64,000 nucleotides of DNA, taken from contig CDMY01000069.1 of NCBI GenBank assembly GCA_001179505.1, positions 124,001 to 188,000 on the forward strand, in the 5' to 3' direction. This document shows, piece after piece, positions 1 through 64,000 of the stretch. A program made the position numbers and the translations under genes. Every line of letters starts with the position of its first letter. Position 1 is the first letter of the stretch. The notes under the pieces were generated by a model, which saw only the letters and a list, made by a program, of their open reading frames with translations, was not told the DNA's origin and searched no databases. Source of the stretch: Vitrella brassicaformis CCMP3155 (lineage: Eukaryota; Protista; Chromerida).

Positions 1-1
1 C

Positions 2-160
2 ACGAAGGAGGAGCTGCGGCTGGGGCTGCGGGTGTTCAGCAACCGGCTGCGGGACGAAGATGTGGACAATCTGTTTGCCGCCATGGACAGGGACGGCAGT
101 GGGCAGATCGACTTCAACGAATTCCTGTCTTTCGTCACCAAACGACTCGTCATCAGATAG
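2..160 (+). CDS. 3' end of an EF-hand calcium-binding protein (calmodulin/centrin-like); gene starts upstream of the window
   Basis: Frame 2 reads TKEELRLGLRVFSNRLRDEDVDNLFAAMDRDGSGQIDFNEFLSFVTKRLVIR*. DRDGSGQIDFNE is a canonical 12-residue EF loop. TAG at 158-160. Confidence 0.85.
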   Translation, partial: TKEELRLGLRVFSNRLRDEDVDNLFAAMDRDGSGQIDFNEFLSFVTKRLVIR

Positions 161-1092
161 ATAGGGAGATCGTCAGATGTGTCAGGGGCGGTCAGAGGTG
201 GGGAGAGTACGTCAGTCACTCGATAGTGCTGGAGTGAGTGGAGGCTGTGTGCATTTTCCTGGCTCCAAACCCCCGTACGATGACTGCCTTGCGCGCACTG
301 TAGAATGGACGGACTGATGCTTGTTTGTTTCTGGTTTCGGTAGCCACGTATTTCTCGTCAGCTGAGCTGAAGTTGGGGTTGCTGCTTTTTATGTGAGACG
401 CGAGTACGTGCGCCTGTCGGCAGGCCAGGCTCTTTTTCACGTCCAACACAACAGACCGAGTGAGTGTGTTGTCGTGTGTTGTAGTGTGGTGTTGGTTGAC
501 AATGAACTGAGGCAATTCAGACTCATAATAAGCCATCTTAACGCTGCTCCTTCGGTCCGAACAAGTATGAACCACCAGAGACATACATGTCTTACACCAT
601 GGCATGGCCCCACAATGAAGTGGAGATACCCAACAGACAGACGGACATCCCCAACAGACAGAGAGACAGACAGACAGAGAGACGAACGGACGCACACACT
701 TCAGCATGCCGACGAAATGCACCTCAATCACATGGCACATGCAACCTATTCAGTCCAACAGGGCTGCTCCCAGTCTCAGCCGCTCCTGTTGATAAAAGCG
801 CGGCGGGTGGCTCCGCCGCGATAAGCATCAAGCCGGTGATAGTCACACCCTCGGGAGTCTCGGCGAATTTTGACTGCAGGCAGCTGCATGAGGAGTCCTC
901 GCCATTCATTCGTGGCAGCAAACAGTCAAGGACAGGCGAGAAAGTCTCAATTGTAGCTAGGTGTGTGGTGTCAAAGTGTATCTATCGCAGTTACTTGACA
1001 GACAACGATCCAGGTCATGGGCTTCAGCTGCTGCTGTTGCGCCTACGACTCCCACGGCCCCCAGTCCACTCGATACAACAAAGAGAAAGCCA

Positions 1093-1138
1093 CGGAATAT
1101 ACAATGTAAGCAGCGATTGCTGCCTGCACACGGCACGC
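1093..1138 (-). repeat. Dispersed ~40-bp hairpin-containing repeat, copy 1
   Basis: Reverse complement tgtgcaggcagcaatcgctgcttacattgtatattccg matches 24304-24341 at 36/38 nt. Contains a GCAGC-aatc-GCTGC stem-loop. Confidence 0.85.
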
Positions 1139-1310
1139 AGCGGCACGGGCACGGGCTTGATCTGAGCGCGGTAGGCCGCGACAACCTCGCATTCTACCTG
1201 ATGCAGACGTCTATCTATCTCCGTTGGACTGACGAAATACTTATACACCCTCCTTCTCTTGGAATGACAGAAAAATTCGACTCCCAATGTGTGTCTCTCG
1301 TGTCTCTCTC

Positions 1311-2432
1311 CTACGCTTGCTCGCCGAAATCGCGGTTCCACCGCTCCAAGACCGCGACCATCTCCCGTGTCGTCGTCGGCTTGATGTGCTGGATGGCCGA
1401 AAGCACGTCGTCCACGAGCAATGGTCGCCGGCCTCTCAGCGCTGCAATCGCCTCAGTGTCGTCCTGGAGGCACTGCACGGAATCCGATGCGTCGATGGAG
1501 CCGGTCAGTAGGACCTCGCGCACGGACACATAGGCCGCCTTGCGGCACACCTTAATTGGTGAGGTCGCGAAATGAGTATCCCTCTGTCTCATTCGCCACC
1601 TGCAGGGACAGAAAACGGTCACACACGGAGAGAAGATTGATCATCGCTTACCCTGGCAAAGTCTCGGTCGGTGAATGTGTGGCCTTTGGTGTTCTGACTC
1701 AGCAGCTTGCGCATCAGGGCCTCCCGGCCGGCCTGGTCTGGAAGAGGGACGTACGTGCGCAGAAGGAGGCGATTGAGTAAGGCCGGGTCCAGGTAGGTCC
1801 CAAGGTCGCTTGGTGGCCCCGATGACCTGGACCTGGTCCTCGCCCATCGTGAGGCCGTCCATTTGTGTGAGCAGCTCTCCCTTGATGCGACTGCATGCGA
1901 TGCACCGACAGGCACACAAAGGTCGATACGGGCAAGTGTGCAAATACACACGATATGGAATTACTTGGCCGTTTCATTGCCGAGCGGGGCACACTCACGG
2001 GCCACCTACGGAGAGGGCCTTGACGAGTCGCTCGCTCTCACCATACCTACACCCACACAGTAGCGCAGATGCAGACAGACAGACAGACAGACGGACACAC
2101 ACACGCGCACACACACACACACACACACAGACAGAGAGAGAGGCGCAATATCCCAGAGTGAAGAGACACAAAAGAGGGAGGCGATGAAGGACGTACTTTT
2201 TCGAGCCGAGTGAGGCCGCGTCATTGAAAAACGTGGCCTTGCACTGATCGTCATCAAAGGAAGAACAACGAGTGCATATGCATGCACAAAGCAAGGCCTG
2301 GTTGACCTGAGAGGCCACCGCTTTGGCCGCCATCGTCTTGCCCTTGCCTGGCGGCCCGAACAGCAGCAGGCCCTCGAAAGGCGCCAGCAGTCCTCTGAAC
2401 TCTCCTCGGTATTTCGTGGGCCACACGAACAT
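1311..2432 (-). pseudogene. Meiotic-clade AAA+ ATPase (spastin/fidgetin/katanin-like) fragment with frameshifts and Walker B deleted
   Basis: [95 protein letters not shown] and LERWNRDFG* are spread over different frames (shifts near 2010 and 1795). The IFIDEID segment is absent. Introns are retained. Confidence 0.85.
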
Positions 2433-3175
2433 CTGAGGTCGGCGACGGTAGTGAAGACGTTGACTCTCACGCTCTCCTTCCACTCGAGGGAAGGCGTCTA
2501 AGAAGGGGGCCCGTCAGGGTCTCGTAGAGCTCCTCAAAACGGTCCGGTTGCGAACGGATCAAGTTAATGCAGACACTACCTACACATACCACACAAACAT
2601 GACACGACGCAAGACGACGCATCACAGCATCCTCCCCTGTGACTCACCTGCAGGGCAGCGCTCCTGACCCTCCACGACGAGTCGTCGTCTTCGTCGGGCC
2701 AGTAGGCATGAGGGTCGTATAGGGCCAAAGCCAGCGACTTGTGGAGAAGCTTGTGCAGGTACGGCCTCATCTGCACACACCACCACCACCACACTACCAC
2801 CATACACCACACAGCAGGGAGTAGGTGGGTGTGTGAGGGCAAGGGTACCTACCTGCTGTGTGCATTTGATGACGAGTGACTCTATGGCGGTGAGGCAGCT
2901 TTCGAGCATCTCGTGCACGGCCTCCTTGTCGCCCCCGTCCATCGCCGTGTCCTCGTCGCTCAGGAACAGGGGGCCAATATCGGTTAGGTGGCTGCCGATG
3001 CGGGGCCCCACGTGGCGGCACACCGTCGCCACGCATTGGATGTACACCTGCTTGTCCAACTTGGTGCAGTTGGCGCTGCGCACCCTCTGCACCAGCACGC
3101 CGATGAGCCCGTGCAGCTGCTGCTCGGACATGACCCCTGAGAGCACACCGATGGACGCGATGACATGCTGCGCTG
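2433..3175 (-). pseudogene. CAND1: Internal fragment of CAND1 (cullin-associated NEDD8-dissociated protein 1, HEAT repeats), abutting the AAA fragment
   Basis: VYIQCVATVCRHVGPRIGSHL, EMLESCLTAIESLVIKC, ALYDP...DDDSSWRVRSAA and ESVRVNVF match the N-terminal third of CAND1 (TYIQCIAAISRQAGHRIG, TYDPNY, DDDMSWKVRRAA, EENVKADVF). Two introns, one frameshift near 2490, and no N- or C-terminal remainder. Confidence 0.85.
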
Positions 3176-3296
3176 TGTGGAATGGACGCATTCAACCATC
3201 GTTGAAGTCGTCGGCAGAGCCAAAAGTTGTTTGGAGTTTTTTTTTGTGAACGTGATCAGTCTCGTCAAAGCTCGCTCTCGACCAAAGAACGACCCG

Positions 3297-6200
3297 ATGG
3301 AGGACCATTCCTCTGTAGCTGCGTCCCCCGCGACTGAGCATGACAGTCCCCGTTCTACTCCGCTCCAAGCTCCACTCTTCCCGCCCATCCACACCCCAAG
3401 ACAAGGAGCGGCGCCACAAGGAGATGTTGAGCATGAAGCCATCAAGACAGCAGCGTGCATCAAGCAGCCAGAGGAAGAGCACGCTGCACCTCCCCCGGCC
3501 TTCAACGATATTCACGACGAGAGTGGCGATGCACAAGCCAAGGTTGGCGCGGAGCGAGTGTGGCCGCGGATGGGCTCTGTCGCTGGAATGCTCTTCAAAA
3601 ACTCAGCCAAGAGAAAAATGTGGGCAACGGATGAGAGACGGACACTCCGAGTCGGTGGTGCTTGCAGATGGAGTGCGTGCGTCTGTTTGCCTGTCTGTAT
3701 GTGTCGTGCAGTCCGCCCCTGTCTCGCCCCTCTGATGCTGGTCCCATGACGGCGTCATCGTCTGTGTTCCCGCCCAACCCCTCGGCTATTCTGCTGAACA
3801 AGCCGCAGGTCATGATGATGACCACACGCGGGACTGACACCACAGCAGCCGACAGGAGGAGCCCCCAGGAAGAGACAGACGGACAGCTGGCCAATAATGC
3901 CATCGGCATCAGTGACATCACACCAGAACTGGCCGCCCAGGTCAGCCACCCAGTCAATCGGGCCCACCGATTAATCGAGCAATCTGCACCAGGCCAGCCC
4001 ATGCTTGTGCTCTTCTTGCCTGTCTGTCTTGGTGGTTGTGTCTCCGATAGGTAGTTCGGCATTATTTGCTCCCGATGTTTGAGAAGAAGCGGAGAGCGCT
4101 GGGTCGCACCGACATGAGCACAGCCCCTCCACCAAAGGCGAGCGCACCGACCACTGCCGCTGGTAGTCCTGGCAAAGCAGGAAGCAGAGAGACACAGACA
4201 GGAATGGCAGATATGGCGACTTTTGCTTCCCAGGCAGCCATGGTGAGGGCGTGTATGCTGAATTGAAGCTCAGCGACTCACTCTTGGCGCAGCTGGAGTT
4301 GGCCAAGAACGAAATCAGTGCGTCGTTGTGGGCAGCCAGCCATTGCCTGCCTTCATTGATTTGTCTTATGGTGTGTGTGTGTAGATGAGCTTCGTGAACG
4401 TCTGGAGAACTGCGATGAGGATCGTCAGCAGTTGCAGAAGACCACACACCAGCTCAAGTCAGAGATCGATCAGCTGCAGAGAGAGCTATCGACCACACAA
4501 TTTCAGGTATACAGACGCACACACCGATTGACCACCATACTCTCTGTGCCTCCATCATTTGAATGCCTTCCTTTCTCCCTCGGTGTGTTTGTTTGTTTGC
4601 GCGTGCAGGAGGAGGCGATCCGCCAGCGAGCGGAGGAGGCCGAATCCGAATGCCTCCTGCTCAAGAAACAGGTATGCGTGTGTCGAATCTCAGGTGCAGC
4701 ACCCACTCATATGTCGCGTTCCCCATCTATCCGCCTCCTTGTTTGACTCGTTCGCTAGGTGACAGAGCTGGAGCGGTATCTGCAGGAGAGCCACACGGAG
4801 TGCCGTGCCCTCAGTGCCCGGGTGTTCGAGCAGGAGGCACTCACCGACCAGCTCCAGCGCACCGTCGCCTCACAGCAAAACGCACACGCGCTCTCAAATC
4901 TGGAGAATGAAGTGCTGGCGGAACAGGTACCAAATACATGCATTCGCACAAGGCAGACAAGGCTGATGGATGCATTTGTGAACGTGTCGTCCAGGTTCGC
5001 AATTTGCATTCCGCGGCCTTTCAGTTGTCGGACATCAAGGCACTGCAGGACAGACTCTCCTTCCAACAGGTGGCGTGTATGAATTGGCACACTCGCTGCC
5101 AATGACTTCATGTGTGTTGCGTGTGTTAATGAATGTGACAGGAGGTGTCTGAGGAGAAGTTGTCGGCCGTCCACGAGTACAAGGAGCAAATCGAGCTCGA
5201 GCTGGCCAAGCTAGCCAAGGAGAGAAACCAGCTCATGGAGAGCAAAAAAGACCTGATGGGACAAAAGGAGATACTATCAAATGAAAAACAACGGCTCGAG
5301 AACGACCTGGAGGCCAATCGACAGAGGGCACACACAGAGATGGTCGGTATGCCTGTCATAATAGTCTGCCTGTCTGTCTGTCTGCGTCAAGCGGATGAGT
5401 GTCGCCGTAAATGTGCCTGTCTCAACAGGTGCAGTTGTATGAGGAGAAGGAGAACATCCGAAAGGACCGCGACAAAATCGAGAAGAAGATGAAGGAAATG
5501 GGCGAAGACAGAGACAAGCTCAAACAAAGACTCAAAAAATACAGGCAGGCACATTCACACACGCAGCATAGCATAAGCCCATGTCTCTCTCTATCCATGG
5601 AGAAATGCCCCTTCTTGGCTGTGTGCAGGGCCCGTCGGAAGATGTTTGAGGCGGAGCAGAAGACGTGCAAGAACTGCGGCCGTGATTACCTAGAGAGCGA
5701 GAACTTCAACTGGAGCTGCCGCACGCACCAATCGGAGTTCGGTGGGGAAATGTGGTGGTGCTGCGGCAAGCTGGGCAAAGACGCACCAGGTGGGTCAGGA
5801 CCCATCAATGCATTAAACGACCGGTCGGTCGGTCGGTCGGCAGGCAGGCAGGCAGCAGGGCCGCGTTTGTTTTGTTCGGTGTAGGGTGCAAGTTCAGCAA
5901 GCACGAGTCCAAGGATGATGACGACGACCTCGACGAACAGGAGAAACAGGAAAAGGAAGAGGTCAGCCAATACGTTGGTCGACCCACTCGCTGACACCAC
6001 ACGCACATGTGTGTCGATGGACAAAGTCAGGCTGAGCGCAAGATCCGCAATCAGAACATCAGATGCTTCTGCTGCAAGGAAATCGGACACAAGGTACGTA
6101 TGTATGCCTTCTGTCTGCCGTTGTGTGTATGTCCTGTGGATGTGGATATATGTTTGTGCAGGGAAAGGAGTGTCCGCGCGACCCCAACCCGCGCACTAAA

Positions 6201-7059
6201 TACTCCGCCCCGCGAGAAGCACGCAGAATCGACCTGCTCAAGAACACAACCATACAAAACGTCAGGATACAGGTACGTACGTTGGGTGGGCTGTCGGACC
6301 TGCGCTCTGACGTGGGTGTGTGTATGCACCTTCCTTTGTGTCGTGTCTCGATATCTATCGTGTGGGTGTGGTGTGCAGGGCGGTGCCGCATTGGTGAAGG
6401 CGTTGGATTCCAAGAGTGGGTACGACGCACTGAAGGAAAACAACGTCATGCAGGAGCCGACACTCTTCCAGGTGATCGATATACACACGTAACGAAGACA
6501 CACAAGAGACACAAGAAGGTCGCTCAAGTGTCCCCATGTGTCTGTCGATGTGTGTGTGTAGGATCTCGTCAAGGTACATTGAAGGAGGAATAATAATAAT
6601 CGTCGATCTGCCAACAGTTGTCGATGCATTACTCATTCTGTCTTTCTTGATTGTCCACGCAGCTCCACACCCGGCCAGCTCCAGCTGAGGGAGGTCAGCC
6701 ACGTACCCACACACCCGCCCCTCTCTCCCCCCGTCTCAGTCACTGTCTGTGTGTCTCCGTCTGTGTGTGTGTCTCTGTCTGTCTGTCGCTCCCTTCAGGT
6801 GGGTCCCCCCGTGTGTTGTCATCCGATGCGGTGGGTGCTGACAATGAAGACGACGAAGATGAGAGTGAGGAGGACAGCGACGAAGATGAGGACAAGGAGT
6901 CCGACGTGGACTCGTCAGAAGAAGATGACACCGCTGCCAAGGGCAAGACCAACAAGGCCATTCAGGTGGGTCATCACTCGAGCGGAGGTCCCATGCGGGG
7001 AGGCTTATGTGGTTGTCTCGTGTGGTGTTCAGGAAATGGAGGCGCCCATGGTGCCCTAA
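3297..7059 (+). CDS. Multi-exon coiled-coil protein with a CxxC plus Btk-type zinc motif, a CCHC zinc knuckle and an acidic tail
   Basis: Heptad-rich exons 4380-5640, then CKNC...THQSEFGGEMWWCCGKLGKDAPGC, then CFCCKEIGHKGKEC (CX2CX4HX4C, split by an intron). Stop at 7057-7059. Start codon and 5' exons are approximate. Confidence 0.7.
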
Positions 7060-7479
7060 GACATTTGAAGCAGCCAGGGGCCACACACCTGTACTTGATT
7101 TGGTTCCGGCGATCACTCGTGAATGTCTTTCGCTCTTGATATTTTTGGCTGGGGTGCGTCGTAGTGACAGGATCGCTCTGCTCGTCGTGTGTGTTACCAG
7201 TAGGAAGCCCGATCTGCAAAACGGAGCTTAGGGGCGGTGCGGGGAATGTATCTTCGATCTCTTGTATGTTCATTCACTGGTCGATGTAGACACATTCATG
7301 GCTCGCGCCGTGCTCCACTGGCGAGAGATCCATGCAGCAGCGGGAGAAACGGGTGACAAAGGTCCAAATCCAATAGATCTCGACACAGATAGCCTCCTCC
7401 GTCGCCGGGGCTCGCGAAAGATGGAAAGCATCTCCCCTCTGCATGCAAGCTCGCATCGCGCCTGCGAGCTTCGCCGGAA

Positions 7480-10400
7480 ATGAGCAATCCCCCTTCCGAA
7501 ACTGGATCATCGATGATCAACATGGACATTGACGGCCTGGACAAGATCCGTCATCGCTACTTTGAATCTCTCACCGCCGGCGATGCCTTCTTGCCCCTGG
7601 ACGACTGGGTGGCGCTGCTGGGCATCCCGACGGCCGCCGACACAGGCATTGCGGAAGGAGAGGCGCCGGGCGGTGTGCGGGAGGGGGACATGAGTGAATG
7701 GGAGGAGCGGATGCTCATCGAAGATACACGGCGAATGGCCACCACTGACCCCTCGCTGCAGCAAAAGGTGACGAAATGCACACACTCGTCTGTCCTTTCG
7801 CTACACAACACGTCGGCTTGTGCTTGTGTGTGATTGTGATTGTGATTGTGTCAGGAGATAGACACGATGTGTGAGTGGTGCCGCCGCTACTGCAGGCGAT
7901 TCCACACACCATACGTCCAAGGCAAGCAAACACGAGGGAGGAAAGAAACCACCCGACCCACCTACGAACGGGTCACATCACACTCTCGTCGTTCCTCTCT
8001 GCGGCTGACTGACTGACACTGGCAGGTCTGTGTCTGATGATGCGGCCCATCTACTACCTGTACACCCAGCAGCAGCAGCCGCTGCAGCAGCAGCAGGGGC
8101 CGGCACAAGCCACAGAGGGCGAGGAGGCTCTGGGCGAGGGGTGGCAGGATGTGAGCATGGACACGCCTCAGGCAAAGGTGCAAGGGGAGGACGATGGCCG
8201 CGTCACGGCCTGCCTCAAGGTGCTCCACACATTCCGGGAGCGATACACCATCCCACGTCTCCTGCAGTACAAGTGAGCCAACGACACACTCTTCCGTTCG
8301 TCTGCAAATGTCACCCACTCACTCTGTTAATTGCGTGCAGGTCGCACCAGGCTCACAGGGCGTGGCTGTCGATCCAGGAGCAGCAGGCACACGTCACATC
8401 ACCCATACACCGCGCCGAAGAAGCCCAGCAAGCAGCCACAGAGGGAGACCCATCCAGCAGCGCACCCCCTCCCCCTCCCCCTCCCCCTCCCCNNNNNNNN
8501 NNNNNNNNNNNNNNNNNNNNNNNNNNNNNNNNNNNNNNNNNNNNNNNNNNNNNNNNNNNNNNNNNNNNNNNNNNNNNNNNNNNNNNNNNNNNNNNNNNNN
8601 NNNNNNNNNNNNNNNNNNNNNNNNNNNNNNNNNNNNNNNNNNNNNNNNNNNNNNNNNNNNNNNNNNNNNNNNNNNNNNNNNNNNNNNNNNNNNNNNNNNN
8701 NNNNNNNNNNNNNNNNNNNNNNNNNNNNNNNNNNNNNNNNNNNNNNNNNNNNNNNNNNNNNNNNNNNNNNNNNNNNNNNNNNNNNNNNNNNNCCCATCCA
8801 GCAGCGCACCCCCTCCCCCTCCCCCTCCCCCTCCCCCTCCGCCCCCTCCCGAGATGGACGCTGAGTTGAGTGGTCAGGTGGTGCAGATCGACCACCTGTT
8901 CCACAGCCTGCTGACCTACCACAACCCGTGGCTGGCCAGACACCTCGGCCACCTCAACGTCTGGCCCACTGACTACGCCATCAACTACATCGCTGGTACG
9001 GAAGGACCAGAGGGGGAGAGGGAGAGGGAGAGGGGGGCCGGACAGATGGGGATCTATGTATGTACCATATCTGCTTGTGGGTTCTGTCGGTGGTGTGTGT
9101 GTCAGGTGGGTATGCGCTGGCCAATGGCGCGACAGCTTTCCATGTGCTGCAGCTGTGGCAGGTCAGACACCCCCACCCCCACCGACACAGAGAAGTGGTG
9201 GCATTTATTCGAGGGAGAGTCTGTCTTGTCGTATGTGCAGCTGTTGGTGGTGGCCGATGAGGCCAGCGCGCTCTCGCTCCTCACCTGTGCGCTCCTCATC
9301 AAGTACACTCACTCACATCACACACAGTGCTCAGCAAGGTGAGGAGTGTGTGTGTGCCTCTCCGCTGCGTGTGTGTGTAGGTTGGGTCGCGAGATAGCCG
9401 AGCAAGTGCTGCGGGAAGACACTATCAAGGTGAGATGAGACAAATAAATGGTCGGGGTGGCGATGGATTGGCACATCCCTGGTGTCTGCTGTCGGTCCGT
9501 CCGTTGTTTCAGTATCTGAACGGGATAGAGCTGCCGGCCGACATCCACAAGTGGTGGAAAGAAGGTCAGTCAGTCGGTGGCTAGGGAGGGATGCAGACGT
9601 CGCAACGCAACGCGATAGGTGCTTCCTGTATGTGTGTGTGCCTCTCTGTGCGTGTGTCAGCTGTGATGTTGGGCGAGCGGACCCCCTCCACCTTCTCCGA
9701 GCAGCTCAGCGAAATGGCCGTGGGGTTCGCGCCGCTCTACTACGCACCCGTAAGTCACCCAACACAACACATGCACACGTGCCATCGTCCATTCATCCAC
9801 CCCACCCATATCATTTGTGTGCAGGATGTAGGCAGCACGATGCCGTCCAACTCTGAGGCTGCAAAAGACCTGGACACAAGGGTCTTCTGCGTTTGCATGA
9901 GGTGCGACAGGCAGGCAGGCAACACAAAAACAGCTGTATGTCGCTGTCCCTTCCCTTGATGGATTCAGCGCGACTGAGTTCGTGTCATTGCTGAAGCGTC
10001 GCGCCAAGCTTCAGAAGGCCCTCAAGCGGCAGCAGCACCAGCAGGCGTCCATCGAGTCAGCCGACGCATCAACCACACCTCCTGCAGAAACGACACCTAC
10101 AGCAGCAGCAGGATCGGCACCCTCCGAGCAGCAACAGCAACAGCAGCAGGCCGAGCAAGAGCAAGAGCAGCAGCAGGAGGGCGAGGGCGAAGACGCGTCG
10201 CCATCCAACGTGGCCCATCCACTGGATGAGTTCTTCTACTCTGACGACACGCACACTCAGAAGCAGCAGCCACCCGATCAGCAGCAGACTGGAGAGGATG
10301 CACCAGCAGCAGCAGCAGCAGCGGAGGAGGACACGAGTGCGTTGGTGCGTCGTGCAGGCGGCGGTCGGCGTCACTCGTGGATGCATTTGGGTATAGTGCT

Positions 10401-13400
10401 GCGGCATGACGGCGAGGAGGACAAACGCGCCAAGGAGGACCCACTCGAGAGCAAGAAACGGTAGGTAGGTAGGTGGCGATGGATGGATGGATGGATGGGC
10501 GTGTTGGTTGCAATGCACCCATCCATCCATATTGCTACATACATACCATGTGTGCCGACCTGCCTGCCTGCCTGCCTGCCTGCAGGGAGCTGTCGAATTG
10601 GGAGCTAGTCGTGGTCGACTGGTATGCAGAGGTGGCCAACCGCCTACCTTTCTGTCACCTTGATCGACGTGTGTCTGTGTGGGTGTGTACAGCCGCACAT
10701 TGGACGAGGTGGAGATTGGTGCCGACTCGTCGCGGAGGCCACCCGGTGGACAGCCGAGATCAGGCACCAGACTCAAAGGCGCCATCTGCGCTGGTGGGTG
10801 GGCGGAAATCAGGCCTGCAATGGCCACCACTAATGGTGTGTGTGTGTGTGTGTAGATGCTGATTCGATCTTGGAGCGTCACCAGGGGTACATCGATGCCT
10901 TTCTGCTCAAGTGCGAGCAGGTGCGGGGCAAACCGCTGTGCCTCTTCGGCAGACACCACGACACACCCGCACTCATCGCCACACTCGCACTGGTAACTAG
11001 CGGGTGGGCCAACAACACACACACATATGGCTGTCTGTTGTGGCTGATCCATCCATCCATCCATCCATCCATGTGTGTGTGTGCAGCTGCTGCAGCGTGG
11101 CTTCCCCCGCATCAGTGCGATCCTGGGTGGCTGGTCGGCCATCTGTGACAGCCTGGAGGAGATGAACCCCTCGCGTCAGCTCTACAACCAGCTGGTCATC
11201 CGGTCCACCACACACGACAGCACCGACAGCCCACGGGCGGACAAGGACAGGGAGGGAGCCGAGGGCAAGAACCACACAGGGGCCGGCGGGGGTTGGCGCA
11301 CCCGCATCACACACCTGGCACAGCAGACCAAGGACATTTCCTTCAATGTCAAGGTTACTTAGTGGATCGGTGGATGGGCGGGCTCCCTCCCTCCCTCTCT
11401 CACCCATGTGTGTCTCTCTCTCTGTGTGTGTCAGGATCGCATGCTTGAGACTGGTGGGCGCATCCGGCAGACTGCCTTGCCGGCACTTAACGAGATATGG
11501 CAGGACGTCAGGCAGATACAGACACTCGCAGGGGGCACCAAGGGGGAGCCTCCAGTGGCAGCAGACACCACTGAGACTCCCAAGCCCGCCCCACACACAC
11601 CCGAGACCACAGCCACAGGTCAGCAACACACAAAGAGGCCGCCTTTCCACCCCCACACTGCATCGATGTCTCTATGCTATGTGTGCGTGCAGGTATGTTG
11701 GCATCTCTGTTCCCCAACACTCGGTTCGGTGCCGACTTCGCCACCCAGAAGGGCAAGGGCAGCAACAACGAAGGCGGGGAGACACACCGACACCCACAAG
11801 CAGCAGCAGCCGACAAGAAGAGAGAGAAGGAACCTCCTGCTGCTGAGCCCGCAGCACTCAAGGAGGAGGCCGCTACAACCCACGACACCGAGGCAGGTGG
11901 TGACGACATGAGCAAGGGCCCAATATTTGCCCGTGGCAAGGGTGGCCCTCGGAGGAAGAAGGGCAAGGCCGCCAGGTCCGCTGCTGAGAGGGAGCAGAGG
12001 GCGGCGGAGGCGGGTCAAGAGAGCGACTCCATATTCGAGATCGGTAAGGTGACACACGGACATCAACATTCGCATACCTTGATTCAAGTATGGCTGCGTA
12101 TGTGTCAGGTGGCGGGAGTGACAGCGACGAGGGCGCCGGTTCCCGCCGGACGAGGCGCAGCCACTCAGGCCGCAGCAAGACAGAAGAGGACCAGATCGAC
12201 ACCCGACAGGGCGGCACACACGGTGAGTGGGTTGCTGACGGGGAAGGGTCAAAAGGAAGCTAGCTCTCGCATGCATCCCTTTGCTGTGCGTGTGCAGTTG
12301 CGACCGATGCGGCGGTAGGCGGCGCTCTGGACGACACGAACGATGCAGGTGGGTGAGATGGGGTGGCATGGTTGTATGCATCCATCTTGACCGGCGCTTC
12401 CATGCGTATGTATGTCATCAGGCGACAGTCCGCATAAGCCCTACAACTTAATGGAGATGATGAAACTCTACCAGGACCACATCAAGGCAAGCAACCAAGC
12501 CAGGGGAGGAAGGGACAGACAAGGAGGTGACACACACACGCCGATATGTTGTGTGTTTATGCAGGAGATCCAGGGGTTGAAGGAGGGCGAGGAGCTGGAC
12601 GTCATCAGGCTGCAGGAACAAATCGGAGACACACACGTACTATCCTTCTAACGCCACACCACACCACCCGTCGGACGACCCACGTTCACCTGTCCTGCCT
12701 GCCTTTGATTCAGATATTCGACGCCCGTCAGATCTGTGCGTGTCCGCCCACCCCAGCGGCCTTCGACCATCCGTCGCCGGCCCCCTCGCCGAGCAAGAGC
12801 GGCCGCTTCCTGGGCGGCCTCATCAGCAAACTGCCCATACACTTCACACAAGACACTCACGCAAAGGACAAAGAGGTACGTGCGGACGGCATACCTCGCC
12901 CAAATGGTTGTGTGTGCCATGCTTGTGTTGTGGCCATGCAGGTGTTGGTTCGTCGCTTGTTGATCTTGTCACTGAACCAGCTGATGGTGCTGGAGGTCAT
13001 CCCCACGTACCTGCTGCCCATCGAGACGCCACACAAGGACACTGACACAACAGACAAGGAAACCGACGGCATGGAGATCTCAGAGGCGTTCCCCACCACA
13101 ACCACACCCAAAGATCAGCAGCATCGCCCAGCACCAGCAGCACCGCAGCACCAAGAAGGAGAAGGGGGTGACAAGGAAGAGCAAGAGGAGGAAGAGGAGG
13201 ACGTCATGTTCGACAGCACCGCACACGCACCAACCACACAGCCACCACCACAGCCACAGCCACAGCCAGCACCAGCAGCACCCCTGGCCCCCTCCCCGGC
13301 CTCTTCCCAGCAGACGGGATCTACCCCCTCGCCACCTCCCTCTCCATCCAAACAGCCTCCAGGCGCACCCGCACCCCCATCGCCATCCACTCTCAGCTCG

Positions 13401-14118
13401 TCCAGCAAGGGCAGCGGGCCGGGATGGCTCGCTACCGTCGGACACAAGATGCAGTCGCTCGCGCACAAGACCATCCTCACACCGGCGGCTGCTGAGTCTG
13501 CGGCCGACAAGGGGGCGGCCAGGCCCTCACAGCACGAGCAGGCGAGCGCCTCCCCATCTGCAGCCGATGGCGACCGATTCGACCACAGCAATGAGGTGGT
13601 GGTGTATGTGTGTGAGGGTCGTGTGCGGCTCAACTGGCCGTTTGAAGGGCTAGACGGGTACCGGCGTGTGCGGCGTGACGGCAGGGAGGGGTACACGGGT
13701 GTGTCGATGGATGAGTGCCGCGCCATCGTCCGAGCCAACCACCGCCTGCAGTTCCTCAAACGCATCTTCTTCCAGGTGAGGACAGGAAGGACCCAACCAT
13801 TGATTGACACACACCGGCATACTATCCAATGTGGATGTGCGTGCGTCTTTGTGTGTGTTCCTCCCTCTACTCATGCAGGAGGATGCGCCCGATCGCGTGA
13901 CGATAGTGCTCAAGAACGACACGTCTTTCGAATTCGAAATCGACAACCAACAGGTCAGTCGGTGGATGGCGGGTGGGAGGGATAGCCAGACATTCATATG
14001 AATTTGTACCGACTTTTCTGGTGTGTGTGTGTGTGTGTTCACCAATCAGGAGTTCCTGAACAGCGTCAAGTCGCGTTTGTCGGCCCTCAACATCGGCATG
14101 AAGATGAGCTCAACCTAG
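7480..14118 (+). CDS. TBC1D23: TBC1D23-like protein (TBC domain, rhodanese-like domain, C-terminal PH-like domain), multi-exon
   Basis: TBC motifs PYVQ|GLCLMMRPIYYL and FHSLLTYHNPWLARHL. Rhodanese-like KPLCLFG...LLQRGFPRISAILGGW. C-terminal RRLLILSLNQLMVLEV...HRLQFLKRIFFQ...VTIVLK. Domain order matches TBC1D23. TAG at 14116-14118. Confidence 0.75.
8493..8792. other. Assembly gap (300 N) with duplicated flanks
   Basis: cccatccagcagcgcaccccctccccct occurs both before (8449) and after (8793) the gap. Confidence 0.95.
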
Positions 14119-14659
14119 CCATAGATAGCCAGACCGTGTTTCCTCTGCTCCTCCGTGCAGCAGCAGTGAGACGAGTCAGCCAGTCAGCCAGCCCGGTCTG
14201 CTTTCGTGAGAATTAATGAGGTGGGCCTGCGTGGGTCGGTAGGTAGTCTTTGTCGTTGTCGTGCGTGTCGGCACTTGTGGCCTAGCTTCCAATTCACCAT
14301 AAATTCACCATAGAGTATCAATCATAATGATGACTGTTAGTGGGCATGTGAGCTGGACCGAATCAGCATGCACGGGCCATTCAACTGATCAAAATTGTCC
14401 TTCTTCACAGATGCAGCATGCAAGTAGATTCTCGATCGGGCGGTAAGAGGGGCACAGAATGAGTCGGTCGACACTCGCAATTGCCTGCCCTTCAGTGACG
14501 ATAACAGCACTCACACGAAGCGGACTGGCAGCCCCTCTCTCTCTCGGCCATCAATGCACCATGCACACACACAGAGACATGTATGCGAGACACACCGGCA
14601 AGAAAAGAGCCGCGCCATGATAGTGAATGCGATACCGGCTAACACACACACCCGCACAT

Positions 14660-17600
14660 TTACGCAGCAGCCTTGGTGGCCTCGTCTTTGTCGCCTCTCT
14701 TTGTGTCCTTGCTGGCCGCCTTCTTTCTGTTTGGCCTCATCTCGATGGTCTTGCCCTCCCCGCCCGACACGGTCAACCTCTTCTGGCTTGACTCTCTGAG
14801 CAGAGTGATCAGCCCCTTGGGGCGTGGCTTGTAGGGCGACAGCACCACACACTTGAGGCGAGGGAAACTCTCAAAAACCGACACAACACACTCGGCAAAC
14901 GACCGGAACAGACCCTTCTCTGCCTCATCAGTGAGGTATCTGACCCGGGGGTGTCTCTCGAGTGACAGGTGCATCTCAAGGCGAGACACGCGACTTGACA
15001 TGACCTGCCTGCCAGCCTCGCCCTCCCCACCGTACACACGCCACTGCACAGTGTGATTCGGAAGGGCATCATATCTGCGTGTGGTGTAGTGTAGTTGGGC
15101 CATGGGAAATCGATCTCACTCTTGACGCACACAGTGACATCTCGCCTGCCTTGAGCACAGAGATGGGCCACACCGGCAGGCGCGAGACACAGCGTAGCAT
15201 TGGGATTGGCGAGAGTAGACAGCTCAAACGTGACACGGTCGATGGATGGGAGTGCACCCAAGACCTGCCCCGCCCCTCCCTCAAAGAACCCCGCCCCGTG
15301 GGAACACTGAATGATGGAGACAGACTTGAGATTGGGGAACATCGTGGGAGGATCAGACATGATGTATGAAGGCAGCACCCCATACCCCTGGAGCCCGCCC
15401 CACTGGCTCCCGCCCCAGCAGATGTCGAGCTCATTCACACGTGGAAGAGCGAGTGGGCCGATGTCGGGCACATCAGCATCTGCATGCGATTTGAGTTCGA
15501 CTTTGTCGGCCTGGGCGAAGCACAGGTGCAGTGTTGGCAGCGCTGGGGCAACGGGCGGGTCGTTGGCCTCGCTGGTGAGCGGAAGGCAGAGGGAAAGGCC
15601 GTCCCTGCGCCGATGCCATGAGTAGGTGTGGTAGCTCTCAGTGGCGCCGGGTGAGAGGCAGGTGGTACGGAAATGATGCAGCGCCTACTCACAGACGAGA
15701 GAAAGAACACATGCAGGCGACGGGATGGACTGCCAAGCCATGAATGGGCGGGTGTGACTGCCGCTCACTCGGATGATTTTGGTGCCTCCGATCGTATTGA
15801 GTCCCATCTCGACGTGACGAAGCGGCCCTCCGCCGTTGTCCGTGCCGATGACGTCGATGAGTTGCTCGGGATCGTCGTTGCCTGCTTCGAAACCCCAAAC
15901 GGGGTACGAGAACTCCACTTGACCCGTCAGGCTCGACAACGTACCAACTTTGAGAGAGAAAAGAATGCATGGCAGAAGAAGTGTCTACCTATATATCTGC
16001 TGCTCTCTTGTTTGATTCTCCTCTCACCGGATGGTGTGTCTTTAATCGCACTCGCCACTTCAATGACGTGCTGGTACCTTGCGTAGGTGCCGTCGTCGTC
16101 CCCCACGATAACCATCTCGTCAGCCTGCACGACACAGAAGCCACAAAGCACTATCTTTACGGCCCTCGACTCCCCCTTTCCTCCCTCTCTCCGTGCCATC
16201 TCACCTTGTTGGGTATGAAGTGCAGAGACGATATGCCCGACGACGCATTGCGGACCCACGCCGCGGCGAGCCCATGGACGCTGACTATGCTCAGCTCCTC
16301 GAGGACGGGCAGCTCGTACTTGCGTGTGCGTGCGATGCTCTCCCACATCGAGCCGACCGTAGCCTTGGTCAGCTTGGGGAACGCAGTGGGGCTCTCCTTG
16401 CTTGGCACCTCTGCGTTGATCTGCCCTCTCCCCTGCTGCGGGTCACGTGTGCCTTGGAGCTCGACGGTCTCGATGGTGGCCGCCAGCTGCTCAAGCAAAG
16501 TGACGAGCCGAGGGGTGGGAGGGTAATGCACATGCAGGGAGCGACACTGAGACACACGACCTGCACACGCGAAACACGCATTTGAGAATGGACATGAGCG
16601 AGAGAGGGATGTGTGTTCAGTTCCATCTCTCACCGGGCAGTTTGGCTGCGGTGCGTTTAGTGGGCTTTGCGTAGATGTCGACGATGGGGTGCACAGCGGG
16701 CTGGCGGCTGAGGTGGCTGAAGTGTGTGTTGATGGTGGAGAGGGATGTCATGAAGGTGTGGTAGCCGAGGTACGCACCCAGCCCAAAGCCCTCCTCGGTC
16801 GTCATCCACAGCGCCTCAGGCAGCTCCTCCAAGCCAGACCTCACCTGACAAACACATACACCACAGAGCGCACAAAGAAATGATGAACAGACCCTCGACG
16901 GAGCTCTTTGTGTGTTTGCGCGTGTGTGTGGTGCCCACCTCATCTTGGTTGAGTTTGTCCATGGTGTTTAGGATGACGTCGAGCTTCTTGACACATGCTT
17001 CCACCTGCTGCTTGGCCGTCTTGTCCACGGTGGATATCTGGATGTCCGCCTCGCACCTCACCATGGCCGTCAGCACACGGCAGTGGCGGTCAACCTCCTG
17101 AACAGCAGAAGGAGAGGCGGCAAAGAGGCGGGATGTCTATGGAACAAAGGTACCTGTGTTGTGTGTGGCGGCCAACCTGCATGTGTTTCTGTTTGGCGAA
17201 TGTGTCGGGGGCGGGGAGGGCAGCCTTCGCATCCAACATCTGCTGCGCCTGTGCGCAACAAACACAACACGCACGAAGCATCACACATTGGCAGATATTC
17301 AACCCTCGCCCTCGTCGCCTCGCCTCTCTGCTCCCTCATTGACTCACCTTAGCCTTTGCGTCGTTGACCATGTTGATCTGTGCCTGGAGACGCTCCGCCA
17401 CCTCGGCCAGAACCGCCAACGCTTCCTCATGGCGCACCTCACCAACATCCTGACACAACACGCACACGATACACGCCATACAGAGAGAATCGCCCATTGC
17501 TTCGCCCATCCGCTCGATGTGTCTGGATCTGTGTCGATATCGTGCTGTGCGCACCTCCATCTCGACGTCGTCAGGCGTCAGTGGCTTGGTCCTGGCCTTC

Positions 17601-17836
17601 TTGACGTCCTTCCTCCCCTTGTTCTTGCCCTCCTTCTTGACCGCCGCCTTTGCCGGACGTCGGGCATGACCATAGTCCTCCCAGCTGTCGGAACAGTCGT
17701 CTGAATCCATGCTGCTGCTGTCGGAGAACAAGTAGCGCTTGCGATCACCACCACCACCACCACCAGCAGCGGCGGCGGATGAGGCGGCCATGGCAGCCTT
17801 GCGCATGGGACGAGCCGGACGGTCCTTGACGTCCAT
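14660..17836 (-). CDS. Lineage-specific protein, paralog A: charged N-terminus, helical region, F-box-like motif and degenerate LRRs
   Basis: Spliced exons give GLEELPEALWM..GLGAYLG..LSTINTHF followed by FPKLTKATV, LPVLEELSI, FPNLKSVSI, LPSIDRVTF and FPRLKCVV. Clear homology to 17948-21261. Confidence 0.7.
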
Positions 17837-17947
17837 CGTGCAACGAGGAGAGAAAATGGGGGAACGGCGGATGATCGTTCCGTTTACTTTTGGTTGGCCA
17901 GGTTGTCGCCAATTAGTCCGCGTTGTTCTTCTCGCTCCTTCGCGGCG
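17837..17947. promoter_or_regulatory. 111-bp divergent intergenic region, putative bidirectional promoter
   Basis: Only 111 bp separate the minus-strand ATG at 17836 from the plus-strand ATG at 17948. Confidence 0.5.
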
Positions 17948-20900
17948 ATGGCGTCAGAAGGTGTTGAGCATCGCATGACGAAACGCCAGGCCGCCATTGC
18001 TGCTGTTGAGGCTGCGGCAGGTGTGGCTCAGAAGCGCAAGCCGTCGATGGATGTTGGCGTGAGCAGCGACGGTGATGAGGAGGAGGATGGGTCAGAGTCG
18101 GAGGACAGGGGCCGCCGCACCACCAAGGTCGCCAAGAAGAAGCAGCGGGTGGATGAGAAGGACAAGGCGGCTGCCGGCAAGGCCAAACCCAAGAAGAAGG
18201 GTGGCAGATCTAAGGCTCAAGCGGCAGACGAGGACCATCAGATGGAGGTACGCTCGCATCACGCGATGGGAGGGCACACCAGGGACCGGCATGGCTTGAG
18301 CATTGCTCGTCCATGGCTCGCTGCTGTCTGTGTTTCGTGTGTTTGCCCGTCAGGATGTGGTCGAGTTGTTTCCTGCCGACCCGCTGGAGGCTCTCAAGGC
18401 CGTGGCGCAGAAGCTACAGACGCAGATCCAGCGCGTCGAACACGCCAAAGCAAAGGTGAGCGAGAGGGAGAGGGGCAGGGTGAGGATCACCGGAGAGGAA
18501 TGTGTGGGGTGTTGTGTGTGTCGTCCTGCCTGCGTTCAGGCTAAGGAGTTGTATGAGTTGAAGATGGGCCTCGCCGCACCCGAATCGCACACAGAGCAGA
18601 ATCGCATACGGGTGAGGATGACAGCCAGACACACACCTGACACAACACATTCCGCCTGCTCACGCCTGCGCTTTGTTGTGTATGTGTGTGTGGCTGGCTG
18701 ATGATGTAGGACGTTGACTGCCACTACCGCGTGTTGACGGCGATGGCGACGGCTGATGCTGAGGCCCACGCAACCCACACTGACACGACCGTCAAGCGGC
18801 AGCTGGACCGGTGCGTCGCCAAACTCCAAATCATACAAGACAAAATCGACAAACTACACGACGAGGAGGTGAATACATTGTACATGGGAGGGCACAAGGC
18901 GCGGCCACATACATGTGTGGCTTTGTCTGTGCAGGTGGTTGAGCCGTGCCTCGAGGGGCTGCCTGAAACCCTCTGGATGAGCAGCGACGAGAAATTCGGT
19001 ACGGGAAGAGATTGGACGACGAGTCCAGGGGACGGGGAGGATGCATGTGTTGTGTGTGTTGGTGTGTGTCAGGACTTGGTGCCTTCGTTGGTTTCGTGCC
19101 ATGTCTGACGTCGCTGTCAGCTGTGAGCACCCACTTCCACACCCTCACCCAGGACAGCAACATGCACCCCATCATCGAACTCAACATCTCACCGCCCAAT
19201 GACATCGCTAACGAACTGCCCGGTACGCAAAAGGGATGACTTGTAATGTGTGCCCGTCTCCATCTGTGTATCGGTGCTGTGTCTTAATTCAGGTCGTTTC
19301 TCGAAGTGCAAGGACATTTCAATCATGCCCCCACACCCGCCCTCATCCGTCTGCTCGAGAGCCTCAAGGACACCATCACGAGTATCGACCTGAACGGCTA
19401 CGGGGGGATTCCATTGGGCGAGACGGAGGAGCAGATCGTCTTCCCGCAACTCCACAAGGCAGCCGTCCAGGGGGCGTGGGGTGGCGTCGCACGAGATCGC
19501 AACTTCAAACTCCCAGCCCTCAAGCACCTGAGTGGTGACACATTCAGTCGCCATGGGGGATACTCTCGGCATCACGCGGTCAGCCCTCGCACACACGGAA
19601 ATGGATGCGGCACACGACACGTGTGTTGGTGGGTGTTCATGCAGGTGGTGCCGTGGATTGACAGCGCATGTGACGGCCTGACATCCATCCACTCTACCTA
19701 CGTTCAAGTAAGGCGCACGGACAGGCAGCACGTCGTCGCACACTCCAGACTAATCATGCTGTGTGTCCGGTGTGTCATGCTGTGGTGCATCAGTCGCTCA
19801 GAGACGTCGCTGCTGCCATCAGGGACACGCCAACTGGTGAGAAGCTTGCGGCAGGGGATATTGCCATCGAGACAGCACCCGTTGTGTGCCTCCATGTGGC
19901 GACAGCCAAGACTCTCACGTCCCTCTCCGGCTTCAAATTCTCGGGCAACGACCAGGACCACAACCCGTACGCGCACCACCCTTGGTACCCCTACGGCCTC
20001 GGCGGCGGCAAGGCCCCCGAGGATGAGCTCAGTGACCTCATCTCAGCCCCCCAGGGAGCCAAGCTGCAGAAGATTGAGATGCGCTTCCCCAACATGCCGA
20101 CACCCAAAAGTATCCAGGTGAGCATGAGAAGACATCGACTCACCAGCGGTCGATTTCTGTGTTGGCTGCCATCTAGAGAATTCATCGGTTCCGAGCTGCC
20201 TGCCTCGCACCTGACGCGATCGAGACGTACAGCCCGACCATCCACCTGTGGCTGCCCTTCAAAGGCGACGCCGCCCCCCTCGCCACCTGCCTCCCCACCG
20301 TGCAGCTGTGCTGCGCCAAAGCCGACAGCGTGACGCTCATGTCGCATGCAGAGGACGGGACGGGGACGGCCGCCCTCAGCCCCCTGGTGTGCGAACGGGC
20401 CCGAAAGCTGACCATCCAATGCAGCTACCGTGACCAGCAGCCCCCGCAGCCAGCGTATCCACACTACCTCGCCCACCATGCTCAAGCGCCGCCCCGTGTC
20501 ACGCAGCCCATCCCGTCCTACATCACGTCCAATGCCCACTGCCTCTTCCCCAGTGTGGTGTCGCTGGGTGTCTATGAGCGAGATGCGGGTATGCGCGTGT
20601 ATGCGGGAGGGGCGGGCGTCTGCATGGGGTCGCTGCCATCGCTCGAGAAGGTGTCGTTTGAGGTGCGTGTGAAGCCCGACCCGAGTGCTGAGCTGTGTCT
20701 GGTGCCTGCCGGTCTGAGTTTTCTGTCGAGTCAAGGCAACAATCTGACGGTCAAATCGTCGATCGACGCTGACGTTGACCGCTACCTGTATGGTGGCCCG
20801 GCCAACACAGCGCCAGCTGACGAATTGTCTCTGAATTGGCGTGTGTACAGCGGGGAGGGGGATGCAGGCAGACAGGTCATGGAGCGTCGTGTGTCTCGCC

Positions 20901-21261
20901 TCGAAATTGAGCTGCGTGTGTCTCTGCGCCACAGCCGCGGGCAGACCGGCCTGTCCTGCGCTGCTGCCAAGGACATGTGCCAATCGTTCGCCGACTGTGT
21001 CGCTGAGGCCTTCGACAGCTGCCCCTCTCTGTCGTGTGTCGTGCTGGCGCTGCCTTACTTGTACGGTTCCCGCTTTTCGCTGGTCGACAATGTGAGAGAG
21101 GGGGCTCAGAGGCGATTCAGAGTCGCCAAAGAACAGGGGCAGAGAGCGGTGGGCCACAGTCACTGTGTGTTGTGTTGCGCCCAAGTCAGGCCAAGCAGAA
21201 GGTCAAGAAAGAGACACACACCAACGAGGCAGACACAGTCATGAAGACAGAGGAGGAGTGA
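17948..21261 (+). CDS. Lineage-specific protein, paralog B (F-box-like and degenerate LRR)
   Basis: CLEGLPETLWM..LGAFVG..LSAVSTHF, FPQLHKAAV, LPALKHLS, FPSVVSLGV, LPSLEKVSF and WRVYSGEGDAGRQVMERRVSRLE are collinear with paralog A and share intron positions. Confidence 0.7.
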
Positions 21262-21651
21262 GGAGAGAAAGGCAGACAGGCCGGTGTCCGTGTCTTTTTT
21301 ATCGCATGAATGCATGGGCTTTGTACAGCCGAACCAACGCCCATCGTGGCCGTACGTATTCTTGAAAAGAACAGACAGACAGACAGATGACAGACAGAGG
21401 TACCGGTGGGCAGAGATGGGTTGTGTGCAAGTCTGCAGAGAATCTTCGTTGCGTGCCGCATGCATGACTCAGATGGCCCGCCTCTTGCAATTGAAATTGG
21501 CTGCTTATGCTGTAATCAACCCGCAGCCATCAGGCGAGAATAATATTCCAGAGACGAGACAGAATTAATTCTCTTTTCGAAATTCATTTCCGCCTTTCGC
21601 TGCCCGGGAACGCCTTTCCCTCCCGTGCGCCAGTGACGGGAAGGAAGACGT

Positions 21652-24253
21652 TTGCTCGCGATGCCTGCAGGCCTCGTTGCGAATTCGCGAGCGAGGCACG
21701 GCGGGCGATGGGGCGGCTCAGTGGTGCCGTGGAGGAGGCGAAGAAGGAGGGCAAGGATGTGGTCAAGAAGGTGTCAGGTGTGCCGCGGAAGCAAGGACGT
21801 ACGTATATGCAGCACACACATGCCCGGGAGGGGGAGGGGGGAATGGGTGCGCTGTGGATGGATGGAATCTCTCCTGTGTGTATCTGTTTCAGGCGCCCTT
21901 GGTGAAGGACGCGGGTGTTCGCCTCTTGGCGGGAGCTGGAGCAGCCATTCATCGAGTTCATCGCAAACATGGGCGGACGGCCTCAGTGATCGGAGGCCAT
22001 TGATACCAAGCACTGCTGCTGCTGAGGCCGCACCGGCCTCACGTCGTTGCACTGCTGTTGAGGCCGCACCGACCGTCCGTCGCACCCCTTTTTGGGTGCC
22101 TGCCCCTCCCCGCCCTCGGCTGCCACAGCGAAGAGAGGCCACGGAAGCACCGGCAGCCCAGCCGTCTGCCGATGGTGCGCAGGTGCAGGCCAGAGCTGCA
22201 TCTGCATGTGCGGCCCCCCTGACGCTCGAGGGAGCTGTGCTGCCCGTCGCTTCACCCACCAGGCGGCATGAGCCTCCACCAACTATTCCCGCTGTCGAGG
22301 AGGTCAAGGAGGTCAAGGAGCCCAAGGAGGCCAAGACGACTCCTGTGGCTGACGTGCAGCTCATAGCGGACCTATCCGTGATCTCTGTAGAGGACGTAGA
22401 GGTGGCCTCTGTCATGTCTGGGGAGCCACCGTCAGCTGACAACACTCTCAAGGAGTCGCCACCACCACCACCACCACTACCACCAGCAGACGAGGAGGAG
22501 GAGAAGAAGCCTGTCGTGAAGGCGCCCTCACTCACTCCCACGCCCCCAGCCGCCCAGGAGGCCACTGCGGCCGAGCCCAAGCCAGTGGTGCCGCCCGAGT
22601 TGCCAGATCCGAAAGAACAGCAGCCAGCAGCGGTTGACGTTGCCGCCACTTCCTCTGCCGAGGAGAGCGGTGGCACCCAGGTGGCTAGACGAGGTAGGGA
22701 CGGAGGGCAGAGGGAGAGAGCCAGCGGCTCGTCGCCGTCGACGAGCGCCGCGTCACCTGCCGACGGCGATTCCATCCCGTCGGAAGAGGATGCATCGCCG
22801 CAGCCATCACCACAGCCATCGCCATCAAGCGGACCCCTCCTACCCCACCCCGCCACATCGACCATCGACCCCACCGTCGCCCCCTTCAGCAGCAAGGCCG
22901 TGCCGCTCGAGATGCACTCCTTCGGCAGCAGCTACTACTTCAACAACCGCACCATCAGCATAGCTGCTGAGGTGCAGGGGAGGGAGTGCATCGTCAAGTT
23001 TCGGGCACCCAGGGCACTGCTGAGGCAGATGGGGGCACTATGCGCTGATCCGGCGGACCAGGAGGAGTTGAACGAGGCCGCACTGCGTGGCATTGAGGAC
23101 GAAGGGCAGCTTCTTCATCGGCTGGAGGGGCAGCTCAAGGCGCCACCTCTCGTGTCTAAGGAGGGTTCTGGCCAGCAAGCCGCCCCTTCGTACTTGAGCT
23201 CCCTGCCCCTGATGTGGCCAACAGGCGAGGCGCTATGGGAGGCACCGGCACCGTGACGATGAGGCTCAGCGGGCCGTACTACTCTGTTGAAGTCATGAGT
23301 AAGTCGACACTCACACCAAACACGAGGCAATGCCAAACCTCCAAATAATGTCGGTGTCTCTCTATGTGAGTGTTTGGAGAGTTCGAGGGCCACGACGCAC
23401 TCAACCTCACTCAGGTCACCCTGCTACGCGCCGCTGCCAGCCACCAGGTCGCCCACAGGCTCACTTCCCACACCGCTCTGAAGCCGTTTCAACAAGATTT
23501 CGGCCAGCCGCTCAGCACCGGTCCCCTCAAGTCCGTCGCCGCCACGTCGCGCCACATCATTCACAAGGGCCTGGTCAAGGCACTTGACACCCTGCGGCAC
23601 TTCGGGAGCCCCAAGATCCTCCACCCCCTCCCATCACACGCCCCAGAGGGCTACCCGAGGCCTGGCCCGTCTTCGCCCGAGCTAAGGGACTATCACGAGG
23701 AGGGCAGCATGGACGTGGGCCTGTGGACGAACCTGCCTTCCATTCATGGTGACCCCACACGGAGGCAACCTCTTGCTGGTGGGGAGCAAGGAGGCCGCCG
23801 ATGTGGTGCACATCGACTATGAGACGACGAGAGAGCTGCGGCGGCACCAATTTCCCATCTTCGACGAGGAGATGTGCTCGCCGGTGCCATTCGTCCCCAT
23901 CACATGTGACCTCAAGGAGTCCGCCTGTCAGGAGACAGCAGCCACAGCCAGTACACGGATATCTACGGGGTGGTGCTGACGGTCGCCATGGCGGCACTCG
24001 CGGGGCACCCGGCATTGTCCAAGACCTTCATGGATGGGCTCGGTTCGAGTGGGACGGCAACAATGGCACGCTCTGCAGCCGACTGACCGAGTTCCGGGGG
24101 GAGCAGAAACAGGCTGCAACGGGCTGCGCCGGCAAGGACAAGAGGCTGCAGTTCCAGAAGCAGGGGCTGGCGGATGCGACCAAGGCGCACGACGACCTCA
24201 TGATCGACATCGAAGCGTACATCGACCGATACACGAAGGACAAGAGGTGCTGA
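21652..24253 (+). pseudogene. Atypical protein-kinase-like (APH/RIO/ABC1-like fold) gene with a long Pro/Ala/Glu N-terminus, frameshifted
   Basis: RECIVKF (Lys of the VAVK equivalent), IEDEG (alphaC Glu), catalytic loop IHGDP/HGGNLL split by a +1 frameshift near 23757, and HIDYET. A second frameshift near 23160 runs APPLVS into GFWPASRPFVLEL. Confidence 0.65.
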
Positions 24254-24282
24254 CGGTCGCCATGGCGGCACTCGTGGGGCAC
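23972..24282 (+). repeat. 37-bp direct repeat pair (23972-24008 and 24246-24282)
   Basis: ggtgctgacggtcgccatggcggcactcg(c/t)ggggcac, 36/37 identical, copies 274 bp apart. Confidence 0.9.
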
Positions 24283-24296
24283 TCGAAGTGGAGGCG

Positions 24297-24341
24297 GCTT
24301 GCCTGTGCAGCCAGCAATCGCTGCTTACATTTTATATTCCG
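24297..24341 (+). repeat. Dispersed ~40-bp hairpin-containing repeat, copy 2
   Basis: tgtgcagccagcaatcgctgcttacattttatattccg, 36/38 identical to the reverse complement of 1093-1130. Confidence 0.85.
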
Positions 24342-24551
24342 ATGTCTGTGTCGTGGGTTCCCTATGTCTCCATGGCTTGGCCAGACTTCGCTGGATGGAT
24401 GGACCAAACGATGGTGTGCGTAAGTAAAGAGAGGATTGTGGACGCAGTGAGGTGGTGGAATGCATTGGTGGGTAATCAATCGTGGACGTGTGCGTTAACG
24501 TACATGTAGTACCCAGGGGTGAGTGTATGGGGTACAGGGGAGGAGTCTATT

Positions 24552-24840
24552 GGGAGCATGATTGACGGATAAAACACAGGTAGGGTATGTAGGTAGCCAG
24601 GGGGCGCCACATGCAATCAATGCACACAATAAAACGCCCACGTCTGTCGTCCATCTGTCGTGCTAATGCATTCGTTCACTCTGGCATGCATGGATGGCAT
24701 CGTACATCAAAAAAACTGACAATTGGCAGGCGCACGCATTGGACAGCAGCAGAGAGGGAGGGAGGGAGGGAGGGAGGGGGGACACAGACAGACAGACAGA
24801 CAGACAGACGGGCGGCAGTGCACTGGATAGATCTACACAC
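24552..24840 (+). repeat. ~290-bp diverged direct repeat, copy A (left of the ankyrin gene)
   Basis: Blocks atgattgacggataaaacaca, ggggcgccacatgca, cgcccacgtctg, aaaaaaactgac, cagcagag..(ggag)n..(gaca)n and ctggatagatct are collinear with 29014-29317. Confidence 0.85.
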
Positions 24841-24964
24841 CATGCCCCCGCAGAACCGAAGGGAGTGCTACCTTGGCCCCAATTACGGAGGAACACTTTG
24901 GGGAGCGCTCATAAACACACTACAGTAACCAACCAAGAGACTCCCCCCAAGGCCCCCTGCAAAA

Positions 24965-27900
24965 ATGAGCGCTCAGGAAATGATGCGTCGTGCCATGGTG
25001 AGTGTCAGCATGACAAGACGATTGCCTTCTGTCCGTCGCCTTCATGGTCGCCTTTCCATGCAGAGCCTCTACTGGGCCACCAGGGATGGCAATTTGGGGA
25101 CAGTATCCCAGCTGTTGGACTCTCACGGCCCTCGAGTGCTCTGGGAGTGGCAGTTGTCCATTCGTGCACGAGAGCAAGAGGCCGAGATGAAGAAGGATTT
25201 GTTGATTCAGCACCGAGTTCAGACCCAGACGAACATCTCGAAGACTGACGCAATTATGTTTCCGGGTGCCGCTGGCGTACAACCATGGGACTACGAAACT
25301 TCGCCCGTCCTCTTAGCGGTGCAAAAAGGTCACGTCTCCATTGTCAAGCTGATGTGTGAGAAAGCAGGCGGGATCGTCCAAGAGCAGCTGAAAGGCAGAG
25401 ACGAGGTGATCTTCTGACCGAACCTTACAGCGACGCTGGAACTAGCCAACACATGGATCGCATGTCCATATGGATGCATGCAGGAGGGCAACACGGGGTT
25501 TCTCCTAGCTGCCAGGCATTGGGGCGTGGACATGCTTGAGGTGCTTTACAAAACAGGAGGCCACCAGCAACTCTATAAGAACAAAGTTAGCGAAGCGTGT
25601 TATCCGGCTATATCCAAATGATCTGTCATGTGTGTTGCAGAATGGAGACACGGCGATGCATTTTGCTGCTCATCGAAATCACACACCGATGGTTAAGCGG
25701 CTGCTAGATTGGGGAGGCGAGGAGCTGCTCCACTCTGAGAATCGGGTACACACACACCAGCCTGCTCTACGAGACTTTCGTTGACCGATTATTGTCCATG
25801 ACAGAATTGTCGTACACCATTCTATTTGGCTACCGTGCACGATCGAAAGAATGTGATACGCGTAATGACCGACAAAGCTTCGTTTCGGCAGCTTCTGGGT
25901 GAGGACCCGGTAAATAGCTTTAAAGAAGAGATCAAGCACCCATCAAAGCACTTGCTCTTTTGGGCTATATGCTTGTATACAGACACGCGGGCCACAGTCG
26001 CAGCTTCTTCATCTGGCTGTTCAGGAGGGGCGCAGCGATACCGTCAAGCGTTTGTTGGCCTTCGGGGCTACCCCCCGTGTGGTGTCGTTTCGTATGGCGG
26101 TGCGTGAGGGTTCACTTGACATAATGAATGCTCTGTACGCCAAAGGGTGCCAGACGCTGGTGACTGCACTACTAAACCAAACAGACCAGGTAAGTACTGA
26201 TCAAGAATGGAGAGAAGGAGACATTTGCTTTCGTCCTTGTAGAACGGCATGACAATCATCCATGACGTCGTCAATGGGCGAAACAATAAGTACTTCTCTG
26301 AGGCCGTTCGACAGCTGCTGGAGTGGGGAGGCAATCGAGCATTCGAATTGCTTCGCAAGCAGGCGGTACTAGGATGACTATGTGCCAGAGGCATACGGGT
26401 AGACCGTTCATTTCTTTGCACGCAGAAAGATGATGAACAAACTCCTCTCCACGGGCTTGCCAATCGAGACGACGGAGGTGTTTTGACAGAGCTGCTACTG
26501 ATGAAAGACGCTTCTCTTTCCTTGCTCACGGACTATCAAGTGAGTGTCATCAATCAGCCTCGACGGACACTCGCGGCATGTTGTTTCTCTTGTATAAGGG
26601 AAACACGCCTCTCCACACGGCAATCGGAAACAGAGGATTTCAAGCCATGAACAAGCTGTTGAACATCAAAAGTCCTGATATCCTTCAGAAAGTCCTCCTT
26701 ACACAAAACAACAAGGTAAGCAAAACAGCTGCATTCTACATTCTACCCTTTGCACGTTGCACACAGGGCGAAACAGTGCTTCATCTTGCTGTACAAAAAG
26801 CAAATTTCCAGCACGATTCCAATTCCGATCGTCTCCTGCGTCTTCTGCGCTGCGCTGAACAACAAAAACAAATCCAAAATCTCCTCTCCATCAAAGATAA
26901 GCAGGTACGCATGATTTTACCAGTAACAAAAAGACATGCATCAACAGCGCACATGGCATTTACTTCATACAGGGGATGACGCCATGGATGGTCGCCTGCA
27001 GCCATGGATATGACAATGTGCCTGTGGCTTTGGCAAAGTATCGTTGCTGTAGCGTCTGTGTGAACTTGCAAGCGTTTCTGACGAGAGCATGGTTGTGGTA
27101 CTCTTTCGAGTCCCAAAGGCAACGCCAGAAGACCTGCTCTGCGCATGCGGCTGTTTTTTTTGGATTGTGCGGCATAGCTCTCATCATCGCAGGCAAGCAC
27201 AGAACAGGCAAGGAGGCAACGTCCTCTTGTGAAAAGTGGCTTGCTTCTTCTCACTCGGTTCATTCTCAGGTCTCGTCACGGACGGATGGCGTGAGAACAC
27301 CTATGAAGACACACGTAAGACAGCGGACCCATAGCTGCTCTTTACAACTTCTTCTGTCTCCTGGCAGTTCGGCCTGGATCTCAAACCCTAAAGTGCAAAA
27401 AGGCGGAACTGTTCGGTGACTCATTGAACAAAAGCTGCATATCAATTTGAAGGGCTCACAAGGCGCTGGCGTCGATTTGATGGATAAATGATTGCAGGCC
27501 TCAAGCACCGAGTGGAGGCTTGAAACACCAGTAAGATCCATGCATGAGACAATCGAAGAAAGGCATATGCAGTATCATATGCAGTATCTTATGCTGTCTT
27601 TGAGGCAAGCATGCGAGAAGGCCGGCATAAAGCGCGAAACCTGCGGCGACAAGTATAGTGTCGTCCTTGGGAAATATAAATCCTGCTCGTGCAGGTACCA
27701 GTCTACAATGAATGGAAACTAGAGAAGGTCATTGCATTTGTGCGCCGAACGGAATACAGCTCGGAACTGGCGGACTTGGATCAGGGTGGAAGGATTGAAG
27801 TCTGCAAGAAAGACGTCAAACCGAAGTCCGAAAGATGTGTAAGTCGTCCAAAAATTAAAGGGTTCTCACTCCACCCGCGCGTGTGCTGGAACAGAACCAA

Positions 27901-28590
27901 TACGAGATACTTGGCACGCTACAATCCGCTGGTCTAGTCATGATCTGTCTCGCATCGATTGGCGTGGCCTTTTCGGGGATCGGCATACTCATGAGGTTCG
28001 AAATGCTGATGCAGTGCTGGAGCTTCTCATTTTGGACCTTTCTGTTCTCCCTAATTCTTCGCACTTGATCAGCTATGGTTGTGCTAGTGTCGACACGCAC
28101 GTAGACAGAAGGAAGCCTCTCTGGTGGATTGGTCTTATTTGCTGGATCGTCAGTCTTCTGATGATTTCCATCGGTACGTTTGCGAAACAAACAAACAAAC
28201 AAACAACGAAACAGGGTTTCATGCCTTTATGTCATCGTATCGCAATCAGGCCTGATTGTGTGGGAGACGATGACTGCTGGAGGCACAGAAGACGACCAGC
28301 TGTCGTGCACTGCCAGACAATATCAGGATTCGAGTTACGAATGGAGTATCGAAAAGAAGGTGAGACGCATGCCGCTGCTTCCACTCCTCACTCTCCTCAC
28401 TCTCCCACTCTCCCAGGTCTGCCCCGTGGGTCATTCATTCTTCCTCGGTGAGTGAGTGAGACACGACCCTGACGGGGCACGCATTGGCTCGACATCAGTT
28501 TGCCCTTGTGTGCGTGCTCTCTGTTCAGCCCTCGTGGGCTTTCTGGCCATTGTGGTCGGCACCGTTTTTCACGCCAGCCCACCCAAATGA
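24965..28590 (+). CDS. Ankyrin-repeat protein with a C-terminal four-transmembrane, claudin/PMP22-like domain
   Basis: About 9-10 ankyrin repeats (TSPVLLAVQKGH, GDTAMHFAA, RTPFYLAT, GNTPLHTAI, GETVLHLAV, GMTPWMVAC). Then TM1 VFFGLCGIALIIAGLVTDGW, TM2 AGLVMICLASIGVAFSGIGILM, TM3 LWWIGLICWIVSLLMISIGLIVW, TM4 GHSFFLALVGFLAIVVGTVF. TGA at 28588-28590. The exon chain around 27370-27700 is uncertain. Confidence 0.75.
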
Positions 28591-28677
28591 GCAGCAGAGA
28601 AGAGGCCAAAGCAGACCACATGTATATGTGTTCGCATCCTGACAACTCAGTCATTACTGTCTGCTGCCTCACGCGTC

Positions 28678-28837
28678 GGCTTGGAGTGTGTGTTTGTGGT
28701 GAATATCTGAATGGTGCGTACACCCGCGCATGCACCTTTGGACTTGGAGTGAACCTTCGGACTTGGATATATATTCATGTGTTTATGTCCTGAATGTGTC
28801 TGTGCGCACATGCACGATTGGACTTGGAGTGTGTGTA
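28678..28837 (+). repeat. Degenerate short repeat cluster (GGACTTGGAGTG-like, 4 copies)
   Basis: ggcttggagtgtgtgt (28678), ggacttggagtg (28740), ggacttggat (28760), ggacttggagtgtgtgt (28820). Confidence 0.6.
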
Positions 28838-29013
28838 CTACACATGCAATTGCAAGTGCATGAAGCGGTGCCCGACGTGCTCACTTGGACGCCAGTTGTG
28901 CGTAGTGTTTGCATGTTTCGTGTGTGTTTGTGTGCAGCAGCACGCAGCACACGCACCTGTAGGCAGATCTGCACACATGGCCGTGCGCAGGGGTGCGCAG
29001 CGTGTGCACACAC

Positions 29014-29317
29014 GGGAGTACAATGATTGACGGATAAAACACATAGGTAGGGGGCGCCACATGCACACAATAAACGCCCACGTCTGCCATCCATATGTGA
29101 CGTGCTGGCTGTTTGTCAGACGGCTATTGAACTGACACACTCACTCAGGGACTCACTCAGGCACGGATGGCGTCATGTACATGAAAAAAACTGACGACTC
29201 GTAGGCACACACACACATTGCATAGCAGCAGAGGGGGAGGGAGAGAGGGAGGGAGGAAGGGACACACACAGACAGACAGACAGACAGCAAATCGCTGGAT
29301 AGATCTCTACACACACA
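29014..29317 (+). repeat. ~290-bp diverged direct repeat, copy B (TRRAP 3' flank)
   Basis: Collinear with 24552-24840. Ends ~55 bp from the TRRAP stop codon. Confidence 0.85.
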
Positions 29318-29371
29318 GTTTGCCCTCTAAGGTACGCAGACACAGCCAGCCAGCCTTCATTCATTGATCCT

Positions 29372-32300
29372 TCATAGCCATGGGTGCCACTTGGGCGGCT
29401 GCTGCATCAGGTTGGCGTGCGTCGATGCCCGCCGGATGAGGTCCATCACGCGCTGGTCGATACACGCGTCATCGTCAACGCCACCCTGATCGACCAACAT
29501 ACACATACACACAGAGGGAGACGTAGATATCGTTCCCAATCAGTGCCCCGCCCCCCTCTATGTGACACTGTGTGTGCGTACCGCAATTGTGTTGGGGTTG
29601 CTGCCGGTGACTGTGAGTCTGACTTGGCTGTAGATGTCGTCGACAATGCGCATGACTCTTTCGGCGAGCCCTCTGGGTGCCGGCACCGTCATGTGCTGGA
29701 TAGCCTGGGCGTGGGCCTCCCTCTCCGCCTGGCTTGTGACCTCCTTGTCCAGCCCGTGTGTGGCTCCTGTGGCAGTGCTGTGCTTGCGCTGCATGTGGGT
29801 GGTGTAGAGCTGGTCCACCAGTGTCGTCAGCTGCTGGCTGCGGTGGTGCAGGCAGTAGATCCAGTAGTCGTCCCGCAGGATCAGCGCCAGGTAGCTCTTG
29901 AAGACCACGTACGTGTCGGCGGCAAACAGGCACTCCCCCATCGAAAAGAGGACGGCCGGGAACAATCCCAGCAGGCCGTGTGGGCCCATCAAGGCCTGCA
30001 CATTGCGCGTCAGCCGGAAGGGCACCCGGTCCTCGCAGTGCAGCTGAAAATTGAGGGGGCTCGCAAGTGGATGGGGGGTGTGTGTCTGGGGGTCGGCCTG
30101 GTCGGCTGCGGCTGTCTGTGTCTGTGTCTGGTTGGCGTCATCGGCAGGGAGCTGCAGGGACGGCCGTAGGTCGTACTGCTGCACCTGCCCAGTGGACCTC
30201 AGCACGTGCAGCTTGGCCGGCGTGATGCCGCCGGCTTTGAACATGTGTGCGAGGAAGGCCAGGATGCCGTACTCGATGATGAAGCGCTTGCTCAGGTGGA
30301 AGGACGCGTCGGCCGTCAGCGCCGAGCGATGCAGGTAGTCGCGCAGCAGATACTCGTCCAGGCCGATGGTGGTCCCCATCACCTCATAGACCTGCTCCAT
30401 CACGCCACGATGGGTGTCGGGGTCATCAGCTTGTGGTGCAGCAGGTGGGGCCGTTGCAGGGGCTGATGCAGCGGCAGCCGCAGCAGCAGGTGCCTCCGCC
30501 CTCCTCTTCTCGCTCTCCTCCCTCTTGGCCCGCCTCGCGTTGGCCATCAGCCGCCGCGCCAGGAGAATGGGGTACTCGGGGTCTCTCATAACCTCCACAC
30601 CATCGTCCTGCTGTGGTGTTGTCGGCCGCCTGTTGGTGATGAAGTCGTCATATATCTCCTGGAAAGAGATAGCGCTGGGGTGGTCCTCGATGAGCCTCAG
30701 ACGTGGGCTGATAGGCACGGTGGTGTGTATGGACAGGCAGAGGCCCCTGCGTCTTGTGTCCTTGCACTTGCTGAGCAGGGTGTTGAGCATCAGGTGCAGC
30801 TGCACCATCCGCACTTCCCCGGCCTGCTGGTGCAGATGGCAGGTCTGCAGGATGAAGGAGTGGTAGTCCCCCCGCTGGCTGATGAGCGTCATACGCCGCA
30901 CCCACACACCGTTGCGCAACACCAGGGGGCAGTACCGGCTCATGCGGTCCAGGTGGCCCCCCGAGGTGTGCCCCTGGAAGTGCTCGCTGTCGGCCCCGCC
31001 CCCGCTGTACATGTGGGCGAAGAGAGGCTTCCAGTAGATGCCGGGAATCTCGACGCTGCGCTTGTTGTGTGCCGGCTGGAAGTACGGCGAGAGGTCGTCG
31101 CTGACGCCGTGCCACCTCGTGAGCAGCAGCTGGCGCGTCAGGAGGTCCTTCCACTTCTTGAGCTTGCCAATGGCAATGCCCACGGGCATCTGCAGGGCGG
31201 GGCCGTCACTCAGGAACTCGTTATCACCGTTGTTTCCCCGGGGTGGCGCTGGCGGTGGGTCGAAGAAGTCCTTGATGATGTCGTCTTTGTAGAGGGCGAC
31301 TATGGCGCTGGTGATGGGCTGGCTGAGGCTGCTCCGCTGGCCCTTGTCCTTCTGCTGCCTGGCGTTGATCATGAGGCGTGAGAAAGTTTTCTGCACCTGC
31401 GCCATGAGGGTGGGGGCGGTGAGGGGCGGCTGCGAGGGGTCGCCGTCGTCGCATGGCAGGTCGTAGAACTTGGAGAGGATGTTGTCGATCACCGACAGCA
31501 TCTCCTCGGCAACGTCACCTCTGAAGAATAAAAAAGTACGTGTGGTGTGTGTCAGATTGCCCTGTCTGCCTCTCCGCCTGTCTGTCTGTTTCACCTGAAT
31601 ACGCTCTCCACGTTCGACACAAAGTCGCTGAAGGGCTGTATGGTGCTGCCGCACTTGTTCTTGCAGTGCGTCGTGACGTCCTCCAGATACGCCAGCGACT
31701 GATGCTTCGTGCCGCCCCCGGTATCACCCCGCCCGTTGGTCCCGGCCGTGCCCGCTGCAGCTGCTGCCGAGGGTCCGTCTGGCGCCTGTGCGTATAGCTG
31801 CTTCTGCTGCAGCAGGTTGCAGATGGGCTGGAGGGGGGAGTTCTTCTTTTCAGCGACGGATGTGCGGAGCTGGCAGAAGATGGCCTGGGCGTACTGGGGC
31901 ATGATGCGACACAGGATGGACTTCATGGCAGGCGCCTCGTGACGCTCCAGACCTGATGAGATGAGTCAGTGAGAGAGGGAGGGATGTGAGTGGACACGTG
32001 ACCGTGTGTCGGTGTGGTGGGGGTGTGTGTGTGTGTGTGAGGTTGGGTACCCACCTGTGATGAGGTTGGGTGTGAATGGTAGCCAGAGGTGGTGGGGGAT
32101 GAACTGGACGTGCTTCTCGAAGGCGCTAGAGATGGGCGAGTGGTGCTGCTCGTCGTCGTACGTCAGCAGCCACAGCACACGCGGCATGTACAGACGCATC
32201 TTCTCCTGACTGCACACACACAGACCCATGCCATCCATCCATCCATCCAGCTCACACCCTTCCCTCCCTCCAGCACAGCAACAGCCACCACACCCCACCC

Positions 32301-33477
32301 GGCACGGCCCGCTCACCGAATGACGATGCCCATCATGTAGCAGGTGATGGCATTGATGGCATAGTTGAGGTCCCGCATGTCCCCCCGCTCGAACATGCTG
32401 TCCGCGAACCGGCCCCACGCCAGCCACCCCTGCCCATACACGGGGTTGATCCGCATCGCCACGTTGTAGTCTTCGTCAGCATCCCGCAGCAGCACCTCCT
32501 CCGAAGGGCCCTCGTCAGGGTGCGGCTCGCTCGTCGCCGGCGGCGCGTTGGGGTCGAACTGGGCGCTGCTGGCGCGGTAGGGGCCGTTGGGGGCGCCCTT
32601 GCTGTCGTCCTTTGGGCTGTTCTGGGGGGTCGCTGCAGCGGTCTTCTCCCGGCTCTCGCGGAGCTTGTTGGCCCTGATTGATTTAATTTAGCGGGTGGGG
32701 GAGAGCAGGGCAGGGCAGGGTGTGTGTGTTGGGGAGGGGAGGGGGAGGGGGAGGGGGATTGCTGTGCTGGCTGACCACTTGAGCTGTATGTTAGCTCTGA
32801 GTTTGAAGAGCTGTGCCTTGTAGCAGTCGTACATCTCCCGCGAGAACTCGGCCTGGTCGAAGTTGAAGGAGTTGATCAAGTTGATGCCTGCCGGACACAC
32901 AACACACAACATCCAACACAGCACCAATGAATCCACCATAGTCCCGTGTGCATGCGCGTGTGTCTGCGTGTCCAGTAGGGTTTAGGGTTTAGGGTTAAGC
33001 CAAACCCTAAGCCCTAAACCCTGAACCCCAAACCCTAAACCCCAAACCCTAAACCCAATTCACCTGCTTTGAGCGAGTCGATGGTCTGGTTGAGCGACTC
33101 GCCGGGCTCGTCCATCAGGCACAGCTTGACCTTTTGCGCCTGCTAAGGCGCCCACACAACAAACAGGTATAGGTATGCACCGACCGCACCAGGGGTGTGT
33201 GTGGTGTGGATGTAGCGGCATTAAGTCAAGTCGAGTGTGTGTGGGATGCGATCGACCACCGCCCCGCACTCACCAGTCCGAGGAAGTTCTCGACGTGGAA
33301 GGCGTCTGAGTCCAGATGCGGCACCACGGGGAGCCTGTACAGCTGCCGCACAGCCACGTCAGCCTGCCGGTGGGTACTCCGGGCGATGCCGGCCAGCTTG
33401 ATCATCGTCCACGGCAGATCCTGACACACCCACACACACACCCACCCACACACCCACACACACAGACACATTGATAC

Positions 33478-33508
<31 letters not shown>

Positions 33509-36500
33509 GGGGGGNNNNNNNNNNNNNNNNNNNNNNNNNNNNNNNNNNNNNNNNNNNNNNNNNNNNNNNNNNNNNNNNNNNNNNNNNNNNNNNNNNNNNN
33601 NNNNNNNNNNNNNNNNNNNNNNNNNNNNNNNNNNNNNNNNNNNNNNNNNNNNNNNNNNNNNNNNNNNNNNNNNNNNNNNNNNNNNNNNNNNNNNNNNNNN
33701 NNNNNNNNNNNNNNNNNNNNNNNNNNNNNNNNNNNNNNNNNNNNNNNNNNNNNNNNNNNNNNNNNNNNNNNNNNNNNNNNNNNNNNNNNNNNNNNNNNNN
33801 NNNNNNNNNNNNNNGGGGGGGGGGGGGGGGGGGGGGGGGTCAGTCAGTCAGTCAGTCGGTCGGTCAGTCGCTGCATCGTGTGGTTCTCACTGACGTGGAG
33901 AAAGGCTGAGAGTTCTCTGCACTCGGGGACGATCAGTCCGAAGCAGCACTCGACGAGGGTGAAGAGGAAGTTGCGCCAGACGCAGATGTCCGTCCAGGAG
34001 ATCATGCTCTCCCACTTGTTGGGCAGACGGTTGCGCCACTGCTGCAGGACGTTACGGCTGAACACACACACACATCATCCAAGTGTGTGGAGTGGACCCA
34101 TTGGCCATCTCCACTGGCTCACCCCCTCACCATTGCTTGAGCGGCAGCTGGTGCTGCAGCCTGCTGGTGTATTCCCTGGCGTGGCGTCGGAGGTCGGGCA
34201 GGCGGAACTCGCGCCGAATGCCGTCCAGCAGGTCCATGCCCTCGACCAACTCTGACACACACACACACATATACACACGCCCCTCCCCTTGTCTCCCTCC
34301 CCTCCCTGTCTGTCTCTTTCTTTGTTTGTTTGTCTCACTCACCGCTGTATTGGTGGCACAGCCTGAGGAGCGGCACGTGTGACTCCGCGACAATGGGCGG
34401 CAGCCGCTGCCACTGGTGCAGCAACACACGCACACCGTCCTGACACACACCACATAAACCACACACAGCCATACCCACACCCACACATTGATTGATTGGT
34501 CTGTCCATTCAGTCACTATCTATTCAGCGTTCGTTGAGCGAAACAGAAACACCCAGCCCACCCATCTTTGTCGCTCCGCATCGTTGAGGTGCTTCTGCGC
34601 CTCCTCCCGGCTCTCTGTGAGGAGGTTGCTGTCTGTCTGGTACAGCACCTGCACGCCCTCACGCACAACCACACATGAATGACCCATGACACCATGACAA
34701 CCAGCACAGCACAGCACAGCACACGCCGACCATTCAGTCCCTCGGTGAGTGGGGTGGGTGATGGACGTCTGCCTGTCTGCCTGTCTGTGTGTATTTTGTG
34801 TTGTGTTGTCCTGTCCTGCCTCCCTCACTTGCTGCAGAGACGAGTAGGCGAGGCCGAGTTTGAGGGCCGCGGGACTGGCACCGGCTGCGGCTCCCTTGGA
34901 AATGACGCTCTGCAGCAAACCCCACTCACCCAACTTGGTCGACACCTCAACCTTTACACACAGCCACAGTCACACGATACGATCTCACACAAAGGTGTTC
35001 CTCTGGTTGGTCTCTCTCTCTCTCTCTCTTTGTCTCAGTCGGTCAGTACTACCTACCTGCAGAGGCATGTCCTGGCACTCTGCGGCCATTTCCTTGAGGG
35101 GCGTCCACTGTGAGAGGTTCTTGGCGCAGGTGACCCAGCCGTCATACCACCAGATCTGATTCTCCCTCTGCGCCTCGGTGCGGACGGCCCCCACTGACGT
35201 GAACAGATTGTACAAACACTGCGAGAAGATGTCCTGCGCCCGCTGCCAGTGGTTGTGCTGCATCAGGGAAGTCGCCTGCTTGGTCTCCAACGACTTGACG
35301 CGCGTGCGGCAGAGGCCGTAGCGGTAGTCGTCCTCCTCGAGATCGCGATACAGCATGCTCAGACACTGCACCCAGCAGCACAGGGAGGTGTCAGGTGACA
35401 CACAGACGAGTGGGGTGGAAGGGGTTGGCACAGTACCTGTGACGGCTGCCATCCTTTGTCAGGTTCTGCGATGAGTTTGGCCTGGAGGTACTCGCGGACG
35501 GCGTGGTAGCAGTTGTGGACCTTGGCCAGCGAGTACAGCTGGTGGGGCATCCAGTTGATGTCGGGGGAGCACCCCAGAGCGCCCTCCAACACCACCCGAT
35601 GAACGCTCACCACGAACCGCTCCTGGGTGCGTGAGGAACTCCTGCTGAGGAACTTGACGAGGGCCTCAGCGATGCGCTCTCTCTCGTCGTCCCTGAAGGT
35701 GCCCCACAGCTGAGGAAAGAGCTCCCGCCAGAGGGCAGCGGCATAGTCCTCATACATGTGGTACAGCTCGCTCAGCGGCCGCAACACGTCGCCCACGGTG
35801 CTGCCCCCGCCGACCACGCCGTCGAGGAACTCGCAGTGGCTCACCAGCACCCCCTTGACGCGCCCAGCCCACTCACGCCCCTCCCTCCCCTCCCCCTCTG
35901 TCAGCCTGTCGGTCTCTCTGTCGATGGACACCGACAGGTCGGTGCTCTCCTGACCGTCCTCGTCAGCCACCACGCCATCCTGCTCCTGCCGCAGCAAGCT
36001 CTCGTCCTCGCCCATGTCCTGGTCGTCGACGTAGGCCGACTCGCGGCTGTAAGTGAGTGCGTCGCCCTTGCCGGCCAGGAAGTCGATGAGGGGTTGGGCG
36101 GAGGGCCTGGCGAGGAGGCGGAAGTGGACAGGGGGGGTGAGGGAGGGCAGCCGGGCGGTGTGTGCGTAGGTGAGGTCGGTGTGGGGTGGGAGGGCGGCGA
36201 TGGTAAGGTCGAGTATTTGTGGGAGGAAGAAGCGGTCGCCGATGACGGCCCACTCCTCCGTCCAGTTGAAGATGGTCTCGACGCGCTGCGCCATCGTGGC
36301 GGGCAGCCGGCTGTTGAAGATGTCCAGAAAGGCTGAGGGACAGACAGACAGACAGACAGTCCGTGTGCTGTGCTGTACTGTGTTGCTGCGATTGCAGTGC
36401 AATGCATCTGACCCACTCACTCACTGACCTTGTCTGATGTATCTGTTGGGTGACGCCATGCCGATGATGGCCGCCCGGACCAGCTTTTCCCACACAAAGT

Positions 36501-39500
36501 TACTGGCCTCCTCCGACCGGCTCCTGCCTGCGAAGGGCTGCTCCCCCACGACATCGCCGCCGCCTTTGCCCGCACCCTCCGCCTCCCCATTGGTCCCGCG
36601 GTGGTCCAGCGGGGTGGCCGAGGTGTCATCGCTGCTCCTGGGCGGGCTGCAGTCGCCCGTGATGACCTTATGAGCGATATCCATGACGTAGAGGTGGAGC
36701 TGCAGGTGGGGTGAGTTGTCCTGGGCCATCATGCTGAGAACCAGCATCGCCACCTCCTCGTAGGTGAGGATCTGGTGCACCATCGCCGACGGCACCGTGC
36801 TGCTGGAGGGATCCATGAAGCCGAAGGGCAGGTAGGGCGGCGCCTTGGGGTCGCGCGGGGGCGGGCTGTCTGTCCGCATGTACTTGAGCAGCCACCCTCC
36901 ACCCCCTTTGCTGCGTCTGGGCGACTCCCCACCACCCCCACCCTCTCGCTCCTCGCCCTGCATCGCCGTCCCGGTAGCCTCGTTGTCGCCCTGAGAGTCG
37001 TCCTCGGTAGCGTCGGCGGCCCGCCGCGCAGGCGGATCTCTCATCCGCCGCTGCTGCTGCCGCTGCTGCTGTGTGGCGGGTGTGGCGATCTGCTCGGGCT
37101 TGTAGCTCTGGATGAAGGCCGCGGCAGACTTCATGGGGTCGTATGTGGCGCCGACGATCCAGCGGCCGACGAGGCGGATCATGTCGATGGAGAGGGGCTG
37201 CGGCACGTGGTAGGAGGTGAAGAGGTCCCGGATGATTTTGAGAAGCTCCTTGCGCAGGTCGTTGGGGAGGTGGTTGAGCCGGCAGGCGGCCATCTGCACG
37301 AGCTCGCTGAGACATGCCACCAGGACCTCGCTGGTGGGGCCGCCATCGTTCCTGAAGGGCCCCACCGCCACACCCAAAGGCGTCATGAAGGGGATGTGTT
37401 GGTGGACGTTGCGCTCGAGTTCCGCCATCTTGCCCGACACGATCAGCGGCGTCTGTAGTACGTACACCACACACACAGCACAGCACAGCAGAGCGGAGTG
37501 CGAAGATCCACGTGCAGTCACTGTACATGGAGGCCTGGCCAGGCTGTCCCGTCCGTCGCGTACGTGTCTTGCGACGGCTTTGAGCATGGCCGGCGCGAAG
37601 TGGTCCAAGAACTGCATCGAGCTGAAGGTGGTGGGCGCCGACCCCACCAGCACCTGCAGCATCTTGGCAGCCGTGTACAGCTGCACCTGCAGCCGGTAGG
37701 TCTGATCGGCCCTCCCCGGCAGCACACCCGGGGGCCCCGGGACGTTCTTGGTGGCCTGCTCGGTGTCTGCGGGGTGGTGCGGTGTGCTCATGACGGGCAG
37801 TATGGCGCTGGGGGGCAGCCCGTTGGCGTCAAGCTCAGTAGACGGGGAGCCCTGGTTCAGGCCGGCAGTGACCACCTCGATCAGCCGCTTGTAGAAGACC
37901 TTGCCACCGCTGCCGCAGTTCTCGTAGCTGGTGGACGCTAGGGCGCTGGGGGGCTCGGGAGGGGGAACGACCTGCACACACAGAGAGAGAGGGAGGGAGG
38001 GAGGGAGAGAGATTGATACGATGCAGGTCCCTGGGGGGGAGGGGAAGAGTGTGTGACCTACCCACCTGGACAAGTTTCCTGAGTAGTGCGACGAGTGAGT
38101 TGATGGATGCCTTGTCGTTGGTGGTGAATGCGGGCGTGAGGCAGTGGGTGATGGCCTCCAGCTTGTCGTGGATCACCTCGGGCGGCTGCTGCTGCACCGT
38201 TATGTGCAGCACCGTCAGAGTCGCGTGCACCGCCCGTATGTATGAGGCCTACACACACACACACAGTTACACCACATCCATCATGTTGTGTGGGGAGGGT
38301 GTGGTGTGGTGTGTGTGTCTGACGGACAGACCAGACCAACGTAGGTACCTGTGCGTAGAACGATTTGGTCCAGTAAGTGTTTAGGTCGTACGGCGAGAGG
38401 TTCTGCAGCTCCTTGTGCGGCCCGAAGAGGGGAGGAGCGAAGGGGCTGGCCACCACGAGCTTCTCCAGGTGGGGGTAGTTGATCGCCGCCTCGGGCCACA
38501 AGGCAAGCGACCTAACACACACACACACATGGCCCAGGCCTGTGTGTTGCTCTCTCTATCACTCAGTGGTGTGGTGGCATGGCCTACGTACGTCCAGAAA
38601 AGGTCGAAGGCGCGCTTGCTCATGTCGAAGTCGTCCTTGACGCTGAGAGCGAGAGCGGTGCGCATGAGGAAGTTGACGACCATCTGGGCCATGTTATCGT
38701 CAATACGGAACTCGAGCTTGTCGCCGCGCTGCATCAGCAGATCGGCCGGCGTCCGGATGTCGCTGTCGTCTATCGCCGTCTCGTCAACGCTGTCGCCGCC
38801 AACTGTATGAGCGGTTTACCCATAAATACCAACACATACACGGACGTGCCTTCGTGTGAGTGAATGCATTTCTTCTGTGTAGTTAGTGGGTGGCTTACGT
38901 GTGGACTCGAATCCGTCCAGCCCGTCGCTTGATGATGGCGAGCCGAAGGAGTCAACGCCCGCAGCCCGTCGCGGCCCTCCTTCTCCCCTCTCCTCACCCT
39001 CACCACCGCCGACACCCTCGGCTGCAGCGGCGGCCATGGGCACGTCCCCCTCCTTGTCCTTGTCCTTGTCTTTAATGTCTTTCTTGTCCTGCTCCTTGGC
39101 CATGCGGGCCCGCTTGGCCGCCTTCTGAGCCAGAGGCGTGTCCTCGTCCATGTCGTCCTCCTCCTCACCCGCTGCTGCCGCTGCCGCCGCTGCCTTGGAA
39201 GGCTCCCTTTGGCGCTTCTTTCGCTGCGATGGGGGGCCTTGGGTGTCATCGGCTGCTGCAGCTGCTGTGGGCTCTGCTGGGGATGAGGGGAGCACCTCGG
39301 TGTCCCGGCCGTACCGGCAGAGAGCCGCCTGCTCGTCCACATAGCGGGCCTGACAAAAACAAAGGAACGAACACACAACAAACACGATTTCTGGCTGGCT
39401 GGGTGGACCATGTCATGTCTGTGTGAAGGGTTCGTTCGATTGGCGCAAGGACGTGAGGCGACTTGCCTGCCACTTGACGACGAGTGCCGCGATGTCTAGA

Positions 39501-42500
39501 GCGACCCGTCGGTGCTCCGATGCAGAGGAGGATCTCGTGTGCGCGAGGCCGAGGCGGTTGAGTGAGTGGACCATCTGGGTGATGAACTTGGCCTTCCACG
39601 GGTAAAAGACGTCGGCATGACGAATGATCTGATCATTGATTGACACACACATACACACACGCAACACAACCACCACAGCACAGCCAACAGAGTGCAGTGC
39701 GCGGAGGGGATGGATCCCATCCCCCTGCAGAGCTGTGTGTGTGTGTGTCAGCTAGCTGACTGACTAACCAGGTTCCACACATGGACGGTCTGGCTGATGT
39801 TGTGGGCCTCGTCGATGAGCGTCCGCAGTGTCCATCGCACCCAGTTGGGCACGCCCGAGTCGCCGATCCGCCGGGGCAGCGCACGAGTCAGCATGTCCAG
39901 GGCCGTCCGCAGCAGCTCACGCGGCGTGTCGTTCTTGTGCTGCTTCAGAAGCGCCACATAGACCTGGACGATGATTTTTGAGGGCGTGTCGTAGACGTCG
40001 ATGAATCTGCAGATGGTGATGTAGCCCCACAGCTGGACGGTCTTGGATTCGCTCCGCAGGTGGCTCCAGGCGAACTTGATGAACTCCCGACGGTGGTCCG
40101 TCAACTCGTTGTGGGCGTACTGAGCCAGAATGGTCGCCAGACGCAGCAACTCGACCCTAAGCAAGAAGATCACAACACAGCAGACACATGTCATGTGTCT
40201 CAGACGCTCATCGGTTGGTCCATCTACTCTCCCCCCTCCCCCCCGCTCCCATTTCATTTCCCTTACTTGAGGGCCTCCTCAGCGGGTGTGTACTGCCTGC
40301 CCTGCTGGTCTCTCTGCTCCCTGTCCGTCTCCAACACGTGGCTCATGACCTTCCGGATGAGATCGGGCTCCAGCACATGCTGGTCGGCGCACTGCAGCAC
40401 GGCCTGCTCGAACGAGGCATGGGTGGCCGGGGGGAAGGCCTGGTGCTGGTCCTGGCCATGGCCGTGGCCGCCGCGGCGGCGCTTGAAGGTGCTCTCTAGC
40501 ATGGGGATGATGATCACCTGAAGGCCTGAAGGCACGTCAAACCATACGAAAAGTGTGTGTGGTGGTGTGGTGGTCGTGTGGTTGTGGTTGTGGTTGCACC
40601 GAGCACTCTCTGCAGCGGCTGCATGTAGTAGACTTGCTGGCCGTCCTTGACCATCGGGGTGCCGTCTTTGTTGGTCTCCTTCCTTTGCCAGAAGTTGAGG
40701 AAGCACTGCAGGATGTCGCGGCGCTCAAAGGACAAAGGCGTCTGGGTGACGGTGCGCGTCAGCCACTCGGCCACGTACGAGTAGTCGACCGTCGACCGCA
40801 CACACAGCGCGTTCACCAGAAACAACAGCGTGTGCACCCTGAAAAGACATACATACACACACAGGCACACGAATGCACCCACCCATACACACCCATCCAC
40901 TCCACCTTCCCCCCCACCCCCACAGGACATACCTACCTGAGGTTGGCCAGGCCTTGCCAGATGTCATCAGAGTAGGGCACCTCCCACTCATAGCCCGTTC
41001 CGTAGCCAGCAACACCCACATTCGTCAGGCCGTTGCCCCCGCTCCCATTCTCGCTCGTTGCCGGGCTGTCTCGCCGACCGATCAATGAGCCCGATGGCGA
41101 CGGCGAGGGCGATGGGGCACCCTCGCCGCCACCGCCGCCTCTGCTTACGACACGCCACCTGGGTGCTGACGCCCGTATGAGCCAGACCATGCACTTGATG
41201 AGCATGCGGCACTCCCTCGTGTGGAAGAAGGCGTCAGGGTGGTCGGGCTGCTGCATGCCGTTGGGCCCCACGGTTTTCTCCATCTGCTGCTGCTGGGAGA
41301 ACCCCACTGGGGAAACGTGGGGCATCGGCATGGGCACGGCCGTGCCCGCGATGACCGGCTGTGTGATGAGCCGCCACGTGTTGGCCAGCGCTTCTGCGAG
41401 TGTGAGTGGGTTGGCGGTTTGCTGATATGGGGGCAGCGGGTTGGGCGGCTGGGGCGGGGGTGGCGGTGGCGAGGCATCCAGTCCATCGGGCTGCTGCTGC
41501 TGGTTTTGACGGTCCTCTTGTTTGTTCTTGTAGGCCTCCATCTCTTTGTCGTATTCCTGCTTCCTGAACTTGTACTCCTGCTGATTCAGACGCTCCCGAC
41601 GGAAATAATCCTCCTTGACGCAACAATACTCCCTATGACATCACACCCAGAGAGAGACACAGACACAGACACAGACAGCACAGCCCATGCACACCACACC
41701 TGCCCGTGTGGAGGGGACGTGTGTGTGTGTGTGGCGTACAAGTAGGTACCTGAAGAGGAAGTCTGGCTGGAAGTGTGTAAGCGCGTGGATGACCCTGATG
41801 GCCTGCAGCACCCTCTCTGGCAAGGTGAGCATGTGGTAGCTCCTGCTGCGCATCTCGTTGTGGGCGTCCTCAAACACACGGACCAGCTCACACGACGCCT
41901 GACGCACCTGCTCCCTGAAGGGCTCAGTGTGTTTCATTTTGAGCATCTGCACGAACAGATTGAGCTGCTGGGGCGGCATGCGGCCCTCCCGCAGCTTGCG
42001 CAAGAAGTAACCGGCCGACTCGCGAGGGAAGCGGGCGCAGAAGAGCGACAGGGGGTAGCGGTAGGGCGAGCTGAGCTGCCCCAGCTTGCCGGCGTGTGCG
42101 AGGTGGGTCTCGAGGCCGGGGATCGTGAAGTCGCCCATTGTGGTGTTCATGAGGGTGTCCAGGAACTTCTCGGGGGCGGGCGGCAGCAGGTAGAAACACG
42201 TCAGCATCGTGGCCGCAACCTGCCAGCCGTCCATCGACACACACAGAGAGAGAGAGAATGACACGCTGGTGTGTGTGTGTGTCATTTCACTCTGTGTGTG
42301 TGTGTGGCGAGCGAGCCAGCACCCTCCCTCCTTAGTTACTTTGACTTCTTCTGATGTCCTCCATGATTTGAAGTCCCTGAGCTCCTTGGGCAGCTGCTGG
42401 TCGCGAGGCCTATTTGGCTGAATCGGGTGCAGCCAGTGCACCACCCCAGGTACCACAGGCAGCAGCGGGGCGATGGTGGTCTGGCCCAGCTTGTCTGCCG

Positions 42501-45500
42501 AGTTCCACTTCCTTAGGTGGTCCAGCAGCTTCTCGCCCAGCGTCACGTTGAAACAGGATGACAGCAGCTCCAGGAGACGAGCCAATCCCTGACAGGTAGA
42601 CAAACAGATGGATGGATGGATGGATGGACAACAGGACTGACTGACGGGCATCTACCCACCTGTAGCAGTGGTGTGTTGAGTTTCTGGGGATTGGCGAGGT
42701 TGAGGAGTATCGGCCGCAGGCTCCCGCGCAGGTTGTCCTCGGGCAGCAGGTCCGCCTGGGGGCTGCCTCCCAGGCCCCCGCCCTCGGGGAGGTACCGCTC
42801 GTTCTTCTTGATCGACCGCAGCGCGTGCTGTGCCGCATTCACCACCTCTATGTCACGACGGGTCAAACACCTACACACACACACGGACGGCATGACCTGA
42901 CGCGGGTGGGTGTGTTTGGGTGTGTGCAGTGGAGTGCAGCGAGCCAGAGAGGGTCCGGTCTCTACCTGAAGAGTGTTCCGATGAGTGCCCCTCTGAGGTC
43001 AGCGGGTTCCTGTGTCTGCTGCTGCCGCCCCTGCTGGCTGCTCGAGTCCTGCGGCGGCTCCGGCTTGCTGAATCTGGGAGGGCCCTTGAGCAACCGGAAC
43101 CTGCACAACACAACACAACACAACACAACACAACACCACCACATGCTATGCAGTCACATCCATCCATCCATCCAGACGGGCAGGCTGACCAGACTGGGTG
43201 CAGTATAACGAGTTTGATGACGCGGATGTAGTAGACGACAAGAGTGACCTTGGTCTGGTAACCGTCGTCCCACAGCCTCAGCGGCACGTCCTCCTCGGGC
43301 ACCCCGCCGCCCAGCGTGTGCGTGGGGGGCCGGCTCTGCTGCTGCTGCTGCTCCAGCCGATCCTTGAGGGCCGTCTCCTCAGCCTTCTTCTGCTCCTCAC
43401 TGTCTTGATCTAGCAGCGTTCGAACCGTCTCAACGAACCTGCACACACACACATGTGGGTGTGGTGTGTGTATGGGTGTGGAGTCTGGTCTGACTGTCAG
43501 ACCCTTGTATGAGATCGTCCTGCAGGTCTCGTGAGGTCATGGGGGGTCTGAGCGCGAGGAAGAAGCACATGCAGTCGCACTGAGCCAGCTTGTAGTTATC
43601 CGCCAGCCGGAGGAACTCCTGCGGCAAGAAGTACTTGGCCGTCCCGTCGTACATCCGATGAGCACTGTCGACCCGCCCCACACTCTCCGCTCCCTGCGGT
43701 AGGCCACTCGCCGATGCGCCAGCAGCGGCGGACGATGAACCCGTCTCGTCTGCCGGCTTCGCTCCAGGGGCGGCGGCCGCAGCGGCTTCCTGACCGCCCT
43801 TTCTGTCTTGATGGGGCTGCTGTGTGGGGGTGGTGGTAGTGGGCTGCATGTTGGGAGGGAGTGTGATGACCTGCTGGACGGACACCTGGAGGACCTCGGC
43901 GATGAAGACCAGGATGCGCTGCGCACACCGACGCTGAAAGACACGCCCCGCACAAAGCTCCATTACCATGCTGCGGCAACACCTGCATGGATTGCATTCA
44001 TTCGCCAAACAGTCAGTGCAGTCAGTCAATGCACTCAACTCCCCCATCACACGTGTGTGTTTTTCTACACAAGAAGGTCCTGTCCTCACTTGTAGAGTCC
44101 TTGCCTCATCGGCGCCCTCCCCGGGTCGCTCATCAGCTGGTCGAGCGTCAGCCGCCTCCCAACACCACCACCACCATAAGGATCCCGCTCGGCCTCGCCG
44201 GCAGCGATGCTCATGCCGGCGGCTGATGCCTCAGCTGCCGCCGTGCTGTCGGCTGCCTTGCGCTCCACGGCCGGGGATGAGTCTGGGGAGGCCGCCCGTG
44301 GTCGCGGGCTGCGGCGGGCGCGGCTATTTTTGTGCCGGAGGAGGTCGGGCTCGCCCTCGCCGCACACGTAAGCCACCAAAGTCATCATGGTCTCCTGCAA
44401 AGGCAACGAGAATAGCCGGGGGGTGTCTGTCTGTCCACTCCACTCTCTCTGTCTGTGTGTGTGTGTCCATGCCATGCCATGCCTACCATGGCGAGTCTTT
44501 CCGTGACGAAGGACAGGCCGCTGGCGTGGTCGCGCAGGGCATACTGTGCCGCGCGGAAGATGCGGGTGAAGTGTACTTTGGACCACGATGGGGGCACGAG
44601 CTTGATGAGCCGCGTGAGGGCCAGGCACCCCGCCCCCGCCTTGCGCCAGTTGACGCCGTAGCAGAGCTGTGCGAAGGTGGTGAGGAGGACCTCGCAGAAG
44701 AGCGATTCGGCCACGACCTTGTCGGTGCTGGTGGGCTGGATGGCGAAGAAGGTCTCGACGATGAGCTGCAGGGCGTGTAGCACCACGGCCGTCAGGCGCA
44801 TGTGCACCGGGTCCACATCGACGTTCTCCTGCACCCAAGCATCACACACACACACACATACACACATACACACGTCATTTCAACACCCACACCGCAGACA
44901 GAGAAGCGTCACGCTCTGACTGACCTGGATGGCGAGGAACACGCAGTAGGGGTCGATCTCGTGGAGGCAGTGGGCCTTGAGGGAGTGTGCCTCACCGCTA
45001 GTCGATTTGGGGGAGATGCGGGTGGCGAAGACGATGCCCAAATGGCGAAATATGCCCTCGAAGAAGGGGAACACCTTCGTCCCGATATCGGGGTCAGCCA
45101 CCGCCAGGAACAGCCCCCTGAAGATCTGACCCAGCAGCTGCTGCTCGGCGCTCCGGCAGGCGATGCTCCGGTGGGCGAGCTCCTCAAGCTCCGGCTCGGG
45201 CGGGCCGGTGTCGTAGCCGCCGAAGGAGAAGGGGTCGACGGGCGGGGGCAAAGGGGGCGTGTCGACGTCCATCATGGCGACAGACTGCCTCTGTCGCCTC
45301 TCACGCGCGCCCTGCAGCGGACCGTCGCGCTGCTGCGCACGGTGCAGCAGGAAGCGGTACACCTGAGTGCAGTGCAGTTCAAACACATACATACCGACAC
45401 ACACTGGCTGCCTGACGGCATACCCTACGTGTACCCCACCCCACCGGACCGACCCGTTCGAGTGTCTTGTCTCCCTTGCCGCTCTCCAAGTTCATCAGCG

Positions 45501-46918
45501 GCATGAGGCAGTGCTGCAGGAAGGAGAAGCAAAACATCTTGAACTCCCCGTCCAGCCGGGGCGGAGCCGCCTCCCCAGCCGCAGCAACCATAGCTGCCAC
45601 CCTGGCCTGCGTCGCCGCACCACCATATGCAATCGGGTTGACCGTGCCGGTCCCAGCGCCACCCATGGCACCCTCCAGAGCCCGCACACACATCTGCACG
45701 GCGCCGTCGAGGCCCAGCGGGATGGTCGGGTCGGGCGCTTTGGGCTCCTCGGCGTCCGCCATCCTCACGTCGGGGATGGGCTGCTGCTGCTGCTGCGGGG
45801 GCCTCCTGCCTTTGTCTTTCTTGTCTGCTGGCTCGTCGATGTCCATCGGGGCTGGGCCGGTGGCTGGGGTCTCCTGTGGCCCGGTCTTGGTGCGCACCGA
45901 CGTGCCGGTGGGCTCCGTCTTGATGTGTGGGTGGGCGGGGGCTGGGGCGGGTTGCGGTCCAGGTGCAGGTGCAGGTAGTGGGAGTGGCGGGGACGGGGGG
46001 CCGCTGTGCACCACCAGACCCAGCTGCAGCAGGTCATACGGGTACTTCCGATACTGATCACACAATACACACACACACACACACACACACGTACAAGCGA
46101 AGACATACATACGGGTCAGTCAGTCACTGTCAGCCATTAGACAGACATTTATGTGGGTGGGAGCTCGTGTAGGTGGCTGGCTGACTGACCGGCATGAGTA
46201 TGGGTTCCTTGATGAACCATCTGTTCTTGCCGCCCAGCTTGCCCAGGATCCGGATGGTCTGCGCGGCGTTGGAGCGGCGGTGCTCCGGCAGACTCTCAGT
46301 GTGACGGTCGCCACGGTAGAAATGCAGGTAACGATGAAACCCTGTGCAATACACAGACAGACAGACAGACAGGCAGAGCCGATGCAATGCATTGCCATGC
46401 ACCATCCCTCCCTCCCTCCCTCCCTCTGTCTGTGTGTCCCTCCGTCCTTCGATGCCATGCTGACTGACCATGTGACTGGCCAATAGGCGATCCGCAGGCC
46501 TTGAGCAGGTCGCAGAGCGCCTCAGTGAGCGGTGCCCTGGTCTGGGTGTTGCTGCCCTCAAACCGTTGGAGGTAGAACTGCTGGTGCTGGGGGGGCGGTG
46601 CGGCGCCCACGCCGGTCATGTCGTTCGTCCAGTGTGTGTAGCAGGGGTGTAGGCAGAATGACTCGGACTGATGGTGGCTCATGATGACGGCGTAGAGCAT
46701 GTTGTTGTCGAGGCCGTCGATCCACCCCTCGAGCATCCTGAGGCCCATCGAGACGATCTCGGGGTCTTTGCTGCGGAGCGCTAGGCACGTGGGAATGGTC
46801 AGCTGCGGCAGGAACGGCAGCTGGTCCTTCAACATTATCGGCACCGTCATACACACCTCCAGCCAAGAATCCTGTAGACCAAACCGCATGGCACACACAC
46901 ACACACATGGGGCCATGT

Positions 46919-46962
<44 letters not shown>

Positions 46963-49900
46963 GTGTACTCAATCACCCACCTTGAGGTGGACAGGTGCGT
47001 CGGCATGCAGCTGTATGACGGTCTCGAGGAACCACTTGACCATTGGCTGGAAGAGCTTGTACAGCTCATAGGCCCGCCCGGCCGGGGAAATGTTGCGGAA
47101 CAGCGCCTTGAGCACCTGCAGGATGTTGCTGGACCGGTGTGTCGTCTGCGCCAGGGTGATGCATGTGTGGATGAGCGTCTGAAAGTGGGGCTTCAGCATC
47201 AGCTCTCCGGAGGTGGCCTCGGTGCTGCTTTGGTTCTGCTGGATCTGGTGGGCGATGGTCTTGAAAAGCAGCTTGAACAGCCGCAGCACCACGGTCGAAC
47301 GAGTGTGCTTGAGCTGCCCGGTGGGCGAGTGCAGCTCGGACCCCACACCCAGAACGAACCCTTGGTGGCCCTCACGCGCCCTCCCGCCATCAGCCCTAAC
47401 AAACATACAGACAGACATCATGTGCAGACAGACAGACGGTAATACTCGGGCGTGGTGGTTCTCTCTCACCTGACAGCACGGGCGTCGGTCCTTCCTCCCG
47501 GCTGGCCACCAGCACCACCCCTCTCCCTCTCCCTCTCTCTCTCTCTGTCTGCCTGCGGCTCCCCTGTCGGCCCACCGCCACTTGCGACGGCGGCCTGCCT
47601 CGCCTCCTTAATGACGTGCACCGGTTCGTTGCCCATGCCCAGATATCTGAGTGGCCGGTTGGAGGCCGACCCGTTGAGTCTGAAGTGCTTGGCGGCGAAG
47701 TCGTTCATCGTCACGGCCGACCCCAGCGCATCGTAAGGAGGGTTGGGCACCTTGGCGTACGAGTCGACAGCTGGCGCCAGCTTGGTTTTGTCATCGGGGT
47801 CGTCCCGGGGGTCGACGATCTCCATGGGAATGTCGTCTTGGCCATCCCGACCGCCCGACCTGCCGCTAACACCCCGCCACACTATTCCACTCCTCGGCGT
47901 GCCAGTCCTCGAACCAGTGCGGCGATCCCGGTGGTCTGACTCCTGCATTGCATACCAACACAGAGACACACATCGGGGACCACGTGGGTGTGGTGAAGTG
48001 CACTGGTAGGTAGAGTGAGTGACCTGTAGGTCTACTCGGTCGATGTGGGGATCGACCACCAGCCGTGATGGCTTGTCCCGCCGGTGGGAGATGTCGTACA
48101 GCTCCTTGGGGTAGCTGGCCGAGGCGTCCTGGGGCGACCAGATGGACGGGGGCAGGGCGGGGGTGCCGGGGGGCGCCTGCTGCTCGTGGTGGGGGTGGGG
48201 TGGTTTGTCAGTCGGTGTGGGGTCTTCGTCGATGAGCCAGTGCAGCCGCGGCATGAGGAAGTTGAGCAGCACCTCGCCGAACGTCTGTACGGGACGCAGA
48301 CAGACAGACAGACAGGGGAAACAGAAGTGTGTGTGTGTGTGTGTATGGGTAAGGTGTGTATTATGTTCTGTGTTGCGCGCTGTCTGTTTGCAGCCCACCG
48401 ACTGAGTCACTTACCCGTGAGGTGGTTGGGTATGAGATGAGCACTTGCATGGGAACGATCATGATGGGGTCCTCCAGACACTCCTCAAACAGAAACTCAA
48501 TCTCGTGGTGCATCAAATCCTACACACACAACACACACAACACAACACAGAGAGAGATCGAACCGCTCCCGCACTCCTACATTTGGCTGTCTGTCTCTCT
48601 GTCACAGTCACACACACACGCACACACACACGCACACACACACGCATCGCATGCCCACCTGGAAGTTAGAAGGGTTCATGCAGCAGAACATCTTCGAGAA
48701 CATGTCGGTGGCCTCCTTCTCCTCCATCTGCGCAAAGTTCAGCCGCGCGTCCGAGTAGCACCCCCGGCCCACGGCATGTGCGAACAGGGTCCTGTGCTGC
48801 ATGTAGTGCGGCACGTGGCCGCACACCGTGCACCCGCCACCGCCCCGCGGGTAAGCCACCGTCAACGGCGGCCATGGCTGCTGGGCCACCGCCTGAGCAT
48901 AGATCCTGCAGACGGCGAGGCCGTTCTTCAGCAGCTTGGTCAGGTGCTGCAGCTCGGTGTCTGCGAATGGCTGCGGCCCCTGCTGCATCGGGGTGGGCGG
49001 CCGGGGCCCGCCAAGACCCCCTAATGGCGGCTCGCGCGGCGCCTCTGGCGGGTAGTGGTTCATCGCGTAGAAGATCGACTGGATCCCCATGATCAGAACT
49101 CGGATGATCGACTTGGCCTCCCTTATGGTGTTGTCGATATTGGTGCTCTCGACGAGCACGTTGCCGCGGGCGGGGGGGAGGGAGGGGGAGAGAGAGGGGG
49201 AGCCACTGGGGATGCTGGTGGCGTCTGGGTGGGGGAGGAGGGGGTCGCTTGCGGGCGGGGGCGAGGGGGGCCGGTTCCTGCGCAGCCACGCGTTGCTGCC
49301 CAGGTCGTTGGGATCGACATGCAGAAGCTGACAGATTAACAGAATGACCAAGACATCCACACGCAATGTGCTCGTCGCAGCAGTGGGTGTGCGGTCGCCC
49401 ACCCGTGGCAGGTGGTATCGGAGGGAGGCGAACTTGTCGATGAAGCAGTAGAGTATCTTCATGAACAGCGCCCGCCCCCGGCTCTTGTCCTGCTCGTGCC
49501 TGTTGGTGTAGATGCTCTCGCACACCTGCACCAGCATCTTTAGGGCGTGGTTCTGCGTCTGCATCGGCAAGGACGTGTCCGCCGACAGGCGCGTGAAGAT
49601 GTGCACCGCACGCGACAGCTGGCTCATGGTCAGGTCCTGCCGGAAATGCCCAACCACCTCAGCCAACGCCGAACACAGCAGAGGCCTGCCAACCACACGC
49701 GCACACGCCATTGCCATGCGTGTGTGGGCTCGATGTGGTGCGTCTCGTGTTGTCTGTCAGGGTCAGTCAGGGTCACCTGAGCAGCTCATATGAGGTGCAT
49801 CCCCACCCCAGTAGGAGGGTCTCGTCGAGCAGCGGGTCGACGCGCTCACGGAGGCGCTGCCGCATCTCCGTGTTCAGGATCTGACGCACAGCAGTCAGCA

Positions 49901-51537
49901 GCTCCTTCCTGAATGAACGAACCAATGCAACCCACGATTGAAAAGATGAACAACATATATGCACACACATGAATGACATGAGATGACTCATGTGTGCATG
50001 AGAAAGTCGCATGGGTGTGGGGTATTGTATTGTATGTCCCCCCGTCCGATCTGATCTTACACACCGTATGGTGACGTTTTCGTGTGGGCATTTCTTGAAG
50101 AGGTCAATGAGGGCCGTACACGTGTCCTCCATCCGCTGATACACATCCTGACCTGCAGACATGTCCAGACAGACAGACAAACAAACAAACAGACAGACAG
50201 AGGGAGAGAACACCCAATGAGTGCCCCTCTCTCCCATCTCTCTCTCTTGCATGGGCCAGCCAGGCTGCCTGACTGACCGACCTGGTTGTCCGCCCTGCTG
50301 TCCGAATTGTGGGTGCTGCCTGCTGAGGAAGACCACGAACGAGAGGGTCTTGACCTGCGCCGTTAGCAGGTCCGTCAGGGTCGAACGACTCAATTCCGCG
50401 ATCTGCGGAATCTGCTCCTTGCCGCACTTGAGAAACACCATCATGTGCTGGGACAAGGCCTGAGACACACACATAACACACATCCCATCCACCCATTCAC
50501 TCGTCGGTTCGGTCAAGGGTGTGTCTGAGTCCGTCTTTCTGTCTGTCTGTCTGTCTGTCTGTCGTGGGTTTGGTCCTTTAAGTACATGTATGTTTTGGTT
50601 CATGTATCTGGGGTAGAGCTGGAACATGACCATGACCATCAGGGGGCACTCGGACATGACCTTGAAGCTGTCCCGCGCCCTCGTCGACACCTGCACCCCC
50701 GTCAGGCCCCCCAGCCCTCCCAGCGGAGGCAGATCCATGCTCGCACCATCGCGCCCGGCGTGCACGCCCCCCAGTGGCTGTTTCTCCTTGAGCTTGGCGT
50801 CGTTTTGGCGGGTGATAGCGTTGGCAACCATCTGGTGTGTGTTCTCGTAGAGGCTCTCCATGAAGCGGAGGAATGCGGGGCAGTGTCCCTCGAGGCCCTG
50901 CCTGTACGTCTTGTGGATGTTGAACATGGTGAGGATGCAGGCGATGGCGTTGTCCTCGTTATCGTGCTCCAACACGTGCTGACACATCTCCAACATGCTC
51001 TGCACATGAACACATAAACACATTGACAGACAGACAGACAGAGGGGCATACACACATCCCATCCCATCCACACACAGCCTGTTTGCCTGGCTGCATTGCC
51101 AGGGTTTGCTCACGTTGACGTAAGGTTTGAGTGTGTCGTCGCAGCGCAGCCTGGAGAACACGTCGATGATGCCATTGCGGATGCGCTGCTTGGGGTTGTC
51201 GACGAACTGAGCCGGCTCGTGGATGAGGATGCGCCGGAAGGGCTCGAACAAGTGCTGCAAGAACAGGGCGCCGTCAGCGGGGTTGGACGCGTCCACCGCA
51301 TCGCGGATCTCGTTTGTGATCTGCTGACGCTCACGGTCGTCTGCATCAATCAATCACAACACACACATAACCGGTCCACACACAGGCACAGGGCAAGGCT
51401 CTCTGCGTGTGTGCCGACGTGTGTCGGTGTGTGTCAGACATAGAAATACCTGGCTGGCCCTCCTTTTCAGTTAGGCGCCTCGCATAGTCCTGGAGCTCTT
51501 GTTCTGTCATCTTGGTCAGCGTCGTCAGCCGCACCAT
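29372..51537 (-). CDS. TRRAP: TRRAP/Tra1, PIKK-family pseudokinase scaffold of SAGA and NuA4; dozens of introns
   Basis: N-terminal DNEDNAIACI, SFKVMSECPL, RKELLTAVRQIL and LLDETLLLGWG are Tra1 HEAT motifs. FAT region WRNRLPNKWE..W. Kinase-like EDRVPFRLTRNVQ. FATC end DLIRRASTHANLMQQPPKWHPWL* with stop at 29372-29374. Confidence 0.95.
32976..33056. repeat. Interstitial telomere-type repeats in inverted (head-to-head) arrangement inside a TRRAP intron
   Basis: tagggtttagggtttagggtt-aagcc-aaaccctaagccctaaaccctgaaccccaaaccctaaaccccaaaccctaaaccc: about 3 TTTAGGG units then about 7 CCCTAAA/CCCTGAA/CCCCAAA units. Confidence 0.9.
33515..33814. other. Assembly gap (300 N) between poly-G runs, inside a TRRAP intron
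   Basis: Flanked by runs of more than 20 G. The exons on either side join as ...SAFLH|DLPWTMIKLAGIAR, so no exon seems to be missing. Confidence 0.9.
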
Positions 51538-51817
51538 GCTGCTTGCTCCTAGCCAATCATGAGTAAGGCCGGATAAGCATCGTCCTCGTCTGCGGAGCAC
51601 TCAGACAGGCTGGCTGTCATGCATCCTACGTGCAACGGGCTCCTCTTAGCTCAGATCTTCGAGAGATGCCGCTCTGTCAAAGATGATCGGCAATCTGAAG
51701 ATCCAGCCGATTTTGGCCGTCGAACCCACTACTGTCCACTCGTAGTGTCCTGCTGAACGTTCGGGGAAGGCCAAAATGTGCGGAACCAGAATACGCCAAT
51801 CTGCGAGCTAAGCTCGC
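51538..51817. promoter_or_regulatory. Short divergent intergenic region between TRRAP and PSTK, putative bidirectional promoter
   Basis: TRRAP ATG at 51537 (minus). First in-frame PSTK ATGs at 51818, 51845 and 51869 (plus). Confidence 0.5.
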
Positions 51818-53237
51818 ATGTCCTTGAGGGAGGATGCCAGCGTAATGGAAGTGAACAGCGGCCATGGCATGGCGAGTTGTCTCAAGCCCTCTCGTGGTGG
51901 CTGCCTTGTACTCATCTGCGGCCTTCCTGCCAGCGGAAAGACCACACTCGGCCGCTCTCTCGTTCAATCTGAGCCGTTCAGGAGGGTGCTCATCGAACAC
52001 GCGAGGCGCATTGCTGATGCCGAGGCGCCTGGCGATGAGGAGAAGAAAGCGAGGCGGGATGATGTGAGTGTGAAGATCTCCTTGATGTCGTTTGATGATG
52101 TTGAGGACGAGCTCAGGCAGAGGCGGCATGATCCATCTCATGCACGAGAGGGCGAAGATTTAGATGTGTTTGACCCTGATGTGTGGCGAGAGGCTCGTTC
52201 TGTGGCTGTCACCCGCACTCGTCAGCTCCTGCAAGAAGACGGGGACAGCCACACGTGTGTCATCGTCGATGACAACTTCTATCGGCGGTCTATGCGGAAA
52301 GCCTTTGCCAAACTGGCCAGAGAATGTCAGTGGGCCACACACACGGGAGGGCCTTCTGCGGTGCGGACCGCCTGTTTGGCCTGTCTTTGTGTGTGAGGTA
52401 CAGGTGCGAGTGGGTTCGTGCAGCTGCTGCTTGATCTGCCAGCTGAGGCTGCCGTCGCGCGCAACGAGAATAGGAGCAGTTGTCCGTCGCCCTCCGTCCC
52501 TTCATTCGTCATCAGGCACATGGCCGAGTGCGTCGAGTGGCCGCCATCGTCCACCGATCTCTCGGCGAGTGGCCAACATGACCACAAGAGCACGGCGACG
52601 GCCGCCAATGGTGTGCACTATCGAATCCGTTGGGAGTCGGCCGTCGAGCGGTCGACGGCCCACATCGACTCGACCACACCCCCCGATGACATGGTTGGTT
52701 GTATACACACATAGCCACCGTCACAACCTGTGTTGAACACACACTCATTCGTTCGTCGCCTTCAGGTGTCGTCGATTGTGCGTTGGTTGTCCGAGAGTGT
52801 GGAGCCCTGGCGCCCAATCGTCGCTGTGGACAGTGAGGGCCGAGAAAGCGGCGAGGGCACGACAGACGGAGGGAGAGGAAAGGTCACCTCGTCGCCAATC
52901 CAGGAGATCGAAGTGCGACTTAGGCGGCTGATCAGCGAGGCTCTCAAGACGTGCTCGGGAGGTGACAGAGGTCAGCCCAGGACACATATGCAAGAGTGAG
53001 CGTGTCGACAATGATGCCTCCCTCCTTCGCTGTGTGTCAGGTGTGACGGGGGAGCTTGCTCAGCGGTGGAGCCGTCTCAAGAGTGAGTTCATGCGAGAAG
53101 TTAAGGCGCAGGTGGCCGCCAGGAATGGGGAGGGTGTATGTGACGATGAAGCACTGGATGGTCTGTATGACGCCTTCATGCGGAGATGCCAGCAAGACGC
53201 GGCCGACTATTTGTCGACAGGTGCGTGTTCAAGTTGA
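51818..53237 (+). CDS. PSTK: L-seryl-tRNA(Sec) kinase (PSTK), P-loop kinase, multi-exon
   Basis: LVLICGLPASGKTT (Walker A), SFDDV, VIVDDNFYRRSMRKAFAKLARE (PSTK DDNFYxxSMR motif) and VQLLLDLPAEAAVARNENR. Stop at 53235-53237. Confidence 0.85.
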
Positions 53238-53376
53238 GTGTATATATGCACAGATAGATATGCCGGTGCGGGCGGGTGAGTAAGAGAGAGGGAGAGTGCC
53301 CTCCTCAGATGAATCGATTCATCTGTATCAATCTACCTTCGTGCATGAATGCAATGCATGGTGTCCCACTCCACTT

Positions 53377-53528
53377 GCGCGTGTGCGTGGCCTGTTGAAA
53401 GCGCTGAAGTGGAGCACTTTGCGGCCAAACAAGCGTCAGCATTCCCCCCGCTGAACGACAACCTGACGAAACAACACATAACACATACACACACATGACA
53501 CACGGGATGAGGAAGACGGTCCATCGTC
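53377..53528. repeat. ~150-bp dispersed repeat, copy 1
   Basis: About 120 bp nearly identical to 60460-60580 (2 substitutions in aaagcgctg/aaagtgttg), plus a shared gacggtccatcgtc end. Confidence 0.9.
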
Positions 53529-53670
53529 AGTGCGATCCATGCGAGCTTAAGGGGAGAGGAAGAGATCTTGAGAGGGTAAGCAGGCTTCTACGTTCCTTGA
53601 TCTTTCCCCCACCGATCTCCTGTGCACGCACACTGATGGCCCCATGGCAGGTTCTCGTGCTCTTTGCCCA

Positions 53671-53734
53671 GATCTATCTATGATGAGGCCGACGGCTGCA
53701 GGTACGATAAATTCACCTCACTGACCAATAGATC
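53671..53734 (+). ncRNA. Possible small box C/D RNA (speculative)
   Basis: ATGATGA (53680-53686) and CTGA (53721-53724) are enclosed by the 7-bp inverted repeat gatctat/atagatc. It is short and could instead be 5' exon or UTR of the kinase gene. Confidence 0.2.
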
Positions 53735-53755
53735 CCAGCACGCGACAGTGGGGAT

Positions 53756-55830
53756 ATGGATCGTCCACCAAGGAGCGCTTGCTGTGTCCTTCTTTGTTCA
53801 GAGAGAGGGTCAGGGAGAGGAGGGCGTCGGTGGTGCTGGCGACGGCTGATCAGGAGGGGCCAAGCGCGGGCCGGTCAGAGGGAGAAACAAAAGGGAACTG
53901 AGGTGTCAACGCAGTCGTTCTGACGGCTTTATGTGCTGCACTCAGAGCTTTTGAAGAGCTACAGATTGGGAAAGAAGCTTGCCGAGGGCGGCTTCTCCCG
54001 ATCCTACACGGCCACGCCGAAGACCCCAAGCCGCTGTGGGATGACTACCCAGAAGGTAAGAGGACAATATATTAAGGAATGCGTGCAAGATCGGGCGTCT
54101 ACATGTACTTGGCTGTGCTTGCAGGTCGTTGTTAAGGTCATCAAGATAGACGAGAACGCCGAGCAGAAGAGGGAGAGATGGGATACCAATCGTTGTCTCA
54201 GGTGAAGGCTACAATGCCTCGCCGCACGCACATCCGATGGCTTTCGTCTTCGCATTCGGCTGTATGTGTGTATGTAGATTCATGAAGGGCCGGCGGCACA
54301 TCGTCTCCGCGATGACGCCAGACGAGATCGACCAGGAGCTCAAGCTGCTCCATCTCGCTCAGCACGGCCAGAACGGCGACAACGACGGCCACCCCAACAT
54401 CGTGAAGGTGCATGACGTCTACAGAGACGACTTCTCATGCTACATTGGTCAATAAGAAGAGCCAGGCGTCGCTGCAGATTGTCGTGGGTGGAATGTCGGT
54501 CTTTGTGCCCCTGATTTCCTCTTACCTACCTGCTGTTCAGTGATGGACCAGTATGTCGAGGACCTCTATGACTTCGAGGCCTCGGAGTTGCCTGAGGAGC
54601 GGCTTGCTGAGATGACGGCCGACATGGTGCGAGCTGTGCAGCACCTGCACAGCAACGACATCATCCATCGGTGAGGCAGACAGACAGGTGCCTGCATTTG
54701 CGCTCGAATCTCTCTCTCTCTGTGTGTGTGTGTGTGTTTTCTCTGTCAGAGACATCAAGTGCGACAACTTCTTTATAGCCGACGACGGTCGCGTCGTTCT
54801 GTCGGACTTCGGCGTCTCGATGGAGACGACGTGCGAGGAGGCGGGAATCCACAGCGAGGAAATGTAAGAGGCATGCTCTTCTTTGTCTATTCATTCGCAT
54901 GAGTTGTTCTGTGTGCAGCGTCGGAGTCAACGAATACCGGCCGCCAGAGGTGTGGAGGGATGATTTTGGGAAGAAGGCGGACATGTGGAGCCTCGGTGAG
55001 TGATCGGTAGCACTGGTCCATTCCTTGCCTGCTCGCCTGTCTGTCTGTCGCACTGCTGCATGCAATCGTGGGTGGATGTAGGCGTCGTCCTCTACAAGAT
55101 CGGCAGCGGTTTTCTCCCATTCAACGGTGGATGGACAAACCAGCATTGGGAGGCAAGATGTCACCCTAACCCTTATTTGTTGTTTGCGGTAGGGCAAGAC
55201 GAGACAAGACTGCGCAAGATTATCGAGAAGCGCCTCTGCACCTGGAAGGCGCTGCACAGGCAGACACCGCCAGAGTTCGTCGACCTTGTTCAGAAGCTGC
55301 TCGTCCCGGGTTATATAAACACATGAATGATCGGCACAGGCTATATGCAACTCATCCCCCTTGTCCCTTGTGTGTATTTATCCATCCATCGTACAGATCC
55401 CAAGAAGCGCTTGTCCGCCGCTGAGGCCTTGGAGCATCCCTTCATTCAGCATGTGGCGCCACGCGAGCAACAGGACCAAACCAGCGGGGACAGACGAGGG
55501 AGAGGGCGAGAGGGCGGGAGAAGTGCTGCAGCTGCTGCAGGTGGTAAGCAAATCGACGTCTTCCTTCTGTCTGTCAAGCAATAATTGTTCTCGCCTGCCT
55601 GCATGTCAGGGTGGCTGCTGTTGAGTGAGGACGACCACAAAGAGGCGGCCGCAGCTGCTGCTGCTGTTGGCGGCAGGGCGGACAGTGAGGACGACTACGG
55701 AGAGGCAAAGGGCATCCGCAGGCTCAACTGCGGCTGCCCGTGCTTCTGGTGGGTGCGGGCGTGCGGCCGTCTTTTCAGGCGCCGCAGAAGGGGCGGGGAG
55801 ACATTAATGGCCAGCGAAGAGGGCGACTGA
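53756..55830 (+). CDS. Ser/Thr protein kinase (CAMK-like), multi-exon; first exon uncertain
   Basis: YRLGKKLAEGGFS, VVVKVIK, HPNIVKVHDVY, HR|DIKCDN, LSDFG, YRPPEVW, ADMWSLGVVLY and DPKKRLSAAEALEHPFI. Stop at 55828-55830. Confidence 0.9.
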
Positions 55831-56354
55831 TCCACGTTTACGTGTGCAGTAATATCGGTGTTGAGTTCCGATGACACTCTATGTGCTATTCCCCTATACA
55901 CGAGCATTCATGTACACGTCCTCCTTTGGACCTTAATCAATGTGAATGAGTGGTGAATGGTCCTCATGCGTGCAGCATGATGCATGTCTTGCGGCTTATC
56001 GAAGGCACAGAGGCGTGTCTCTCGGTCGGTTTGCCAATCAATCTGTCACTCGATCTATCACGATATGTGTCACATTCATCCGTCTTATTGCTGCAGAGCA
56101 CACAACTACCCTCACTGCAGAGCACACAAAAGCTCATGTCAGACGCCCCATCTTCGATGGTGGCATCGACACACACAGAGACATCGGACACATTCGTGTA
56201 TTTTCAATCCTTCTTTACTATGGCGCAAAAGAGTGCCGAACGGCATATGACTTTCCTTCCTTCGTTCAGACAGGTGGCCTTACAGATCATCATGCACACA
56301 TCCCCGCCCACCCCACCCCACCCAACACATAGACGTGAGTCGATCAACAGAGAC

Positions 56355-59338
56355 TTATCTTCCCGCTCCGTCCATGAAGGTCGTCAGCAGCGCTGCCGCC
56401 ACTCTGGACGGCTCCCCAGTCCCCCCCGTATCGTCTAGCAGCGTGTGGCGTGACATGTCGTCGCCGTGCATGACTTCGTCAGCCCCATCAGCCGCTGCCG
56501 CCCCTGCTGCTGCTGCCGCTGGCTGCTCGTGCTGAAGCTGTGGTGGGTCCCTCTCGTACCGCAGCCTGTAGGTGCTCTCGATCAGCTGCCTTAGAGTGTC
56601 GAGACGGGACCACACCACGGCCGGGAGCTCCTGCAGCCACACACACAGACATATGACACACATGAAGGGAGGAAGAAGTGTGATTGCATACTGTGTCTGC
56701 GGAGTCAGCCGCATGGCTGAAGAGGAGCGCTGAGTCAGGGTCACGCTGCAGGCCCGAGAGGATAGATACGAAATCCTCCAGGCGCAGCAATGCACTGCGG
56801 CGGCATTCTGAACACGCACACACACACACGCGCCACACACCAGCAATGCACATCGCGCATGTCAACCACAAGATTCTTTCTCAACCTACTCAGCTCTTGG
56901 AGCGGGAAGGCAGACCGCATCTCGGTGTACAGCCCCAGCTTTTGGATGTCGGCCTGTGAGGGGGGCTGTGCTGCGACCTCGTCCAGACTCAGCGACTTCC
57001 TGCGGGTGTCCTCGCTGCCGACGCTGAGCCCATAGGACGCTCGCAGATACAGCGACACGCCCTCGGGCATTTCCACCTCAACCCCACAGGCTTGTGCCGC
57101 CGGTGCTGCTGCCGCCGCTGCTGCCGCCGCTGGCTGCTCGTATGCCGCTGAGATTAGAGAAAGAGGAGCAGCTCATCATGATGCAGGCCTGCTGTCAAAT
57201 CACGCCGTGTATGTGTGGTTTCGCTCACCCCCTCCGTGTGCGCCCATCCCAAAGGCGACCTTCCGGCCCCCGTCATTTGCTGGCTGGTTGAGCTGAACCG
57301 CAATGGATGAGAACAGCAGGTGGACGTACAGGAGACACAGCCCCTCGAGCACCCTCTTCGCCCGCTGGATCCATGTCTCCCCATGGACGCCGTGCGGTGG
57401 GAGGGGAGACGGGAGGGAGGGCGTAAGCTGCGCGATGGCCGCATACTGGCGCATGCTGGCCTCGCGTAGATACTCCCAGAGCAGGGAGGGGTCGCGCGGC
57501 TGGCGGGGCATTGGATGGAACGGGATGTTGAACTTGAAAACCGCCTCGACTTGCAGACCGCGAAGCATGCTGAAGGGCAACCATCAAGTGGAATACATGC
57601 ACATGTGCATATTCTCTTGGTCTTTCTCACGCCATGACTTGGTCTCGCCCGAATTTGATGGCCTTCATGCGATCCGTCCACTGCCGCTCGTCTGTCTGAT
57701 AGGGATACGCACACATGAAGAACACGACTATCAGCAAGACAGCAACGCCGCCATCCCATCTGATGATCCTACGGTGGAATCGTGTCGTGAAGGGCTGGAG
57801 ACGTCAAGTTCCATCATCCCGTAACCTCCACCCCCGGCTGCATCATCACCCTCGACCGCCTGCTCCTTCACCCTCTCTGCCCCAAACCATGAAAGCCCCA
57901 CGCCTGGGCTCCCCCTTTGGCGTCTGCCTCCACCCCGTGGCGGCGATGCGAGGGGTGTGGCGTCCTCGAATTCGAACAGCGGCTGCAGCTGCGGCCTGAC
58001 CCCTCTCTGCCCTGTGTGGCGACCTGCTGTCCCAGCTGCTGGCGACACTGCGGCCACTGCAGCGGCCATGGGCTCGTCCTTGACGTGTCCCTTGTCTGCT
58101 TGCTCTTCCTCCTTGACCGGGTGCTTGGCGAGGAACAACGGCAGCGCCAGAGGGGCCGAGCCTCGGCGCTCAAACAATAATTGTCGGCGCCTGCGTCGCT
58201 CTGTTGCTGGTCTGGCGGCCACAGGAGCAGGCATAGGCTCATCGTTGATGTCGGCCTGTCCCTCCAACGCAGCCGAGACATGGTGCTTTCGATGGTTGCG
58301 GACTTCCTGTCTTGCTTACGCGTCTGCTCCGCTCCTAGGCTGCCTTCTTGGCGCTCCTGCACTAGGTGGTGCACTGTCCCCAACGCCTTCCGGTTCTTAA
58401 TGGAGTTGGCGTATCGCTGTAAAGAGCACAGAGCTCTTACATTGCGCCACACACACACACGTGTTTCCTTGCGCATACTCCGTAGTCTCGCATATTCTCA
58501 TCGCCCCACTCATATAGCTGCAGGAAAGTCAAGGTTGCTTTCTTATTTGTCTACAGCTGCCAGCATCCGTACCGTACCCGTATGTTGTTGGGGGTGCAAA
58601 TGGCGTAGTCCCCTTCGGCGACACTCCAGATGCAGACCGGATCTTTCATCCTGTCATGCTCACCACAAAGCTGGGCGATGGCCTTCTCATTCACCAGGAA
58701 GCCTGAACAGAGACGCAGACGCAGACGCATTTGAAAACACCACACATCCAACGCGTTTCATGGACGGTACCCTGGTCGATCATGAGCCGAAGGCACACGC
58801 GCACGCCCAGCTGCCAAGGGCTATTGCCCTTCTTCCACCACACAAACGAGCCCACGGGGACTGAAAGTGACCCGAAACAAACAGAGAGATGGACAAAGAC
58901 AAAGTCACCCAACAAGCAGCGGGCACGATCCATGGGCCATGGTGGAGTAACTGCGGGTATGATGACTCTTACGCTCTTGTTTGCCGGGTGAGGGTGCATC
59001 GCCAGCTGCCGAAGACGCCATACTTCCTTTTCGAATCGCGCAATGTGGAGCAGAGGAGGAAGAGATGAATGAATGGACAGATGGACTGTCTGATTGAGTT
59101 TTGTGTGCTGTCTTCCTGGCGTACCTGTGTCTTCGTGCCTCTGATCTGCTGTTTGCCGTGCTCGAATCGACGACAAAGGGAGGGATCGGAAGGATGGGCC
59201 CCCACGAGGCCGCCCAAACGGAAGCGTCAGCAACAGGTCCCGAGACAGCAGGCAGCAGGCGACGTCAGGCCATCTCTCAAGCAGGTGGCCGTGTGAAGCG
59301 CCTGGCGTCTGTGTGGAGTGAGAGATTGGTTTGATCAT
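56355..59338 (-). CDS. Multi-exon hypothetical protein with a possible PWWP/Tudor-like module near the N-terminus
   Basis: Coding-like exons with GT-AG junctions. PVGSFVWWKKGNSPWQLGVRV resembles a PWWP/Tudor start. Stop at 56355. The 5' end is approximate. Confidence 0.5.
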
Positions 59339-59521
59339 TGGACGTTCATGTTTCAACAAGTCGCACAAAAGCTAATGAACGAGTGGAAGTGAAGTTCCAC
59401 ATCAGCATATGGCACCCGAGATAGACAGAGAGAGATCCGACTGGCTTCTTGACGCATGCCGATCCATAAAGCAACATGGCCAAAGACACCCTTCAACACA
59501 CATCGAATCGATATCATCACA

Positions 59522-60450
59522 TCATTCATCGCTAGTGCGCGAAGTCATGCATGAGCGCCAGTCACTTAATCGATCATCACTCACTGCCAATGCTGGCTGG
59601 TCTTTGGAGCAGTCAGTGCCGGCTGCGGTCCTTGCCAACGCCCTGCCACACCTGCTCACCGCTGCCCAAAGTACCTCCCACCTGCACACACAGGCGACAC
59701 ACGACACGCACACAGGGGGTGACCATGGCATGCATGAGACGTGTGCTGTAGGTCTTCACCTTCTATGGTGGCCTTGAGTGGGAGCTGGTGCAGTTGCAGG
59801 CCCGAGAGGTTGTCGAGCCAGTTACGGGCGTTCTCGAGCCGGCGGATGAAGTGACGACCGCAGCCTGGAACAACTGCATGCGACGCATGCCCCTGTATGC
59901 ACGCATGCACAATAACACGACAAACGCACCACCTAGGTGTCTGCGCGCGTGTGTACTGTGTGTCGGGTCTTGCTGACTTGAGATCTTCGACTGACGAGTG
60001 GGCTTCCCCGAGGACGAGTGTTGCGCCATGGTGGGTGGTGTGGACGGTCACCATGTAGAAGCCGCCAGGAACTCAAAACGACACATCATACGTCAGATGC
60101 TCCTCCTCTCGTAACTGAATACACACACACACGCACGCACATATCCATGGCAACAGCAATCAACATTGTCATGTGTATTCCGCCAGTTCTCACTCGTGAT
60201 GGACGACGATGTGCTGGAGCATCGACAGTGTCACCCTCGCAAAGGCCGCTGGGACGCTGGATCGGACGAAGGGCTTCTGGCGGGTGTGTTTGTGGTGTGG
60301 CTTATTGACCACAACCCCCCAACACAAACACGCCCCACATGCGCGCCCCTCCATCTGTCCCTTCTCCAATCCCACCCCACCCCCACCTCAATGGCGTATC
60401 TCCTCGGGCGTGCTGCACGAGGTAGCTTGACAGCCGACTCGAGAACCGTC
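59522..60450 (-). CDS. Possible small multi-exon hypothetical gene or gene fragment
   Basis: Coding-like pieces (ATLVLGEAHSSVEDLK; RHFIRRLENARNWLDNLSGLQLHQLPLK) separated by intron-like microsatellite tracts. No recognisable domain. Confidence 0.3.
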
Positions 60451-60459
60451 ACACCGTGT

Positions 60460-60614
60460 GCGCGTGTGCGTGGCCTGTTGAAAGTGTTGAAGTGGAGCAC
60501 TTTGCGGCCAAACAAGCGTCAGCATTCCCCCCGCTGAACGACAACCTGACGAAACAACACATAACACATACACACACATAACATACAGACACGCGTGACA
60601 GACGGTCCATCGTC
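60460..60614. repeat. ~150-bp dispersed repeat, copy 2, about 25 bp downstream of tRNA-Arg
   Basis: Near-identical to 53377-53528 in direct orientation. Confidence 0.9.
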
Positions 60615-60638
60615 GAGATCCCCAACTGAGGGCAAAAG

Positions 60639-60712
60639 AAGGCGAAGCAGGATTCGAACCCACGACCACCCACTCCGTAGGCGGGCATTCTATCCAACTG
60701 AACTATTCGCCC
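60639..60712 (-). tRNA. trnR-ACG: tRNA-Arg(ACG), intronless
   Basis: GGGCGAA TA GTTC AGTTGGATA GAAT G CCCGC CTACGGA GTGGG TGGTC GTGGG TTCGAAT CCTGC TTCGCCT folds as a full cloverleaf. A20 arginine identity base is present. Followed by TCTTTT, a Pol III terminator-like tract. Confidence 0.9.
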
Positions 60713-60877
60713 TGGTGCAAGTCTCAGTCGCACCCTAGTACTATCACGGCAGATGTCAACACTCCCGCCAGACGATCATTGGTGAGACACGATCACCGAT
60801 CTACGACGCTTTGAAAAGGCCTCTCTCCCCGTCTTAAAGGCACTTCAACCTTCTCCGCCCCTCCCTCAGTCTGCGAA

Positions 60878-61789
60878 ATGAAGTCGTTTCTCTGTGCACT
60901 CGTGGTGGTCAGTGCCCTCGTGGCGGTCTCAGCCTTCCATGTGCCGGTGTCGCCCGTGGCGTTCAGGGGAGGCCGCCGGGCTGCGCGGCCGACCGTCAGG
61001 ATGGCCACCATCGGGCAGGAGATCGCTCAGAACCCGGTGAGTGAGCGAGGGGATGAGTCAGACGATAGATCTCCGTGCAGACGAGGCGCAAGAGAGGCTG
61101 GGAATGACAGATCTGCAGTCACACACTGCCCGCTGCCGTGTTTGTGTTTCCGTGGTTCTCTCTGACTGTGTCTGTCAGGAGTTGTCGAAACTGTTGGAGA
61201 TGATCCGGCTTGCGGGCATCAACCTGAGCAGCGGCGGCCCCTACACGTTCTTCGCGCCCGTCAACAGCGCCTGGGAGAAGATGCCGCCCCGGTCCCGCAA
61301 CCGGATTGCCAAGGACGAGCACCGAGATGTCCTCAAGGACACTCTGCTCTACCACGTCCTCACGGCCAAAAAGACCTCGAGTACAAAACGCCAGACAGAC
61401 AGACAGACAGACGGCGACCGAGCGAGCGGGCGACGTAGATAGGCAGATGTGCTGTGCCGTGCATATGCCTGCCTGTCTGCCCGTCTTTCTGTCTGCAGGC
61501 GACATCGCCGGTAGTGAGAACGTCCAGACGGTGTATCAGCGTGAGAACGACTTTTCGTCGTGGCCGTCAGCCAACGTGCCCGTCATGGTTCGCAAGATGG
61601 GGAGCGGCACAATGATGGCCAACTCCGCCAAAGTCATCAAGCCCGACATCATCTGTGACGACGGTACGCACCGCACACACACGCCAAGAACACCAATTGA
61701 GGGAGAGGTGTCTGCCTGCAGGTGTGATCCACTTGGTGGACAAGGTCTTTTTCCCCTATGTGCACGACCAGGCGGGATGGGGCAAGTAG
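60878..61789 (+). CDS. Fasciclin (FAS1) domain protein with a bipartite signal and transit peptide, 4 exons
   Basis: MKSFLCALVVVSALVAVSA-FHVPVSPVAFRGGRRAARPTVRMA leader. FAS1 motifs GPYTFFAPVNSAW, LLYHV and DDGVIHLVDKVFFP. TAG at 61787-61789. Confidence 0.9.
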
Positions 61790-62966
61790 ACACACCCAAC
61801 CCACATGATACAGTGATGTGATGTGGCGTGATACGGGGGGGTCGAAGCCGATTGACTGACTGCATGGCTGCCTGCCTGACTGGGTCTGTCTGAACGGGTG
61901 GTGGGTGGGTGGGTGGGTGGCTGGTTGGCTGATTGCTCCTCTTCTTACCCCCTCCCCCCCTCCCCTCCCGGTTTCCTTGTCTACTTACTGTTTTTCCCGT
62001 CCGTCTGTCCGTCTCAAGATACATAGGTCGATGCAATGGCCATGTACTCAGCTGATGGCTGCAGAAGTATATGTGCCGCTTCCTTCTATGTGCCTTGCTT
62101 CTCCCTTCCTGCTGGTAGCTCACTCCCCGTCACATCTGTTGGTGTGATGGCGAGCCAGCTGCCGGTGGCGGTGAGAGAGCATGTCACTCAGAGCACAGAG
62201 AAGGACAGATGTGCACAACACGTCTAGCGAGGCAAGGAGGCAGGGTACCATCCGTCCGTTTGTCCCGCCTGCACTGCCCGGCTGTGGATCCAGGCTTTAA
62301 TGCATGGGATTACATTATAGCTATGTAGGCGTACGAAACGCTGGCTGGCCGACTGACGGGTTTGGGGAAGTGAGTGATTTTTGGGCTGCGATTGATGCGA
62401 GAGCTCAAAGCCAAGGATGCGTGCGTCTTGGTCCATGCGAACAGTTTTCGACTTGCGATACTGACCGATCTGTGCTGCATGCATCCATCACGCGCACTCA
62501 ACACGGTGACGCACGAACCAGCAGCAAGGACACGCAGTGGAGAGCAGGGATACGCTTGAGGTGAGGCCAACTCAAATGGAAAGGCCAACACACGAATGTT
62601 TCGACAGGTTCACTCATTTACCACGAGTCAAGCAACGTCAAGCGCGATAAAGGAAGATACACATACATAACATACCCACCTGTGCCCGCGAGCACACAAC
62701 ATGCGCCGATCGATGTCTGTCTACTGTCCTTGCTGCACGAGCGAGCCCCTAGCTACACACTGACAAGCTATGCTATGCTATTGCTGCTGCACGTGGTGTC
62801 TGTCTGTCTGTCTACTTTTCTTTCAAATCTAAATGTACGCTTGTGTTTGCTACAGCCTCATACGATACATAGATGTGTGGACACACGGACAGGAACCAGT
62901 GAATGTGATGCACAAGCACAGAGACATGACCATGACCCACATCACCGTTTCCTACCCTTGACGTCT

Positions 62967-64000
62967 TCATACATCCATCGCCTCTTCACGTGTGATCTTG
63001 TGTACCTCCTCGGCGTGCGGTTCCGCGCTGTGGACCTCAAGAGCCGATGTCACCATGCTGGACTCGTTCCCCTCTGGCTGGCCGTCCGCAATGTCCTCAA
63101 TGTCGTCAAGGTCCAGCACCTCCCGCAAGTGCATCTCTTCTCGCTGATCAGAAGACACGTCTCCATCGCTCACGTGGTGTTCCTCCAACACCGCCCCTTC
63201 CTCCTTTCTCTGGGCCCCCTTCTTGCCGCCATCGTCCTTCTTCTTCGGGGGGAGCTTCAGGAACACACTCAGCCTGCCAATAGACGACCGGTTTCCAGAG
63301 GAAAGTATCGAGGCCCTTTCTTTGTCGTGGGGCGACTGCAGGTCGGGTGTAGCTGTTGGCTGCAGAGACGGGGAAAGGGCACCCTGGGGCTTGCTGCCCT
63401 TGTTCTCGCCTTCGTCGTGCTGTCGCCTGTCGTTGCGTTCATCTCCTTGGTCGCCGTCTTCCTCTCCTTCAGCGTCCGGGTTGCTCATGAAGTCCAGATC
63501 GTCGTCCAGAGTCAGCTGGAACTCCTTCTTGGCGTCCTCCAGGTCGTCTCTCTTGCTGGAATCCAGCGATCCAGTGCCCCACCGCGTGATAAGCCTGCCA
63601 ATTCTCTTGGATGTGGCCGCACTTGGACTTATCGGGTTTGATGGCGTATGGTTGTCATGGCGGGGCGACGTCGGGGCTCCTTGCTGTGCGCCACCCGGGA
63701 TTTTACCCATCACTTCCACTGACGGAATCACACCACACAGCAATTCTCTGGGCAGCCAGTAAGTAGAGAACAGTCTCTCTCTCTCTTTCCCCATCTACAC
63801 ACGCTCAAAGATGCCCAGGAAGCGCTGGATGGCCTGACGGTCAAAGCTACATGAACAAGCACACAAGAGCGTGAGACATGGGAGCAAGGAACGAGTTTCC
63901 GGAAGCCAGCTTTGCCAACTTACGGTGGTAGCCTGGTGATCTTCCTGACGAGCGACGCCCTGTGCAGGTCGTTGACAAACGCCCCTGCTTCCCTGAGGCG
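62967..64000 (-). CDS. 3' portion of a hypothetical protein; gene begins beyond the window
   Basis: Long acidic, low-complexity terminal exon ending TREEAMDV* at 62967. Upstream exons such as RLREAGAFVNDLHRASLVRKITRLPP with a GTAAG donor near 63920. Confidence 0.55.

What the first reader, a model, noticed from the sequence alone, without database searches (positions are those of the whole stretch)
32976..33056. Inverted telomere-repeat junction (TTTAGGG)n-(CCCTAAA)n inside a TRRAP intron
G-strand repeats run into C-strand repeats across a 5-nt spacer, the geometry of a telomere-telomere fusion. Variants TTCAGGG and TTTGGGG are present; TT(T/C)AGGG is the Plasmodium-type repeat. It starts only ~7 nt after the donor (CAG|GTGAATTGGGTTTAGGG...) of a ~170-nt intron in an intact conserved gene, so it cannot be a true chromosome fusion point. 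More likely it records telomerase-mediated or telomeric-fragment repair of a double-strand break, possibly intron gain or expansion. In pre-mRNA it could form a ~20-bp hairpin or a G-quadruplex right beside the 5' splice site.
Basis: partly seen in the sequence, partly recalled or inferred. Interest (0 to 1): 0.8.

Follow-up and report, generated by a model that had tools for sequence, protein, structure and literature searches.

The report
Head-to-head telomere repeats inside an intron
An 81-base block of telomere-type repeats, arranged head-to-head, really does sit inside a normally spliced intron of the TRRAP gene of the alga Vitrella brassicaformis. It is most likely a harmless scar of DNA-break repair, a kind of insertion already known from animals.

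Summary
On the + strand, 32976-32996 is (TAGGGTT)x3, followed by a 5-nt spacer and then about 8 CCCTAAA-type units at 33002-33056. This is the only telomere-like array in the 64-kb window (8 matches against 0.05 expected).

- **Not an artefact.** Read-based contigs from two separate DNA studies reproduce it without a single difference.
- **Spliced out.** RNA contigs from two further studies, plus an MMETSP transcript, remove exactly 32888-33063. That is a 176-nt GT-AG intron, number 44 of 49, in the Tra1/TRRAP gene of Vitrella brassicaformis CCMP3155 (CEL92378.1).
- **Looks like an insertion.** The array starts 7 nt after the donor. Without it the intron is 95 nt, against a gene median of 102. 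The remainder has the A/C-rich then G/U-rich polarity typical of this gene's introns.
- **Intron position.** It is absent from the Cardiosporidium, Toxoplasma, Achlya and Balamuthia orthologues, but so are most Vitrella introns, so intron gain is not shown.

Best reading: an interstitial telomeric sequence inserted during double-strand-break repair and carried as a neutral passenger. The predicted hairpin and G-quadruplex motif are untested.

The scan has noted other internal telomere-like tracts and polarised AC...GT introns elsewhere in this genome. I rate this a new member of a known kind, of modest interest.

The parts
33002..33056 (-). G-rich arm in the pre-mRNA: about 8 telomere-type heptamers (TTTAGGG x3, TTTGGGG x2 plus a truncated TTTGG, TTCAGGG x1, CTTAGGG x1). 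Eight G-tracts give a canonical G-quadruplex motif.
32997..33001 (.). 5-nt junction or spacer (AAGCC on the + strand) between the two arms. It is not a perfect palindrome centre.
32976..32996 (-). C-rich arm in the pre-mRNA: three perfect units, (TAGGGTT)x3 on the + strand. It pairs with the G-rich arm.
32888..33063 (-). Intron 44 of 49 of Tra1/TRRAP: 176 nt, GT..AG, phase 1 within a conserved Gly codon (...DSLKA[G]INLINSF...). It is spliced out in RNA contigs.
   Evidence: joint 32886->33063, cut +1, in runs X8 and X10; public proteins P0001 and P0151 read across it.
32888..32975 (-). Body of the intron: A/C-rich 5' part followed by a G/U-rich 3' part. It folds as a second hairpin (-46.4 kcal/mol sense, -24.5 antisense, 8 G.U pairs). 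Together with GTGAATT it makes a typical 95-nt Vitrella intron.
33064..33139 (-). Upstream exon 44 (76 nt, ...AQKVKLCLMDEPGESLNQTIDSLKA).
32776..32887 (-). Downstream exon 45 (112 nt, (G)INLINSFNFDQAEFSREMYDCYKAQLFKLRANIQLKW).
29375..51537 (-). Whole Tra1/TRRAP coding region (5534 aa, 50 exons), Vitrella brassicaformis CCMP3155, CEL92378.1.

Best explanation
This is an interstitial telomeric sequence: an 81-bp head-to-head block of telomere-type heptamers at +8 to +88 of intron 44 of the Vitrella Tra1/TRRAP gene.

The most likely history is as follows. An ordinary 95-nt intron suffered a double-strand break just after its donor, at about +7/+8. Both broken ends acquired telomeric repeats, either from telomerase or by capture of telomeric DNA, and were then rejoined. 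That leaves the G-strands pointing at each other.

Today the block is a passenger. The donor hexamer and the rest of the intron are intact, the spliceosome removes the whole 176 nt, and the mRNA and protein are unaffected.

Shown here: the sequence is real, it is spliced out, it is foreign to an otherwise typical intron, and it is unique in the window.

Inferred: the break-repair origin, the involvement of telomerase, and neutrality.
For: - **Real DNA.** Two independent read-based contig sets match with 0 differences.
- **Precise GT-AG splicing.** Seen in RNA contigs of two studies and in MMETSP transcript ORF P0001.
- **Only array of its kind.** It is the only telomere-like array in 64 kb and the only 7-nt tandem repeat with 3 or more copies. 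A telomeric source is therefore far more likely than ordinary microsatellite birth.
- **Length fits an insertion.** At 176 nt the intron is the second longest of 47 ungapped introns (median 102, quartiles 91-121). Minus the array it is 95 nt.
- **Composition fits an insertion.** The 95-nt remainder has the gene's usual polarity: A+C 0.64 in the 5' half and G+T 0.85 in the 3' half, against gene means of 0.57 and 0.65. With the array included, the 5' half drops to A+C 0.26.
- **Motif fits the lineage.** The telomerase of Chromera velia, another chromerid alga, makes TTTAGGG, and this motif is inferred to be ancestral for Myzozoa (PMC3622300). Amoebophrya scaffold ends carry mixed TTTAGGG/TTTGGGG (PMC7789003), the same mixture seen here.
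- **Published precedent.** Short interstitial telomeric sequences are one-step insertions made during break repair. 31% of the human ones lie in introns, and a head-to-head case has been described (PMC7215372). 63% of C. elegans ones are intronic (PMC6800518).
Against: - No empty orthologous site was available. The orthologues I could fetch lack the entire intron.
- Neither flank shows telomere-register microhomology (AATT|GGGTTTA and CCAG|TAGGG on their own G-strands).
- The 14-nt higher-order period could equally reflect later slippage.
- The donor has an unusual A at +5 (4 of 48 introns). The event may therefore have altered the splice site region, which neutrality does not predict.
Confidence: 0.6

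Rival explanations
1. One-sided telomeric insertion followed by a local fold-back. A single-orientation array was inserted or expanded first. A template switch or snap-back during replication or repair then copied about 3 units in inverted orientation.
For: The three units next to the junction pair with the other arm at 95% over 20 nt across a 6-nt loop (pair I5). This is the shape fold-back priming leaves. The arms are very unequal (3 versus 8 units). The 14-nt period shows the long arm has its own internal history.
Against: The centre is not a true palindrome. The units nearest the junction differ between arms (CTTAGGG/TTTGG versus TTTAGGG/TTAAG). Orientation alone cannot separate this model from the main one.
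Confidence: 0.2
2. The block is a functional element. In the pre-mRNA, a hairpin or G-quadruplex at +13 to +88 tunes use of the weak donor (GTGAAT). Alternatively, in DNA it binds telomere-repeat proteins, in the way a plant telo-box does.
For: The telomeric half folds at -40.6 kcal/mol (z = -4.0). The whole intron has z = -8.8 to -9.3 and is the most structured of 47. It has eight G-tracts. The donor is sub-consensus at +5.
Against: There is no conservation evidence at all. It is a single locus in the window. It lies in intron 44 of 49, about 18 kb from the start codon, unlike telo-boxes. The intron is spliced like its neighbours in assembled RNA. An earlier follow-up in this scan found no sign that intron ends in this genome evolved to pair.
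Confidence: 0.08
3. De novo intron gain. The repair event created the entire intron 44 in a previously continuous exon.
For: No intron interrupts the conserved Gly codon in Cardiosporidium, Toxoplasma, Achlya, Balamuthia (40 exons) or three intronless unidentified orthologues. GCAGG is repeated at both intron borders ('both' = 5).
Against: Only 3-5 of the 13 Vitrella introns compared are shared with the apicomplexans, which are known to have lost many introns (PMC4501334). The non-telomeric 95 nt look like any other intron of the gene. GCAGG is simply the splice-site consensus.
Confidence: 0.07
4. The block is part of a mobile element: an introner or MITE-like foldback element that carries telomere-like repeats.
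For: It has an inverted-repeat architecture. Introner elements with hairpins exist in the related Amoebophrya (PMC7789003). Unverified scan notes describe dispersed telomere-like elements in this genome.
Against: No second copy exists in the window. In whole-run contig sets, only pieces of 27 nt or less of simple repeat matched elsewhere at 95% or better. The inverted repeat is not at the two intron ends. There is no convincing target-site duplication.
Confidence: 0.03
5. Assembly or library artefact, for example a chimeric read or a telomere mis-join.
For: This is a draft assembly, with an N gap 450 bp away flanked by poly-G runs.
Against: Contigs from two different studies are identical across the block at flank-level depth.
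Confidence: 0.02

Closest known systems
Short interstitial telomeric sequences (short ITSs) of vertebrates, inserted during double-strand-break repair (Nergadze et al. 2007, PMC2246262; Santagostino et al. 2020, PMC7215372)
   Same: A short internal run of telomere-motif units. About a third of the human ones lie in introns. The literature treats them as one-step insertions with no required function, and describes a horse locus with head-to-head telomeric stretches.
   Different: The motif here is the 7-nt TTTAGGG type with TTTGGGG variants, in a chromerid alga. The two arms abut directly, without the accompanying inversion or duplication of flanking DNA described in the horse. No empty site is available to prove insertion.
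Head-to-head fusion ITS at human 2q13
   Same: Two telomeric arrays with G-strands converging on a junction.
   Different: The human case marks a fusion of two ancestral chromosomes and is flanked by subtelomeric DNA. This one is 81 bp inside an intact, collinear gene.
Intronic ITS tracts of Caenorhabditis (PMC6800518)
   Same: Degenerate telomere repeats preferentially located in introns and absent from exons.
   Different: The nematode tracts number in the thousands and are linked to small RNAs and repressive chromatin. Nothing of that kind was tested here, and inverted junctions are not a described feature.
Hairpin-forming introner elements of Amoebophrya (PMC7789003)
   Same: An alveolate relative with introns that carry inverted repeats able to fold as hairpins.
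   Different: Those are repeated families, with inverted repeats at the two intron ends, direct repeats at the borders and often non-canonical splice sites. This is a single-copy GT-AG intron whose palindrome sits in the 5' half only.

Membership tests
Short interstitial telomeric sequence (break-repair insertion) | Tandem telomere-motif units at a non-terminal site | tested here: met
   About 11 units lie inside a gene, with exons mapped on both sides.
Short interstitial telomeric sequence (break-repair insertion) | The motif equals the organism's own telomere repeat | not testable with these tools
   No Vitrella chromosome end was available. This is inferred from the Chromera telomerase product TTTAGGG (PMC3622300) and from Amoebophrya TTTAGGG/TTTGGGG scaffold ends.
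Short interstitial telomeric sequence (break-repair insertion) | An empty orthologous or allelic site showing one-step insertion | not testable with these tools
The orthologues I fetched lack the whole intron. Two metagenome scans found no Vitrella-like locus.
Short interstitial telomeric sequence (break-repair insertion) | Junction signatures, such as in-register microhomology, small deletions or filler | tested here: inconclusive
   Neither flank is in telomere register (AATT|GGG, CCAG|TAGGG). A 5-nt non-telomeric junction separates the arms.
Telomere-telomere chromosome fusion site | Head-to-head arrays with G-strands converging | tested here: met
   The + strand reads (TAGGGTT)n and then (AAACCCT)n.
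Telomere-telomere chromosome fusion site | Subtelomeric or unrelated DNA on the two sides | tested here: not met
   Consecutive exons of one conserved gene flank it, and they are joined in mRNA.
Introner / MITE-like intron element | Multi-copy family with shared sequence | tested here: not met
   There is no other copy in the window. In the X1 and X2 contig sets only simple-repeat pieces of 27 nt or less matched elsewhere. This was not a full genome search.
Introner / MITE-like intron element | Terminal inverted repeats at both intron ends plus a target-site duplication | tested here: not met
   The telomeric palindrome occupies +8 to +88 only. The GCAGG at both borders is the splice consensus.
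Plant-type telo-box regulatory motif | Short AAACCCTA motif in a promoter, 5' UTR or first intron | tested here: not met
   It lies in intron 44 of 49, about 18 kb downstream of the start codon.
Polarised AC...GU introns of Vitrella | A/C-rich 5' half and G/U-rich 3' half | tested here: met
   This holds for the 95-nt remainder (0.64 and 0.85) but not for the telomeric block.

The most novel reading that the evidence does not exclude
The block is a fossil of two-ended chromosome healing. Telomerase added repeats to both ends of an internal break, and the two new telomeres were then fused back together. If so, telomerase in Vitrella would act routinely at internal breaks. That would fit the scan's unverified notes of telomere tracts abutting coding exons elsewhere in this genome. 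It would also make such scars a source of intron expansion and of structured RNA next to splice sites.
Probability: 0.2. Interest if true: 0.55.

Novelty: new member of a known kind. Interest (0 to 1): 0.3.

Why it matters
It adds a clean, read-verified and splice-verified example of a head-to-head interstitial telomeric insertion in a chromerid alga, a lineage whose telomere biology is essentially undescribed. The Vitrella genome paper does not mention telomeres.

A long hairpin and G-quadruplex motif placed 7 nt from a donor site is tolerated by the spliceosome here. A genome-wide count of such scars, together with the variant composition of true chromosome ends, would show how often telomerase or telomeric DNA takes part in break repair in this organism.

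On its own this is a curiosity rather than a new mechanism.

Tried and rejected
- **Close-relative locus.** I looked for a Chromera or dinoflagellate TRRAP locus to date the intron. None appeared among the 150 best representatives or in the word search. Cryptosporidium P0008 and Vitrella P0151 were too long for the look-up of encoding contigs. P0001 is not on record as a called gene.
- **Environmental alleles.** The search for related loci with P0001 and an exact 28-mer from exon 45 found nothing in JGI metagenome contigs.
- **Second hairpin.** I first took the second hairpin of the intron (z = -5.3) as a special feature. I dropped this after seeing that 5 other TRRAP introns fold similarly. 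The scan has also already described polarised AC...GT introns genome-wide, with a follow-up finding no evidence of selected pairing.
- **Intron absence as evidence of gain.** I rejected this because most neighbouring Vitrella introns are also absent from the apicomplexans.
- **GCAGG border repeat as a target-site duplication.** I rejected this because it is the splice consensus.
- **Earlier findings by sequence.** The look-up returned nothing. The operators warn that this means nothing.
- **Vitrella's own telomere motif.** I could not verify it.
- **Spliced models.** No self-joined spliced model was sent to any search tool. Searches used a window ORF by reference and database proteins. Adjacent exon pairs were joined only inside a script, to check splice borders against the public protein.

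Full report
**What is there**

On the + strand the window reads ...GTCCAG (TAGGGTT)x3 AAGCC (AAACCCT-type)x~8 AATTCAC|CTG.... Tandem Repeats Finder reports two arrays:
- 32976-32996: period 7, 3.0 copies, 100% matches.
- 33002-33056: period 7, 7.9 copies, 83% matches. A 14-nt period scores higher here (4.1 copies, 88%).

In the sense of the gene (minus strand) the units are TTTAGGG x3, TTTGGGG x2 plus a truncated TTTGG at the junction, TTCAGGG x1 and CTTAGGG x1. Three perfect CCCTAAA-type units follow.

A two-unit telomere pattern with up to 2 mismatches matches 8 times in the window, all at this site, against 0.05 expected from shuffles. Single 10-mers such as GGGTTTAGGG occur nowhere else. 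The arms pair over 20-24 nt at 86-95% complementarity.

**Is it real?**

Logan contigs of two runs from different studies (X1 record 1, 3670 nt; X2 record 15, 732 nt) cover 32767-33416 with no differences and no gaps. Their depth equals that of the flanks. A chimeric or adapter artefact is therefore very unlikely. An assembly gap (N at 33515-33814, flanked by poly-G) lies 450 bp away, inside the preceding-but-one intron, and does not touch the array.

**Organism and gene**

- Minus-strand ORFs around the site match Pfam Tra1_ring and PI3_PI4_kinase.
- A representative search with the largest 3' exon returned a 100% identical MMETSP transcript ORF, P0001.
- P0001's cluster contains CEL92378.1, a 5534-aa protein of Vitrella brassicaformis CCMP3155 (P0151).
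- Mapping P0151 onto the window places the whole coding region at 51537-29375 on the minus strand. It has 50 exons and 49 introns: 48 GT-AG and one apparent GC-AG.

**The intron**

RNA-type contigs of two further studies (X8 record 22, a 4252-nt spliced transcript; X10 record 13) skip 176 nt with CT..AC ends on the + strand. Resolved, this is 32888-33063, GT..AG on the minus strand. P0001 and P0151 both read ...DSLKA-G-INLINSF... across it.

This is intron 44, phase 1, within a Gly codon that is conserved in every orthologue aligned.

**The array looks like an insertion into an ordinary intron**

- The 47 ungapped TRRAP introns are 64-180 nt long (median 102, quartiles 91-121). At 176 nt this one is the second longest, and without the 81-nt block it is 95 nt.
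- The gene's introns are polarised. A+C averages 0.57 in the 5' half and G+T averages 0.65 in the 3' half.
- The 95-nt remainder gives 0.64 and 0.85, which is typical. With the block included, the 5' half falls to A+C 0.26.
- The scan has independently noted this intron polarity across the genome. One follow-up judged it real but found no sign of selected pairing.

I therefore treat the second hairpin of this intron (32888-32975) as the normal body of a Vitrella intron rather than as part of the finding. It folds at -46.4 kcal/mol in sense and -24.5 in antisense, with 8 G.U pairs.

**Structure**

As RNA the intron folds into two adjacent hairpins:
- Whole intron: -88.2 kcal/mol, z = -8.8 or -9.3 in my own shuffles. 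It is the most structured of the 47 introns.
- Telomeric half alone: -40.6 kcal/mol, z = -4.0.
- The first 12 nt, including the donor hexamer, stay unpaired.
- The G-rich arm holds eight G-tracts with 3-4-nt loops, a canonical G-quadruplex motif. This is read from the sequence and was not tested.

Five other introns of the gene also have z <= -3.6. All of them are built from complementary simple repeats. No length-matched exon fragment reaches -3.5 (0 of 40).

**Is the intron position old?**

I fetched orthologous loci and mapped their exons. None has an intron in the conserved Gly codon:
- Cardiosporidium cionae (L001).
- Toxoplasma gondii ARI (L002).
- Achlya hypogyna (L003).
- Balamuthia mandrillaris (L006, 40 exons).
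- Three intronless contigs of unknown origin.

Two other introns are at exactly the same alignment columns in Vitrella, Cardiosporidium and Toxoplasma. One is the immediately upstream intron (after ...ENFLGL) and the other follows ...GIVIR. One more is shared with Cardiosporidium only. About 8 of the 13 Vitrella introns in this C-terminal part are not shared.

The genome paper also notes far fewer introns in Apicomplexa (PMC4501334). Absence here therefore says little, and intron gain is neither shown nor needed. Chromera, perkinsid and dinoflagellate loci could not be obtained.

**Origin**

- The motif is the telomere type expected for this lineage. Chromera telomerase synthesises TTTAGGG, which is inferred to be ancestral for Myzozoa (PMC3622300).
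- Amoebophrya scaffold ends carry mixed TTTAGGG/TTTGGGG (PMC7789003), the same alternation seen in the long arm.
- Vitrella's own chromosome ends were not examined, so this link is an inference.
- In vertebrates, short interstitial telomeric sequences are one-step insertions made during double-strand-break repair. 31% of the human ones are intronic, and a horse locus with head-to-head stretches is described (PMC7215372; PMC2246262).
- In C. elegans, 63% of such tracts are intronic (PMC6800518).

The orientation here, with G-strands running into the junction, is what two telomerase-extended ends would give after rejoining. It is equally compatible with a one-sided insertion followed by a fold-back copy of about 3 units. 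Neither flank is in telomere register and the centre is not a perfect palindrome, so the sequence does not decide between the two.

**Mobile element?**

There is no second copy in the window. In the whole-run contig sets only simple-repeat pieces of 27 nt or less matched elsewhere at 95% or better. A few contigs do carry other telomere-like runs: X1 record 7, and loose ends at 32996. This argues against a high-identity repeat family, but it was not a full genome search.

**Verdict**

Break repair is the best but unproven origin, and intron gain is unsupported.

It is a new member of a known kind (an intronic interstitial telomeric sequence in a head-to-head arrangement) in a lineage where such things have not been described. 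The scan has already noted other internal telomere-like tracts and the polarised intron style on other pieces of this genome. Those notes are unverified leads. Interest is modest.

Noticed in passing
window 51341-51449, 50153-50281, 46342-46468, 39629-39768, 29486-29581 (minus strand): Five further TRRAP introns fold into long hairpins built from complementary simple repeats (AC...GT, GAGGG...CTCCC/CTGT), with z <= -3.6. They are usually much more stable in sense than in antisense. No length-matched exon fragment reaches z <= -3.5 (0 of 40). The purine- or AC-rich arm is always 5' and the U-rich arm 3'.
   Followed up: partly
window 33421-33894: The assembly gap (N 33515-33814), flanked by 23-25-nt poly-G runs, lies inside intron 42. 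The MMETSP transcript ORF P0001 reads across it, so the gene is continuous there.
   Followed up: partly
window 39350-39466 (minus strand): Intron 29 of TRRAP appears to be a GC-AG intron (donor GCAAGT, 117 nt). It is the only one of the 49 that is not GT-AG.
   Followed up: partly
P0010 (CEM37313.1, on a 9.7-kb Vitrella contig): A 219-aa Vitrella protein is 87% identical to residues 523-576 of the kinase-region exon of TRRAP. This suggests a partial duplicate of the gene's 3' part elsewhere in the genome.
   Followed up: no
window 32977 (run X8, loose end): An RNA-type contig matches the telomere-like repeats from 32977 onward but has unrelated sequence before them. Telomere-like repeats therefore seem to be transcribed from at least one other locus.
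   Followed up: no
window 31000-33480: Nine marine-sediment metagenome runs (X12-X20, two studies) hold 6-19% of the sampled 31-mers of this stretch. This hints that Vitrella or a very close relative occurs in sediments and could supply natural alleles.
   Followed up: no
window 33140-33273 and 32210-32316; L001, L002: Two Vitrella TRRAP introns (after ...ENFLGL and after ...GIVIR) sit at exactly the same alignment columns in Cardiosporidium cionae and Toxoplasma gondii. They are ancient shared intron positions.
   Followed up: yes
window 33058-33063: The donor of the telomeric intron is GTGAAT. A at +5 occurs in only 4 of 48 introns of the gene (G in 36), so the splice site next to the insertion is sub-consensus.
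   Followed up: partly
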